From Frankiaceae bacterium (GTDB lineage Bacteria > Actinomycetota > Actinomycetes > JADGOV01): a DNA stretch of 64,000 bases. The stretch's first letter is position 1. The number at the start of each line of letters is the position of its first letter. The DNA lies in contig JADGOV010000001.1 in assembly GCA_017882785.1 (NCBI GenBank), positions 481 to 64,480 on the forward strand, written 5' to 3'. The notes under the pieces are model-generated. The model was given only the letters and a program-made list of their open reading frames with translations. It made no database searches and was not told the DNA's origin. This document shows, in pieces, positions 1 through 64,000 of this stretch. Made by a program: the position numbers and the translations under genes.

Positions 1-1670
1 CGACGGGTCTGGACGGGGTCACCATGGCCGATCTCGTCGAGCTTGGCCCGGCCCGGCTGCCGGCCGAGGCGGTGGCCATCCGCGACGAGGTGGTGACGCT
101 TCAGGCGTACGAATACACCGGCGGCCTGCGTCCCGGCGACGTGGCCATCAGCCGGGGGGAGCCGCTGTCGGCCGGGCTTGGCCCAGGTCTGCTCGGTGGC
201 GTCTTCGACGGCCTGCTCCGGAGCCTTGTCGGCGCCCCCGAATACCTGTTCCCCGGGCGGCGGGAGGAGCCCGCCGCCACGACCCTGTGGCACTTCGTCC
301 CCGAGGCGAAGGAGGGCGACGAGGCGTGGCCCGGCGTGCGGATCGGCACCGTCGACGGCGTCGGTCTGGAACATCGGGTCCTCGTGCCACCTGGTGTCGC
401 CGGACGGCTGGACTGGGTTGCCGACGAGGGCCCCCACACGCTGGCCGAGCCGGTGGCCCGGGTTGGCGAGGCTGCCATCGCCCTGCAGACCCGATGGCCT
501 ATCCGCCGGCCGCGACCGGTCCTCGAACGCCTCAACGGCGGAGTGCCGCTCTTTACCGGCCAGCGCGTGCTGGATCTGCTGTACCCGGTTGCCCAGGGCA
601 GTGCCGCCGCTGTGCCGGGTGGCTTCGGCACCGGCAAGACGATGCTGCTGCAGCAGATCGCGAAGTGGTCCGACGCCGACGCGATCGTCTACGTCGGATG
701 CGGCGAACGCGGCAACGAGCTGGCCGACACACTGCAGGAGCTGCGCGAGCTCGATGATCCGCGGCGCGGCGGCCGGCTGGCGGACCGTACGGTCATCATC
801 GCGAACACCTCGAACATGCCGATGATGGCGCGCGAGGCCAGCATCTACTCGGGGCTCACGGTCGCTGAGTACCTCCGCGACATGGGATACCACACGGTCG
901 TCATCGCCGACTCGACGTCGCGATGGGCGGAGGCGCGGCGGGAGTTCGCCTCCCGGACCCGTCAACTGCCCGCCGAGGAGGGCTATCCGGCTGACCTGCC
1001 CTCCTCGCTCGCGGCGTTCTATGAACGTGCTGGCCGCTTTCGTACCCTCTCCGGGGCTGAGGCATCGGTGACGGTCATCGGGGCTGTCTCACCCGCCGGC
1101 GGGGACATGACCGAGCCGGTGACCGCGCACACCCAGCGCTTCGTCCGCTGCCTGTGGACGCTCGACCGCGACCTCGCCTACGCCCGGCACTACCCGTCGG
1201 TGAGCTGGCGCGGGTCGTACTCGCGGGACGCGGCGGTGATCGCCGGCTGGTACACCGGGCGAGGCGACCCGGAGTGGGTCCGCCGCCGCGCACGGGTGCT
1301 TGCCCTGCTCGCCGAGGCTGATCGCCTGGCCGAGCTCGCGGAGTTGGTCGGGGTGAGTGCGCTGCCCAGCCAGGAGCGCATGGTGCTCCTCGTCGGTCAG
1401 CTGATCCGGCGTGCGGTGCTGCAGCAGAGCGCGACCAGTGCCAACGACGCCACCTGCGCGATGCCGAAGCAGGCCGCGCTGGTGGACGCGGTGCTGACCG
1501 TCCACGACCGCAGCGTGCAACTGGTATCCGATGGCGTGTCGGCGACGGCGATGGAGAAGGTGGACTTCACCCCGCTCTTACGGGCCAGGGAGGACAGCGG
1601 GTCCTCGGACGTGGATGCGGTGATCCGCCGCCGCGAGGAGCTGCTCGGCGTGCTGGACGGCTTGACATGA
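1..1670 (+). CDS. atpA: A/V-type ATP synthase catalytic subunit A (5' partial; the reading frame is open back to the window start)
   Basis: Walker A 'PGGFGTGKT' followed by 'WSDADAIVYVGCGERGNE' is the signature of V/A-type ATPase subunit A. The frame has no stop upstream of the first in-window ATG (24), and about 25-30 N-terminal residues of this family are missing. Confidence 0.9.
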   Translation, partial: TGLDGVTMADLVELGPARLPAEAVAIRDEVVTLQAYEYTGGLRPGDVAISRGEPLSAGLGPGLLGGVFDGLLRSLVGAPEYLFPGRREEPAATTLWHFVPEAKEGDEAWPGVRIGTVDGVGLEHRVLVPPGVAGRLDWVADEGPHTLAEPVARVGEAAIALQTRWPIRRPRPVLERLNGGVPLFTGQRVLDLLYPVAQGSAAAVPGGFGTGKTMLLQQIAKWSDADAIVYVGCGERGNELADTLQELRELDDPRRGGRLADRTVIIANTSNMPMMAREASIYSGLTVAEYLRDMGYHTVVIADSTSRWAEARREFASRTRQLPAEEGYPADLPSSLAAFYERAGRFRTLSGAEASVTVIGAVSPAGGDMTEPVTAHTQRFVRCLWTLDRDLAYARHYPSVSWRGSYSRDAAVIAGWYTGRGDPEWVRRRARVLALLAEADRLAELAELVGVSALPSQERMVLLVGQLIRRAVLQQSATSANDATCAMPKQAALVDAVLTVHDRSVQLVSDGVSATAMEKVDFTPLLRAREDSGSSDVDAVIRRREELLGVLDGLT

Positions 1671-1680
1671 CCCCACAGAC

Positions 1681-3081
1681 ATGACCCCACCGACCCAGCT
1701 CGAGTTCTGCGACGTCCGTCAGGTCGTCGGCCCGCTGGTGGTGCTCAAGCGGGTCGAGGGAGTCGGGTGGGACGAGTTCGCCCAGGTCCGGCTGCCGTCG
1801 GGGGAGACCCGGCAGGGTCTGGTGCTGGAGGTGGACGAGGACACCGCGGTCGTGCAGATCCTGCAGGGCACGCAGGGCATCGGCCTCTCCGGCGTCCGGC
1901 TGGCCTTCGAGGGCCGGCCGTTACACATTCCCGTCGGCGAGGGTTGGCTCGGCCGGGTCTGTGACGGGCTGGGCCAGCCTCGTGACGGCGGTCCCCCCGT
2001 CTTCGGCGAGACGCTGCGGCCGGTGGCCGGCGCGCCGATGAACCCGGTGGCTCGGGCCACACCGAGCGAGCCGGTGCTGACCGGGGTGTCCGCGATCGAC
2101 GCCCTGACCACGCTGGTACGCGGGCAGAAGCTACCGATCTTCTCGGTGGCCGGGCTGCCCCACCTGGAACTGGCCACCCAGATCGCCGCCCAGGCGCACG
2201 CCGGTGACGAGCCGTTCAAGGTGGTATTCGCCGGGATGGGCCTCTCCCATCCCGACGCCGCCGCGGTGCGGGACGTGTTGGAGGAACGCGCCGCGGCCGG
2301 TGAGCTCACCCTGTTCCTCAACACCGCCGACGATCCGGTCATCGAGCGGGTCCTGACACCCCGGCTCGCGCTCACCGTGGCCGAGTACCTCGCTTTCGTC
2401 CGCGGCCAGCACGTGCTCGTCGTGGTCGCGGACATGACCAGCTACGCGGAGGCGGTTCGTGAGGTGTCCGCGGCCCGGGGCGAGGTGCCCGGGCGACGCG
2501 CCTATCCGGGCTACCTCTACAGCGACCTGGCCTCGCTGTACGAGCGCTGCGGTCGGATAGCCGGCCGACCGGGCTCTGTCACCTTGGTGCCCGTCCTCAC
2601 CATGCCTGGTGGCGACATCACGCATCCCGTCCCGGACCTCACCGGATACATCACGGAAGGGCAGATCGTGCTCTCCCGCAGCCTCCACGAGCGGGGGATC
2701 TTCCCGCCAGTCGACGTCCTCGGCTCCCTGTCCCGGCTGATGCGCAAAGGCGCCGGCCCCGGCCGGACCCGGCCCGAGCACGTGGACCTGGCGGCCCAAC
2801 TCGTGGCCGCGCTGGCCCGGTCCGGGCAGGCCGCAGACCTCGCCGAGCTCGTCGGGGCGGCGGCGTTGACCGAGACCGATCGGCGCTACCTGGGCTTCGC
2901 GAAGGTCTTCGAGGGGACCTTCCTTCGCCAACGCATCGACGAGGCCCGCACTCTCGACCAGACGCTGGACCTGGCCTGGCAGGTGATCTCGATGCTGCCG
3001 CGCCGTGAATTGGCGATGCTTGACCACGAGGCGCTGGACAGCCACTACCGGGAGGTCGTCCCGGACGGGGCATCCCCGTGA
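1681..3081 (+). CDS. atpB: A/V-type ATP synthase subunit B (non-catalytic)
   Basis: 466 aa with 'RGQKLPIFSVAGLPH' and 'YPGYLYSDLASLYERCG', the degenerate P-loop and regions conserved in V/A-type B subunits. It directly follows subunit A. Confidence 0.9.
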   Translation: MTPPTQLEFCDVRQVVGPLVVLKRVEGVGWDEFAQVRLPSGETRQGLVLEVDEDTAVVQILQGTQGIGLSGVRLAFEGRPLHIPVGEGWLGRVCDGLGQPRDGGPPVFGETLRPVAGAPMNPVARATPSEPVLTGVSAIDALTTLVRGQKLPIFSVAGLPHLELATQIAAQAHAGDEPFKVVFAGMGLSHPDAAAVRDVLEERAAAGELTLFLNTADDPVIERVLTPRLALTVAEYLAFVRGQHVLVVVADMTSYAEAVREVSAARGEVPGRRAYPGYLYSDLASLYERCGRIAGRPGSVTLVPVLTMPGGDITHPVPDLTGYITEGQIVLSRSLHERGIFPPVDVLGSLSRLMRKGAGPGRTRPEHVDLAAQLVAALARSGQAADLAELVGAAALTETDRRYLGFAKVFEGTFLRQRIDEARTLDQTLDLAWQVISMLPRRELAMLDHEALDSHYREVVPDGASP

Positions 3082-3707
3082 CGGTGCGCGCCCCCACGGG
3101 TCGGGCTGGGCGGCTGTGGCTGATCCGCCGGCTGGACGTCGCACACCGAGCGGCCGGGCTCCTCGAGCGGAAGGCGAAGATCCTGCGCGGCGAGGAGCAG
3201 CGGCTGAACCTGCTTACCGACCGCTGTCGACGGGAGTGGCTGCCCCGGGCGGAGGAAGCCTCGACGTGGCTGCTGCGAGCCGGACTGCTCGGTGGGCAGC
3301 GACCGCTCCGACTCGGCACGGATGAAACCGCGGGCCGGGCCGTGCTGCGTGTCGGATGGCGCACGTCCATGGGGGTGCGCTATCCGGACGAGGTCGCTCT
3401 CGAGTTACCGCCGGCCCCGGCCGGCATCGCCGCCATCGGCAGCGCGGCGCTGACCCAGGCCACGGGAGCGCACCGCGCCGCCCTGGGCGCCGGGGTTCGC
3501 TATGCGGCGGCCACCGCGGCGCTGACCCGGGTCCGGGCGGAGCTGCTGGCGACCCGGCGACGGCTGCGCGGCGTCGAGGACCGACTCATCCCGCGCCTTG
3601 AGGAGACGCTTCGGCTCACCGAACTCAGCCTCGACGAGATCGAGCGGGAGGAAGGCCTCCGCCTTCGCTGGGCCCACCCGGAGCGCCCGACGGAACCTGA
3701 CAGCTAG
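3078..3707 (+). CDS. atpD: A/V-type ATP synthase subunit D
   Basis: 209 aa coiled-coil protein. Its GTG start overlaps the atpB stop (GTGA), and the position and size match subunit D, the last gene of V/A operons. Confidence 0.8.
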   Translation: MTVRAPTGRAGRLWLIRRLDVAHRAAGLLERKAKILRGEEQRLNLLTDRCRREWLPRAEEASTWLLRAGLLGGQRPLRLGTDETAGRAVLRVGWRTSMGVRYPDEVALELPPAPAGIAAIGSAALTQATGAHRAALGAGVRYAAATAALTRVRAELLATRRRLRGVEDRLIPRLEETLRLTELSLDEIEREEGLRLRWAHPERPTEPDS

Positions 3708-3777
3708 CCCATTCTCACAGCCAATCCTCAGCCGTCTGACAGGGAAGAAGCAGCGCGGCGGCGAAGGATGTCACGAT

Positions 3778-3805
3778 GACCTCGGTCGGCGGACCTCGGT
3801 CGGCG
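3778..3805. repeat. Perfect 14-bp tandem direct repeat (gacctcggtcggcg x2) ending 24 nt before the response-regulator start codon
   Basis: Read directly from the sequence. An AGGAGG ribosome-binding site follows at 3818-3823. Confidence 0.8.
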
Positions 3806-3828
3806 CATGTTCGGACGCAGGAGGCGCG

Positions 3829-4566
3829 ATGAGCGACAGCGCACCCGCTGTGCACGTTGCCACGTCGGCACCGGCCGAGGCCCGGCTGCTCGTCGTGGAC
3901 GACGAGCCGAACATCGTCGAACTGCTGTCGGCGAGCCTGCGGTACGCCGGGTTCGACGTGACCAGCGCGCGTAACGGTCGGGAGGCGCTGAAGGCCGTGC
4001 GTGACTTCCGGCCCGATCTGCTCGTGCTCGACGTGATGATGCCGGACCTCGACGGCTTCGGCCTCCTCCGGCGGCTGCGCAGTGACGGCAGTCGGCTGCC
4101 CGTGCTCTTTCTCACTGCCCGGGACGGCACCGAGGACAAGGTGACCGGGTTGACCCTCGGCGGGGACGACTACGTCACGAAGCCGTTCAGCCTGGAGGAG
4201 GTGCTCGCCCGCATTCGGGCGATCCTGCGACGCAACGGCCCGGCCGATCCGGTGACGACGTCGGCTCGGCTTTCCTTCGCCGATATCGAACTCGACGACG
4301 ACACGCACGAGGTGTGGAAGGCCGGCGAGGTCGTCGCGTTGTCTCCGACCGAGTTCAAGCTGTTGCGCTATTTCCTGCAGAACGCGGGCCGGGTGCTGAG
4401 CAAGGCGCAGATCCTCGACCACGTCTGGCACTACGACTTCGGCGGTGATGCCAACGTCGTCGAGTCCTACGTGTCCTACCTGCGGCGCAAGATGGATACC
4501 ACCGACCCCCGCCTGCTGCACACGCTGCGCGGAGTGGGCTACAGCCTGCGGCTGCCACGGACATGA
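3829..4566 (+). CDS. OmpR-family two-component response regulator
   Basis: Receiver domain ('LLVVDDEPNIVELL...DLLVLDVMMPDLDGF...LFLTARD...KVTGLTLGGDDYVTKPFSLEE') plus a winged-helix C-terminal domain ('FKLLRYFLQNAGRVLSKAQILDHVW'). The ATG at 3829 has an AGGAGG RBS; the ORF-track start at 3598 is an upstream extension. Confidence 0.9.
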   Translation: MSDSAPAVHVATSAPAEARLLVVDDEPNIVELLSASLRYAGFDVTSARNGREALKAVRDFRPDLLVLDVMMPDLDGFGLLRRLRSDGSRLPVLFLTARDGTEDKVTGLTLGGDDYVTKPFSLEEVLARIRAILRRNGPADPVTTSARLSFADIELDDDTHEVWKAGEVVALSPTEFKLLRYFLQNAGRVLSKAQILDHVWHYDFGGDANVVESYVSYLRRKMDTTDPRLLHTLRGVGYSLRLPRT

Positions 4567-6128
4567 TCGCGGCGCCGGGGGCGCACCAGGTCTGGCCGAG
4601 GCGGGCCGGACGGTCGGTGCGGGACCTGGCGGCGCGCACCCCGCTACGGCTGAAGCTGGTCGCTGCCCTGCTCGTGCTGGTGATCGTGGCGCTGGTGACC
4701 GCCGGCGTGGCAGCCACGACCGCACTGCGCGGGATTCTGCTGCAACGCGTCGATGACCAGCTCCGTCAGGCCGCCCGGGCCTCCGTCGGGGGTCCCGGCC
4801 TCCCGGGGGAGGGGGGCGGACGGGCCGGCCGGCCGTTGAGCGAGTACTACGTCGCCTACCTCAGCCCCAACGGGACCCTGGCGGGGGTGCAAACCAGCCC
4901 CTTCGGCGCCGAGGATGCTCCACCGAAGCTGCCCCGGCTCACCCCGGCGGAGGCGTCGGCCCTCGGTGGCAGCACCTTCACGCTGAGCGCACAAGGCGGC
5001 GGTGCGCAGTGGCGTGCCATCGCCCTACCGGCAGCGAATGGCAGCGTGGTGATCTCGCTCAGTCTTGCCGGAGTGCAGCGCACCGTGCACCAACTGGCCC
5101 TCTTGCAGCTGGCCATCGGCGGTGGCGTCGTGGTGCTGCTCGCCGGCGTGGCGTACGTGGTGGTGCGGCGCACCCTGCGGGCGCTGACCGAGGTGGAGGT
5201 CACCGCGGCGGCCATCGCCGCCGGCGACCTGTCCCGGCGGGTCCCGGCTGCCGACCCGCGGACCGAGGTGGGTCGGCTCTCCGCCGCTCTCAACGGCATG
5301 CTCGGCCAGATCGAGCGGGCCTTCCATGTGCAACTCGCGTCTGAGAGCGCCGCTCGGCGATCGGAGTGGCAGATGCGTCGGTTCGTCGCTGACGCCAGCC
5401 ATGAACTGCGTACCCCGCTGACCTCCATCAGGGGCTTCGCGGAGCTGTACCGGCAGGGGGCCGCCGAGGACCCGGAGGATCTTGCCCGCGTCATGCGCCG
5501 CATCGAGGACGAGGCAGCCAGGATGGGGCTGTTGGTCGAGGACCTGCTGCTACTTGCGCGGCTCGACTCGCAGCGGCCGCTGGAACGGACGCTGGTCGAC
5601 CTGCTGACCCTGGCCAACGACGCGGCGCACGACGCCCGGGTCGTCGCGCCGGACCGGCCGATCACCGTGGAGGTGCGGGAGGCGACGACGACCCCGCCTG
5701 TCGTGTGGGGAGACGAGGCCCGCCTCCGTCAGGTCGTCGGCAACCTGATGAGCAACGCGCTCAGCCACACCCCGGCTGGTACGGCGGTCGCCGTGCGGGT
5801 CGGGACCGAGGCTGAGAACGGTCGGACCTATGCCCTGCTCGAGGTCGCCGACCGAGGCCCCGGGCTCGACCCGGCAGACGCCGAACGGGTCTTCGAACGG
5901 TTCTTCCGAGCCGACCAGTCACGCCACCGTGGCTCAGGCGGCAGCGGGTTGGGCCTCTCGATCGCGGACGGGCTGACCACCGCCCATGGCGGGCGGATGG
6001 AGCTGCGGACCAGGGCCGGCGGTGGTGCCACGTTCCGGGTGTTGCTTCCGCTTGCGGACGGGGGGCAGGACGCCGTACTCGGGTCGGGCGCCGCCCCGGT
6101 GGCGACCCCGGTGTCCGGCGGCGGCTGA
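4563..6128 (+). CDS. Sensor histidine kinase (membrane, HAMP-containing)
   Basis: N-terminal TM segment, periplasmic region, second TM and HAMP domain. H-box 'SHELRTPLTSIRGF' and HATPase_c motifs ('DRGPGL...GSGLGLSI'). Start overlaps the regulator stop (ATGA). Confidence 0.85.
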   Translation: MIAAPGAHQVWPRRAGRSVRDLAARTPLRLKLVAALLVLVIVALVTAGVAATTALRGILLQRVDDQLRQAARASVGGPGLPGEGGGRAGRPLSEYYVAYLSPNGTLAGVQTSPFGAEDAPPKLPRLTPAEASALGGSTFTLSAQGGGAQWRAIALPAANGSVVISLSLAGVQRTVHQLALLQLAIGGGVVVLLAGVAYVVVRRTLRALTEVEVTAAAIAAGDLSRRVPAADPRTEVGRLSAALNGMLGQIERAFHVQLASESAARRSEWQMRRFVADASHELRTPLTSIRGFAELYRQGAAEDPEDLARVMRRIEDEAARMGLLVEDLLLLARLDSQRPLERTLVDLLTLANDAAHDARVVAPDRPITVEVREATTTPPVVWGDEARLRQVVGNLMSNALSHTPAGTAVAVRVGTEAENGRTYALLEVADRGPGLDPADAERVFERFFRADQSRHRGSGGSGLGLSIADGLTTAHGGRMELRTRAGGGATFRVLLPLADGGQDAVLGSGAAPVATPVSGGG

Positions 6129-6170
6129 GAACCTCGGGGCTCCGCGGACCGCCTGCCGCGCCGGCCGCGA

Positions 6171-7421
6171 TCAGAACACCCTCGCCGCCTTCCGTGGCCT
6201 GGCCGCCGGCGCCGAGTGCTCCTCCAGGCGACGCAGGGTCCGCGTGGATCGTGGCAGCAACCCGAGCGCGCCGGCGCCGACCCCCAGCAGGCCGCCGTAG
6301 AGCAGCACCGGCGTGGCCCCGAAGGCGCCGGCGGCCGGACCGGCCAGCAGGTAACCGGCCGGCAGCAGGGCAAGTGAACCCATCCAGTCCCATGCCGACA
6401 CACGGGAGAGCAGGTGCGGCGGGATGCGTTGGGCGAGCGCCGTCTCCCACCACACCCCGAACAGGCCGATGCCGACACCGGCGAGCACCATGACGCCGTA
6501 GACGACCGCGAGTGGCGGACCGGCCGCGTACACCGCTATTGCCCCGGGCCACGGCACGCCGGCGAGCATGCCGGTGAGCATCGGACGCCGTGGTCGCCAG
6601 CGCGAGCCGCAGACGACGCCGGTCACCGTGCCGACCCCCCAGGCGGCATTGGCGATGCCGAACACGGCCTCCGAGCCGTACACGTGGCGGGCTACGGCCG
6701 CGCCGAGGACGAAGAACGGCGCCAGCGCCACGAGCAGCGCCGCCGAGAACGCGGCGATGGTCGCCCAGACCCACGTCCGTTCCCGGACCGCGGCCGCGCC
6801 CTCCCGCATCTCGGTGAGAACCGTGCTGCGGACCCCGGCCGGACCGCGGGCCCGCGCGCGTACCCGGCTCAGCATCGCCGCGGAGATCGCGAACGTGACC
6901 GCGTCCAGGCCGAACGCGGCCGCGCCGCCGACGCCAAGCACCAGAGCCGTCGCCAGCGCGGGGCTGACGAAGGTGGCCAACTCGGTGCTGACCCCGGACA
7001 GCGCCTGGGCGTTCTGAATGTCCCACTCGGGCACCGTCTGTGGCACGAGTCCGGTGTACGCCGGGCGAAAGAATGCCTCCGCCGACCCGAAGAGCACGCC
7101 AATGATGACCATCTGCCACACCCGGACGGCACCCACCGCAATGAGCAGTGCCAAGACGCCGTGCAGGACGCCGCGGGTGATGTCGGAAGCGATCATCACG
7201 GTCTGCCGCGGGAGCCGGTCGGCGACGACGCCACCCACCAGCAGGAAGAGCACCAGCGGTAGCGAGTACGCCGCCAGCACCAGCCCCACGTCGCTCGGGT
7301 TGCCGGTCAGCCTCGTGACGTAGAGACCGATGGCGACGATCACCAGCGCGTCGCCGATCATGCTCGTGGACTGGCTCAGCCACAGCAGGCGGAAGTCGCG
7401 GGACCGCAGGACGGAGAACAC
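6171..7421 (-). CDS. MFS transporter
   Basis: 416 aa with about 12 predicted TM helices and the MFS motif 'GGVVADRLPRQTVM' after TM2. Convergent with the kinase gene. Confidence 0.8.
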   Translation of the reverse strand: MFSVLRSRDFRLLWLSQSTSMIGDALVIVAIGLYVTRLTGNPSDVGLVLAAYSLPLVLFLLVGGVVADRLPRQTVMIASDITRGVLHGVLALLIAVGAVRVWQMVIIGVLFGSAEAFFRPAYTGLVPQTVPEWDIQNAQALSGVSTELATFVSPALATALVLGVGGAAAFGLDAVTFAISAAMLSRVRARARGPAGVRSTVLTEMREGAAAVRERTWVWATIAAFSAALLVALAPFFVLGAAVARHVYGSEAVFGIANAAWGVGTVTGVVCGSRWRPRRPMLTGMLAGVPWPGAIAVYAAGPPLAVVYGVMVLAGVGIGLFGVWWETALAQRIPPHLLSRVSAWDWMGSLALLPAGYLLAGPAAGAFGATPVLLYGGLLGVGAGALGLLPRSTRTLRRLEEHSAPAARPRKAARVF

Positions 7422-7469
7422 CCTTCGACGGTAACCGGGCCGTCATCTCCTTTTCGTCCATTGTCGGGC

Positions 7470-7485
7470 ATACCCTAGGGGGGTA
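7470..7485. promoter_or_regulatory. Putative CsoR operator (ATACCCTAGGGGGGTA), 40 bp upstream of csoR
   Basis: GC-rich pseudo-palindrome ATACCC-N4-GGGGTA. This resembles the ATACCC..GGGGTA-type palindromes that CsoR-family repressors bind in copZA-type promoters. Confidence 0.5.
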
Positions 7486-7525
7486 AGGTGTCAAGTCGTG
7501 AGCAGCGAACACAGGGAGGCGACCA

Positions 7526-7867
7526 GTGGGTGTCAGCGACGGCGACCGTGCTGTGCCGACTCCTTCGTCGGTTCAGGCTCGGGCCCAGCCCGGCTACGCC
7601 GAGACGAAGTCCGAGCAGCTCAAGCGTCTCCGGCGGATTGAAGGCCAGGTGCGTGGCCTCCACCGGATGGTGGAGGGCGACATCTACTGCATCGACGTGC
7701 TCACCCAGGTGTCGGCGGCGACGCGGGCACTGGAGTCGTTCGCGCTCGGCCTGCTGGAGGAGCATCTGGCGCACTGCGTGACCGAGGCGATCGCTGCCGG
7801 TGGGGACCAGGCGCAGGCGAAGGTACGGGAAGCCAGTGATGCCATCGCCCGCCTGGTACGCAGTTGA
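7526..7867 (+). CDS. csoR: CsoR/RcnR-family copper-sensing transcriptional repressor
   Basis: 113 aa. 'LKRLRRIEGQVRGLHRMVEGDIYCIDVLTQVSAATRAL' is the DUF156/CsoR helix bundle, including the metal-ligand Cys of the 'YCIDV' motif. GTG start with an AGGGAGG RBS. Confidence 0.85.
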   Translation: MGVSDGDRAVPTPSSVQARAQPGYAETKSEQLKRLRRIEGQVRGLHRMVEGDIYCIDVLTQVSAATRALESFALGLLEEHLAHCVTEAIAAGGDQAQAKVREASDAIARLVRS

Positions 7868-7918
7868 GCACATCTGCCAGCCCGAGACACGATCCCGACA
7901 GTCCCTGAGGAGGACCCC

Positions 7919-8158
7919 ATGACTACCACCCGTCTTCTCGTGGACGGCATGACCTGCGAGCACTGCGTCGCGGCGGTGACGGCGGAGGTGAGCGCGGTCG
8001 ACGGCGTGCGTGAGGTCACGATCGACCTCGTGCCGGGCGACGCCTCGACAGTGTCGATCACCAGCGATGGTCCCCTCGACCCGGCGCAGGCGGCGGCGGC
8101 GATCGACGAGGCCGGCTACACCCTCGCCACCGCTGAGCGCACACGAGAGAAGCCGTGA
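7919..8158 (+). CDS. copZ: Heavy-metal-associated (HMA) copper chaperone
   Basis: 79 aa with an 'MTCEHC' metal-binding motif and ferredoxin-like HMA fold. Sits immediately upstream of copA. Confidence 0.8.
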   Translation: MTTTRLLVDGMTCEHCVAAVTAEVSAVDGVREVTIDLVPGDASTVSITSDGPLDPAQAAAAIDEAGYTLATAERTREKP

Positions 8159-10476
8159 TGACGACTCCGCCGCAGGCCTCGGCGCGGGTCCCTGACGCCA
8201 CCCGGTTGAGCACCGTCGACCTCGCCGTCGGCGGCATGACCTGCGCCTCCTGCGCCGCGCGCATCGAGAGGAAGCTCAACCGGATCGACGGGGTGACCGC
8301 CACGGTGAACTACGCCACCGAGAAGGCACGGATCAGATATCCGGCGCATGTCGCGCCGGAGGATCTGGTCGCCACGGTGGTCGCGACCGGATACACCGCG
8401 ACGCTGCCGGCCGTACCGACCCCCGACGGGGCGGCGGGGGAGCCTCCGTCACCGGAGTCGGACGAGGCTGCCTTCTACCGGCAACGGTTGCTCATCTCCC
8501 TGACCCTGACCGCGCCCGTGCTGGTACTCGCCATGGTGCCCGCACTGCAGTTCCGCAACTGGCAGTGGGCCTCGCTGACCCTGGCCTCGCCGGTCGTGGT
8601 CTGGGGTGCATGGCCGTTCCACCGGGCGGCGTGGGCCAATGCCCGCCACGGCGCGGCCACCATGGACACGCTGGTCTCGGTCGGTGTGAGTGCCGCCTAT
8701 CTCTGGTCGCTGTGGGCGCTGTTCCTCGGCGACGCCGGTGAGACCGGCATGCGGATGACCTCCACGCTGCTGCCCGCGCGGGGCGGCGGGGCGGACGAGA
8801 TCTACCTGGAGGTGGCCTCCGCGGTCACTGTCTTCATCCTGTCCGGTCGGTTCTTCGAGGCCCGGGCCAAACGCCGATCCGGTGCGGCCCTGCGGGCGCT
8901 GCTCTCGCTCGGCGCGAAGGAGGTCGCGGTCCTCCGCGACTGTTCGTCCGGCCGGGTCGAGGTGCGGGTGCCCAGCGGGCAACTCGCGGTTGGTGACGTC
9001 TTCCTCGTTCGGCCGGGGGAGAAGGTCGCGACCGACGGCGTCGTGGTCGACGGGACGTCCGCACTGGACGCCTCGATGCTCACCGGCGAGCCGGTTCCGG
9101 TCGAGGTGGGGCCCGGAAGTCCGGTCATCGGCGGGACGGCCAACGCCGGTGGGCGGCTCATCGTGCGGGCGACGCGGGTGGGCGCCGACACCCAACTCGC
9201 CCAGATGGCCCGGCTTGTCGAGGACGCACAGAGCGGCAAGGCCGATGTCCAGCGTCTGGCCGACCGGGTGTCCGCGGTCTTCGTCCCCATCGTGCTCGTG
9301 CTGGCCGCTCTCACGCTGGGCGGGTGGCTCGCGGCCGGAGCCAGCGTCACGACCGCCTTCACCGCGGCCGTCGCCGTACTCATCATCGCCTGCCCGTGCG
9401 CGCTCGGGTTGGCCACGCCGACAGCGTTGCTGGTGGGCACCGGTCGTGGCGCCCAGCTCGGCATCATCATCAAAGGTCCGCAGGTATTGGAATCGACCCG
9501 GCGGGTGGACACCGTGGTGCTGGACAAGACCGGCACCGTGACGACCGGCCGGATGGCCCTGCATGACGTGCTGCCGGCGACCGGCACCGACCCCGGGCAG
9601 CTGCTGCGGCTCGCCGGCGGGCTGGAGAACGCTTCGGAGCATCCCATCGCCGCCGCGGTCGCCCAGGGCGCCCGAGCGGCGTCGCCCGACCCACTGCCGT
9701 CGGTGGAGGGCTTCGCCAGTACGCAGGGACTCGGGGTAGCAGGCGTGGTCGACGGGGTCGCGGTCGTGGCCGGGCGCCGGAGCTGGCTCCAGCGTGAGTG
9801 GTCGCTGGTCGTGCCGGCGGAGGTGGCCGCGTCGGCGGACGCCGCCGAGGCCGTCGGGCGGACGGTGATCTACGTCGGTTGGGATGGCCGGGCGCGGGGG
9901 GCTCTCGTGGTGGCTGACGTCGTCAAACCCACGTCGGCGGCGGCCGTCGGCCAGCTGCGCGCCCTCGGTCTGCGGCCCGTGCTCCTCACCGGCGACAACG
10001 AGCGCGCAGCGCGGGCCGTCGCCGCCGAGGTCGGCATCTCCGAGGTCGTCGCGGAGATGCTGCCGGCGGGCAAGGTGGACCTCGTGCGGCAGCTGCAGGC
10101 GGACGGTCGGGTCGTCGCGGTGGTCGGTGACGGCGTCAACGACGCGGCCGCGCTGGCCCAGGCCGACCTGGGGCTGGCGATGGGCACGGGCACCGACGTC
10201 GCCATCGAGGCCTCGGACCTGACCCTGGTACGCGGTGACCTTCGGGCCGCCGGCGACGCGATCGAGTTGTCCCGGGCCACCCTTCGCACGATCAAGGGCA
10301 ACTTGTTCTGGGCGTTCGCGTACAACATGGCCGCGCTGCCGTTGGCCGCGCTCGGGTTGCTCAACCCCCTGATCGCCGGAGCCGCGATGGCGTTCAGCTC
10401 GGTGTTCGTCGTGTCAAACAGCCTGCGGTTGCGCCGGTTCACCCCGCATTCCGGTTCGCCGGCCGCTCCGGAGTAG
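8155..10476 (+). CDS. copA: Copper-translocating P1B-type ATPase
   Basis: N-terminal HMA domain ('GMTCASCAARIE'), the transmembrane 'CPC' motif, the phosphorylation site 'DKTGTVT' and 'GDGVNDAAAL'. Start overlaps the copZ stop. Confidence 0.95.
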   Translation: MMTTPPQASARVPDATRLSTVDLAVGGMTCASCAARIERKLNRIDGVTATVNYATEKARIRYPAHVAPEDLVATVVATGYTATLPAVPTPDGAAGEPPSPESDEAAFYRQRLLISLTLTAPVLVLAMVPALQFRNWQWASLTLASPVVVWGAWPFHRAAWANARHGAATMDTLVSVGVSAAYLWSLWALFLGDAGETGMRMTSTLLPARGGGADEIYLEVASAVTVFILSGRFFEARAKRRSGAALRALLSLGAKEVAVLRDCSSGRVEVRVPSGQLAVGDVFLVRPGEKVATDGVVVDGTSALDASMLTGEPVPVEVGPGSPVIGGTANAGGRLIVRATRVGADTQLAQMARLVEDAQSGKADVQRLADRVSAVFVPIVLVLAALTLGGWLAAGASVTTAFTAAVAVLIIACPCALGLATPTALLVGTGRGAQLGIIIKGPQVLESTRRVDTVVLDKTGTVTTGRMALHDVLPATGTDPGQLLRLAGGLENASEHPIAAAVAQGARAASPDPLPSVEGFASTQGLGVAGVVDGVAVVAGRRSWLQREWSLVVPAEVAASADAAEAVGRTVIYVGWDGRARGALVVADVVKPTSAAAVGQLRALGLRPVLLTGDNERAARAVAAEVGISEVVAEMLPAGKVDLVRQLQADGRVVAVVGDGVNDAAALAQADLGLAMGTGTDVAIEASDLTLVRGDLRAAGDAIELSRATLRTIKGNLFWAFAYNMAALPLAALGLLNPLIAGAAMAFSSVFVVSNSLRLRRFTPHSGSPAAPE

Positions 10477-10483
10477 ATCGCGC

Positions 10484-10560
10484 CGTTCGTGCGTTGGCCT
10501 ACGCTGATCATGCTCGTTCGTACGTTGGCCTGCGCTGATCATGCTCGTTCGTACGTTTCA
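10484..10560. repeat. 31-bp tandem direct repeat, 2.5 copies (cgttcgtRcgttggcctRcgctgatcatgct)
   Basis: Units at 10484-10514 and 10515-10545 differ at 2 positions; a partial third copy covers 10546-10560. Contains the TGATCA and CGTACG palindromes. Confidence 0.8.
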
Positions 10561-10600
10561 CGGGACCCGGGAACGCCCCATTCAGCATGATCGGCGCAGG
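10529..10600. promoter_or_regulatory. 17-bp inverted repeat (cctgcgctgatcatgct ... agcatgatcggcgcagg) with a 38-nt spacer, downstream of copA
   Basis: Arms at 10529-10545 and 10584-10600 match at 16 of 17 positions. Could be a terminator or protein-binding element for the convergent region. Confidence 0.35.
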
Positions 10601-10629
10601 CAGGCGCGCAGGCAGGCGGCGCAGGCAGG
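10593..10629. repeat. Three tandem copies of a cg(g)cgcaggcagg unit (12-13 nt)
   Basis: Read directly from the sequence; continues on from the right arm of the inverted repeat. Confidence 0.7.
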
Positions 10630-10671
10630 CGATGGGGCGAGGTGGGCGGCGGCTCGTGCGGACCTACGCAG

Positions 10672-10737
10672 AGTCCTCTACGCATAGTCCGCTCCACCTA
10701 GTCCTCTACGGATAGTTCCCCGGCACAGTCCTCTCGG
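10672..10737. promoter_or_regulatory. Three direct repeats of an AGTCCTCTACG-containing motif of about 22 bp at 27-28-bp spacing, 80-145 bp upstream of the LPXTG-protein gene
   Basis: Copies at 10672-10682 and 10700-10710 (both agtcctctacg) and 10727-10737 (agtcctctcgg), each followed by a related flanking sequence (catagtcc / gatagttcc). Candidate transcription-factor binding array. Confidence 0.45.
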
Positions 10738-10805
10738 CGTGGCACAGCCTCTTTCGTCACATGAGCGATTACGGTCAGCAATCGACCTGCTACGAGGAGA
10801 GTGTC

Positions 10806-12761
10806 GTGACCCGGATGAAACTGTGGGTGGCCGCCGCCACGGCGGGGTTGGTCACGCTGGCCGGGGTTACTGCTGGCATCTCGTCGGGGGCCGCGGCCGC
10901 TGGCACCGGCTACTCGGTGACGTTCGTCGCCCGGCAGTGCCCGTCGTACGACTCGATCATGGCCAACCGAGCGCGCAACAATATCCAAGAGAGCCTCCGC
11001 GACCTGGGCCCGGATTCGCGCTACAGCCCGGGACAGCCGGTCGACCCCAGCGTCGAGGAGCCGGCCCAGCCGCTCTGCACACCCCTCAACGGTCGGGTCT
11101 TCAGCTTCGGCAACCGCATCGGGGGCAAGGTCGATCATCTCACTGTCGTCTCCGGAGCGAGCCCTCCGACGCCCGCCACCCGCGCCAGCGTCCCGCTGCT
11201 CGCTGCCGACGGCTCGGACACCGGTCGGACCATCGACGGCGCCGTCACTGTCGAGCTCAGCAGGGAACAGCTCGCCCTGGCGCAGCGCGGCAGTTCGCTG
11301 TGGCTCCAGGGTGGCACACCCGCCGACCCGCTGCCGGATCCCACCGTGCACGGCTTCGGGGCGCTGCGCTGTGCCGTCGACAACCTCAACGGCGACAACG
11401 TCGAGTGGATCGGCTACCCCAACGGATACCGGCACCTCTTCTGCTACTACCTCACCGTCCAGATTCCCCCTGCGCCCGGCACGATCCGCGTCGTCAAGAA
11501 GGTGACACCGGACGCCGGCATCGTCGATGAACGGTTCCCGTTCACCGGCAACGTGTCCTACAACCCCGGCGGCACGTTCCAGATCGGCATGACCGGCGGC
11601 GAACCAGCCGGCCTCGACTTCGTTCGCGGCGCGACCCGACCGGGGGACGACCCCTGGACCGTCCGGGAAGATGCCCTACCCGACTGGGTTCTGGAGTCGC
11701 TCGCCTGCACCAGCCGAGGCGGGGGCAGCACGGTGGCGACGGATGGCGCGGCGGCAAGCATTCGGCTGGTCGCCGGTGACCTGGTCACCTGCACCTACAC
11801 CGACGCGCCCGTCAGCCAGGGCATCGTGCTGGTCCAAAAGATCACCAGAGGGGGCACCGGCGGTCCGTTCGGCTTCACCGTCCGCCCGCCCACCGGCTCC
11901 CCGACCTCTTTCACGGCCAGCACAACCGCGGAGGGGGAGGAGGTCGAGGCCGGCAGCGTCAAGGGCAGGTCTGGCCGCTACGCCGTCGAGGAGACCCTGC
12001 CGGCACCGAGCGGAGCAGGCCGCTGGGCCCTCACCGAGGCGATCTGTAACGGAGTGCACACGCCCATCGAGGGCACCACGGTCGACGTCGACGCTACTGC
12101 CGGGGATCCGGCCACCTGCACCTTCACCGACACCTTCACCCCCGCCGGCGAGTTGCGCCTCTCCAAGATCACATCCGGTGGCACCGGCACCTTCTCCTAC
12201 GAGATCATCCCCGACCCGCCGTTGCGGCTGAGCGAGGCGCTCAACCCCCGGCGGTCGGTGACCACGACGGCGCAAGGTGTGCCGGTGTCGGCCGAGCCGG
12301 TCCGGAGGTTGGCGATGGGCCGGTACCTGGTGACCGAGTTCGCGCCACCGGTCACGGGAGGAGCCTGGACATCGAAGACGATCGACTGTGGGGACAACCA
12401 TGACGTCGTGCTCCGCAACGGGCAGATCGACGTCGAGCTGACAGCGGAGAACCCGGTGGCCGACTGCAGGTTCGCCAATCATCGTGTCCCCCCGCTACCG
12501 CCCAAGCCGAGTCCGACCGTCACCCCCCGCCCGCCGGTCTCGCCCACCCCCACAGCCAGCAACGAGATCACCATCGCCCCGGGCATTCCCCCGAGCACGC
12601 CGCCCGTCTCCCTCGGGGAGGGGCGGTCCACTCGACGGGGCTCCGCGTTGCCCTTCACCGGACTGGGTCTGATCGCGCTGCTCGCTGTCGCGGCGGGCGC
12701 CGTTGGCCTCGGCGTGGTGTTCCTTGGCCCGCTCCGCCGCCACCGTAGGGGGTCCGGGTAG
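10806..12761 (+). CDS. LPXTG-anchored cell-surface protein with three tandem SpaA-like/prealbumin-fold domains (putative adhesin)
   Basis: Signal peptide 'MKLWVAAATAGLVTLAGVTAG'. Three repeats of an approximately 110-aa domain ('KITRGGTGGPFGFTV...DPATCTFTD', 'LSKITSGGTGTFSYEI...'), then a Pro/Thr-rich stalk. C-terminal 'LPFTG' sortase motif with hydrophobic helix and 'RRHRRGSG' tail. Start is GTG 10806 or ATG 10815. Confidence 0.8.
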   Translation: MTRMKLWVAAATAGLVTLAGVTAGISSGAAAAGTGYSVTFVARQCPSYDSIMANRARNNIQESLRDLGPDSRYSPGQPVDPSVEEPAQPLCTPLNGRVFSFGNRIGGKVDHLTVVSGASPPTPATRASVPLLAADGSDTGRTIDGAVTVELSREQLALAQRGSSLWLQGGTPADPLPDPTVHGFGALRCAVDNLNGDNVEWIGYPNGYRHLFCYYLTVQIPPAPGTIRVVKKVTPDAGIVDERFPFTGNVSYNPGGTFQIGMTGGEPAGLDFVRGATRPGDDPWTVREDALPDWVLESLACTSRGGGSTVATDGAAASIRLVAGDLVTCTYTDAPVSQGIVLVQKITRGGTGGPFGFTVRPPTGSPTSFTASTTAEGEEVEAGSVKGRSGRYAVEETLPAPSGAGRWALTEAICNGVHTPIEGTTVDVDATAGDPATCTFTDTFTPAGELRLSKITSGGTGTFSYEIIPDPPLRLSEALNPRRSVTTTAQGVPVSAEPVRRLAMGRYLVTEFAPPVTGGAWTSKTIDCGDNHDVVLRNGQIDVELTAENPVADCRFANHRVPPLPPKPSPTVTPRPPVSPTPTASNEITIAPGIPPSTPPVSLGEGRSTRRGSALPFTGLGLIALLAVAAGAVGLGVVFLGPLRRHRRGSG

Positions 12762-13112
12762 GGCTGGTACCGCTTGGTCCGCTCCGCGTTAGGTTACCCG
12801 GCACTGATCCCGGCTGACGGACTCAGGGCACGGGCCCCTGGAGGGGGCCGTCACCGACACGGCGTTGCCGACGAGCAGCCTCACGGGAAACGTGGTCGCT
12901 CCGTGCTGGGACGACCTCATCATTCGGCCGCACTCGTCCACCGTCGTGGACGGCATCTTCGTCAAGACCAAGGGCCGTGCTCCGCATCGGACGTGGATTG
13001 TCTCCTGGCGCGGCGTCGACTTCGCCACGCAGGGCACGACCGTTCGGTTCGAGGCCAGCTTCACGGAGCGCTCGCAGCAGCGGGCTGGGAAAGCGGCCAG
13101 CGGCCACCCGGG

Positions 13113-13439
13113 TCAGTTGCCGGGCAGCCAGCCCACCACCGTGACCTCCTCGGCCGGCTCGATGACCAGCCCGTCGCTGCCGCAGACCGGGCAGCGGTCC
13201 AGCTTTGTACCACGGAAGTCCTGCCCGCAGCCCAGGCAGGACAGCAGATCGTCCAGCCGGGTCCAGATCACCGCGGCGTCCGCGGCGCTACTGTCCTTGG
13301 TAGCCATTCGCCACGTCGTGTCCACCACGTCGGCGTCGACGTCGGGCCCCAGCGCGACGGTCACCTGACGCACGGGCCGGCCGGCCACCTCGGTGAGGAA
13401 GCCCGCTGACGCGGCGTGGACCGCGCCGATCTCATGCAC
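13113..13439 (-). CDS. hypA: Hydrogenase nickel-insertion protein HypA
   Basis: 108 aa beginning V/M-H-E. C-terminal zinc ribbon 'CLGC...(11)...CPVC'. GTG start overlaps the hupD stop (GTGCATGA). The ORF-track N-terminal 63 aa overlap hupD in another frame and are rejected. Confidence 0.7.
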   Translation of the reverse strand: MHEIGAVHAASAGFLTEVAGRPVRQVTVALGPDVDADVVDTTWRMATKDSSAADAAVIWTRLDDLLSCLGCGQDFRGTKLDRCPVCGSDGLVIEPAEEVTVVGWLPGN

Positions 13440-13929
13440 GGGTCGGCACCGGGATGTCCCACGCTGCCAGCTGGCACAATGCCTGGTCCACCACTTCGTC
13501 CAACCCCCGCTCCGCATCGGGGCTGAGCCCATAGCCCATCTCCAGCGAGATGGGCACCATACCCACAGCGGCGAGTCGTCGTGGCGCGCACCCGGCGAGT
13601 TCGGCTGCGGCCAACGCATCCACGACACCGATCTGGTGGGCCGACATCATGATCGAACGGGCCATCGGAATCTGATCGGCGGCCAGTGTCAGCACCGTCC
13701 CGGGCGCCAGCTCACCGGCGACCACCGCGTCCAGGAGGAGGACCGACGTCCTGTCGGCGATCTCCGGTAGCAGTGCCAGCCCCAGCGTGGCGCCATCGAG
13801 GACCTCCACGCCCGGGAGCGCGAGGTCGGCGATCCGCCGGGCCGCCACGACGCCGAGGCCCTCGTCGGTGAACAACTCGTTGCCGATGCCGAGGACGAGC
13901 GTCTCGGCCCGGTCGGGTACCGGGCTCAC
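13432..13929 (-). CDS. hupD: [NiFe]-hydrogenase maturation endopeptidase (HyaD/HupD/HybD family)
   Basis: About 165 aa with 'LVLGIGNELFTDEGLGV'. GTG start overlaps the hupC stop (GTGA). The ORF-track 308-aa version is an N-terminal over-extension. Confidence 0.85.
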   Translation of the reverse strand: MSPVPDRAETLVLGIGNELFTDEGLGVVAARRIADLALPGVEVLDGATLGLALLPEIADRTSVLLLDAVVAGELAPGTVLTLAADQIPMARSIMMSAHQIGVVDALAAAELAGCAPRRLAAVGMVPISLEMGYGLSPDAERGLDEVVDQALCQLAAWDIPVPTRA

Positions 13930-14606
13930 TGCCACTCCTCGGGCACGCGATCCTTGGGCAGCGTCTTCCACCCGGAAACGATCGAGGACACCTCGCCGCT
14001 GGCCTCCTCGTGGTCGACCAGCACTGCCGAGTACACGTGGTGCACCACGAAGCCGATCGTCAGCCACATGATCAGGTGGTGGATGAAGCGCACCATGCCC
14101 ACGCCGATGAAGTTGTAGATCCAGCCGCTGGCGAACCACAGGAAGCCGTCCCGCTCGTCCAGCCCGTCGAGCGCCAGGCCGGTGACCGCCTGCAGGGCGA
14201 ACATGCCGAACAGCACCAGGTAGGTCAAGCCCGCAAGCGGGTTGTGACCGACCACCGGAGGTGGCTCCTTGTCGAGGAAGAGATAGTAGCGCAGGCTGGG
14301 TAGCAGCAGCTTCCAGCGTTCCCGGTGCACGGGCAGGAACTGGTCCCAGCGGGCCCAACGATTGCCGGTGAACATGAAGATCACTCGACCGATGAGCACG
14401 GCGATGAACACGTAGCCGGTGAAGAGGTGAATGCCCCGGGCGTACGCCATCGACAGGTGCACCCGGCCGCTGAGGGCCAGCGCTGGTGTGCCGATGTAGA
14501 GCCCGGTGACCGTGAGCACGACGATCGAGGCGACGAGCGTCCAGTGCAGCACCCGGACCGGGATCTGCCAGACCTTGACCAGAACCACCTCGGACGGGGT
14601 CAGCAT
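13926..14606 (-). CDS. hupC: Ni/Fe-hydrogenase b-type cytochrome subunit
   Basis: Four TM helices with conserved His residues. 'PVRVLHWTLV' lies 14 aa from the ATG at 14606, as in HyaC. An alternative GTG at 14720 overlaps the hupL stop and would add 38 hydrophilic residues. Confidence 0.8.
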   Translation of the reverse strand: MLTPSEVVLVKVWQIPVRVLHWTLVASIVVLTVTGLYIGTPALALSGRVHLSMAYARGIHLFTGYVFIAVLIGRVIFMFTGNRWARWDQFLPVHRERWKLLLPSLRYYLFLDKEPPPVVGHNPLAGLTYLVLFGMFALQAVTGLALDGLDERDGFLWFASGWIYNFIGVGMVRFIHHLIMWLTIGFVVHHVYSAVLVDHEEASGEVSSIVSGWKTLPKDRVPEEWQ

Positions 14607-14716
14607 CACGGGCTGACCCGCCGTCTCCTCCGCCGTGGCCGGCCGGACCGGGGTGATCGTGCCGGCCTGCTGGGCGCTCGTCTGCGCGTGGGTGTGAGTG
14701 TCCCGGCTGTCGGTTG

Positions 14717-16435
14717 TCACTGCACCTTCACCTCGACTACCGGGTTGCCGTCGGCGTCCAGCACGTGCGCGGCGCAGGCCATGCACGGATCGAAGGAGTG
14801 CACGGTCCGCAGGATCTCCAACGGCTGGGCCGGTTTCGCCACCGGAGTGCCGATCAACGCCGCCTCGTAGGCGCCGCGCTGCCCCTTGGCGTCGCGCGGG
14901 CTGCCGTTCCAGGTGGAGGGCACGACCGCCTGGTAGTTCTTGACCTTCTGGTCCTCGATGACGATCCAGTGCGAGAGCGCACCGCGCGGTGCCTCGTGGA
15001 AGCCGACGCCCTGGGCGTGGGCGGGCCAGGTCTTGGGGTCCCACAGCCGGTTGTCGTGCGTCTTGAGGTCACCGGAGCGGATGTTGGCCTGCAGCCGGTC
15101 CAGCAGGACGAGCGAATGCTTGGCGAGGATCTCGGTCTCCAGGCCCCGGGACAGCGTTCGGCCCAGCGTGGAATACAGCGCCGTCACCGGCGCGCCCAGT
15201 TCCTTCAGCGCCCCGTCGACCGACGCCTTGATCTGGGTGTTGCCGCGGGCGTAGCCGACGATCATCCGGGCCAGCGGCCCCACCTCGACCGCCAACTCGT
15301 CATAACGAGGCGCCTTGAGCCAGGTGTACTTGCCGTTGACGTCGAGATACTCGAAAGGCGGCTTGGGCCCGGTGTAGTGCGCGTGGGTCTCGCCCTCGAA
15401 CGGCCGCAGGGCCTTGTCCTCACCGCCGTCGTAGCGGAACCACGAGTGCTTGATGTATTCCGCGATCTTCGATGGGTCGACGTCCTGCACCGCGGCCAGG
15501 TTCCGGTTGCGCACCAGCCCTCCCGGCAGCACACCGCCGGCAGCGGGATGCCCCTGCTTGAACGGGGTCTCGGTGAAGTCGCCGAAGGCCATGTAGTTGG
15601 TCAGGCCGCCGCCGATGGTGGTCCACTCGGGGTAGGCCTTCGCGATGGCCACGAGATCGGGGATGTACGCCTGCTGGACGAAGTTCAGGCCCTTCGTCAG
15701 CAGCTGACGGATGTCCTCCATCCCGTTGTCGTTCAGGGCGTACTCGCCCTTGGGGTCCACCGGGAGGGCGGTGCCGCCGACGACGTAGGTCTGCGGGTGC
15801 GGGTTCTTCCCACCCAGGATGGCCTGCACGCGGGCAAAGTCGCGTTGGAAGTCCAGCGCGTCCAGGTAGTGGCTGACCGCGAGCAGATTCACCTCCGGAC
15901 TGAGCTGGTATGCCGGGTGACCCCAGTACGCGTTCGCGAAGGGGCCCAGCCGGCCCCGCTGCACGAAGGCAGCGAGCCGTTCCTTGACGCCGGCGAACAC
16001 GGTGGCCGAGGACCTCGGGTAGTTCGACAGTGACATCGCCACGGCCGAGGTCTTGGCCGGGTCACCCTTCAGCGCGGAGGTGACGTCCACCCAGTCCAAC
16101 GCGTGCAGGTGGTAGAAGTGCACGACGTGGTCGTGCACGTACTGCGCGGCGGCGATGAGCTCCCGGATCAACCGGGCGTTGAGCGGTGGCTCCATGCCCA
16201 GGGCGTCCTCCACCGCGCGGACCGAGGCGAGGGCGTGCACCGTCGTACAGACCCCACAGATCCGCTGGGCGAAGAACCAGGCGTCCCGGGGGTCGCGGCC
16301 CGCGATGATCTCCTCGATGCCGCGCCACATCGTGGTCGAAGACCAGGCGTCCCGTACCTTGCCGCCGTCGACCTGAGCTTCGATCCGGAGGTGACCCTCG
16401 ATACGGGTGATCGGGTCGACAACGATCCGGCTCAC
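14717..16435 (-). CDS. hupL: [NiFe]-hydrogenase large subunit (membrane-bound uptake type, group 1)
   Basis: 'RIEGH' N-terminus and 'RICGVCTTVH' Ni-Fe ligand motif. C-terminal 'DPCMACAAHVLD...' with a cleavable extension after His. 572 aa. Confidence 0.95.
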   Translation of the reverse strand: MSRIVVDPITRIEGHLRIEAQVDGGKVRDAWSSTTMWRGIEEIIAGRDPRDAWFFAQRICGVCTTVHALASVRAVEDALGMEPPLNARLIRELIAAAQYVHDHVVHFYHLHALDWVDVTSALKGDPAKTSAVAMSLSNYPRSSATVFAGVKERLAAFVQRGRLGPFANAYWGHPAYQLSPEVNLLAVSHYLDALDFQRDFARVQAILGGKNPHPQTYVVGGTALPVDPKGEYALNDNGMEDIRQLLTKGLNFVQQAYIPDLVAIAKAYPEWTTIGGGLTNYMAFGDFTETPFKQGHPAAGGVLPGGLVRNRNLAAVQDVDPSKIAEYIKHSWFRYDGGEDKALRPFEGETHAHYTGPKPPFEYLDVNGKYTWLKAPRYDELAVEVGPLARMIVGYARGNTQIKASVDGALKELGAPVTALYSTLGRTLSRGLETEILAKHSLVLLDRLQANIRSGDLKTHDNRLWDPKTWPAHAQGVGFHEAPRGALSHWIVIEDQKVKNYQAVVPSTWNGSPRDAKGQRGAYEAALIGTPVAKPAQPLEILRTVHSFDPCMACAAHVLDADGNPVVEVKVQ

Positions 16436-17661
16436 GACGTCCTCCCAGGTGAGTTGTTGCCGTCGGCCGGCGGGGACGTGGGCGCTCCGTCGGGTGCCGC
16501 GCCGACGGGCTGCGGCTCGCCACCGTGCTCGCCGCTGTCGTCGCCACCGTGCTCGCCGCGCTCGCTCAGCTTGTTTTGAACGATCTTGCCGATGCCGTGC
16601 GCGCCGAAACCGACGGCGGTGGCGCCGACCACGAACAGTCCCAGCTTCTCGGCCGTGGCGTCGAGGCCCGCGGCCGCGACGTGCGGTAGCCGATCATAGA
16701 TCGGCGTAAGGTCGTCCCAGAAGGCTGGCTCTGAGCACCCCACGCAGCCGTGGCCGGCGCCGATCGGCCAACTGGTCGCACCGTTCCACCGCAATGTCGG
16801 GCAGTTGTGGAATGTGCTCGGACCCTTGCAGCCCATGCGGTAGAGGCAGTACCCGTTGCGGTGACCCTCGTCGCCCCAGTTCACGACGAACTGGCCGGCG
16901 TCGAAGTGGCCCCGGCGGGGGCAGTTGTCATGGATCCGTTGGCCATAGGCGAACAGCGGTCGGCCCTTGTCGTCCAGCGCCGGCATCCCGCCGAAGGTCA
17001 GGAAGTGCACCACGGTCGCGGTGAGGTTGTCCACGTTGACCGGGCAGCCCGGCAGGTTGACGATGGGCACGTCGGTGATGATGTCGCCGACCGCCACCGC
17101 CTTTGTCGGGTTGGGGCTGGCCGCCGGGATGCCGCCGTAAGCGGAGCAGGTGCCGACGTTGATGATGGCTGCCGCGCCCTTGGCCGCGTTCCGCAGGATC
17201 TGCTCCGCCGACTGGCCGCCGATGGTGCAGTAGCCACCGCCAGCGCCCAGCGGGATGGAGCCCTCGACGACGACGATGTGGCCTCCGCGGGCGACTGCGG
17301 CGTCGCGAGCCGCCTCGGCCTGATGCCCGGCCGCCGCCATGATCGTCTCGTGGTAGTCCAGGGATACGGTGTCGAGGATGAGGTCGGCGACCGATGGATT
17401 ACGCGCCCGGAGCAATGACTCGGAGTCACCGGCACAGTCCTGGAACTCCAGCCAGACCATGGTCGGCGGCTTGGACTTCTCCAGGGCGGATGCAACCCTC
17501 GGTGCGAAGGTGGGGGGCAGCGCGAGCACGCCGGTGACGATGGCGCAGTACTTGAGGAACCGGCGCCGATCGATGCCACTGGCGAACAGTCGCGCGGCCA
17601 GGGTGTCCGCTTCCGGTGAGTCCACAGTGGCCTGCGCCGTTGCGAGTCGATCTACGCTCAT
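16432..17661 (-). CDS. hupS: [NiFe]-hydrogenase small subunit with Tat signal peptide and C-terminal membrane anchor
   Basis: Twin-arginine motif 'DRRRFLKY'. FeS-cluster cysteine motifs ('QDCAGDSES', 'GTCSAYGG', 'GCPVN', 'CPRRGHFDAG', 'CLYRMGCKGP', 'GCVGCSEP'). C-terminal TM 'LGLFVVGATAVGFGAHGIGKIV' followed by a 48-aa tail. ATG 17661 has a GGAGG RBS. Confidence 0.95.
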   Translation of the reverse strand: MSVDRLATAQATVDSPEADTLAARLFASGIDRRRFLKYCAIVTGVLALPPTFAPRVASALEKSKPPTMVWLEFQDCAGDSESLLRARNPSVADLILDTVSLDYHETIMAAAGHQAEAARDAAVARGGHIVVVEGSIPLGAGGGYCTIGGQSAEQILRNAAKGAAAIINVGTCSAYGGIPAASPNPTKAVAVGDIITDVPIVNLPGCPVNVDNLTATVVHFLTFGGMPALDDKGRPLFAYGQRIHDNCPRRGHFDAGQFVVNWGDEGHRNGYCLYRMGCKGPSTFHNCPTLRWNGATSWPIGAGHGCVGCSEPAFWDDLTPIYDRLPHVAAAGLDATAEKLGLFVVGATAVGFGAHGIGKIVQNKLSERGEHGGDDSGEHGGEPQPVGAAPDGAPTSPPADGNNSPGRTS

Positions 17662-17769
17662 GAATAGCCTCCTTCGGCCCAATAGTGGAAGCTAAGACCA
17701 GGCCGCCGGAAAGGCGGAGGGCCGAAAGTCCCCGGATTGTGTAGGCGCACGCCCCTCGGACCTTAACGA

Positions 17770-18240
17770 GTGAAACGGATGGGTTTCGCAATGTACCCTG
17801 CCGAGGTGCCGCATTCGGGAGCCGACGGGCCCGCCAGGCTGGCCGCAGCGGCTTACGCCGCCTACGAGCGGGTGAACGTGGAGGCCTTCCGCGGCGACCC
17901 GGTGGCGAACCCGCGGCTCGTCGTCGAGGTCATCGCCACCGACCTGGTCGCCGGCTGGCCCGCCCTGGTGCTGCTCACGCCCTGGACGCTGAACGGCCTG
18001 ATCTTCCCGGGGGACGCGGCCGACTCCGAGATCCCCCAGAGTCTTGAGATCGCCGGCACCCCCCGGCCGGTCTTCCTCATCACCATGCCCGACCTGCCGC
18101 GGCACGCCTCGGTGAACCTCGTCGGTGACGTGTCCCGCTGGAGCAGCCCGGAGCAGGCGCGGACCGTGGCGCGGTCTTTTGTGGCCCCCTTCATGGCCGC
18201 TGTCGCGGTCGCCCTGCCGGGGTTCGAGGAGCCTGCGTGA
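17770..18240 (+). CDS. Putative [NiFe]-hydrogenase assembly chaperone (HybE-like)
   Basis: 156 aa. 'ALVLLTPWTLNGLIFPGD' resembles the HybE family core as I recall it. Divergent from hupS and immediately upstream of hypF, with an overlapping stop/start. Confidence 0.5.
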   Translation: MKRMGFAMYPAEVPHSGADGPARLAAAAYAAYERVNVEAFRGDPVANPRLVVEVIATDLVAGWPALVLLTPWTLNGLIFPGDAADSEIPQSLEIAGTPRPVFLITMPDLPRHASVNLVGDVSRWSSPEQARTVARSFVAPFMAAVAVALPGFEEPA

Positions 18241-20606
18241 CCATGGCCGGCCGGCGGCCGGCGCACATCACCGCGCACATCGAGGTGAGTGGGACCGTGC
18301 AGGGGGTCGGCTTCCGGCCCTTCGTGTATCGGTTGGCAGGATCCTTGGGCCTGGACGGGACCGTCCGCAACGACGGTGGTCAGGTGCTCATCGACGTCGC
18401 CGGTTCACCGAGCGCCGTCGAGGACTTCCTCCGCCGGCTTTCCGCCGAGGCCCCGCCCGCGAGTCGGGTGCGGGAGGTGCGGGTCGACCCGGCGCCGGCC
18501 GTCGTCGCGGCCGCGGGAACAGCGGTTCCCGGCGGGCTGCCGTCCGGTTTCCACGTCCTGCCCAGTACCGGGGGACTCACGGGACCCAGCGGGCCCAGCC
18601 GGGACATCCCGCCCGACCTGGCGGTCTGTGGCCCCTGCGTGACGGAACTGTTCGAGCCGGCCGACCGGCGCTTCCGCTACCCCTTTCTGAACTGCACAGA
18701 CTGCGGGCCGAGAGCGACAGTCATCGCCGACCTGCCCTACGACCGCAGCCGCACCGCGATGGTCGGTTTCCCGCTCTGCCCACCCTGCGCCATCGAGTAC
18801 GCCGACCCCGGTGACCGCCGCTTCCACGCCGAGCCGGTGGCCTGCCCCACGTGCGGTCCCCGGCTGAGCTGGCAGCAGGCGGATGGCGCAACGGGCCCCG
18901 TCGGTGAGGCCGCCCTGCAGGTCGCGGAGGCGGCCATCGCCGCCGGGGCGGTCGTCGCCGTCAAGGGCCTCGGTGGCTACCAGTTGGTGTGCGACGCGGC
19001 TGCCGAGGACACCGTCCGCCGACTCCGGGGGCGCAAGCACCGCCCGTCAAAGCCCTTCGCGGTGATGGTGCCCGATCTCGCGACCGCGACCCGGTTGGCC
19101 CATGTGGAGGGGAGTGAGGGGGCGCTGCTGACATCGGTGGCCCGCCCGATCGTTCTGCTGGGCCGCCGCCCCGGCCGGGACGAGCTCGCTCCGTCGGTGC
19201 ATCCGGGGTTGCGCGAGGTCGGCCTGTTCCTGCCGACCACACCCCTGCACCACCTTCTGCTGGCCGACCTGGGGCGGCCGTTGGTCGTGACCAGCGGCAA
19301 CCTGGCCGAGGAGCCGATCAGGGTCGAGGATGCGGACGCACTGCGCCGGCTGGCGGGCGTCGCCGAGGGGTTCCTGCACCACGACCGCCCGATCCTCGCG
19401 CGCTATGACGACTCGGTCGCCCGGGTCGTCGCCGGGCGAACCATGCTGCTCCGGCGCGCCCGCGGCTATGCTCCGGCCGCCCTGACGTTGCCGATCGGCG
19501 CCCCCGAACCGGTGCTCGCCGTCGGCGCCGAGCTCAAGCACACTTTCACCTTGGCGACCGGTTCCCGGGCGGTGGTAGGGCCGCATGTCGGTGATCTCGA
19601 GGACGCCGACTCGCTCGATGCCTTTCGCGGCAACCTCGACCACCTCGCTCGGGTCGAGGGAGTCGCACCGGCGGTGGTCGCCCACGACCTGCACCCCGGC
19701 TATCTCTCCACACAGCACGCCCGCGGGCTGCCGGGGGTCCGGCTCATCGGCGTGCAACACCACCACGCCCACGTTGCGTCCTGCGCCGCCGAGCACGCGG
19801 TGGCCACCCGCTTCATCGGGGTGGCCTACGACGGGCTCGGGCTCGGCGAGGACGGGACGCTCTGGGGAGGCGAGGTGCTGCTGGCCGATCTTCGCGGCTA
19901 CCAGCGATACGGCCGATTCTCCCGGGCCCCGCTGCCGGGCGGCGCGGCGGCCGTCCGGCATCCGGCCCGCACCGCCTTGGGCTATCTGCTGGGCGCTGAG
20001 GACCTGGGCGGCGCGCCACCCCCGCCGGCCGCGGTGACCGAGCTCACCGAGGCCATCGGCGAGCCTGCGGCGAGCACGGTGCGGGTCATGCTGGCTAGCG
20101 GCATCAACAGCCCGCTGGCCAGCAGTGCCGGCCGGTGCTTCGATGCCGCCGCGAGCCTGCTGGGACTGGCCGCCGGGCCGATCAGCTATGAAGGCGAGGC
20201 GGCCGTCCGCCTGGAGCACGCCGCCGACGGGGAGGGGTCCGCGGCGCTGCCGTGGCGGCTCCTCCGCCGCGACGGACTGCTGGTGTACGACGCCGCCGGT
20301 ACGCTGTCCGCGCTGGCCGCGCTGCGGCAGGCGGGGGCCCAGCCGGGTCACCTGGCTGCGGGGTTCCACCAGGCCGTCATCGAGGTTACGGTGGCGCTGG
20401 TGACGGAGGCCGCCGCGGAAACGGGGCTGGACGTCGTGTGTCTCTCCGGCGGCGTGTGGCAGAACCGCCGGCTGACCGCGGCGGTGCTGGCCGCGCTCGC
20501 CGGGCAGGGGCTCACGGCGCTGGTGAACGAACAGGTGCCGGTCAACGACGGCGGCATCAGCTACGGCCAGGCGGCGATAGCCGCCGCCCGGCTGGCGAGG
20601 GAGTGA
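18237..20606 (+). CDS. hypF: Carbamoyltransferase HypF
   Basis: 789 aa with an acylphosphatase-like domain ('[14 protein letters not shown]'), two zinc-finger motifs ('CGPCVTE...CTDCGPR', 'CPPC...CPTCGPR'), a YrdC-like domain and a Kae1-like domain. Confidence 0.95.
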
Positions 20607-20611
20607 TCGAT

Positions 20612-20884
20612 ATGTGTCTCGGTGTACCGGGCGCGGTGCTGGACATCGATCCGGACGAGCGGCTGCCGATGGGCACCGTGGACTTCGGCGGCCTGCGCAA
20701 AGAGGTCTGCCTGGCCTACGTCCCCGATGTGCAGGTCGGCGACTACGTCATCGTGCACGTCGGCTTCGCCATCGCCCTGGTGGACGAGGCGGAGGCGCAT
20801 CGCACCCTGGAGGTGCTGCGGGCGATGGGCGAGGGTGCGCTGGCGACCGAGCTCGGCGTCGACGTGGCGGAGTTGGCGCGGTGA
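20612..20884 (+). CDS. hypC: Hydrogenase assembly chaperone HypC
   Basis: 90 aa starting 'MCLGVP', the HypC/HupF signature. The ORF-track entry at 20252 is an upstream fusion in the same frame. Confidence 0.9.
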
Positions 20885-22044
20885 AGTACCTCGACGAGTA
20901 CCGGGATCCTGTGCTGGCCCGCAGCCTGCTGGCGGAGATCCACGCCACGGTCACCACGCCCTGGGCGGTCATGGAGGTCTGCGGCGGCCAGACGCACACC
21001 ATCGTCCGTCAGGGTATCGACGAACTGCTGCCGGCCGGGCTGCGGATGATCCACGGGCCGGGGTGCCCGGTCTGCGTGACCCCGCTTGAGATGATCGACC
21101 GGGCGCTGGCCATCGCCGCCCGGCCGGGGGTGCTGTTCGCCAGCTACGGCGACATGCTGCGGGTGCCCGGGTCGGAGACCGACCTGCTTGCGCTCAAGGC
21201 GCGCGGCGCCGATGTTCGGGCTGTCTACTCCCCGATGGACGCGGTTCGGCTGGCAGTCGCCGCACCGGAGCGGGAAGTGGTCTTCTTCGCCGTCGGCTTC
21301 GAGACCACCGCCCCGGCGAACGCGATGGCCGTCCTGGCCGCACACGACCGCGGGCTGCGCAACTTCAGCATGCTGGCCTCCCACGTGTTGGTTCCGCCGG
21401 CGATGGAGGCTGTGCTGGACTCACCGGAAGCGCAGGTCGACGCCTTCCTGGCGGCCGGGCACGTCTGCGCGGTGATGGGCTGGCGCGAGTACGAACCAAT
21501 CGCGGCTGCCCGCGGCGTACCGATCGTGGTGACCGGCTTCGAGCCGCTGGATCTGCTGGAAGGGATCCTGATGGCTGTTCGCCAGCTCGAGGAGGGCCGA
21601 GCGGAGGTGGAGAACCAGTACGTCCGGGCCGTCCACCGCGACGGGAACGCCGCCGCGCAGGACGCGATGCGGCGGGTGTTCGCCGTCACCGACCGGGGCT
21701 GGCGGGGGATCGGCACGATCCCGGCCAGCGGCCTGCGGATCGTGGATGCCTTTGCCTTCTACGACGCCGAGCGGCGTTTCGACGTCGGGGGCATCACGGC
21801 CGTCGAGTGCCCCGAGTGCATCGCCGGGCAGATCCTGCAGGGCACCGCGCTGCCGACGGACTGCAGCGCGTACGCGATCCGGTGCACGCCCCGAGCCCCG
21901 CTCGGCGCGCCCATGGTGTCCAGCGAGGGGACCTGCGCCGCGTTCTTCAATGCGGGACGACGCCGGGAGCCGGCCGCCTCGCCGGCGGCCGAGGAGCTGG
22001 CTGGCACGGTGCCGGCGGCGGGCGCTCGCGTGGGGTCCGGGTGA
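20881..22044 (+). CDS. hypD: Hydrogenase maturation factor HypD
   Basis: GTG start overlaps the hypC stop. 'KYLDEYRD' N-terminus and the 'CGGQTHT', 'GPGCPVCVT' and 'CPEC' motifs typical of HypD. Confidence 0.9.
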
Positions 22045-22051
22045 CATCCCG

Positions 22052-23113
22052 GTGACAGTGGCCGATCCGCTCCAAGCGGCCTGCCCGGTCCCGTTCGCCG
22101 AAACCGAGCGAGTGCTGCTCGGGCACGGATCCGGCGGTCAACTCTCTGCCGAACTGCTGCGCGAGCTCATCGTGCCGGCGCTGGATCCCGCCGGGGATCG
22201 GGCCGTCCTCGAGGACGCCGCAGTGATCCAGTTGGACGGCGTGACAGCCGTGATCAGCACCGATGCGTTCGTGGTGAAACCGATCGTGTTTCCCGGCGGC
22301 GACATCGGGGCGCTGGCTGTCCACGGCACGGTGAACGACCTGGCGATGATGGGCGCACAGCCGCGGGCGCTCACCCTGTCCCTCGTTGTCGAGGAGGGCC
22401 TGCCGCTGGAGGAGCTGCGCCACGTGCTCCGCTCCGCCGGCGCCGCCGCGGCCGCGGTCGGCGTGCCAATCGTCAGCGGGGACACCAAGGTTGTGAACCG
22501 CGGTGCGGCCGACGGCCTGTTCGTCACCACCACCGGCGTGGGGGTCCGGACCCCTGACGCGACCCCGTCGGCGACCCGTGGTCGCCCTGGTGACGTGGTC
22601 GTCCTGTCCGGGCCGATCGGCCTGCACGGCACGGCGATCCTCAGCGCCCGGGAGGGCCTGGGTTTCAGCTCGGACATCGCCTCTGACACCCGACCCCTGC
22701 ACCGGCTCGTCCAGCGGATGGTCGAGGTCGGCGGCTCCGCGGTGCACACCCTGCGGGATCCGACGCGTGGCGGCGTGGCCTCGGTGCTCAACGAGCTCGC
22801 CGAGGCCGCCGGGGTCGGTGTGGAGCTGGACGAGGCGGCGCTGCCGGTGCCGGACATCGTGCGCGCGGCCTGCGAGGTGCTCGGCCTGGACCCGCTGCAC
22901 GTGGCCAACGAAGGCGTGCTGCTGGCGTTCCTGGCCCCTGATCGGGCAGACGCCGTGGTGGCCGCGATGCGCGAGCTCACCGAGGGCGCCGGCACCGCCG
23001 TGGTGGGCGCGGTGGTGGCCGACCCACCCGGCCGGGTCACGATGCGGACGTTGCTCGGCTCTCGGCGCATTGTCGACATGTTGATCGGCGAGCAGTTGCC
23101 GCGCATCTGCTGA
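22052..23113 (+). CDS. hypE: Hydrogenase maturation factor HypE (carbamoyl dehydratase)
   Basis: 353 aa in the AIR-synthase-related family. Ends in the characteristic C-terminal 'PRIC'. GTG start at 22052 (or 22058). Confidence 0.9.
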   Translation: MTVADPLQAACPVPFAETERVLLGHGSGGQLSAELLRELIVPALDPAGDRAVLEDAAVIQLDGVTAVISTDAFVVKPIVFPGGDIGALAVHGTVNDLAMMGAQPRALTLSLVVEEGLPLEELRHVLRSAGAAAAAVGVPIVSGDTKVVNRGAADGLFVTTTGVGVRTPDATPSATRGRPGDVVVLSGPIGLHGTAILSAREGLGFSSDIASDTRPLHRLVQRMVEVGGSAVHTLRDPTRGGVASVLNELAEAAGVGVELDEAALPVPDIVRAACEVLGLDPLHVANEGVLLAFLAPDRADAVVAAMRELTEGAGTAVVGAVVADPPGRVTMRTLLGSRRIVDMLIGEQLPRIC

Positions 23114-23284
23114 GGCGGACGGCAGGCGCGAAACGCACGGGACTCCGGGACCATCGTCCCTGTTCACGGGCCTGCCTGAGCGAGGAATGTATGAGACGCA
23201 CGGGTGACAAGAACGGCGATAAGCGGCGATCCCGCAGACGCCGGCACCGTGCATCTACCGCAGTCCCACAAGGAGGCGTCAGCA

Positions 23285-24400
23285 GTGAAGGTCGGCATCC
23301 CGCGCGAGGTCAAGGATCATGAGTACCGGGTGGCAATCACCCCGGCAGGTGTCCACGAGCTTGTCCGTCATGGCCACAGCGTGTTTGTGGAGAAGGAGGC
23401 GGGCCTTGGCTCGTCTATCCCGGACAACGACTACATCGCCGCTGGCGCTGAGATCATCGGTATCGCCGATGATGTCTGGGCCGAGAGCGAGCTCATTCTC
23501 AAGGTGAAGGAACCCATCGCGTCGGAGTACCACCGGATGCGGCGCGGACAGTTGCTGTTCACCTACCTGCACCTGGCGGCCTCGCCGGCGTGCACCACGG
23601 CCGTGCTGGACAGCGGCATCACCTCGATCGCTTACGAGACCGTGCAACTCGAGGACGGCTCCCTGCCGCTGCTCGCCCCGATGTCCGAGGTGGCCGGCCG
23701 GATGGCCCCGCAGGTCGGTGCCCACCTTCTGGAGCGCGAGGCGGGTGGCCGCGGCGTGCTCATGGGTGGCGTCTCCGGCGTGCCCGCGGCCAAGGTCGTC
23801 GTGCTCGGCGCCGGTGTCTCCGGTATGAACGCCGCGGCGATCGCGCTGGGCATGCAGGCCGAGGTGCTGCTGTTCGACAAGAACATCGCCAAGTTGCGCG
23901 AGGCGGACCGGATCTACCAGGGTCACCTGCAGACCGTCGCCTCCAACCTCTACACCGTCGAGCGGGCCTGCCTGGACGCCGACCTGGTGATCGGCGCTGT
24001 TCTGGTCACGGGCGCGAAGGCACCGAAGCTGATCAGTGACGACCTGGTCTCCCGGATGAAGCCGGGATCGGTTCTGGTCGACATCGCCGTTGACCAGGGT
24101 GGCTGCTTCGAGTCCACCCGGCCGACGACGCACTCCGACCCGATCTTCCGGGTGGCCGACTCCACGTTCTACTGCGTGGCGAACATGCCGGGCGCGGTGC
24201 CGCACACCAGTACCTACGCGCTCACCAACGTGACGCTGCCCTACGCCGTGGAGATCGCAGACCGTGGACTGCGCGAGGCCGTACTGGCTGACCCGGCTCT
24301 GCTTCCCGGCGTGAACTCGGTCGACGGCCAGCTCACCTGCGCGCCTGTCGGCGAGGCAAACGGCATCGAGAGCGTCGAGGCGCTCAGCGTGCTCGTGTAG
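23285..24400 (+). CDS. ald: Alanine dehydrogenase
   Basis: 'VKVGIPREVKDHEYRVAITPAGV' N-terminus and NAD-binding 'VVVLGAGVSGMNAA'. 371 aa from the GTG at 23285. Confidence 0.9.
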   Translation: MKVGIPREVKDHEYRVAITPAGVHELVRHGHSVFVEKEAGLGSSIPDNDYIAAGAEIIGIADDVWAESELILKVKEPIASEYHRMRRGQLLFTYLHLAASPACTTAVLDSGITSIAYETVQLEDGSLPLLAPMSEVAGRMAPQVGAHLLEREAGGRGVLMGGVSGVPAAKVVVLGAGVSGMNAAAIALGMQAEVLLFDKNIAKLREADRIYQGHLQTVASNLYTVERACLDADLVIGAVLVTGAKAPKLISDDLVSRMKPGSVLVDIAVDQGGCFESTRPTTHSDPIFRVADSTFYCVANMPGAVPHTSTYALTNVTLPYAVEIADRGLREAVLADPALLPGVNSVDGQLTCAPVGEANGIESVEALSVLV

Positions 24401-24527
24401 TTCGAGTTCCCTTCCGTTTCTTCGGGTTCCTTTCTGTTCTTCCCTCTCGGCGGCAGTCGGGCGGTCGCCACACCGGCGCACCGCCCGATCCCCGCCGTGT
24501 CCTCCGCTTGTCTCACAGGAGACCTTC

Positions 24528-26072
24528 GTGACGTCCAACGCAGCTACCAAGCCCGCAGAAATCGGTGATCCGCTCACCGACGACCTGCACCGGGGTCTCA
24601 AGTCCCGGCATATCCAGATGATCGCTATCGGCGGCGCCATCGGCGTCGGCCTCTTCCTCGGCTCCGCGACAGCCATCCAGAAGGCCGGTCCGGCGCTCCT
24701 GCTCAGCTACGCGGTCGCCGGCGTGGCGATCTTCTTCATCATGCGTGCCCTCGGCGAGCTCATGCTCTACCGACCGGTGTCCGGTTCCTTCGCCACCTAC
24801 GCCGACGAGTTCATCGGCAAGTGGGCCGGCTTCGCCACCGGCTGGACCTACTGGTCGATGTGGATCGTCACCGCGATGGCCGAACTCACGGCCGTCGGCA
24901 TCTACATGAACTTCTGGTTCCACATCCCACAGTGGCTACCGGCACTGGTTGCGCTGGTCGTGCTGTACATGCTCAACCTGATTGCTGTTCGGCTCTTCGG
25001 CGAGATCGAGTTCTGGTTCGCCATCGTCAAGGTGCTCACCATCGTCATGATGATCGTGATCGGCGTCGGCATCCTCATCTTCGGGTTCAGCAAGATCGGC
25101 GACACCGCGAGCGTCAGCAACCTGTGGAGCCACGGCGGCTTCTTCCCCAAGGGCATCACCGGCCCGTTGCTGGCCCTGCAGATGGTCGTCTTCGCCTTCC
25201 TCGGCGTGGAACTCATCGGTGTGACCGCCGGCGAGGCCGAGAACCCGGAGCGGGCCATTCCCAAGGCTGTCAACCAGGTGATCTGGCGGATCGGCATCTT
25301 CTACATCGGCGCCCTGACCGTCATCTTCTCCCTGCTTGCCTGGACCAACCTCGACGGCAAGACCAGCCCCTTCGTCTACGTCTTCGAGAACATCGGCATC
25401 CCCGCCGCCGCCGGCATCATCAACTTTGTGGTGCTCACGGCCGCCTTGTCCTCCTGCAACAGCGGCCTGTTCTCCACCGGCCGGATGCTCTTCGCGCTGT
25501 CCCGTCAGGGTCAGGCCCCCAAGGCGCTGGGTCGTGTGGGTAGCCGCGGCGTGCCGTCGAACGCGCTGCACGTGTCCTTCGCCGTCCTGCTCCTCGGCGT
25601 CGTGCTCAACTACCTCGTGCCGGAGAAGGCCTTCATCTATGTCACCAGCATCGCCACCGTCGGCGCGCTGTGGGTGTGGGGCGTCATCATGGTGTCGCAC
25701 CTGCGTTACCGCAAGGCCGTGGCCGCGGGCACCGTCCCGGCCAGCACGTTCCGGATGCCAGGAGCGCCCTACAGCAACTATGGGGTCCTGGGCTTCCTGG
25801 GCCTGGTCTTCATCCTGCTCGGCTTCGACGCCAGCAACCGGATCGCGCTCTACGTTGCCTTCCCCTACGCCGGCCTCCTGGCCATCGGGTACATGCTGAG
25901 CCGAAAGCACAACCGAGTGCCGGCTGTCAGCGTCAGCCCGGTGATCATCGACAGCGTGAGTGTCGAGGACGTGAGTGGCGAAGAAGTGAGTGTCGAGGAC
26001 GTGATTCCTGACCACGTGGAAGTCTTCCTTGCGCAGAACGCGGACCGCGTGCTGGAGGGCGCCGTGCACTGA
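24528..26072 (+). CDS. APC-superfamily amino-acid permease (AroP/CycA/GabP type) with an acidic repeat-containing C-terminal extension
   Basis: 'GLKSRHIQMIAIGGAIGVGLFLGSA' signature, 12 TM helices, and about 45 extra C-terminal residues ('SVSPVIIDSVSVEDVSGEEVSVEDVIPDHVEV'). 128 bp downstream of ald on the same strand. Confidence 0.85.
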   Translation: MTSNAATKPAEIGDPLTDDLHRGLKSRHIQMIAIGGAIGVGLFLGSATAIQKAGPALLLSYAVAGVAIFFIMRALGELMLYRPVSGSFATYADEFIGKWAGFATGWTYWSMWIVTAMAELTAVGIYMNFWFHIPQWLPALVALVVLYMLNLIAVRLFGEIEFWFAIVKVLTIVMMIVIGVGILIFGFSKIGDTASVSNLWSHGGFFPKGITGPLLALQMVVFAFLGVELIGVTAGEAENPERAIPKAVNQVIWRIGIFYIGALTVIFSLLAWTNLDGKTSPFVYVFENIGIPAAAGIINFVVLTAALSSCNSGLFSTGRMLFALSRQGQAPKALGRVGSRGVPSNALHVSFAVLLLGVVLNYLVPEKAFIYVTSIATVGALWVWGVIMVSHLRYRKAVAAGTVPASTFRMPGAPYSNYGVLGFLGLVFILLGFDASNRIALYVAFPYAGLLAIGYMLSRKHNRVPAVSVSPVIIDSVSVEDVSGEEVSVEDVIPDHVEVFLAQNADRVLEGAVH

Positions 26073-26097
26073 CCGCGCATGGCGCGACGCAAGCGTT

Positions 26098-26129
26098 TGC
26101 GGGCCGGCACCACGGAGGTGCCGGCCGCA
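26098..26129. terminator. GC-rich hairpin (gcgggccggcacc-acgga-ggtgccggccgc) between the convergent permease and LamG genes
   Basis: 12-13-bp near-perfect stem with a 5-nt loop. Positioned to terminate transcription from both strands. Confidence 0.5.
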
Positions 26130-26170
26130 ACGCTGTGCGCGGATCGGCGCGGATCAGGAGAACCGGTCGA

Positions 26171-26854
26171 TCAGCCGATCCGCAGTGCCACCTCGTCCAT
26201 GTCGCCTGGGTAGGAGTGCACCCCGTTCGCCTTGCCGCCGAACAGCAGCGGTGAGGCATTGGCGATGCTGCCCAGCCCGGTGGTCGTGGTGGCTCGCGTC
26301 CTGCCGTCCACACTGATGGACACCGAGGAGGCGGTCCGGCGGCAGAGTACGGAGTGCCACCGGCCGTCGGCGATGTCGGTGTCTCGGGACTTCACCACGA
26401 CAGCCTTGCCGGTTCCGTCGACGAAGGTGCACCTTGGCTTGCCGACACCGCGCTGCAGAGTGCCGCCGAGCTCGACCTTGTACTGGCCGCCCAGGGTGGT
26501 CGCGCGGCCCTTCTGCAGCACGTTGTAGTCACCGGTGCTCAAGTTGCTGGGCACCCGCAGCCACATGGACACGGTGAAGGGCTTGGTGCCCGGGTCGAGC
26601 GCGGTCGCGTCCGGCACGGTCACCACGCCACCGGCGAAGTGGAAGGCGTGTCCGGAATAATCGGGCACGCCCGCAGTCACCGCACCACTGATCTGCCCGT
26701 TGTTGGCCGGGTTCGTGGCATCGTGCGCCACGGTCGCGCCAGCGGGCTCGTCCAGGTGCCAGAGACCTACAGTTGCCGGTGCCGCCTGCGCGCCGGCCGG
26801 CAGCATCAGGACGGCGGCAGCGGACGTGACGAGTACTGCGGAAGCACGCTTCAT
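26171..26854 (-). CDS. Secreted protein with concanavalin-A-like/LamG-type jelly-roll domain
   Basis: Signal peptide 'MKRASAVLVTSAAAVLMLPAGAQAAPA'. 'LWHLDE...GHAFHFAGG...FTVSMWLR...DGRWHSV...' matches the LamG/laminin-G_3 pattern, including the conserved Trp. Confidence 0.6.
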   Translation of the reverse strand: MKRASAVLVTSAAAVLMLPAGAQAAPATVGLWHLDEPAGATVAHDATNPANNGQISGAVTAGVPDYSGHAFHFAGGVVTVPDATALDPGTKPFTVSMWLRVPSNLSTGDYNVLQKGRATTLGGQYKVELGGTLQRGVGKPRCTFVDGTGKAVVVKSRDTDIADGRWHSVLCRRTASSVSISVDGRTRATTTTGLGSIANASPLLFGGKANGVHSYPGDMDEVALRIG

Positions 26855-27009
26855 TCAGACTCCATTTCGATGTACCTGGACCTGATTGGACGAAAACTAT
26901 CGCAATCACGGCGATGAGGTGTGGAGCATCGGTCAACCGACGTCGGGCGCACGCTCACTCAGGAACCGGCTGTCCGGGATGCGACGATGCCAGGGTGCAC
27001 CACATTCGG

Positions 27010-28548
27010 ATGGATGTCGCGGTCGCAGCCTGCAACCGATTGGCGGCGGCTGCCGCGGTGCGACTGGGCGAAATGGGCGGCAATGCCGTCGACGCCGCGC
27101 TCGCGGCCGCCTTCGTCTCCCAGGTCAGCGAGCCGGGGATCTGCGCACTGACCGGCGCTGCCTACCTCACCGTGGGTCGACCCGGCGAGGACCCGGTGAC
27201 CGTCGACGGGGGGGTCGCCATGCCGGGGATCGGGCTGGCCGAGGATCGCTTCGGACGGGGCGTCGAGTCGGTCTGGATGGAGTACGGCGGCGGGGTCAGC
27301 GCCACTGTGGGGTACGGGTCGGTGGCCACACCGGGAGCCGTGGCGGCCTACGCCGCTGCGCACCGCCGCTTCGGTCGGGTGCCCTGGGCCGAGGTGGTGG
27401 AACCCGCCGTCGAGGTGGCCCGGGAGGGTTTTCCGCTCGGTCACGCCTCGGCCTACTACCTGGCCTACGTCCACGAGTCGATCTTCGGACGGTCGCCGGA
27501 CAGCCACCGGGCGCTACACGATGAGACGGGCGCATTGCTCGCCGAGGGCTCGCCCGTGCGCGTTCCGCACCTGGCCGGCTCCCTGGAGATGATCGCCAAG
27601 GAGGGCGCGGCCGCGTTGTACACCGGCGAGTTGGCAGACTGCGTCGTCGCCGACATGGCCGCGCACGACGGGTTGCTCACCGCCGCCGATCTCGCGGTCT
27701 ACCGGCCGGCGGTCCGCCCTGCGCTGCGGGTCAGTGCCGGCGGTTGGCAGTTCGGTACGAACCCGCCCCCGGCGATCGGCGGCGCTGTCCTGGCGGCCAT
27801 GCTCACCTTGATGGCCGGCCACCCGGGAGGGCCGTGGAGCCCGGCGGACCTCGCCCACATGGTGGCGGTGCAGGAGGTCGTCCTGCGCCATCGCCGTGAC
27901 CGCCTGGACACCGCCGTCGACCGCGGTGCGGCAGCACGTGAGCTGTTGGCCCTGGTGGCGACCGGGGATCCGGTGGCCTGGGAGGCGCCTTCGACCCTGA
28001 ACGTGTCCGTCGTCGACGCCGAGGGCAACGCCTGTGCGGTCACCGCCTCCGACGGCTACGGGTCGGGCGTGATGGTGCCGGGCACCGGATTGTGGTTGAA
28101 CAGCGCGCTAGGGGAGCCGGAACTCAACCCGCACGGTCTGCACGCGCTCACCCCAGGTGATCGGCTCGCCTCCAACATGGCACCGACCGTGGGCCGACGG
28201 CCGGACGGGGCGGTGCTGGCAGTCGGCTCGCCAGGGGCGGATCGGATCACTACTGCGCTCCTACAGGTGCTCGCCGGTTTCACCAGCGGCGGGTTGTCCC
28301 TCGACGCGGCCATCCGCTGGCCCCGGCTGCACGTGCGCGTCAGCGCGGACGGACCCGTCGTGGAGCACGAGGAGGACCTGAAACTGCCGCCGATTGAGCT
28401 GCCGACCCGCGCCCACCACCCGCTGGCGATGTATTTCGGCGGCGTCGGGGCGGCCCTGTCCGAGCCCGACGGGCTGCTCACCGCCGCGGGCGATCCGCGC
28501 CGATCTGCGGCGGTCGCGATCAGTGATCGGAAGCACTCGCAGAATTAG
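27010..28548 (+). CDS. Gamma-glutamyltransferase family protein
   Basis: N-terminal 'GGNAVDAALAAAF' and an Ntn-hydrolase catalytic segment ('APTVGRRPDGAVLAVGSPGADRITTALLQVL'). No signal peptide. Start taken at ATG 27010. Confidence 0.8.
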   Translation: MDVAVAACNRLAAAAAVRLGEMGGNAVDAALAAAFVSQVSEPGICALTGAAYLTVGRPGEDPVTVDGGVAMPGIGLAEDRFGRGVESVWMEYGGGVSATVGYGSVATPGAVAAYAAAHRRFGRVPWAEVVEPAVEVAREGFPLGHASAYYLAYVHESIFGRSPDSHRALHDETGALLAEGSPVRVPHLAGSLEMIAKEGAAALYTGELADCVVADMAAHDGLLTAADLAVYRPAVRPALRVSAGGWQFGTNPPPAIGGAVLAAMLTLMAGHPGGPWSPADLAHMVAVQEVVLRHRRDRLDTAVDRGAAARELLALVATGDPVAWEAPSTLNVSVVDAEGNACAVTASDGYGSGVMVPGTGLWLNSALGEPELNPHGLHALTPGDRLASNMAPTVGRRPDGAVLAVGSPGADRITTALLQVLAGFTSGGLSLDAAIRWPRLHVRVSADGPVVEHEEDLKLPPIELPTRAHHPLAMYFGGVGAALSEPDGLLTAAGDPRRSAAVAISDRKHSQN

Positions 28549-28575
28549 GGCGGGTGGGCCTCGCGCGGCGTCAGC

Positions 28576-29811
28576 TCAGACCCCGCTCGCGCTCAGCGGC
28601 CGCTCCGTTCGGGGTGCGGGCAGTGCCGCCTCCTGCAGGCAGCGGACCAGCCGCGCGACGACGAGGAGGCCAGCCGCGCCGAGGACGGCGACGACGGTGC
28701 AGGGGTTGACGACCTGGGCCAGCAGCCCGGCGACGACGAGGGCGAGTCCCTGTCCGACATACATCCCGGACTGCACCACCCCGAAGGCCCGACCGCGCAG
28801 CTGTGCCGGTACGGCCGCCACGAAGGCGGCGTTGGCGGGCAGGTTGTAGGCCGAGCCCAGGCCGGAGAGCGCCAGCAGTGCGAGCAGCGCCGGCAGCGAC
28901 GGGTGCACTGCGACCATCACCAGCGGCGCCATGCTGAGCACCGCCAGCGGCGTCATCCAGTGCAGTCGACGGGCCGGTTCCAGCCGGGAGATGAGCACTG
29001 AGCCGGCAATGGTGCCCGCCGGATTGGCCGCCATCAGCAGTCCGACTGCCAGCGGCCCGGCGTGCGTCGTTGCGGCCAGCGGCGCGGCCAGTCCCTCGGG
29101 CGCGACGTAGAACGTGCACAGCCACGCCAAGCCGGCAAGCGCCCGTAGGCGCGAGGAGCCGAACACGAGGCGAACCCCGCCCGCGAGGTCGGGCCCCCCG
29201 AGGCTGGCGGCTCTCCGGTGCGCCGCCGGTCGCGGGCGTAGGCCCAGCACGAGAATCAACGCCGAGAGCAGGAAGGTGGCCGCGTCCAGCAGCAGGGCCC
29301 CGGGGGCGTGCAGCAACAGGACCAGCGCGCCGCCGAGGGCGAATCCGAGGAGTTGGGCCACCTCGCGGGTGATGTTCGTGATGGCGCTGGCGAGCACGTA
29401 GCGATCGTCGGGCAGGATGTCGGGCAACAGGGCCGCACGGGCGGCGGCGAACGGCGGCTCGAACAACTCCGCGATGAAGATGAGCGCCAGCAGCGCGGCG
29501 ATGGGGATCCGGGGGAGTGCCATGAGGCTCAGCAGTCCGGCCCGAGCCAGGTCGGTGCAGATCATCACCCGACGACGCGGAAAGCGATCTGCCATCGCGG
29601 CCAGCAGCGGTCCGCCCACCAGCCAGGGCAGGAACGTGACGGCATAGGCGACGGCGCTCAGGCCCGGTGACCTGGTGCGTTGGAAGACGAGAATGGCCAC
29701 TGCCACCCGGGCCAGTTGATCGCCGATGAGTGAGAGCGCCTGGGCTGCCCACAGGGCGCGGAACTCGCCGACGACCGAAACCTGTCGGAAGGTTGCGGCC
29801 CGCCCATCCAT
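28576..29811 (-). CDS. MFS transporter (EntS/enterobactin-exporter-like family)
   Basis: 12 TM helices; 'FRALWAAQALSLIGDQLARVAVAILVF' N-terminus. Start chosen at the ATG of 'MDGRAATF'. Confidence 0.8.
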   Translation of the reverse strand: MDGRAATFRQVSVVGEFRALWAAQALSLIGDQLARVAVAILVFQRTRSPGLSAVAYAVTFLPWLVGGPLLAAMADRFPRRRVMICTDLARAGLLSLMALPRIPIAALLALIFIAELFEPPFAAARAALLPDILPDDRYVLASAITNITREVAQLLGFALGGALVLLLHAPGALLLDAATFLLSALILVLGLRPRPAAHRRAASLGGPDLAGGVRLVFGSSRLRALAGLAWLCTFYVAPEGLAAPLAATTHAGPLAVGLLMAANPAGTIAGSVLISRLEPARRLHWMTPLAVLSMAPLVMVAVHPSLPALLALLALSGLGSAYNLPANAAFVAAVPAQLRGRAFGVVQSGMYVGQGLALVVAGLLAQVVNPCTVVAVLGAAGLLVVARLVRCLQEAALPAPRTERPLSASGV

Positions 29812-30014
29812 GGCATGCGGCCCTTCATCGCCCTGGTCGCGCACTGTAGCGCTTCCGATACACACAGTGATATTCCCGGAGACATCTAGGCACAGTGCGT
29901 CAGTCGGGCGTAACGTTACGTCCAGATCTTGTTGTGCGGCATGCGAACGCCTCCCTTCGTACACATCCCACTGGCGGGTGGTGAGAAAATAGAAAGCGCT
30001 TCAAGATCTGATAA

Positions 30015-30050
30015 GCGACGATGCGACGAGCCCATTCGTCGCACCGTCGC
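30015..30050. promoter_or_regulatory. Strong 15-bp-stem hairpin (gcgacgatgcgacga-gcccat-tcgtcgcaccgtcgc) inside the AT-rich 360-bp leader of the GGDEF-EAL gene
   Basis: 14 of 15 positions are complementary. Followed by the perfect palindrome tcagtttactga (30051-30062) and an AT-rich stretch unusual for this genome. Confidence 0.5.
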
Positions 30051-30169
30051 TCAGTTTACTGACGCGTGCCTATCTTTCTTCTCGTTCTTTCACTTGCGTG
30101 GATTTCCTCCGGCACACTTTGCGGTACGCACGCGGCAGAATGTTGGGACGTCCCAGCCGGGAGGTCACC

Positions 30170-32675
30170 GGTGAACTCATGCACGTCGTCCGTCGGTGTC
30201 GGCCACCGGCTGGTGCCGCACGGGCCGCGCCGCGGGTGGCTGGTACTGCTCGGTCTCGGCGGCGCCCTACTGGCGCTTGTCCCTGCGTTTCTGCTGCACC
30301 ACCACGACGTCTATTCCGTCCGCAATGGCAGCGGTATATATCGGGCAATTGAGCTCACTGCCGGGATCGCGATCATTGTCGGAGCAAATAGATTGCCCCT
30401 GCACCTGCAATTTCGGGGCAATCGCATGGCCCATGTGTGGGGCGAAGTAGCCCTTGTTCTCGGCCTCGCGTACGCCCATCTAGCCACGCTTCTCATGGCC
30501 ACTTTGATCGGTGGCCTCATCGCCCACCTCTCCGCGGGCCGCGGTCTGGTGAAGACCCTCTACAACGCCAGCACCGCCACCGTGGCCACCCTGCTTGCCG
30601 GCGGCCTGGTCGCCCTGCTCGGCTACACCCCGCCGCTGCACAACCAGGCGCCGCCCGTCGTCCCCTTGCTCGTCGCCTCGGTCTGTTTCTCCCTCTTCAA
30701 CGACTTGGCAATCTCGGCCGCGGTGGCCGCTGCGCAACGGGTGCCGGTCTGGGGTGTCCTGCGCGACGGCTTCTTCGTGCACCAGATCATGTGTCTGGCC
30801 AGTGGCGCCGTGGGTGTGGTGTTCGTACTGATCACCGGCGCGCACTTCGCCACCCTGCTGACGCTGCCGTTCGTAGCGCTCGGGCTCTACACCGCGCAGG
30901 CCGCCGGTTTGCGAATGGTGCAGGAGCGGGAGGCCTGGGAACGGCTGGACGCGGCCACCCGGGAGCTCAACCAACTCAACCACTCCGCAGTGATCGAGAC
31001 CGCCGTCACCCGAGCCGCCCAGCTCTTCCGCAGTGACGCGGTGGAACTGTTGCTCGACCGTGGCCGCGGGCTGACGCAGGTGGCGGTCGTCGGCTCGGAA
31101 TCAGTGTGTCGAGATCGGGCGGACAGCGTTGTCAGCAGGCCCCTCTCGGCGACCGGGGTCCAGGTCGGGGAGCTGCGGCTGTGCTATCGGTCGCCCGTCC
31201 TGCTCAGCGAGCGAGAGTCCTGGGCACTGTCGACCTTCAGCCACGCGGTCACCGCCGCGTTGCTCAACTCCCAGCTCTATGAGGAACTGCACCACCACGC
31301 GGAGCAGAAGACTCACGAGGCCTCACACGACGCACTGACGGGCCTGGCCAACCGGGCGGTGTTGAGCAGCCGCGGCGAGGACATGCTGGAGGCGACGATC
31401 CGCCAGGACCGATACGCCGCGTTGTTCCTCGTCGACCTCGATCACTTCAAGCAGGTCAACGACACGCTGGGTCACGACGTCGGGGACGAGTTGTTGCGGG
31501 CGGTGGCCCAGCGGCTGGTCGGCGGTGTCCGCCGCTCCGACCTGGTCGTGCGGCTCGGCGGCGACGAGTTCGCGCTGCTGTTGCCGGACCTCGGCAGCGA
31601 CGCCGACGTGACCGCCGCTTCGACCAGCGTGCGCAGCGCCTTGGCCGGGCCGGTCACGGTGGACGGGTTCGTCGTCCCCCTCGAGGCCAGCATGGGAGTG
31701 GCCTGCGCGCCCACCGACGGGACGACCGTACGGGACCTGTTGCGCTGCGCCGACGCTGCCATGTACCGGGCGAAGGGTGCGCCGCGCTCCCTGCGCCGGT
31801 ATCCCACGCCGGGCCGCAGCCCGCTGGCCGAGCGGCAGCCACGGGGGAGCGGCCGGCCGACGGTGGTCAGCGAGCTGCATCCGGCGCTGCACCACGGGGA
31901 GCTCGTGGTGCACTTCCAGCCCAAGGTGGACCTTCGAACCGGAGCGACGCTGGGTGCGGAGGCGCTGGCGAGGTGGCGCACGCCGGATGACACCCTGCTG
32001 CGGGCCGCCGACTTCGTGCCGGTGATCGAGGCCTCATGCATGGTCGGCGGCTTCGCCCGGCAGGTTCTCGACCTTGCCCTGGCCGCGGCCGCCACCTGGG
32101 GTGGGACGTGTTCGGATGCCTCCGTGGCGGTCAATCTCTCCGCCCGCGACCTGCTGGATCGCACGTTGCCGGGGGACGTGGCGACGGCACTGGCGCGCTA
32201 TCCGGTCGCCCCGAACCGACTCATCCTGGAGATCACCGAGACCGTGATGATGCGCCAGCTGGACGTGGTCGACGACGTGCTGGCCGACCTGCGTGGCATC
32301 GGCGTGCAGCTGTCGGTGGACGACTTCGGTACCGGGTTCTCCTCGCTGACCTTCCTGTCTCACGTCGACGTCGATGAAGTCAAGATCGACCAGTCGTTCG
32401 TCTCCCGCATGCTGACCAACCCGGTGGACGCCACGCTGGTCGACACCCTCCTCGGCCTCGGCCGCCGTCTTGGCCTGCGGGTGGTTGCCGAGGGTGTGGA
32501 GAACAGCCGCCAGCGGGACCATCTGCTCGCTATGGGATGTGAGTCCGCTCAGGGCTACTTCCTCGGTCCACCGATGCCCTCCATCGAGCTGGAACGCACG
32601 CTGCTGCTGCCCGGCAGCCAGCCGCCGCGCCCGCGGCGGGCCCACGCGCAGCCGCAGGCCATCCGGCTGCCCTGA
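30170..32675 (+). CDS. Multi-TM sensor with GGDEF and EAL domains (c-di-GMP signalling)
   Basis: About 7 N-terminal TM helices and a GAF-like linker. GGDEF domain ('RLGGDEFALLL') and EAL domain ('LSVDDFGTGFSSLTFLSH...KIDQSFV'). GTG start at 30170 proposed; the ORF-track start is 30066. Confidence 0.9.
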
Positions 32676-32834
32676 GATCAGCGCCCTTCAGCGGGCGACA
32701 CGCCGATCACGAATCCACGCCGGGGAGTCTTGCCGCGCGAAAAGTGGGTATGTTGCGTCCCGCTGATCCTCGGATGCGGACCGCCTCCCGGATCGCACTG
32801 GCTGTGCGACTTCGACGTGGAAGGAGAACGGCTC

Positions 32835-34154
32835 GTGCCCGAGATCGCAAGCGCACATCTCCGCGCCACACCCAGCAGGCCGGGGGGGTCTCGACGGCGG
32901 GCCGGCGCGGCCGCCGCTGCCGTGGCCGGGGCGATGGTGCTGGCCGCCTGTGGCTCGGGGGGCTCCAGCAGCAGCGGCGGCAAACCGACGATCAACTTCT
33001 ACAGCTTCCCGGACGGCTCAGGAGCCGTGCAGCAGGCCGTCGACACCTGCAGCAAGGCCAGCGGCGGACGCTACACGATCAAGTACAACAAGCTGCCCAA
33101 CGACGCCGACGGCCAGCGCCAGCAACTCGTGCGCCGGCTCGCGGCACACGACAAGGCGATGGACATCCTCGGCTTGGACGTCACCTGGGCCCCCGAGTTC
33201 GCCGAGGCCGGCTGGATCCGGGAGTGGACGGGTGCGAACAAGCAGAAGGCGTCCGAAGGCACGCTCAAGGTGCCGTTGGAGACCGCGACCTGGAAGGGCA
33301 AGCTCTACGCCGTCCCCTACAACAGCAACACCCAACTGCTGTGGTACCGGTCGGATCTCGTGCCGACGCCGCCGAAGACGTGGGATGAGATGCTCGCGAT
33401 GTCGGCGAAGCTGAAGAAGGAGCACAAGCCGTCCCTCATCCAGATCCAGGGCAAGCAGTACGAGGGGGTCGTGGTCTGGTTCAACAGCCTGTTGGCCAGT
33501 GCTGGCGGCAGCGTGCTCAACCCGGACGCAACCAAGGTGGAACTCGGCCCGCCCGCCGTCCAGGCGTTGACGATCATGAAGCGGGTGGCCACGTCCCCAG
33601 GCGCCGACCCCTCCCTCGCTGTTCAGCAGGAGGACCAGAACCGGCTCGCCATGGAGGCCGGTACCTCCGCCTTCGAGCTCAACTACCCCTTCGTGTATCC
33701 GTCCATGAAGGAGAACCAGCCGAAGCTGTTCAAGAACTTCAAGTGGGCGCTCTACCCGCGGGTGAAGCCCGATGTGCCGAGCCGGGTGACCATCGGCGGC
33801 ATCAACATGGCGATCAGCTCCTACTCGCGGCATCCCGACCTGGCCTTCGAGGCGGCGCTGTGCATGCGGAACCGGGAGAACCAGAAGATCGCGGCGAACA
33901 AGGGCGGCCTGCCGCCCACGCTGTCTGCCCTGTACGACGACCCGTCGTTGCAGGCCGCGTACCCGTTCCGCAAGGACATCCAGACCGCCCTGAACAACGC
34001 CAGCGTGCGCCCAATGACCCCGGCCTACCAGAACCTGTCGATCGTCATCTCCAAGCTGGTGTCCCCACCGTCCAAGATCAACCCACCGAGCACGGAGAAG
34101 TCCATGAAGAGCCAACTCGAGGACGCCCTGGCTTCCAAGGGGCTGGTCCCATGA
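32835..34154 (+). CDS. Carbohydrate ABC transporter substrate-binding lipoprotein (family 1 SBP)
   Basis: GTG at 32835 with an AAGGAGAA RBS. Signal peptide and lipobox 'VLAAC'. Followed by two permeases and an ATPase. Confidence 0.8.
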
Positions 34155-35086
34155 GCCAGGCCACGACCACGGTCGCCGCGGAAACCGCTCCACCGGCCGG
34201 CCGGAAGCAGCTGTCCGAGGGGGCGAAGGCCGATCGACGGCTCGGCTGGAGCCTCTGTGCGCCAGCGGTCATCGTCATGATCGCGGTAACCGCGTATCCG
34301 ATCGCCTATGCCATCTACCTGTCGTTTCAACGCTACGACCTGCGCTTTCCCAGCCAGGCCAAGTTCATCGGGTTGGACAACTACATAGCCGTGCTGAGCT
34401 CGCCGTTCTGGTGGCAGGCACTGAAGGTGACCCTGATCATCACCGTCTTCTCGGTGATCATCGAACTCGTGCTGGGCATGGGCCTCGCCATGGTCATGCA
34501 CCGCACGATCTTCGGCCGGGGTACTGTCCGCACCTCGATTCTGGTGCCGTACGGCATCGTCACCGTGGCCGCGGCCTTCAGCTGGCAGTACGCCTGGACC
34601 CCGGACACCGGCTACCTGGCGGCGATCTTCGGCAACGGTGCGCCGTTGACCAAGACCGTGCCGGCGATCGCGATCGTCATCCTGGCCGAGGTGTGGAAGA
34701 CCACGCCGTTCATGGCGCTGCTGCTCATGGCCGGTCTGGCCCTGGTGCCGGAGGATCTGCAGAAGGCCGGCATGGTCGACGGGGCCACGGCCTGGCAGCG
34801 CTTCACCAGGATCACGCTCCCGCTGATGAAGCCGGCCATTCTGGTGGCCCTGCTGTTCCGAACGCTGGACGCCTTCCGGATCTTCGACAACATCTTCGTG
34901 TTGACCGGCGGCGGCAACAACACCGGCTCGGTGTCGATCCTGGGTTACCACAACCTCTTCAACGCACTCAACATGGGCATCGGGTCGGCGATCTCCATTC
35001 TGATCTTCATCTGCGTGGCGATCATTGCCTTCCTGTTCATCAAGGGATTCGGCGCGGCCGCGCCCGGCACGGAGGGGAAGCGCTGA
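34151..35086 (+). CDS. Carbohydrate ABC transporter permease (MalF/UgpA-like)
   Basis: 6 TM helices with the EAA-type loop ('[24 protein letters not shown]'). Start overlaps the SBP stop (ATGA). Confidence 0.85.
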
Positions 35087-35916
35087 TGGCTAGCACCACG
35101 CGGGAGAAGGTCGGCTGGGGAACAGCCAACACTCTGATCGTCGTGCTGGCCCTGGTGCCGGTGCTGTGGATCATGTCGCTGTCCTTCAAGGACCCGACGA
35201 CCATCAGCGACGCCACCTTCTGGCCCAAGAAGTGGACCCTGGAGAACTACCGCGGCATCTTCGACACCTCCGAGTTCACCCGAGCCTTGCTCAACTCGAT
35301 CGGCATCGCGCTGATCTCGACGCTGATCGCGGTGGTCCTCGCCTCGATGGCGGCCTACGCGGTGGCCCGGCTGGACTTCCCCGGCAAGGGGCTGCTGATC
35401 GGCATGTCGCTGCTCATCGCCATGTTCCCGGCGATCTCGCTGGTCACTCCGCTGTTCAACATCGAACGTGCGCTGCACCTGTTCGACACCTGGCCAGGGT
35501 TGATCATCCCATATATCACCTTCGGTCTGCCGCTGGGCATCTACACGCTGTCGGCGTTCTTCCGGGAGATCCCGTGGGAGCTGGAGAAGGCGGCCAAGAT
35601 GGACGGCGCCACGCCGTTCCAGGCGTTCACCAAGGTCATCGCGCCGCTGGCGGCGCCCGGCATGTTCACCACCGCGATCCTGGTGTTCATCTTCTGCTGG
35701 AACGACTTCCTGTTCGCCATTTCGCTCACGTCGACTACGCGGGCGCGCACCGTGCCGGCCGCAATGGGGTTCTTCACCGGTAGCTCGCAGTTCACCGCGG
35801 TGACGGGCTCGATCGCCGCCGCGGCCGTCATCATCACCATTCCCATCATCCTGTTCGTGCTGTTCTTTCAGCGCCGCATCGTCGCCGGACTCACCTCCGG
35901 TGCCGTCAAGGGTTAG
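35086..35916 (+). CDS. Carbohydrate ABC transporter permease (MalG/UgpE-like)
   Basis: 6 TM helices with EAA loop '[23 protein letters not shown]'. Start overlaps the previous stop (TGATG). Confidence 0.85.
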
Positions 35917-35925
35917 GAGCCGGCT

Positions 35926-37143
35926 GTGGCCGACATCGTCTTGGACAACATCACCAAGCGCTACCCGGACGGCGCACTCGCCGTCGACAAGGTCAACATG
36001 GAGATCGCTGACGGCGAGTTCGTCATCCTGGTCGGGCCCTCCGGATGCGGGAAGTCGACGACGCTCAACATGATCGCCGGACTGGAGGACATCACCGAGG
36101 GTGAACTGCGCATCGGCGGCCAGGTGGTGAACAACAAGGCCCCGAAGGATCGGGACATTGCGATGGTGTTCCAGAGCTACGCCCTCTACCCGCACATGAC
36201 CGTCCGGGAGAACATGGCCTTCGCGCTCAAGCTGGCCAAGACTCCGAAGGCGACGATCGATGAGAAGGTCAACGAGGCCGCCCGGGTTCTCGAGCTGACC
36301 CAGCACCTGGACCGCAAGCCGGCGAACCTCTCCGGTGGTCAGCGCCAGCGGGTGGCGATGGGACGCTGCATCGTCCGGGACCCCTCCGCCTTCCTCATGG
36401 ACGAGCCCCTGTCCAACCTCGACGCCAAGCTGCGGGTGCAGATGCGCACCCAGGTCTCCCGGCTACAGAGGCGGCTGGGGACGACCATGGTCTACGTCAC
36501 CCACGACCAGACCGAGGCGATGACCCTGGGGGACCGGGTGGCGGTAATGCGCGGTGGGCTGCTGCTCCAGGTCGGTCCGCCGCAGGCGCTCTACGAGGAC
36601 CCAGCCGACCTCTTCGTCGCCGGCTTCATCGGCTCCCCGGCGATGAATTTCATGCCCGCCCGCCTGGAGGAGAACGCAATACGCACCAAGTTGGGCGACA
36701 TCCCGCTCGCAGGAGAGGTCCGCCAGGCGCTGGAGCAGGGCGGGGCCGGTCGCGAGGTGATCTTCGGGGTGCGTCCGGAGGCATTCGAGGACGCTGACCT
36801 GGTAAATGCCGACGTGCGTGATGCCGGCATCCCCTTCTCCGCCGCGATCGACGTCGTCGAGTCGATGGGCTCGGACGTCTTCGCCTACTTCACCCTCGAA
36901 GGGGACCGGGCCACGAGCGCTGAGCTCGAGGAACTCGCCAAGGACTCCGGAGGTGCCGACATGAGCGGGGAGGGGACCCAGGTCGTGGCCCGGCTGGACG
37001 CCGCCACCAAGGTCCGGGAAGGGGAGAGCGCCCAGCTGTGGGTGGACAGCCGCTCCATCCACGTCTTCGACCCCAAGACGGGGGAGAACCTGACCCGGGG
37101 TCGCAGAAACCGCGACAGCGGTGCTCAGCGGACCGCCGTTTGA
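35926..37143 (+). CDS. ABC transporter ATP-binding protein (MalK/MsiK-type with C-terminal TOBE-like domain)
   Basis: Walker A 'GPSGCGKST', signature '[13 protein letters not shown]' and Walker B '[11 protein letters not shown]'. 405 aa. Confidence 0.9.
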
Positions 37144-37607
37144 CGCACGTCGAGCCCCCGGGCGCGCAGTGCGTCCTCGACCCGGAAGGTCTCGGCGACG
37201 GAGATGTCATCGCCGGGACCTCGGGCGGGTGGAGTCACCTCCAGTGCCGAACACGCGCTGACAAGTGCATCGGCGTAGGCCGCTCGCAGCGCACGCAACC
37301 GAACGCTGCGGCCGACTTCCGGGGACTGCTCCTCGTAGTCGGCGAGTGTCCGCCGCAGCCGCCGCGCGTCCCGCGCGATCTGCTCGATCGGCCGTGGGGC
37401 CGCCACCGGCGGACGCCGCCGATGATGAAGCCAACGCACCAGCCGGACGCCGCCCAGCACCGCACCAGCGAGCAGGGTCGGTAGCAGCATCGCCGTGGCA
37501 AGTCCGATGGCGTTCCACACGCCTGCATCCTCCCCCCGGCATGACGCCGGCTCAAGTGCCGGCGCGAAGACGCTGTGTCCCGCTCGGTAGGTGAGCCGGA
37601 GCTGCAC
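37125..37607 (-). CDS. Hypothetical protein, N-terminally membrane-anchored (true start may be internal, around 37490)
   Basis: ORF-track entry only. One predicted TM helix ('[18 protein letters not shown]') followed by an Arg-rich soluble region. Its 3' end overlaps the convergent ATPase gene by 19 nt. No recognisable family. Confidence 0.35.
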
Positions 37608-37791
37608 CGCCGGCTCGGCCTCCTCGACCTGGAGCAGAAGGTCCGCCTCCTGACCGGGGCGGACTTCGGACCTGTCGGCGGGGCGCTCGTGCAGGTCCGG
37701 ATCCGCAACTGCGGTGCCCTCCCCGGTCGGGAGGTCGTTCAGTTCTGACCGTCAGTGTGGAGGTGCTAGCGGGGTGACTCCGATGTCCGCC

Positions 37792-39956
<2,165 letters not shown>

Positions 39957-39972
39957 GTCGTACCCTGGCGCT

Positions 39973-41163
39973 ATGCCCGACCTCTCCGCCGTACTGGCCC
40001 GCGCCGCAGCCGGCGGGCGCATCACCCCCGCCGAGGCGTTGGCTCTCTACGTCGACGCGCCGCTGCACGCCCTGGGCTCGGCCGCGGATGCCGTACGCCG
40101 CCACCGCTACCCGGACGGCGTCGCGACCTACCTCATCGATCGGAACATCAACTACACCAACGTCTGCGTGACGGCGTGCCGGTTCTGCGCCTTCTACCGC
40201 TCGCCCAAGCACCCGGAAGGCTGGGTCCGGCCGCTGGCGGACATCCTGGAGCGGTGCCGGGAGGCGGTCGACCTCGGCGCGACACAGATCATGCTGCAGG
40301 GCGGGCACCATCCCGACTTCGGCATCGAGTGGTACGAGCAGACGTTCGCCGCGATCAGGGCGGCCTACCCGGAGCTAGCGCTGCACTCCCTCGGCGGCAG
40401 CGAGGTGGTGCACATCGCCCGGGTCTCCGGTCTGGCATTCGACGAGGTGATCCGCCGACTGCGGGACGCCGGCCTGGACTCCTTCGCGGGTGCCGGCGCG
40501 GAGATCCTCACCGAGCGGCCGCGGCAGGCGATTGCGCCGCTGAAGGAGACCGGCGCCATCTGGCTGCAGGTGATGGAGACCGCGCACGGGCTCGGCGTGG
40601 AGTCCACCGCCACCTTCATGATGGGCACCGGTGAGACCAACGCCGAGCGCATCGAGCATCTGTCGATGATCCGCGACGTGCAGGACAGGACGGGCGGCTT
40701 CCGCGCGTTCATCCCCTGGACCTACCAGCCGGAGAACAACCACCTCAAGGGCCGCACCCAGGCCAGCGCGCTGGAGTACCTGCGCCTGGTCGCCGTGGCC
40801 CGGCTTTTTTTCGACACGATCGCGCACATCCAGGGTTCCTGGCTCACGGTCGGTAAGGATCTTGGTCAGCTCACTCTGCACTTCGGGGCGGACGACCTCG
40901 GCTCGGTGATGCTGGAGGAGAACGTGGTCTCCTCCGCCGGCGCCCGGCACCGGGTCAACCGGGCAGAGCTCATTCATCTCATCCGCAGCGCCGGTCGGAC
41001 GCCCGCGCAGCGGGACACGCTCTACCGCCACCTTCTCGTGCACGATGATCCAGCTCAGGACCCGGTGGGGGACTCGGTGCATTCCCACGTGTCCTCCACC
41101 GCGGACGGGTCCGCCGGCCCAATGGCGTCGAGCGCATCGCGGCTCGCCCTGGAGCCGGTGTGA
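39973..41163 (+). CDS. Radical-SAM menaquinone biosynthesis enzyme, MqnC/MqnE family (cyclic dehypoxanthinyl-futalosine synthase or aminofutalosine synthase)
   Basis: 'CVTACRFCAFYR' CxxxCxxC-type cluster motif and a 'GGEP'-like 'LQGGHHPD' motif. About 390 aa. Adjacent to mqnA. Confidence 0.75.
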   Translation: MPDLSAVLARAAAGGRITPAEALALYVDAPLHALGSAADAVRRHRYPDGVATYLIDRNINYTNVCVTACRFCAFYRSPKHPEGWVRPLADILERCREAVDLGATQIMLQGGHHPDFGIEWYEQTFAAIRAAYPELALHSLGGSEVVHIARVSGLAFDEVIRRLRDAGLDSFAGAGAEILTERPRQAIAPLKETGAIWLQVMETAHGLGVESTATFMMGTGETNAERIEHLSMIRDVQDRTGGFRAFIPWTYQPENNHLKGRTQASALEYLRLVAVARLFFDTIAHIQGSWLTVGKDLGQLTLHFGADDLGSVMLEENVVSSAGARHRVNRAELIHLIRSAGRTPAQRDTLYRHLLVHDDPAQDPVGDSVHSHVSSTADGSAGPMASSASRLALEPV

Positions 41164-41471
41164 GTAGGCAAGCTCGCGAGCGGCAGCGGCACCGCCGCCC
41201 GCCGCAGTGGCGGCGTCTCCTTCGGCTGGCCTCCGTTCTCATCACCGGCGCGGCCGTCGCACAGGAACTCCGCAAGCCGGCAGCGCAACGCACCTGGCAC
41301 GGCATGGTTGCCGGCTACGTGCCCTACGACTTCCGGCGGCCCACCCTCGCTCGCTACCGGTCGCGGATGTGGGCTCCCGAGGACCCGCGGCTGTTCCCGC
41401 CGCAGGCCTACGGTGTCGGCTGGACGCTGAACGTGGGCCGTCTGCTGCGCGTGCTGCTCGACGCCCGCTGA
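41160..41471 (+). CDS. Small hypothetical membrane protein (Arg-rich N-terminus, one TM helix)
   Basis: GTG overlaps the upstream stop (GTGA), consistent with translational coupling. 103 aa; 'LLRLASVLITGAAVAQEL' TM. No known family recognised. Confidence 0.4.
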   Translation: MSRQARERQRHRRPPQWRRLLRLASVLITGAAVAQELRKPAAQRTWHGMVAGYVPYDFRRPTLARYRSRMWAPEDPRLFPPQAYGVGWTLNVGRLLRVLLDAR

Positions 41472-41487
41472 CTCGCCGACGCCCGCT

Positions 41488-42777
41488 GTGACTCCTGTGA
41501 CGTCCTCCGCAACGCCTACTGTGCACGCGGCCGGGATGCTCGTGCCGATCTGCGCGGAACCCCTCGCCGACGGCGCCATCGTGACCTCTGCCGAGCGCAT
41601 CCTGGCGGTGGGGACGCGAAGGGAGATGACCCGCGCCTTCCCGGACTGCCCGGTACGGGTCTATCCCGGAGTGCTCACCCCCGGCCTGGTCAACGCGCAC
41701 ACGCACCTGGAGTACGGTCCCAGCTTCGCCGACCTTGCCCGCTCCGGCCTGCCCTTCGTGAAGTGGATCAACACGCTGGTGGGGCGTCGGGATGCCATGA
41801 GCCAGGCCGGTTGGTTGGCCGACGCGCGGGGTTCCGTGCGGGCCGCGCTTGCCAGTGGTACCACGGCCGTCGCCGACATTGTCACCATCGGACCGGGCAT
41901 CGTGGCGGCCGCCGAGGCCGGCCTCGGGGGCGTCTCCTACGTGGAGACGGTGGGGGTGGACCAGGCGCACTGGCCGGCGGAGCGTGCCCGCCTGACCGCC
42001 GCACTGACGGTCGGTCCGGCTGAGCGCAGGTTGGGCCTGTCACCGCACACGCTCTACACGGTGGACACGTCGGCCTTCCGAGGGATCCTGGCATTGGCCC
42101 GCGACGGTGGCCGGCGGCTGCACACTCACCTCGCCGAGTCGGCCGACGAATCCGAGTTCGTGCTCTCCGGCGTCGGGCCGATCGCGCGCACGCTCAGCGC
42201 CTTGGGCATCGACCACGACTTGCTCGAGCGTGGAGCGGGCTGCACGCCGACGCGGCGGCTGGACGCTATCGGCGGCCTCGGACCCGACGTGCACGTCGCG
42301 CACGGCGTGCACGTCGATGCCGAGGATCGGGCCCTGCTGCGGGAAAGGGGCAGCTCAGTTGCGCTGTGTGTCCGCTCGAACCGCATCCTGCAGGCCGGCA
42401 CGCCGGCGGTGGCCGACTATCTTGCCGACGGCAACCCGATCGCCATCGGCACCGACTCCCTCGCCTCGTCGCCCTCACTCGACGTGCTCGAGGAGACCGC
42501 GGCAGTGTTCGCCGTCGCGCTGGCTCAGGGCGCCTCGCCGCAGGGCCTGGCCGCCCGACTGGTCGATGCGGCCACCCGCGGCGGCGCGAGCGCCCTCGGG
42601 TTGCCCGATGCGGGGATTCTGCGCGCCGGCTGCCGGGCCGACTTCGCCGTGTTCGACGTGCCCACCGACGGTGACCCGTACGAGGCGCTGGTCGCACACG
42701 GCGGCGGGCGGTGCGTCGCCACCGTGATCGGCGGCCGGCCGGTCAGCGAGCCGGCCGACTCCGGCAGGCGGTCGTGA
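41488..42777 (+). CDS. Amidohydrolase-family protein (metal-dependent deaminase/chlorohydrolase type); possibly aminodeoxyfutalosine deaminase
   Basis: '[12 protein letters not shown]' metal-binding HxH motif, with 'HTHLAES' and 'AIGTDS' motifs of the TIM-barrel amidohydrolase fold. Sits between the mqn genes and menG. Confidence 0.8.
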
Positions 42778-43484
42778 CCCGGGCGACGCTGGCGAAGGCG
42801 CCAGCCGATGTGGCGGCGATGTTCGACGGCGTGGCGCGGCGCTACGACGTGACCAACGCCGTGCTCTCCCTCGGCCAGGACAGGCGGTGGCGACGCGCGT
42901 TGGTGGGTGCCGTGGACACCGCCGAGAATCGCCGGATCCTCGACGTGGCCGCCGGCACCGGCACGTCCACCGCGGCCTTGGCCGCCACCGGCGCCAGCGT
43001 GGTGGCCTGCGACTTCTCGCTGGGGATGCTCCAGGCCGGCCACGATCGGCGGGCGCTGCCGTTCGTCGCTGGGGACGCGTTGCGCCTACCCTTCCTCGAC
43101 GACGCCTTCGACGCGGTCACCATCTCCTTCGGGCTGCGCAATCTGGCCGATCTCGACGCCGGCCTCGTCGAGATGCGGCGGGTCACCCGGCCCGGCGGCC
43201 GGCTCGTCGTGTGCGAGTTCAGCGCACCGACCTGGCGGCCCTTCCGCACTCTCTACACCGGCTACCTGATGCGAGCCCTGCCCGGTGTGGCCCGCGCCGT
43301 GAGCAGCAATCCGGAGGCGTATGTCTATCTGGCCGAATCCATCCGGGCCTGGCCGGACCAGGCTGGGCTGGCGCAGCGGATCCATGCGGCCGGCTGGCAG
43401 CAGGTGGGTTGGCGCAACCTTTCCGGTGGCATCGTGGCGCTGCACACCGGGCACGCACCGGGCACGCACCGGCCTCAGCCGTGA
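42774..43484 (+). CDS. menG: Demethylmenaquinone methyltransferase (UbiE/MenG)
   Basis: '[26 protein letters not shown]' and SAM motif 'LDVAAGTGT'. GTG overlaps the amidohydrolase stop. Confidence 0.85.
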
Positions 43485-43565
43485 GGTCATGACTAGACTT
43501 CAGGCTGCTCGTCGTGGATCTCTCACGGTCCACAGCCCCTTGTCGTCGTCCTGGAGCGTGCCGAC

Positions 43566-44840
43566 ATGACGTCCGGACCTCTCGGCCCGGCCGGCTCCGA
43601 CGCCGATGTCATCGTGGTGGGGGCCGGCCCGGCCGGGTCGGCGACGGCGTTCTTCCTCGCCCAGGCCGGTGTCGACGTGCTGCTGCTGGAGAAGGCGACG
43701 TTCCCCCGCGAGAAGGTCTGCGGGGACGGCCTGACCCCCCGTGCGGTGCGCTCGCTGCTGGCGATGGGGATCGATACGAGCCCCGAGGCCGGCTGGCTGC
43801 GCAATCGCGGCCTGCGCATCATCGGCGGCGGGATGCGCCTGGACATTCCGTGGCCGGACCTGGCCAGCTACCCGGACTACGGCCTCGTCCGGCCGCGTAC
43901 GGACTTCGACGAGATGCTGGCGCGGCACGCGCAGAAGGCAGGCGCCAGGCTGCACGAGGCAACGGCGGTCCGCGAGCCGGTCCTCGACGCCGGCGGTCGG
44001 GTTGTGGGAGTCACCACCAGGGACGGGACGACGCTCCGTGCTCCGCTGGTGATCGCCGCCGACGGCAACTCCAGTCGGCTCTCGCTGGCCGTCGGAATCC
44101 GCAACCGGGACGACCGCCCGATGGGGGTCGCGGTCCGCCGCTACTACCACAGCCCCCGCCACGACGATGACATGCTGGAGAGTTGGCTGGAGCTCTGGGA
44201 CGGGGAGCCGGGCCGTAGCCGGCTGCTTCCGGGCTACGGCTGGATCTTCGGCATGGGGGACGGCACGTCCAACGTCGGCCTGGGCATTCTCAACACCAGC
44301 ACCGCATTTCAGCACACCGACTACCGGGAACTGCTGACCCGCTGGCTGGGATCGACGCCGCCGGAGTGGGGGTTTGACGAGTCGGCCGCGACCGGGCCGG
44401 TGCGGGGCAGCGCGCTGCCAATGGGCTTCAACCGCCAGCCGCACTACGCGCCCGGGATGCTGCTCGTGGGCGACGCCGGCGGGATGGTGAACCCCTTCAA
44501 CGGTGAAGGCATCGCCTACGCCATGGAATCGGCTCAGTTGGCCGCCGAGGTGATCGTCCAGGCGTTGGCGCGGCCGGAGGGCCCGGCGCGCGAGCGGGCA
44601 CTGTCGGCGTACCCGGCCGCGCTCAAAGACACCTACGGCGGGTATTACACGCTCGGGCGCGTCTTCGTGCGGTTGATCGGCAATCCGGCCATCATGAAGC
44701 TCGCCACCCGGCACGGCCTGCCCCACCCGACGTTGATGCGGATGCTCCTCAAGTTGATGGCCAACCTCACCGACCCGCGCGGCGGCGACGCCACCGATCG
44801 AGTCATCAATGTGCTGTCCACGCTGACGCCGGCCGCTTGA
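43566..44840 (+). CDS. Geranylgeranyl-reductase-family FAD-dependent oxidoreductase (menaquinone side-chain reductase-like)
   Basis: '[16 protein letters not shown]' FAD-binding motif and '[10 protein letters not shown]', '[20 protein letters not shown]'. Its position between menG and nuoA matches the MenJ-type context in actinobacteria. Confidence 0.8.
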
Positions 44841-44845
44841 GGAGA

Positions 44846-44869
44846 CGCGCCCGCCCGCACGCGGGCGCG
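44846..44869. terminator. GC hairpin (cgcgcccgc-ccgcac-gcgggcgcg) after the reductase gene and upstream of nuoA
   Basis: 9-bp perfect stem with a 6-nt loop. Confidence 0.45.
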
Positions 44870-44932
44870 CGGCCTCGCCGGACCTAGACTCGACCCGGCT
44901 CCCGGGCAGAAGCAGAGGAGGGAGGAGATCGT

Positions 44933-45295
44933 ATGGGTCACGTGTACATGCCCATTCTGGTGCTCTTCGTCCTGGCGGCGGCCTTCGCGGTCGGTTCGGT
45001 GACGGCAGCCGGGTTCACCGGGCCCAAGCGGTACAACCGGGCCAAGGTCGATGCCTACGAGTGCGGCATCGAGGCCACCCCACAGCCGGTGGGCACGGCG
45101 CACTTCCCCGTCAAGTACTACCTGACCGCGATGCTCTTCATCGTCTTCGACATCGAGATCATCTTCTTGTACCCCTGGGCGGTGACTTTTTCCAAGCTCG
45201 GTTTCTTCGGGCTGGTCGAGATGGTGCTGTTCATCGGTACCGTCTTCGTCGCCTACGCCTACGTGTGGCGCCGGGGAGGTCTGCAGTGGGACTAG
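44933..45295 (+). CDS. nuoA: NADH-quinone oxidoreductase subunit A
   Basis: 120 aa, 3 TM helices, 'ECGIEA' motif. Confidence 0.9.
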
Positions 45296-45870
45296 AGGAG
45301 AAGCTGCCCAGCGGCTTCCTGCTGACCAACGTGGCCAAGATGGCCAACATGGTGCGGGCAGACTCGCTGTGGCCGGCGACATTCGGGCTCGCCTGCTGCG
45401 CCATCGAGATGATGGCCACCGGCGGGGGACGCTACGACCTCGCCCGGTTCGGCATGGAGGTCTTCCGTGCCTCACCGCGGCAGGCCGACCTGATGATCGT
45501 CGCGGGCCGGGTGAGCCAGAAGATGGCTCCCGTGTTGCGCCAGATCTATGACCAGATGCCTGAGCCCAAGTGGGTGCTGGCGATGGGCGTCTGCGCCTCC
45601 AGCGGCGGCATGTTCAACAACTACGCCATCGTGCAGGGAGTCGACCACATCGTGCCGGTCGACATGTACCTTCCCGGCTGCCCGCCACGGCCGGAGATGC
45701 TCATGGACGCCATCCTCAAGCTGCACGAGAAGATCCGGGTCGCGGACATCAACGGCAAGACAACGCCTACCACGATCGACGACTCGCCGTATGACAAGCC
45801 CATCGCCCGCGGCACCCGGCACGCCCTGGGCGACCTCGAGCCGGTCCGGGGGCCAGGGGTACGCCGGTGA
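45286..45870 (+). CDS. nuoB: NADH-quinone oxidoreductase subunit B
   Basis: '[10 protein letters not shown]' and 'CPPRPE' N2-cluster ligands. GTG start overlaps the nuoA end. The ORF-track start at 45061 is rejected. Confidence 0.9.
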
Positions 45871-46574
45871 GCGACGCCGCACCGCCGGGGCAGCCCGCGC
45901 CGTCGGCGCCGGTCCCGGTCGAGCCGCCGGCACCACCGGAACGCCACGGCATGTTCGGCGTCACCGGCACCGGGGACACCTCCGGCTTCGGCGGTCTCGT
46001 GGTCCGGCCGGCCGAGCTGGGCACGGCCGTCCGGCCCTACGGCAGCTGGTTCGATACGGTGGCCGACGACCTCGAGCGGGCCTTCCCGGAGTTCGGCGAG
46101 GCCATCGAGCGGGTCGTGGTGGACCGCGGTGAACTGACCCTGCACGTCCGCCCGGCATACCTGGTGGGCCTGTGCCGGCAACTGCGTGACGACCCGCGGC
46201 TGCGCTTCGAGCTCTGCTCGAGCATCAGCGGCGTGGACTATCCGGCCGACCCGACCGGACGCCGGTTCCACGCGGTGTACCACCTGACGTCGCTGACCTA
46301 CCGCCGCCACCTTCGCTTGGAGGTCAGCGCGCCGGCGGACCCGCCGCACGTGCCGTCCGTCGTCGAGGTCTACCCGACGGCCAACTGGCTGGAACGCGAG
46401 ACCTGGGACATGGTCGGCATCATCTTCGACGGCCACCCGGCCCTGACCCGCATCCTCATGCCGGATGACTGGCCCGGACACCCCCAGCGCAAGGACTACC
46501 CGCTCGGCGGCGTCACGGTGGAGTACAAGGGCGCCGAGGTGCCGCCGCCGGACGAGCGGAGAGGATACGCATGA
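45867..46574 (+). CDS. nuoC: NADH-quinone oxidoreductase subunit C
   Basis: 30-kDa subunit motifs ('[25 protein letters not shown]'). Confidence 0.9.
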
Positions 46575-47962
46575 GCGAGCCCGCAGGCGAGGACCCGGCC
46601 TCCGCCGCCACCCCGACCCCGGACTACACCTCGAGCTACAACCCCAACGATCCCTACGCCTCGGTCCGGGAGACCACCGAGGGCCCGATCTACACGGTCA
46701 CCGGTCAGGACTGGGGGGACGTGCTCGGTGGCGAGGGGGTCAACACCGAACGCATCGTGGTCAACATGGGCCCGCAGCACCCGTCCACCCACGGTGTGCT
46801 CCGTCTGGTGCTGGAGATCGACGGCGAGACGGTGAGCCAGGCCCGAACGGTGATCGGCTACCTGCACACCGGCATCGAGAAGAACCTGGAATACCGCAAC
46901 TGGGTGCAGGGCACGACCTTCGTGACCCGGATGGACTACCTCTCCCCGATGTTCAACGAGACGGCCTACTGCCTCGGCGTGGAGAAGCTGCTCGGCATCA
47001 CCGAGGACGTCCCGGTCCGGGCGAGCGTCATCCGGGTGCTGATGATGGAGTTGCAACGGATCGGGTCGCACCTGGTCACGCTGGCCACCACCGGCCTCGA
47101 GCTGGGCGCGCTGTCGATGATGCTCTACGGGATGCGCGAGCGGGAACTCATCCTCGACATCCTGGAGATGGTCACCGGCCTGCGGATGAACCACGCCTAC
47201 ATCCGTCCCGGCGGTCTCGCGCAGGACCTAGCACCGGGGACTGAGGAGAAGGTCCGCGAGTTCTGCGAGATCATGCCCAAGCGGATCCAGGAGTACGACG
47301 ACCTGCTGTCGGCCAACCCGATTTGGGAGGCCAGGACCCGCGACGTCGCCTACCTGGACCTCACCGGGTGCATGGCATACGGTGTGACCGGTCCAGTGCT
47401 GCGCGCTACCGGCTACCCGTGGGACCTGCGCAAGACGATGCCGTACTGCGGATATGAGTCCTACGAGTTCGAGGTTCCGACCCAACACAGCGCGGACGCC
47501 TACGGCCGGTATCTGGTCCGGCTCGACGAGATGCGGGAATCCGTAAAGATCATCGAACAGACGCTGGAGAAGCTGCGACCAGGCCCGATCATGGTCGCGG
47601 ACAAGAAGATCGCCTGGCCGGCGCAGCTCGCCCTCGGTGCCGACGGCCTGGGCAACTCCCTCGGCCACATCCGGGAGATCATGGGAAGTTCGATGGAGGC
47701 GCTGATCCACCACTTCAAGCTGGTGACCGAGGGCATCCGGGTGCCGGCCGGGCAGGTGTACGTCGCGGTCGAGTCCCCGCGCGGTGAACTGGGCTACCAC
47801 GTGGTCTCCGACGGGGGCACCCGACCGTACCGGGTGCACGTCCGCGACCCGTCGTTCGTCAATCTCCAGTCGGTGCCGGCGATGTGCGAAGGCGGTCTGA
47901 TCGCCGACGTGATCGCGGCCGTCTCCAGCATCGACCCCGTGATGGGCGGAGTGGACCGTTAG
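46571..47962 (+). CDS. nuoD: NADH-quinone oxidoreductase subunit D
   Basis: 49-kDa subunit ('[14 protein letters not shown]...'). Confidence 0.9.
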
Positions 47963-48664
47963 ATGGCGCTGACCGAGCAGACCCGCCTCGCTCTCCGCGA
48001 GATTCTCGCGAGGTATCCCAAGCCGCGATCGGCTCTGCTGCCGATGCTGCACTACTGCCAGTCGGAGGAGGGCTACGTCAGCCCGGCCGCGATCGGGGCG
48101 TGTGCTGAGGAACTCGGGCTGACGAAGGCCGAAGTGGGGGCCGTGGCCACCTTCTACACGATGTACAAGCGGCGGCCGATCGGCGACTACTACGTCGGGG
48201 TCTGCACGAACACGCTGTGCGCGGTGATGGGCGGCGACGCCATCCTCGATGCTCTGGAGGAGCACCTGGGCATCGGCAACGACGAGACGACGCCAGACGG
48301 CGCGGTCACATTGGAACACATCGAGTGCAACGCAGCCTGTGACTACGCACCAGTGATCATGGTGAACTGGGAGTTCTTCGACAACCAGACCCCGGGCTCG
48401 GCTCGGGAGCTCGTCGATCGGCTGCGCGCCGGGGACCCTCCGCTGCCGACCCGCGGCGGTCGGCTCTGCACCTGGAAGGAGGCCTCCCGGGTGCTGGCCG
48501 GCTTCTACGACGGCCGGGCCGACGAGGGCCCCTCAGCCGGGCCCGCCTCACTCATCGGGCTGGAGATGGCCGCCGAGCGCGGCGACCGGGCCCCGCAGAT
48601 GCCCCGGGTCGCATCGCCGGGGACGGGTTCGGTGTCCATGGCGCGGGACGGAGCCCCACGATGA
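47963..48664 (+). CDS. nuoE: NADH-quinone oxidoreductase subunit E
   Basis: 24-kDa subunit; 2Fe-2S cysteines ('CTNTLCAV...CNAACDYAP'). Confidence 0.9.
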   Translation: MALTEQTRLALREILARYPKPRSALLPMLHYCQSEEGYVSPAAIGACAEELGLTKAEVGAVATFYTMYKRRPIGDYYVGVCTNTLCAVMGGDAILDALEEHLGIGNDETTPDGAVTLEHIECNAACDYAPVIMVNWEFFDNQTPGSARELVDRLRAGDPPLPTRGGRLCTWKEASRVLAGFYDGRADEGPSAGPASLIGLEMAAERGDRAPQMPRVASPGTGSVSMARDGAPR

Positions 48665-50010
48665 GTCCCCAGATGGGCACCAAGACGGGCACACCCAAGC
48701 CCTTCGCGCTCACCCCGGTTCTGACCGCCAACTGGGCACAGCCCCGGTCCTGGACCTTGGCAGCCTACGAGTCGCGGGGCGGCTACGCCGGGGCCCGCCA
48801 GGCGCTCGCCATGAGTCAGGACGAGGTCATCGCGCTGGTGAAGAACTCCGGTCTGCGCGGCCGTGGCGGCGCCGGTTTCCCGACCGGGATGAAGTGGGGC
48901 TTCATTCCGCAAGGCGATGCCAAGCCGCACTACCTCGTGGTCAACGCTGATGAGAGCGAGCCGGGTACCTGCAAGGACGTGCCGCTGATGCTCGCCAGCC
49001 CGCACACGCTGCTCGAGGGCGTCATCATCTCCGCCTACGCGATCCGCGCGCACACCGCCTTCGTCTACATCAGGGGCGAGGTGCTGCACGTGGTCCGCAG
49101 GATGCAGGCCGCGGTCGATGAGCTGTACGCGAACAGTTTCCTGGGCCCTGACGTCCTCGGCAGTGGCTACGCCCTCGACGTCGTCGTGCACGCCGGCGCC
49201 GGGGCGTACATCTGCGGCGAGGAGACCGCGTTGCTGGACTCGCTGGAGGGTTACCGTGGCCAGCCGCGGCTGCGCCCGCCTTTTCCCGCGGTTGCCGGGC
49301 TGTACGCCAGCCCCACCGTGATCAACAATGTCGAGTCCATCGCCAGCGTGCCGGCCATCGTGAGCGGGGGCGCGGCCTGGTTCCGCACGATGGGCAGCGA
49401 GAAGTCCCCGGGCTTCACCATCTACTCCCTTTCCGGCCACGTCACCACGCCTGGTCAGTACGAGGCGCCGCTCGGGGTCACCCTGCGGGACCTCCTGCAC
49501 CTCGCGGGCGGCGTCCGGGGAGGCCACCGCCTCAAGTTCTGGACCCCCGGTGGTTCCTCGACCCCGCTGCTCACCGCCGAGCACCTCGACGCGCCCCTGG
49601 ACTACGAGGGAATGGTCGGTGCCGGTTCCATGCTGGGCACCAAGGCGCTGCAGATCTTCGATGACACCACGTGCGTGGTGCGGGCGGTGCTGCGGTGGAC
49701 GCAGTTCTACGCCCACGAGTCATGCGGCAAGTGCACCCCGTGTCGGGAGGGGACGTTCTGGATGGTGCAGATCCTGGAACGTCTCGAGGCCGGCGACGCC
49801 GATGCCAAGGACGTCGATGTGCTGCTGGACACCTGCGACAACATCTTCGGCCGATCGTTCTGCGCCCTCGGTGACGGTGCGACCAGCCCCGTCGTGTCCT
49901 CCATCCAGTTCTTCCGCGATGAGTACGTCGCGCACTACACGGGCGGCGGCTGCCCGTTCGACCCGAGCGCTGCGACGCTGTTCGCGGCCGAGGCCGGAGC
50001 AGCCCGCTGA
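48661..50010 (+). CDS. nuoF: NADH-quinone oxidoreductase subunit F
   Basis: 51-kDa subunit; '[13 protein letters not shown]', '[13 protein letters not shown]', '[12 protein letters not shown]'. Confidence 0.95.
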
Positions 50011-52448
50011 TGACCTCCACCAACTCCCGACCCGGCGAGCTGGCCCGGCCGGTGAGCACCGTCGAGGTGGTCATCGACGACGTGACGATCACGGTTCCCA
50101 AGGGAACGCTGATCATCCGGGCCGCGGAGCAACTCGGCATCCAGATCCCCCGCTTCTGTGACCATCCGTTGCTGGAACCGGTCGGCGCCTGTCGGCAGTG
50201 CATCGTCGAAGTCGAGGGCCAGCGCAAGCCGGTGACCGCCTGCACCACTACCGTGACCGACGGCATGGTGGTGAAGACCCAGGAGGACAGCCCCGTGGCG
50301 GCCAAGGCCCAGGCCGGCACGCTGGAACTGCTGCTCATCAACCACCCGCTGGACTGCCCCGTGTGCGACAAGGGTGGCGAGTGCCCGTTGCAGAACCAGT
50401 CGCTGTCCAACGGTCATGCCACGAGCCGCTTTCGCGACGAGAAGCGGACGTATGAGAAGCCGATCGCCATCTCCAGCCAGATCCTGCTCGACCGCGAGCG
50501 CTGTGTGCTCTGCGCGCGGTGCACGCGGTTCTCCCAGCAGATCGCCGGCGATCCCTTCATCGAGCTGTTCGAACGCGGCGCTCTGGAGCAGGTGGCGATC
50601 TACGCCGACGAGCCGTTCGAGTCCTCCTTCTCCGGTAACACCATCCAGATCTGCCCGGTCGGTGCACTGACCAGTGCCGCCTACCGCTTCCGCGCGCGGC
50701 CGTTCGACCTGATGTCCACGCCGAGTGTCTGCGAGCACTGTGCATCCGGCTGCGCCCAGCGCACCGACTGGCGGCGCGGCGCGGTCATGCGCCGGCTGGC
50801 CGGCAGTGACCCGGAGGTGAATGAGGAGTGGAACTGTGACAAGGGGCGCTTCGCCTTCCGCTATGCGACGCTCGATGACCGGCTGAGCACGCCCCTCGTC
50901 CGCGACGATGCCGGCTACCTCATCGAGGCGTCATGGACCGAGGCGCTGGCCCGGGCCGCCGAGGGGCTGACCGCGGCCGTCAGCCGGGGTGGCGTCGGGG
51001 TGCTCCCGGGTGGCCGCCTGACCGTCGAGGACGCCTACGCCTACGCCAAGTTCGCCCGCGCCGTGCTGGGCACGAACGACGTCGACTTCCGGGCTCGGCC
51101 GCACTCGGCGGAGGAACTGGACTTTCTCGGGCACGCGGTGGCCGGCCGTTACGGCGAGACCACCTACGCCGACCTGGAGGCCGCACCGTCGGTGCTGCTC
51201 GCCGGGTTCGAGCCCGAGGAGGAGTCGCCGATCGTGTTTCTCCGGCTCCGCAAGGCGGCGCGCAGCCGGCGGCTGGCGGTGTACGCGATCGCGCCGTTCG
51301 TGACGCCCGGCGTGCGGAAGGTCTCCGGCCGGCTGTTGCCGACGGCTCCGGGCGAGGAGGCCGCGCTGCTGCGGACCTTGGCGGCGCGGTCCGACAAGGA
51401 GTCCGACACCGCCGCCGCCGCCGCCGCGCTGCGCCAGCCGGGGGCGATCGTGCTGGTGGGTGAGCGGCTGGCGACGGTCCGCGGCGCCCTGTCCGCGGCC
51501 GTCGCGCTGGCGGAGGCCACCGGTGCCAGGCTGGCCTGGGTGCCTCGCCGGGCGGGTGACCGCGGTGCGGTGGACGCGGGCGCGTTGCCCACGCTGCTCC
51601 CCGGCGGCCGGCCGGTGACCGACGCCACCGCCCGGGCGGAGGTCGCCGAGGTCTGGGGATCGGCTCCCCCCGCGGAGCGGGGGCGGCAGGTCGCCGCCAT
51701 CGTTGACGCGGCCCGCACCGGTGCGCTCGGAGGGCTCCTGATCGGTGGCGTCGACCCCGACGATCTCCCTGATCCGGCAGCGGCGTACGAGGCCCTCGCC
51801 GCGGTCGGCTTCATCGTGAGCCTGGAAGTCCGGCACTCCGCGGTGACCGATCGGGCGGACGTCGTGCTGCCGGTGGCGCCGCCGGCGGAGCGGTCCGGCA
51901 GCTACCTGGACTGGGAGGGGCGCCCGCGGACCTTCGAGGCCAGCCTGCGGGGCACCGGGGCGTTGCACGACGGCCGGGTGCTCGACTCTCTCGCCGCGGC
52001 GGTCGGTCACTCCCTCGGTGTGTCCGATGTCCAGGCGGCCCGTCGGGAACTTGATCGCCTCGGCGCCTGGGCCGGCCCGCGGCCTCCTGCCCCCGCCGCG
52101 CCGCCCGAGCCGCTGCCCTCCCCGGCCGCGGGGGAGGCGCTGCTGGCCAGCTGGCACTGGCTGCTCGATCGCGGGCGGATGCAGGACGGGGAGCCTTATC
52201 TGGCCGGCACGGCGAAGCGGCCGAGGCTGCACCTGTCACCGGCCACGGCCGTGGAGATCGGGGCCATCGCGGGCGAGCCGGTCACCGTGTCCACCGATCG
52301 GGGCGCGATCACCCTTCCGCTGGTGCTCGCCGACCTGCCGCCACGGGTGGTCTGGCTGCCCACGAACTCGCCCGACTCGCAGGTCCGGGTCACCCTCGGT
52401 GTCGACGCCGGGGCGGTCGTCCGCATCAGCGCCTGGGGTTCCGCATGA
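50010..52448 (+). CDS. nuoG: NADH-quinone oxidoreductase subunit G
   Basis: 75-kDa subunit of 812 aa. N-terminal 2Fe-2S/4Fe-4S motifs ('CRQC', '[10 protein letters not shown]', 'CVLCARC'). Confidence 0.95.
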
Positions 52449-53764
52449 ACCAGCTCATCTCCACCTCGCCGTTGTCCCTGCCGTCCCGCGCACCGGTGGC
52501 GGCCACCGAGGCGACGGTCTCGACCTTCGGCCATGATCCGTGGTGGCTGATCCTCGGCAAGGTCGTCGCCGTGTTCGTGTTCCTGGTCCTGATCACGCTG
52601 TTCCTGATCTGGGCCGAGCGTCGGATCGTGGCCCGTATGCAGCAGCGGCTCGGGCCGAACCGGACCGGCCCCTTCGGCCTGGGCCAGGGCCTCGCCGACG
52701 GCATCAAGCTGGCGCTGAAGGAAGAGATCATTCCGGCGATGGCGGACAAGCCGGTCTACTTCATCGCGCCGATCGTCGCGACGATCCCGGCCTTCCTGGC
52801 CTTCGCCGTGATCCCGGTCGGTGGGGTTGTGTCGATCTTCGGGCACGTCACGGCACTGCAGGTCACCGACCTTCCAGTGGCCGTGTTGTTCATCCTCGCC
52901 TGCTCGTCCTTCGGGGTGTATGGCATCGTGCTCGGCGGTTGGGCGAGCGGTTCCACGTATCCCCTGCTGGGCGCGCTGCGCTCGGCCGCGCAGGTCATCT
53001 CCTACGAGGTCAGTCTCGCGCTCGCGCTGGTACCGATCTTCCTCTACGCCGGCTCGCTGTCCACCTCGGAGATCGTCGCGGCACAGAACCGGTTCTGGTT
53101 CGTCTTCCTCGTGCCGTCGTTCGTGATCTACATGGTGTCCGCGGTGGGGGAGACCAACCGCGCGCCGTTCGACCTGCCCGAGGCGGAGGGGGAACTCGTC
53201 GGCGGTTTCCACACCGAGTACTCCTCGCTGAAGTTCGCGTTGTTCTTCCTCGCGGAGTACATCAACATGACCACGGTCTCCGCGGTGGCCACCACCCTGT
53301 TCCTCGGCGGGTGGCACGCGCCTTTCCTGCTCAGCCGGGTGCCGGTGCTCAACTCCGGCTGGTTCGGGCTGGTGTGGTTCACCCTCAAGCTGCTCACGGT
53401 GCTGTTCGGCTTCATCTGGCTCCGGGGGACCTTGCCCCGGCTGCGGTATGACCAGTTCATGCGGCTCGGGTGGAAGCTGCTCATCCCGGCCAGCCTGGTC
53501 TGGCTGCTGCTCGTGGCCGCCATGCGCACCCTGGTCGTGGAGGACGTCAACCTGCGGCGCAACCTCGTTCCCGTCGGCATCGTCTTCGTCGTCCTGCTGC
53601 TGCTCGTGTCCTTCTGGCCGTCGTCGAAGAAGCCCGACCGGGACGGGGAGGGCGAGGACGGGCATCCCGAGATCGCGGTGGGGAACCGGGCGTTCCCGGT
53701 GCCGGTGCTGCCCGGTGAGCAGACCGACCCCACGCTGGCACCGAGAGAGGTCACCCGTGCTTGA
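52445..53764 (+). CDS. nuoH: NADH-quinone oxidoreductase subunit H
   Basis: ND1-like membrane subunit ('[15 protein letters not shown]'). Confidence 0.9.
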
Positions 53765-54320
53765 CGCGCTGAAGGGCTTCGGGCTGACCTTCCGGAGCCA
53801 GTTCCGCAAGGTCACCACCGAGCTCTACCCGGAAGACACCAAGGTGACGGCCCCGCGCTACCACGGTCGCCACCAGCTCAACCGTTATCCGGACGGGCTG
53901 GAGAAGTGCATCGGCTGTGAACTGTGCGCCTGGGCGTGCCCGGCCGACGCCATCTACGTCGAAGGCGCCGACAACACCGAGCAGGAGCGGTATTCCCCGG
54001 GGGAACGCTACGGGCGCATCTACCAGATCAACTATCTGCGCTGCATCGGCTGCGGTCTGTGCATCGAGGCGTGCCCCACCCGCGCGTTGACCATGACCAA
54101 CGAGTACGAGCTCGCCGACGACAGCCGACAGGATCTGATCTTCACGAAGGAGCAGTTGGTCGCACCGCTGACGGCGGACATGGAAGCCCCGCCGCACCCG
54201 ATGCGGCTCGGTGAGACCGACCAGGACTACTACACGCTCGAGTACACGCTCGAGAACACGCTCGGGGACCCTGCTGAGGCCCAGGGAAGCGGTCCCACGA
54301 GCGGTGAGGCACACCCGTGA
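53756..54320 (+). CDS. nuoI: NADH-quinone oxidoreductase subunit I
   Basis: Two 4Fe-4S ferredoxin motifs ('[12 protein letters not shown]', '[12 protein letters not shown]'). GTG start just before the nuoH stop. Confidence 0.9.
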
Positions 54321-55111
54321 GCGGGCTCGCGCACCTGGGCACCGCCTCCTACGCGCTGCAGCAGACGACCAAGGGCGAAGCGGTGATCTTCTGGCTGCTC
54401 GCGCCGATCGCCGTACTCGCCGCGATGGCCATGGTGCTGTCCCGGCGAGCGGTGCACTCGGCGTTGCTGCTGGCGGTCGTGATGCTCTGCCTGGCCACCT
54501 TCTACGCCGCCCAGGACGCGCCATTCCTGGCCTTCGTCCAGGTCATCGTCTACACCGGCGCCATCATGATGCTCTTCCTCTTCGTGCTCATGCTCGTCGG
54601 AGTGAGTTCCGCCGACTCTCTCGTCGAGACGTTACGGGGGCAACGGGCGGCGGCCATCCTCGGCGGCCTCGGCTTCGCCGTGCTGCTCATCGCCTTGATC
54701 GGCTCCGCGGTGTCGTCGATGACGGTCCGCGGGCTGACCGCGGCCAACGCCGGCGGCAATGTCCAGGGCATCGCCCGGCTGCTGTTCACCCGGTATGTCT
54801 TCGCCTTCGAGGCGACCAGCGCGCTGCTCATCACCGCGGCCCTCGGTGCCATGGTGCTGACCCACAAGGAGCTGCTGGTCCCCAAGGCGACCCAACGGCA
54901 GCTTGCCGCCCGGCGATTCGCCGACGGGGACCCCAGTCCGCTGCCCGGTCCGGGGGTCTACGCCGATCACGACGCGGTGGACACCCCGGCCCTGCTGCCC
55001 GACGGGTCGGTCGCCCCCGGCAGTGTCGCCCCTGTGCTGGAGTCGATGAGCGCGGCTCGCTTCCCCCGACCGGACGTGCTCCCGCTGGCGGAGGGGGACC
55101 CGCAGCCGTGA
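54317..55111 (+). CDS. nuoJ: NADH-quinone oxidoreductase subunit J
   Basis: ND6-like membrane protein with a Pro/Gly-rich C-terminal extension. Confidence 0.85.
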
Positions 55112-55407
55112 GCCCGGCGTACTACCTCTACCTCTCCGCGATCCTGTTCACCGTCGGGGCGGCGGGCTTCCTCCTGCGGCGCAACGCGGTCGTGGTCTTC
55201 ATGTGCGTGGAGTTGATGCTCAACGCGGTCAACCTCACCCTGGTCACCTTCGCCCGGATAAACGGCACGCTCGACGGCCAGATCATCGCGTTCTTCGTGA
55301 TGGTCGTGGCCGCCGCCGAGGTGGTCGTCGGATTGGCGATCATCGTAACGATCTTCCGGACGCGGCAGTCGGCATCTGTCGATGACGTGAACCTGCTCAA
55401 GTACTAG
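55108..55407 (+). CDS. nuoK: NADH-quinone oxidoreductase subunit K
   Basis: 99 aa, 3 TM helices ('[20 protein letters not shown]'). GTG overlaps the nuoJ stop. Confidence 0.9.
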
Positions 55408-55483
55408 TCATGCGAGGATTCGTGCTGCCCGGACCAGTCCCTGTGACGCTGGCCGGATTCGCGTACGCGAGAAGGGCCGGGTC

Positions 55484-57445
55484 GTGTCTGTGACCGCGTC
55501 GTCAGCGTTGCTGGTGCAGGGTGCCGGGCCGCAGTACGTCAACGCCACCGGCCTGTTCACGCTCAGCTGGGTGTTGATCGCGCTGCCGCTGCTCAGTGCC
55601 GCGGTGCTGCTGTTGACCGGCCGCCGGGCCAACGCATGGGGGCATCTGCTCGGCTGCGCCAGCGTGCTCTGCTCCTTCGTCCTCGGGCTGGCGATGTTGT
55701 TCGCCATGCTGGGCCGGAGCGGCCCGGATCGCCTCATCGACCAGCACCTGTTCTCCTGGATTCCGGCCGGGTCATTCCAGGTCGAGGCCGGCCTGCTGCT
55801 GGACCCGCTGTCGATGACGTTCGTGCTGCTCATCACGGGCGTCGGTGGGATGATCCACATCTATTCCATCGGCTACATGGCCCACGACCCCGAACGCCGG
55901 CGCTTCTTCGGTGAGCTCAACCTCTTCGTCGCCGCCATGCTGTTGCTGGTGCTGGGCGACAGCTTCCTGACCCTTTACGTCGGGTGGGAGGGTGTCGGCC
56001 TGGCCTCCTACCTGCTGATCGGCTTCTGGAGCTACAAGCCGACGGCGGCCACCGCGGCCAAGAAGGCATTCCTCGTCAACCGGGTCGGCGACGTCGGCCT
56101 CTCCCTTGCGATCATGCTGATGTTCGCCACGTTCGGCACCACGTCGTTCGCCGGGGTCTTCTCCGGTGCGGATCGGATGATGGCCGCCACGGCGACCGGC
56201 ATCGGTCTGTTGCTGCTGCTCGGCGCCTGTGGCAAGTCGGCGCAGTTTCCGCTGCAGAGCTGGCTCCTGGACGCCATGGAGGGCCCCACTCCGGTGTCCG
56301 CGCTCATCCACGCGGCAACGATGGTCACCGCCGGCGTCTACCTCATCGCCCGCTCCAACCCGATCTTCGACGTCAGCCCGAACGCCAGGCTGGGCGTCAC
56401 CATCGTCGGTGCCGTGACGCTGCTGTTCGGTGCGACCATCGGTTGCGCCTACGACGACATCAAGAAGGTCCTCGCATCCTCGACGATGAGCCAGGTCGGC
56501 TACATGATCCTCGCCGTCGGCATCGGGCCCGGGGTGTACGCGCTGGGCATCGTTCAGCTGGTCTGCCACGGCTTCTTCAAGGCCACGATGTTCCTCGGCG
56601 CCGGCTCGGTGATGCACGCCACGAAGGACAACGTCAACATGCGGCACTACGGCGGGCTGCGCCGTCTCATGCCGATCACGTTCCTGACCTTCACCGCCGG
56701 CTACCTGGCGATCATCGGGTTCCCGTTCTTCTCCGGGTTCTACTCGAAGGACAAGATCATCGAGGCCGCTTTCGACAAGGGCGGCACATCAGGTCTCGTC
56801 CTCGGCTCGGCCGCCCTGCTGGGCGCCGGCGTCACCGCCTACTACATGACCCGGCTGATGGCCATGACCTTCTTCGGCCGGCCACGCTGGGAAGAGGGCG
56901 TCACTCCGAACGAGTCACCCCGGTCGATGACGATGCCGATGATCGTGTTGGGTATCGGGGCGGTCTTCGCCGGTGCCCTGCTCACCTTCGTCGGTGACGG
57001 GCTGGCGGGCTTCCTGACCCCCTCCCTCGGCCCGGCGGAGAAGGGGAGCCCGCCCGTCATCTCCGCGTCGGGGCAGACCCTGCTCATCCTGGCGGTCGCG
57101 ACGGTCGGCGCGGTCATCGCCTACCTCCAGTTCGGCAGGCGCTCGGTTCCGGACACCGCCCGACAGGACGTGCCGGTGGTGGTCACCGCGGCCCGGCAGG
57201 CCCTCTACGGCGACGCGGTCAACGAGGCCGTCTTCATGCGGCCAGGTCAGTACACGACCAGGGCGTTGGTGTTCTTCGACAACTTCGGTGTGGACGGCGC
57301 GGTCCGCGGGCTGGCCGCCCTGGTCGGTGGGTCGAGCGGTCGGCTGCGCCGGGTCCAGACCGGCTTCGTCCGCTCCTATGCCCTGCTCATGTTCGGAGGT
57401 GCCGCTCTCGTGGTCATCGGCCTGACGCTGGCTTATGCGATATGA
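55484..57445 (+). CDS. nuoL: NADH-quinone oxidoreductase subunit L
   Basis: ND5-like antiporter subunit of 653 aa. Confidence 0.9.
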
Positions 57446-58989
57446 GCGACTTCCCTTGGCTCACCGTGATCGGTGTCGTGCCGCTGGTCGGTGCGCTGGT
57501 GATCCTCGGCCTGCCGACCCGGCTGGCCAAGCCGCTCGCACTGGCCGTCTCGATGGTCACGCTCGTTCTCACGATCGCGATGTGCGCCGCCTTCGACGTC
57601 GGTGGCCCCCGCTTCCAGTTCAGCCAGACCTACACCTGGATCCCGCAGTTCGGGGTGCACTACGCGGTCGGCGTGGACGGTATCGCCCTCTCCTTGGTCG
57701 CCTTGACGGCGGTACTCGTGCCCGTGGTGATCCTGGCCAGTTGGCACGACGCGGATGCCCCGACCCGGACCGCGCGGCACAACGCGAAGACGTTTCTCGC
57801 CCTCGTCCTCGTCCTCGAGACGATGTTGATCGGGGTCTTCGCCGCCACCGACGTCTTCCTGTTCTACGTCTTCTTCGAGGCCATGCTGCTCCCGATGTAC
57901 TTCCTCATCGGGTCCTACGGCGTGTCCGGGGACCAGGTCAAGCGGTCCTACGCGGCGGTGAAGTTCTTCCTCTACAGCCTGGTCGGCGGGTTGCTCATGC
58001 TGGCCGCCGTCGTCGGGTTGTACGTGGTCGGCGGCAAGACCTTCCTGTTCAGCGATCTGGTGGGCCACGTCGATACCACTCGTCCCGTCGAGGCCTTCCT
58101 GTTCCTCGGCTTCTTCATCGCCTTCGCCATCAAGGCGCCGCTCTGGCCGTTCCACACCTGGCTGCCCGACGCCGCCGCGGAGGCCCCGATCGGGGCCGCG
58201 GTGCTGCTGGTCGGCGTGCTCGACAAGGTGGGCACGTTCGGCCTCTTGCGGTACTGCCTGCCGCTGTTCCCGCACGCGTCGAGGACCTTCGGCCCCTACG
58301 TCCTCGTCCTGTGTGTGATCAGCATCCTGTACGGCGCACTCGTGGCCGTCGGGCAGACCGATCTCAAGCGTTTGGTGGCCTACACCTCGGTTGCGCACTT
58401 CGGGTTCATCGCGCTCGGCATCTTCGCCTTCACCAGCTACGGCCAGTCCGGCGCCACGCTGTATATGGTCAACCACGGTTTCTCCACGGGGGCGCTGTTC
58501 CTCATCGTCGGGTTCCTCATCAGTCGTCGCGGCAGCCGACTGATCGGTGACTTCGGCGGCGTTCAGCGGGTTGCGCCCTGGTTGGCCGGCACGTTCCTCA
58601 TGGCCGGCCTGTCCGGCCTCGCCCTGCCGGGGCTGTCCACGTTCGTCAGCGAGTTCCTCGTGCTGGTCGGCACCTTCACCCGCTACCGCACGTTCGCCGT
58701 GCTGGCCACCCTCGGCATCGTGCTGGCCGCGCTCTACATCCTGGTCATGTACCAACGCACCATGACCGGTCCCGCCCAGCCTGCCGTCAAGGACTTCCCC
58801 GACCTGTCGAGCCGCGAGTCCTGGGTGATCGCACCCATGCTCGCCTTGATCCTCGCGCTGGGGGTCTATCCGAAGCCCCTTTTGGACGTGATCAACCCGG
58901 CGGTGCAGGCGACCATGCAGGATGTCTCCCGCACCGATCCGCCACCCTCGGTTCCGGTTTCCGTCACGTCGTCGAAGGGGCGGCCATGA
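57442..58989 (+). CDS. nuoM: NADH-quinone oxidoreductase subunit M
   Basis: ND4-like antiporter subunit of 515 aa. Confidence 0.9.
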
Positions 58990-60551
58990 GCACCGCACAA
59001 TCGCTGCCCGCGCTCGCCGCCGACTTCCCCGCCCCCCAGATCGCCTATTCGGCGCTCTCGCCGATGGTGGCCGTCTTCGGCGCAGCGCTCATCGGGGTGC
59101 TGGTCGAGGCCTTCGCTCCCCGTCGTGCCCGAGCCGGACTGCAACTGGCTGTGGCCCTGCTCGGCCTGCTCGGTGGACTCCTCGCGGTCGGGCTGCTCGC
59201 CGGTACGCGGGAGGTCACCGCCGTCGGGGCCGTGGCCGTCGACGGGCCGGCGCTGTTCGTGCAGGGCACCGTCCTCGCCCTCGGCGTCGCCGCCATGTTG
59301 CTGCTCGCCGAGAGGTCCCTGGAATCCGGTGGCGGGGCCATCGTCGCGCAGGCCGCAACCGTGCCCGGGTCCGCCGACGAGCGGGCACTGGTCGGCACCG
59401 ACCACCTGCAGACCGAGGTGTTCCCGCTGGCGATGCTGGCCATCGGCGGGATGCTGTTGTTTCCGGCGTCCAACGACCTGCTGCTGATGTTCGTCGCGCT
59501 GGAGGTGCTGTCGCTGCCGCTGTACCTCATGTGTGGACTGGCCCGGCGGCGTCGGCTGCTCTCGCAGGAGGCGGCGGTCAAGTACTTCCTGCTCGGCGCC
59601 TTCTCCTCGGCGTTCTTTCTCTACGGGCTGGCGCTGCTCTACGGCTACGCGGGCACGGTGAGCCTGCCCGGGATCGCAGCCGCCACCCAGGTGACCGCGT
59701 CCAACGACGGACTGCTCTACACCGGGCTGGGACTGCTCACCGTCGGGCTGCTGTTCAAGATCAGCGCGGTGCCCTTCCACTCCTGGACACCGGATGTCTA
59801 CCAGGGCGCGCCGACCCCGGTCACCGCGCTGATGGCGACTGGAACGAAGGTGGCAGCCTTCGGCGCGCTGCTGCGGGTGTACTACGTGGCGTTCGGCGCC
59901 ATCCGGTGGGACTGGCGACCCCTGCTGTGGGTCATCGCCATCGCGACCATGGCGGTCGGTGCCTTGTTGGCGATCACTCAGCGTGATGTCAAGCGCATGC
60001 TTGCCTACTCCTCGGTGGCGCACGCGGGCTTCATCCTCACCGGCGTCGTGGCCGCCACCCGGGCTGGGCTGGCCGGCTCGTTGTTCTATCTGCTGGCCTA
60101 CGGCTTCACCACCCTCGCCGCGTTCGGCATCCTCACCCTCGTCCGCGACGCGGACGGCGAGGCCACCGACCTGTCCAGTTGGGCGGGGCTCGGCCGGCGA
60201 TCGCCGATGGTGGCCGGCGCCTTCGCGATCCTGCTGCTCGCGCTCGCCGGCATCCCGCTGACCAGCGGTTTCACCGGCAAGTTCGCGGTCTTCTCCGCCG
60301 CGGCCGACGCCGGGGCTGCGGGGCTGGTCGTGGTCGCGGTGGTCTGCAGCGCGATCGCGGCCTTCTTCTATGTCCGGGTCATCGTGTTGATGTTCTTCAA
60401 CGAGCCGGCGGCGGACGGTCCGACCGTGGCCATCCCCGGGGCCTTCACCTCCGCGGCTTTGGCCCTCGGTGTGGCGGTTACTGTGGTCCTAGGCGTGTTT
60501 CCATCGCCGCTGCTCAAGCTGGCCGATCAAGCGGCGTTGTTCATCCGCTAG
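58986..60551 (+). CDS. nuoN: NADH-quinone oxidoreductase subunit N
   Basis: ND2-like antiporter subunit of 521 aa. Confidence 0.9.
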   Translation: MSTAQSLPALAADFPAPQIAYSALSPMVAVFGAALIGVLVEAFAPRRARAGLQLAVALLGLLGGLLAVGLLAGTREVTAVGAVAVDGPALFVQGTVLALGVAAMLLLAERSLESGGGAIVAQAATVPGSADERALVGTDHLQTEVFPLAMLAIGGMLLFPASNDLLLMFVALEVLSLPLYLMCGLARRRRLLSQEAAVKYFLLGAFSSAFFLYGLALLYGYAGTVSLPGIAAATQVTASNDGLLYTGLGLLTVGLLFKISAVPFHSWTPDVYQGAPTPVTALMATGTKVAAFGALLRVYYVAFGAIRWDWRPLLWVIAIATMAVGALLAITQRDVKRMLAYSSVAHAGFILTGVVAATRAGLAGSLFYLLAYGFTTLAAFGILTLVRDADGEATDLSSWAGLGRRSPMVAGAFAILLLALAGIPLTSGFTGKFAVFSAAADAGAAGLVVVAVVCSAIAAFFYVRVIVLMFFNEPAADGPTVAIPGAFTSAALALGVAVTVVLGVFPSPLLKLADQAALFIR

Positions 60552-60634
60552 ACCGACCGGCAAGGCGCCCACAGGGCCGCAGCCCGCCAGACCGGCCGGT
60601 GCCTCACCGGTGCGAGACCGAGGGGAGCTCGACG

Positions 60635-61621
60635 GTGACCGCACCGGTGCTCGCGCGCACCTTTCCCTCACCCGCCCTCGAGGCCGAGGTGGCCGGCGGC
60701 CTCGTGGCCGTTGAGGCGCTGCTGCGCTCATCGGTGAAGAGCGACTACGCCTTCGTCACAGAGACATCCCGCCACCTGGTGGAAGCTGGCGGCAAACGGT
60801 TCCGGCCACTTCTGGTCCTGCTGGCCGCGCACCTGGCGGATCCGGCCGCCCCCGGCGTTGTGCCGGCGGCGGTCGTGGTCGAACTCACCCACTTGGCGAC
60901 CCTTTACCACGACGACGTGATGGACGAGGCGGAACTGCGCCGCGGTGCGGTGTCGGCGAACAGCCGCTGGGGGAACACCATCGCGATCCTCACCGGTGAC
61001 TTCCTGTTCGCCAAGGCCTCGGACATCTTGGCCGATCTCGGGCCCGAGTGCGTGCGGATTCAGGCCCGGACCTTCGAGCGGCTGGTCTCCGGCCAGATTC
61101 GGGAGACCACCGGTCCGGACGTCGGCACCGACCCCATCGAGCACTACCTACGGGTGCTCAGCGATAAGACCGGTTCGCTCATCGGCACATCCTGCCGGTT
61201 CGGCGCCATGCTCTCCGGTGCGGACGAGGCGACCGTGGAGATCCTCACTCGCTACGGCGAGCGCTTCGGGGTCGCCTTCCAGCTCTCCGACGACCTGCTC
61301 GACGTGGCCAGCACCTCCGCGGAGTCCGGCAAGACGCCCGGCACCGATCTCCGCGAGGGAGTCCGCACACTCCCCGTGCTCTACGCGCTGCGGGACGGTG
61401 ACGCCGCCCTCCGGGACGCGCTGGATGCCGATCTTGTCGACGACGTGGCGGTGGCGCATGCGCTCGGCCTGCTCCGCGGCTCCGGTGCTATGCGGGATGC
61501 CCGCGCAGTGATGGAGCACTGGGCCAACGACGCCCGACAGACGCTGCATCCGCTCCCGCCGTCCGCTGCCAAGGACGCCCTCGAGGCGCTCTGCGACTAC
61601 GTCATGGCCCGTACCGGCTGA
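60635..61621 (+). CDS. Polyprenyl diphosphate synthase (menaquinone side chain; GrcC1/HepT-like)
   Basis: First and second Asp-rich motifs ('LYHDDVMDEA', 'FQLSDDLLD'). Placed immediately after nuoN, as in many actinobacteria. Confidence 0.85.
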   Translation: MTAPVLARTFPSPALEAEVAGGLVAVEALLRSSVKSDYAFVTETSRHLVEAGGKRFRPLLVLLAAHLADPAAPGVVPAAVVVELTHLATLYHDDVMDEAELRRGAVSANSRWGNTIAILTGDFLFAKASDILADLGPECVRIQARTFERLVSGQIRETTGPDVGTDPIEHYLRVLSDKTGSLIGTSCRFGAMLSGADEATVEILTRYGERFGVAFQLSDDLLDVASTSAESGKTPGTDLREGVRTLPVLYALRDGDAALRDALDADLVDDVAVAHALGLLRGSGAMRDARAVMEHWANDARQTLHPLPPSAAKDALEALCDYVMARTG

Positions 61622-61659
61622 CTTCGTCACTCCCGGCGAGCGCCAGCCGGCCAGCGTTG

Positions 61660-62781
61660 TCAGCTGATCTGCCAGGTGTCCCCGGCCCGGAGCAGCTCGC
61701 CGAGGTCGGCCGGACTCCCTGTTGATGTCGCCAGGTCGACCTGGTGCTGCATGAGGTCGTCGTACGTGGGGCGCGACACGGCACGGAAGATCCCCACCGG
61801 TGTCGGCTGGGCAAGCCGGGAAACCGCGAAAGCGGTGCTCGGGTCGAGCAGCGCCGGGTCGTGGGTCAACACCGCCGGATCATCGGCCGCGCACACCTCG
61901 ACCCCGCCGTCAGTCCCGCGCCGGACGCCTCTGCTCGTGGTTGGGCTAGCGCCCGCCCCCGACGTCGTGCGGCTGCCCTTGACGGTGCTGGTCCCGAAGA
62001 TCATGGGTGATCCTGGCTCCAGCCGGAGTAGCGCCTGGTCCCGGGTGTCGGGGTCCTTGAGGACCTCGAACGCGCCGTCGTTGAAGATGTTGCAGTTCTG
62101 GTAGATCTCCACGAACGCGGTGCCGCGGTGCTCGGCGGCGGCGCGCAGCACAGCCGTCAGATGCTTGCGGTCGGAATCCAACGTCCGGGCGACAAATGTC
62201 GCTTCCGCGCCCAGCGCCAGCGACACCGGGTTGAACGGGTGGTCCAGCGACCCCACCGGCGTCGATTTGGTGATCTTGCCGAGTTCCGAGGTGGGCGAGT
62301 ACTGGCCCTTCGTCAGCCCGTAGATACGGTTGTTGAAGAGGAGGATCTTGAGGTTGACATTGCGCCGGAGGGCGTGGATGAGGTGGTTACCCCCGATCGA
62401 CAGCCCGTCGCCGTCCCCGGTGATCACCCAGACCGACAGGTCCGGGCGGGAGGCCGCGATGCCCGTGGCGATGGCCGGCGCGCGACCGTGGATGGAGTGC
62501 ATGCCGTAGGTGTTCATGTAGTACGGGAACCGCGAGGAGCACCCGATGCCGGAGACGAAGACCACGTTCTCCCGCCGCAGGCCCAGCTCCGGGAAGAACC
62601 CCTGAACAGCGGCCAGGACGGCGTAGTCCCCACAGCCCGGGCACCAGCGGACCTCCTGGTCGGTCTTGAAGTCCTTGGCGCTCTGCTTGTCGGCCGTGGT
62701 GGGCACCAGATCCAGCCCCTGACGGACGGGCCAGGACGAGCCGTTTGGCGGGCCCGAGCGCGGCGGAACGGTCTCAGACAC
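61660..62781 (-). CDS. korB: 2-oxoglutarate:ferredoxin oxidoreductase subunit beta (TPP-binding)
   Basis: 'WCPGCGDY' and the TPP motif 'GDGDGLSIGGNH'. 373 aa. Confidence 0.85.
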   Translation of the reverse strand: MSETVPPRSGPPNGSSWPVRQGLDLVPTTADKQSAKDFKTDQEVRWCPGCGDYAVLAAVQGFFPELGLRRENVVFVSGIGCSSRFPYYMNTYGMHSIHGRAPAIATGIAASRPDLSVWVITGDGDGLSIGGNHLIHALRRNVNLKILLFNNRIYGLTKGQYSPTSELGKITKSTPVGSLDHPFNPVSLALGAEATFVARTLDSDRKHLTAVLRAAAEHRGTAFVEIYQNCNIFNDGAFEVLKDPDTRDQALLRLEPGSPMIFGTSTVKGSRTTSGAGASPTTSRGVRRGTDGGVEVCAADDPAVLTHDPALLDPSTAFAVSRLAQPTPVGIFRAVSRPTYDDLMQHQVDLATSTGSPADLGELLRAGDTWQIS

Positions 62782-64000
62782 TGTCGATCACATCCGTTAT
62801 GACGCCGACCAGCTCACCTGACTTGAACGGCATGCCGCGGACCCGGTTGTAGGGGATGACGTCCACCAGGTAGCGCGCCCGGAGCAGGCTGGCCAGCTGA
62901 CCCAGGTTCATTTCCGGCAACAGCACCCGGTCGTAGGCGCCGAGCACGTCGCCGGTGTTTGTCGGGAAGGGGTTGAGATGACGCAGATGGGCCTGCGCCA
63001 CCGCACCGCCCGCATCGCGCACCTGCCGGCAGGCCGCCCCGATGGGGCCGTACGTCGAGCCCCAGCCCAGGACGAGCACCCGGGCCTCCCCCGAGGGGTC
63101 CTCCACGACCATCGCCGGGATCGAGCGGGCGATGCCGTCCACCTTCGCCTGGCGGAGGCGGACCATTGTGTCGTGATTGTCCGGGTCGTAGCTGATCGCA
63201 CCGGTACGGTCGGCCTTCTCCAGCCCGCCGATTCGGTGTTCCAGACCCGGCGTTCCTGGCCTCGCCCACGGGCGGGCCAGGTTGTCCGGGTCCCGGGCAT
63301 AGGGCAGGTATCCACTGCCGTCGCTGGGCACCGTGGCGAACGGTACGCGCAGGTCCGGCAGGGAGGCCACGTCCGGGATCCGCCAGGGTTCGGCGCCGTT
63401 GGCCAGGTAGCCGTCGGAGAGCAGGAACACCGGTGTCCGGTAGGTCAGCGCGATGCGGCACGCTTCGAGCGCCGCGTCGAAGCAGTCCGCCGGGGAGCGG
63501 GGGGCCACGATCGGCACCGGCGCCTCCCCGTTGCGGCCGTACATCGCCTGCAGCAGGTCGGCCTGCTCGGTCTTGGTCGGCAGCCCGGTGGAAGGGCCGC
63601 CGCGCTGGATGTCGCAGATCACCAGCGGCAACTCCAGCGAAACCGCCAGGCCCACGGTTTCACTCTTCAGCGCGACGCCGGGGCCGGAGGTCGTCGTGAC
63701 CGCGAGGGAGCCGCCGAAGGAGGCGCCGAGCGCGGCGCCGATCGCCGCTATCTCGTCCTCGGCCTGGAAGGCGCGCACCCCGAAGCGCTTGTGCTTGCTG
63801 AGCTCGTGCAGCACGTCGGAGGCGGGCGTGATCGGGTAGGCGCCGAGGAAGAGGGGCAACGCGGCCCGCTGCGAGGCGGCGATGAGTCCGTAGGCCAGCG
63901 CCAGGTTCCCGGAGATCTGCCGGTACGTGCCGGCCGGCATCGTCGCCGGCTTGACCTGGTAGGACACCGAGAACGACTCGGTGGTCTCACCGAAGGACCA
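62774..64000 (-). CDS. korA: 2-oxoglutarate:ferredoxin oxidoreductase subunit alpha (5' partial; continues beyond the window end)
   Basis: 'GNLALAYGLIAA...YPITPASDVLHE' domain I. The frame is open through to position 64000, so the N-terminal part (probably a gamma-like domain) lies outside the window. Overlaps korB by 8 nt. Confidence 0.85.
   Translation of the reverse strand, partial: WSFGETTESFSVSYQVKPATMPAGTYRQISGNLALAYGLIAASQRAALPLFLGAYPITPASDVLHELSKHKRFGVRAFQAEDEIAAIGAALGASFGGSLAVTTTSGPGVALKSETVGLAVSLELPLVICDIQRGGPSTGLPTKTEQADLLQAMYGRNGEAPVPIVAPRSPADCFDAALEACRIALTYRTPVFLLSDGYLANGAEPWRIPDVASLPDLRVPFATVPSDGSGYLPYARDPDNLARPWARPGTPGLEHRIGGLEKADRTGAISYDPDNHDTMVRLRQAKVDGIARSIPAMVVEDPSGEARVLVLGWGSTYGPIGAACRQVRDAGGAVAQAHLRHLNPFPTNTGDVLGAYDRVLLPEMNLGQLASLLRARYLVDVIPYNRVRGMPFKSGELVGVITDVIDSV

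Follow-up and report, generated by a model that had tools for sequence, protein, structure and literature searches.

Organization of the copA-adhesin locus

We analyzed a 64-kb stretch of DNA, referred to throughout as the window (64,000 nucleotides, approximately 70% GC), from an uncultured actinobacterium whose best named CopA relatives are Angustibacter, Rhodococcus, and Nocardioides (73-76%). Genes for V-type ATPase subunits are followed by a response regulator and histidine kinase pair, an MFS transporter gene on the minus strand, a csoR/ricR-like gene, copZ, copA, a 329-bp spacer, and a gene for a surface protein (the adhesin). Past the adhesin gene, on the opposite strand, there are genes for hypA, hycI, cytochrome b, and NiFe hydrogenase. 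The order csoR-copZ-copA was also present in two related contigs, L002 and L010. The genes that bear on the spacer are the following.

3829-6128: OmpR/PhoB-family response regulator and histidine kinase pair, approximately 4.3 kb upstream of the spacer
7526-7867: csoR/ricR-like gene for a CsoR/RicR-type repressor
7919-8158: copZ
8155-10476, plus strand: copA (Cu+ P-type ATPase), final gene of the csoR-copZ-copA operon, stop codon at 10474-10476; Pfam matches to E1-E2_ATPase, Hydrolase, and HMA, and NCBIfam ATPase-IB1_Cu above cutoff
10806-12761, plus strand: surface protein gene, 651 amino acids; Pfam PF24514 (SpaA_4 prealbumin-fold) in three stretches

These profile matches agree with the original prediction, which had placed a copper P-type ATPase upstream of the spacer and an LPXTG-type surface protein downstream of it. 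It had also been noted that no cognate regulator is encoded next to the spacer. None adjoins it, but the OmpR/PhoB-family pair and the CsoR/RicR-type gene both lie on the copA side at the positions given above.

The surface protein has a signal peptide (MTRMKLWVAAATAGLV...) and a C-terminal sorting signal made up of LPFTG, a hydrophobic segment, and RRHRR. Gene callers start the adhesin gene at an ATG at 10761. The start codon is likely the GTG at 10806, because a GAGGAG ribosome binding site (10794-10799) followed by this GTG and the signal peptide fits better; the start chosen by the callers is then probably 45 nt too far upstream. The adhesin belongs to a cluster of 13 sequences that are at least 90% identical, and the next homologue is 47% identical. 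This does not fit the earlier description of the region as a core locus, since outside that cluster the best homologue of the adhesin reaches only this level. There were no flanking repeats marking the adhesin gene as a mobile cassette.

The closest CopA relative (contig L009, 80% protein identity) has csoR-copZ-copA in another neighborhood, with an unrelated downstream spacer and with the adhesin absent next to the operon. Because the adhesin has no homologues between 90% and 47% and the spacer of this relative is unrelated, the spacer can be compared at the strain level only.

Tandem arrays and a stem-loop in the spacer

The spacer contains three tandem arrays, a stem-loop that overlaps two of them, and a proximal region next to the adhesin gene.

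10484-10557, no strand assigned: 31-bp tandem array; TRF 2.4 copies, 95% matches, score 134
10524-10606, plus strand: two-tier stem-loop, with an outer 18-bp stem (10528-10545 paired with 10584-10601) and an inner hairpin (10554-10575)
10592-10631, no strand assigned: 13-bp tandem array, CGGCGCAGGCAGG; TRF 3.2 copies, score 73; unit 1 at 10592-10604
10592-10660, plus strand: G-rich tract over the 13-bp array and the GGGG/GGG runs that follow it; 38 G and 19 C in 69 nt
10664-10745, plus strand: degenerate 14-bp minisatellite with a unit of about CTCTACGCATAGTC; TRF call at 10664-10716 with period 14, 3.8 copies, 74% matches, score 64
10697-10805, plus strand: proximal upstream region, present in all haplotypes; the homology of contig L011 begins at 10697 and contig L012 begins at 10700

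The repeats are real and well above chance. TRF reported 19 rows with a score of at least 50 in the window and four with a score of at least 64, and three of these four fall inside the 330-bp spacer. Dinucleotide shuffles of the window gave 1.5 rows at a score of at least 50 and 0.2 rows at a score of at least 64 per 64 kb.

Much of the anatomy originally described was recovered, with small shifts in the boundaries. The 31-bp tandem, given as 2.5 copies at 10484-10560, consists of two full units (10484-10514 and 10515-10545) and a 12-nt partial copy (10546-10557). The tandem of three copies of cg(g)cgcaggcagg at 10593-10629 corresponds to the 13-bp array, and the 17-bp inverted repeat formed with 10584-10600 was found as an inverted repeat of 18 nt.

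The fourth element, described as three 22-bp direct repeats at an even spacing of 27-28 bp, is the best-preserved units of a degenerate 14-bp tandem array. Copies of AGTCCTCT do exist at 10672, 10700, and 10727, but the 22-bp unit and the period were wrong: identity among the copies spans no more than 11-17 nt, and the third copy is 71% identical. Cores of this type begin at 10672, 10686, 10700, 10714, and 10727, giving an array of approximately 4-6 units, in which those at 10686 and 10714 are weaker; a further weak unit, read by eye, lies just past the array at 10746. Successive cores are 14, 14, 14, 13, and 19 bp apart, and distances of 28 and 27 bp separate the better-kept ones (26 bp in L011). 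The array ends approximately 60 bp before the start codon of the adhesin gene.

The inverted repeat (18 nt, 94% complementary, arms 38 nt apart) is the cleanest short-range inverted repeat of the 64-kb window, and the stem-loop built on it starts 48 nt past the copA stop codon. The predicted RNA fold of 10524-10606 has a minimum free energy of -48.2 kcal/mol and a z-score of -6.6, and none of 200 shuffles was equally stable. The raw stability is not extreme at 70% GC, where 1.8% of 84-nt windows reach -48 kcal/mol or lower. The second 31-bp unit contains the whole 5' arm, and the first 13-bp unit shares part of its sequence with the 3' arm. The tandem duplication behind the 31-bp array thus takes in the 5' arm, and the one behind the 13-bp array begins within the 3' arm.

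The original prediction had suggested a terminator or insulator after copA, and the strong stem-loop is compatible with this idea, but not in the form of a canonical intrinsic terminator. Like such a terminator, the spacer has a GC-rich hairpin past the stop codon. It differs in having an unusually long stem of 18 bp and a structured loop of 38 nt, and in lacking the U-rich tract of 7-9 nt that would follow the stem: position 10601 is followed by AGGCGCGCAGGCAGGCGG, and the 18 nt past the stem contain no T. A scan of the spacer for the terminator consensus and for sigma-70 promoters gave no sites. Purified mycobacterial RNA polymerase does not terminate in vitro at structures that lack a U-tract (PMC3993855), so the hairpin is more likely an exonuclease barrier or a pause site than a stand-alone terminator. 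Stem-loops mark transcript 3' ends in Rho-independent and Rho-dependent termination alike (PMC13613805).

Other operon-final genes in the window are also followed by strong stem-loops without a U-tract, at 26068-26175 (z-score of -4.8) and at 24396-24530 (z-score of -3.7), and the second of these is preceded by a pyrimidine-rich 20-bp tandem repeat. The comparable structures at other operon ends suggest a general role at transcript 3' ends. There was no Rfam family in the region at E ≤ 1 or in the whole window at the gathering score, and no tRNA or tmRNA gene was found in the window. We also considered a small ORF in the spacer and rejected it, as a 31-bp insertion or deletion would shift its frame and the sole minus-strand ORF has no protein-like character.

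The two tracts that follow the stem-loop differ in composition. The G-rich tract (10592-10660) has no significant fold (z-score of -0.19). The tract over the 14-bp array is C-rich, G-poor, and unstructured (fold z-score of 0.17); its C/G ratio of 1.97 at 10674-10751 is within the top 0.4% of 78-nt windows, and ratios near 2 are also found within coding regions. A rut site has been described as a 78-nt window with more C than G and regularly spaced C residues (11-13 nt apart), free of structure and translation (PMC6407284). The C-rich tract past the copA stop codon has this composition, with a period of 13-14 nt that is slightly above the quoted range, and it fits a putative rut-like region in that respect.

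Compared with Rho-dependent and other non-canonical terminators (PMC13613805, PMC6407284), the spacer resembles them in its GC-rich stem-loop after the last stop codon of the operon, in its unstructured, untranslated 78-nt tract with a C/G ratio near 2, and in the regularly spaced pyrimidine patches of that tract. It differs in its order, with the hairpin first and the C-rich tract after it, and in that the tract, a candidate only, is a decaying 13-14-nt repeat and overlaps the upstream region of the next gene.

We searched for copies of the repeats elsewhere because the original prediction had raised the possibility of a small non-autonomous repeat element. The 31-bp unit was found only at this locus within the 64-kb window. 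Its 22-nt core had one match among 185,579 GTDB representative genomes, from which the host species is apparently missing; this match, in an AT-rich Eubacteriales MAG, we judged to be due to chance. In a scan of JGI metagenomes, the same core was found at the same locus only, including a new strain with 1.5 copies (L008). A blastn search with the whole spacer against plasmids and phages gave no match. An imperfect palindrome in an intergenic region, with short direct repeats at its sides, is what would be expected if the 31-bp units and the inverted repeat were one copy of a dispersed mobile or REP/MIRU-like element. With a single locus in the window and in the JGI data, this reading is extremely improbable.

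The other repeat motifs behaved similarly, and none of the three units recurred in the 64-kb window beyond chance. Outside the arrays, AGTCCTCTACG, CTACGSATAGT, and GCGCAGGCAGGCG occurred there at chance level. For the motif of the 14-bp array, 10 occurrences were observed and 9.4 expected in one count, and 20 observed and 12.8 expected in another, where three of the 20 are the array itself. The search for motif copies proposed in the original prediction thus found neither a dispersed family nor an enrichment in the window.

Copy-number variation among closely related strains

We compared the spacer with 11 metagenome contigs from the same species-level lineage, which show 98.2-99.6% identity across the greater part of their length (95% overall for L005). 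The alleles described below were taken from metagenome assemblies of short reads, in which strains may be collapsed or mixed; the arrays (40-80 nt) are, however, shorter than the k-mers of 133-141 nt named in several of the contig records.

All three arrays vary. The 31-bp array has 2.5 copies in the window and in L002, L003, L004, and L013, and 1.5 copies, through a 31-bp deletion, in L001, L005, L008, and L010. The junction of the shorter form is in one register in L001, L008, and L010 (GGCCTACGC) and in another in L005 (GGCCTGCGC). In the allele shared by L003 and L013, both full 31-bp units carry identical substitutions, indicating that they have been homogenized. The two junction registers together with the homogenized units call for a minimum of two to three independent events, or for recombination; recombination between strains is not separable from recurrent slippage. 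The 13-bp array has three units in most haplotypes, four in L005 (an insertion of 13 bp), and three units minus GCAG in L003 and L013. In L005, three near-perfect units of 15 bp (CCTACGCATAGTCNC) take the place of the 14-bp array, and the two proximal cores come after them. L011 is homologous to the window only from 10697 onward; the 78 nt before this position differ or are rearranged.

The variation is concentrated in the spacer. In pairwise alignments totaling approximately 57 kb, 151 of the 155 indel columns fall within its 329 bp. The arrays would explain why contigs end in this spacer: L008, L012, and L013 break at or beside them, L008 ending just past the 13-bp array and L012 starting exactly at 10700. 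Such breaks may hint at copy-number heterogeneity within a population. Units that are arranged head to tail beyond chance expectation, differ between strains by whole copies, and have changed recurrently are those of a VNTR or minisatellite. Because all three arrays differ in copy number between near-identical strains, we view the spacer as an ordinary hypervariable region and not as a set of ordered regulator sites.

The outer stem was kept through these changes. L003 and L013 have 11-14 substitutions at 10497-10582, compared with a background of approximately 0.7-1.6%, and 6-8 of the substitutions are in the 38-nt loop, which is 16-21% diverged. In these two strains the inner hairpin is remodeled and the outer stem still folds (z-scores of -5.2 and -4.6). 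The outer 18-bp stem was present in all nine haplotypes that cover it. Because the compared haplotypes are all very close, the persistence of the stem says little about selection.

These data bear on the simplest alternative, that the hairpin and the three arrays arose by accident through slippage in a spacer under no constraint and contribute neither to RNA 3'-end formation nor to adhesin expression. Copy number and unit sequence drift freely among near-identical strains, in L011 all sequence upstream of 10697 is replaced or rearranged, and the downstream spacer of the 80% CopA relative is unrelated. The failure to find an Rfam family or a consensus terminator or promoter in the spacer would be expected on the same grounds. 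Such neutrality does not readily explain why the outer stem persists in every covering haplotype despite the divergence of the loop in L003 and L013, nor why comparable strong stem-loops lie at other operon ends of the window. On balance, it seems rather unlikely that the spacer is entirely without a role.

The closest described phenomenon is the intergenic VNTRs of Mycobacterium tuberculosis (MIRU-VNTR; the lpdA, cysG, and dop promoter repeats; PMC12817950). These promoter tandem repeats have units of 54-58 bp, lie 12-29 bp upstream of genes, and differ in copy number both among strains and inside a single strain (PMC12817950). As in our spacer, the units are in tandem upstream of a gene in a high-GC actinobacterium, and copy number has changed recurrently among very close strains. 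In contrast, the spacer has units of 13, 14, and 31 bp and packs three arrays into 330 bp. Its most variable arrays are at the 3' end of the upstream gene, where they sit on a 3'-end hairpin, instead of 12-29 bp from the downstream gene. No unit demonstrably holds a promoter.

The adhesin upstream region and the possible role of the spacer

The part of the spacer nearest the adhesin gene is stable. Over its last 110 bp, length is essentially constant, with one 1-nt indel among the haplotypes. The region 10697-10805 contains two of the cores (10700-10710 and 10727-10737), the hexamer TACGGT (10770-10775), and the GAGGAG ribosome binding site. TACGGT is the sole TANNNT hexamer, and none was found inside the repeat units. 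The adhesin promoter and 5' UTR probably lie in this region; the hexamer is altered to TGCGTT in L012, which makes the assignment of the promoter itself weak.

The position of the putative promoter is relevant to the possibility that the arrays act as a contingency switch, in which promoter tandem repeats of changing copy number alter transcription of the adhesin gene, through promoter strength or spacing or through read-through from copA, and produce heritable, reversible variation of a surface protein, as described for the M. tuberculosis promoter tandem repeats. The arrays are directly upstream of a surface-protein gene, and they vary between near-identical strains through recurrent events. 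A nonsense mutation in the adhesin gene of one strain fits variable selection on this gene, and the copy number of the M. tuberculosis repeats has been linked to expression changes (PMC12817950). We nevertheless regard a switch of this kind as unlikely. The most variable arrays (31 bp and 13 bp) are on the copA side, 175-320 bp upstream of the start codon, whereas the gene-proximal 110 bp hardly changes in length, and the only -10-like TANNNT hexamer is downstream of all the repeat units, at 10770.

The original prediction had favored evenly phased sites for a multimeric regulator of the response-regulator or SARP/OmpR type, with the AGTCCTCT-centered repeats as putative activator sites controlling the adhesin gene. 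Several observations are in line with an OmpR/PhoB-family protein, a SARP, or another activator. The two proximal cores were present in all haplotypes, including L011, and are approximately 70-105 bp upstream of the adhesin start codon, in a region with no recognizable -35 element. Direct repeats upstream of a promoter without a clear -35 element are a feature shared with such sites, and genes for an OmpR/PhoB-family response regulator and its kinase are encoded 4.3 kb upstream.

The spacing of the repeats is difficult to reconcile with this reading. PhoB-type boxes follow the same one-helical-turn logic as SARP sites. SARP sites are direct repeats of a heptamer with spacers of 4-15 nt, classically in units of 11 bp, which implies distances of 11-22 bp (PMC10972967). 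A center-to-center distance of 10-11 or 22 bp would be expected for either class, and the repeats in the spacer have a period of 14 bp (15 bp in L005), compared with the classical 11-bp unit and the 11-22 bp derived from the quoted spacers (PMC10972967). The conserved cores are 26-27 bp apart, which would put successive sites on different faces of the helix.

The repeats also vary between strains. L005 carries an altered distal core, L011 has other sequence in the region of this core, and the third core is polymorphic (G/A). No regulon copies of the motif were found in the 64-kb window, where it is not enriched. The response regulator is separated from the repeats by four genes, matched no specific equivalog, and is not an adjacent cognate regulator. 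The activator-site reading is thus poorly supported, and we consider it quite improbable, although the two proximal cores could conceivably serve in this way.

The spacer holds a strong hairpin with duplicated arms and a separate 14-bp minisatellite, in arrays that vary between strains and have no copies elsewhere in the sequences searched. We favor, as moderately probable, the explanation that it is a locus-specific cluster of three short VNTRs that formed on and next to the stem-loop at the 3' end of the csoR-copZ-copA operon. The arrays would arise by replication slippage or unequal recombination, favored by the hairpin and by short flanking direct repeats. A 12-nt direct repeat (CGTTCGTRCGTT) that brackets the 5' arm may help slippage or unequal exchange, and the copy number of the arrays would be close to neutral.

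According to this explanation, cop transcripts would end stably in the stem-loop, which would block 3'-to-5' exonucleases, make RNA polymerase pause or terminate, or do both. On transcripts that read through it, the unstructured C-rich tract with its 14-nt periodicity could be a Rho-loading (rut-like) region. Together, the stem-loop and the tract may insulate the adhesin gene from copper-induced read-through, and the adhesin gene would be transcribed from a promoter of its own in the final ~110 bp, which are conserved (10697-10805).

If this explanation is correct, the spacer is an ordinary case of two things, the intergenic VNTRs of high-GC actinobacteria and the U-tract-less stem-loops at operon ends. 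The tandem duplication of both arms of one hairpin would illustrate how secondary structure can seed local duplication, and the arrays are a ready marker for strain typing in an uncultured lineage. The locus would have a larger significance only if copy number tunes adhesin expression or terminator read-through. We think it very unlikely that the spacer is a contingency locus in which the number of arm or 14-bp-array copies tunes the share of copper-induced cop transcription halted ahead of the adhesin gene, or the strength of the adhesin promoter. Were this the case, tandem-repeat copy number would act on a terminator or insulator and not on a promoter, and sub-populations of an uncultured soil actinobacterium would differ heritably in the display of an LPXTG surface protein.

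Sequence divergence around the copA-adhesin spacer

We compared the window with related metagenome contigs of the same species-level lineage. In one of these, L005, divergence from the window was 13% over the 3' part of copA (from 10121 up to 10386) and only about 1.7% beyond that point. The low-divergence stretch comprises the following:

from 10387: last 90 bp of copA, spacer, adhesin gene and downstream spacer

The step at 10386/10387 is either a recombination junction within copA or the product of a chimeric metagenome contig. In two further contigs, L003 and L013, 11-14 substitutions (about 13-16%) were found in a single patch at window 10497-10582, and the rest of these contigs had 0.7-1.6% divergence. 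Only the hairpin loop and the 31-bp units were affected; the outer stem was preserved.

The adhesin gene and its flanks

Because the window sequence is common to contigs L011 and L012 solely from 10697/10700 to about 12956-12964, and the 78 nt upstream of the shared stretch in L011 differ from the window or are rearranged, the adhesin gene and its 110-bp proximal upstream region behave as a module with a variable left flank. A search for repeats flanking this module (window 10697-12964) found none.

Gene callers place the start of the adhesin at ATG 10761, giving 666 aa. A shorter product of 651 aa, starting from GTG 10806, is favoured by the ribosome-binding site GAGGAG at 10794-10799 and by the signal peptide. 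In one strain, a TGG-to-TAG nonsense change (L013 position 1556, window 12025) splits the adhesin into ORFs of 421 aa and 235 aa. The surface protein may be one that the cell can do without, or selection on it may vary.

The 351-bp spacer 3' of the adhesin contains a protein-like plus-strand frame at 12880-13112, read by eye (...GIFVKTKGRAPHRTWIVSWRGVDFATQGTTVRFEASFTE...), for which there was no match in Pfam. This frame may be a gene remnant. A gene was called in the corresponding downstream spacer of L005.

Tandem repeats and operon-end hairpins

Downstream of the nearest copA relative (80% protein identity, contig L009), the spacer at 12420-12590 contains a pair of direct repeats of ~45 nt (TGTCGGGACGACC...GCTTACAGC), unrelated in sequence to the repeats of the window spacer. 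Over the whole window, TRF detected 19 arrays with a score of at least 50, whereas dinucleotide shuffles give an expectation of 1.5. As judged from this 64-kb window, the host genome thus has a general excess of short tandem repeats, in coding and non-coding sequence alike.

Two further operon-end spacers of the window contain strong GC-rich hairpins without a U-tract:

24396-24530: hairpin, z -3.7
26068-26175: hairpin, z -4.8

A pyrimidine-rich 20-bp tandem repeat (2.2 copies) lies upstream of the hairpin at 24396-24530. The presence of hairpins at these additional operon ends suggests that 3'-end architecture of this type is genome-wide.
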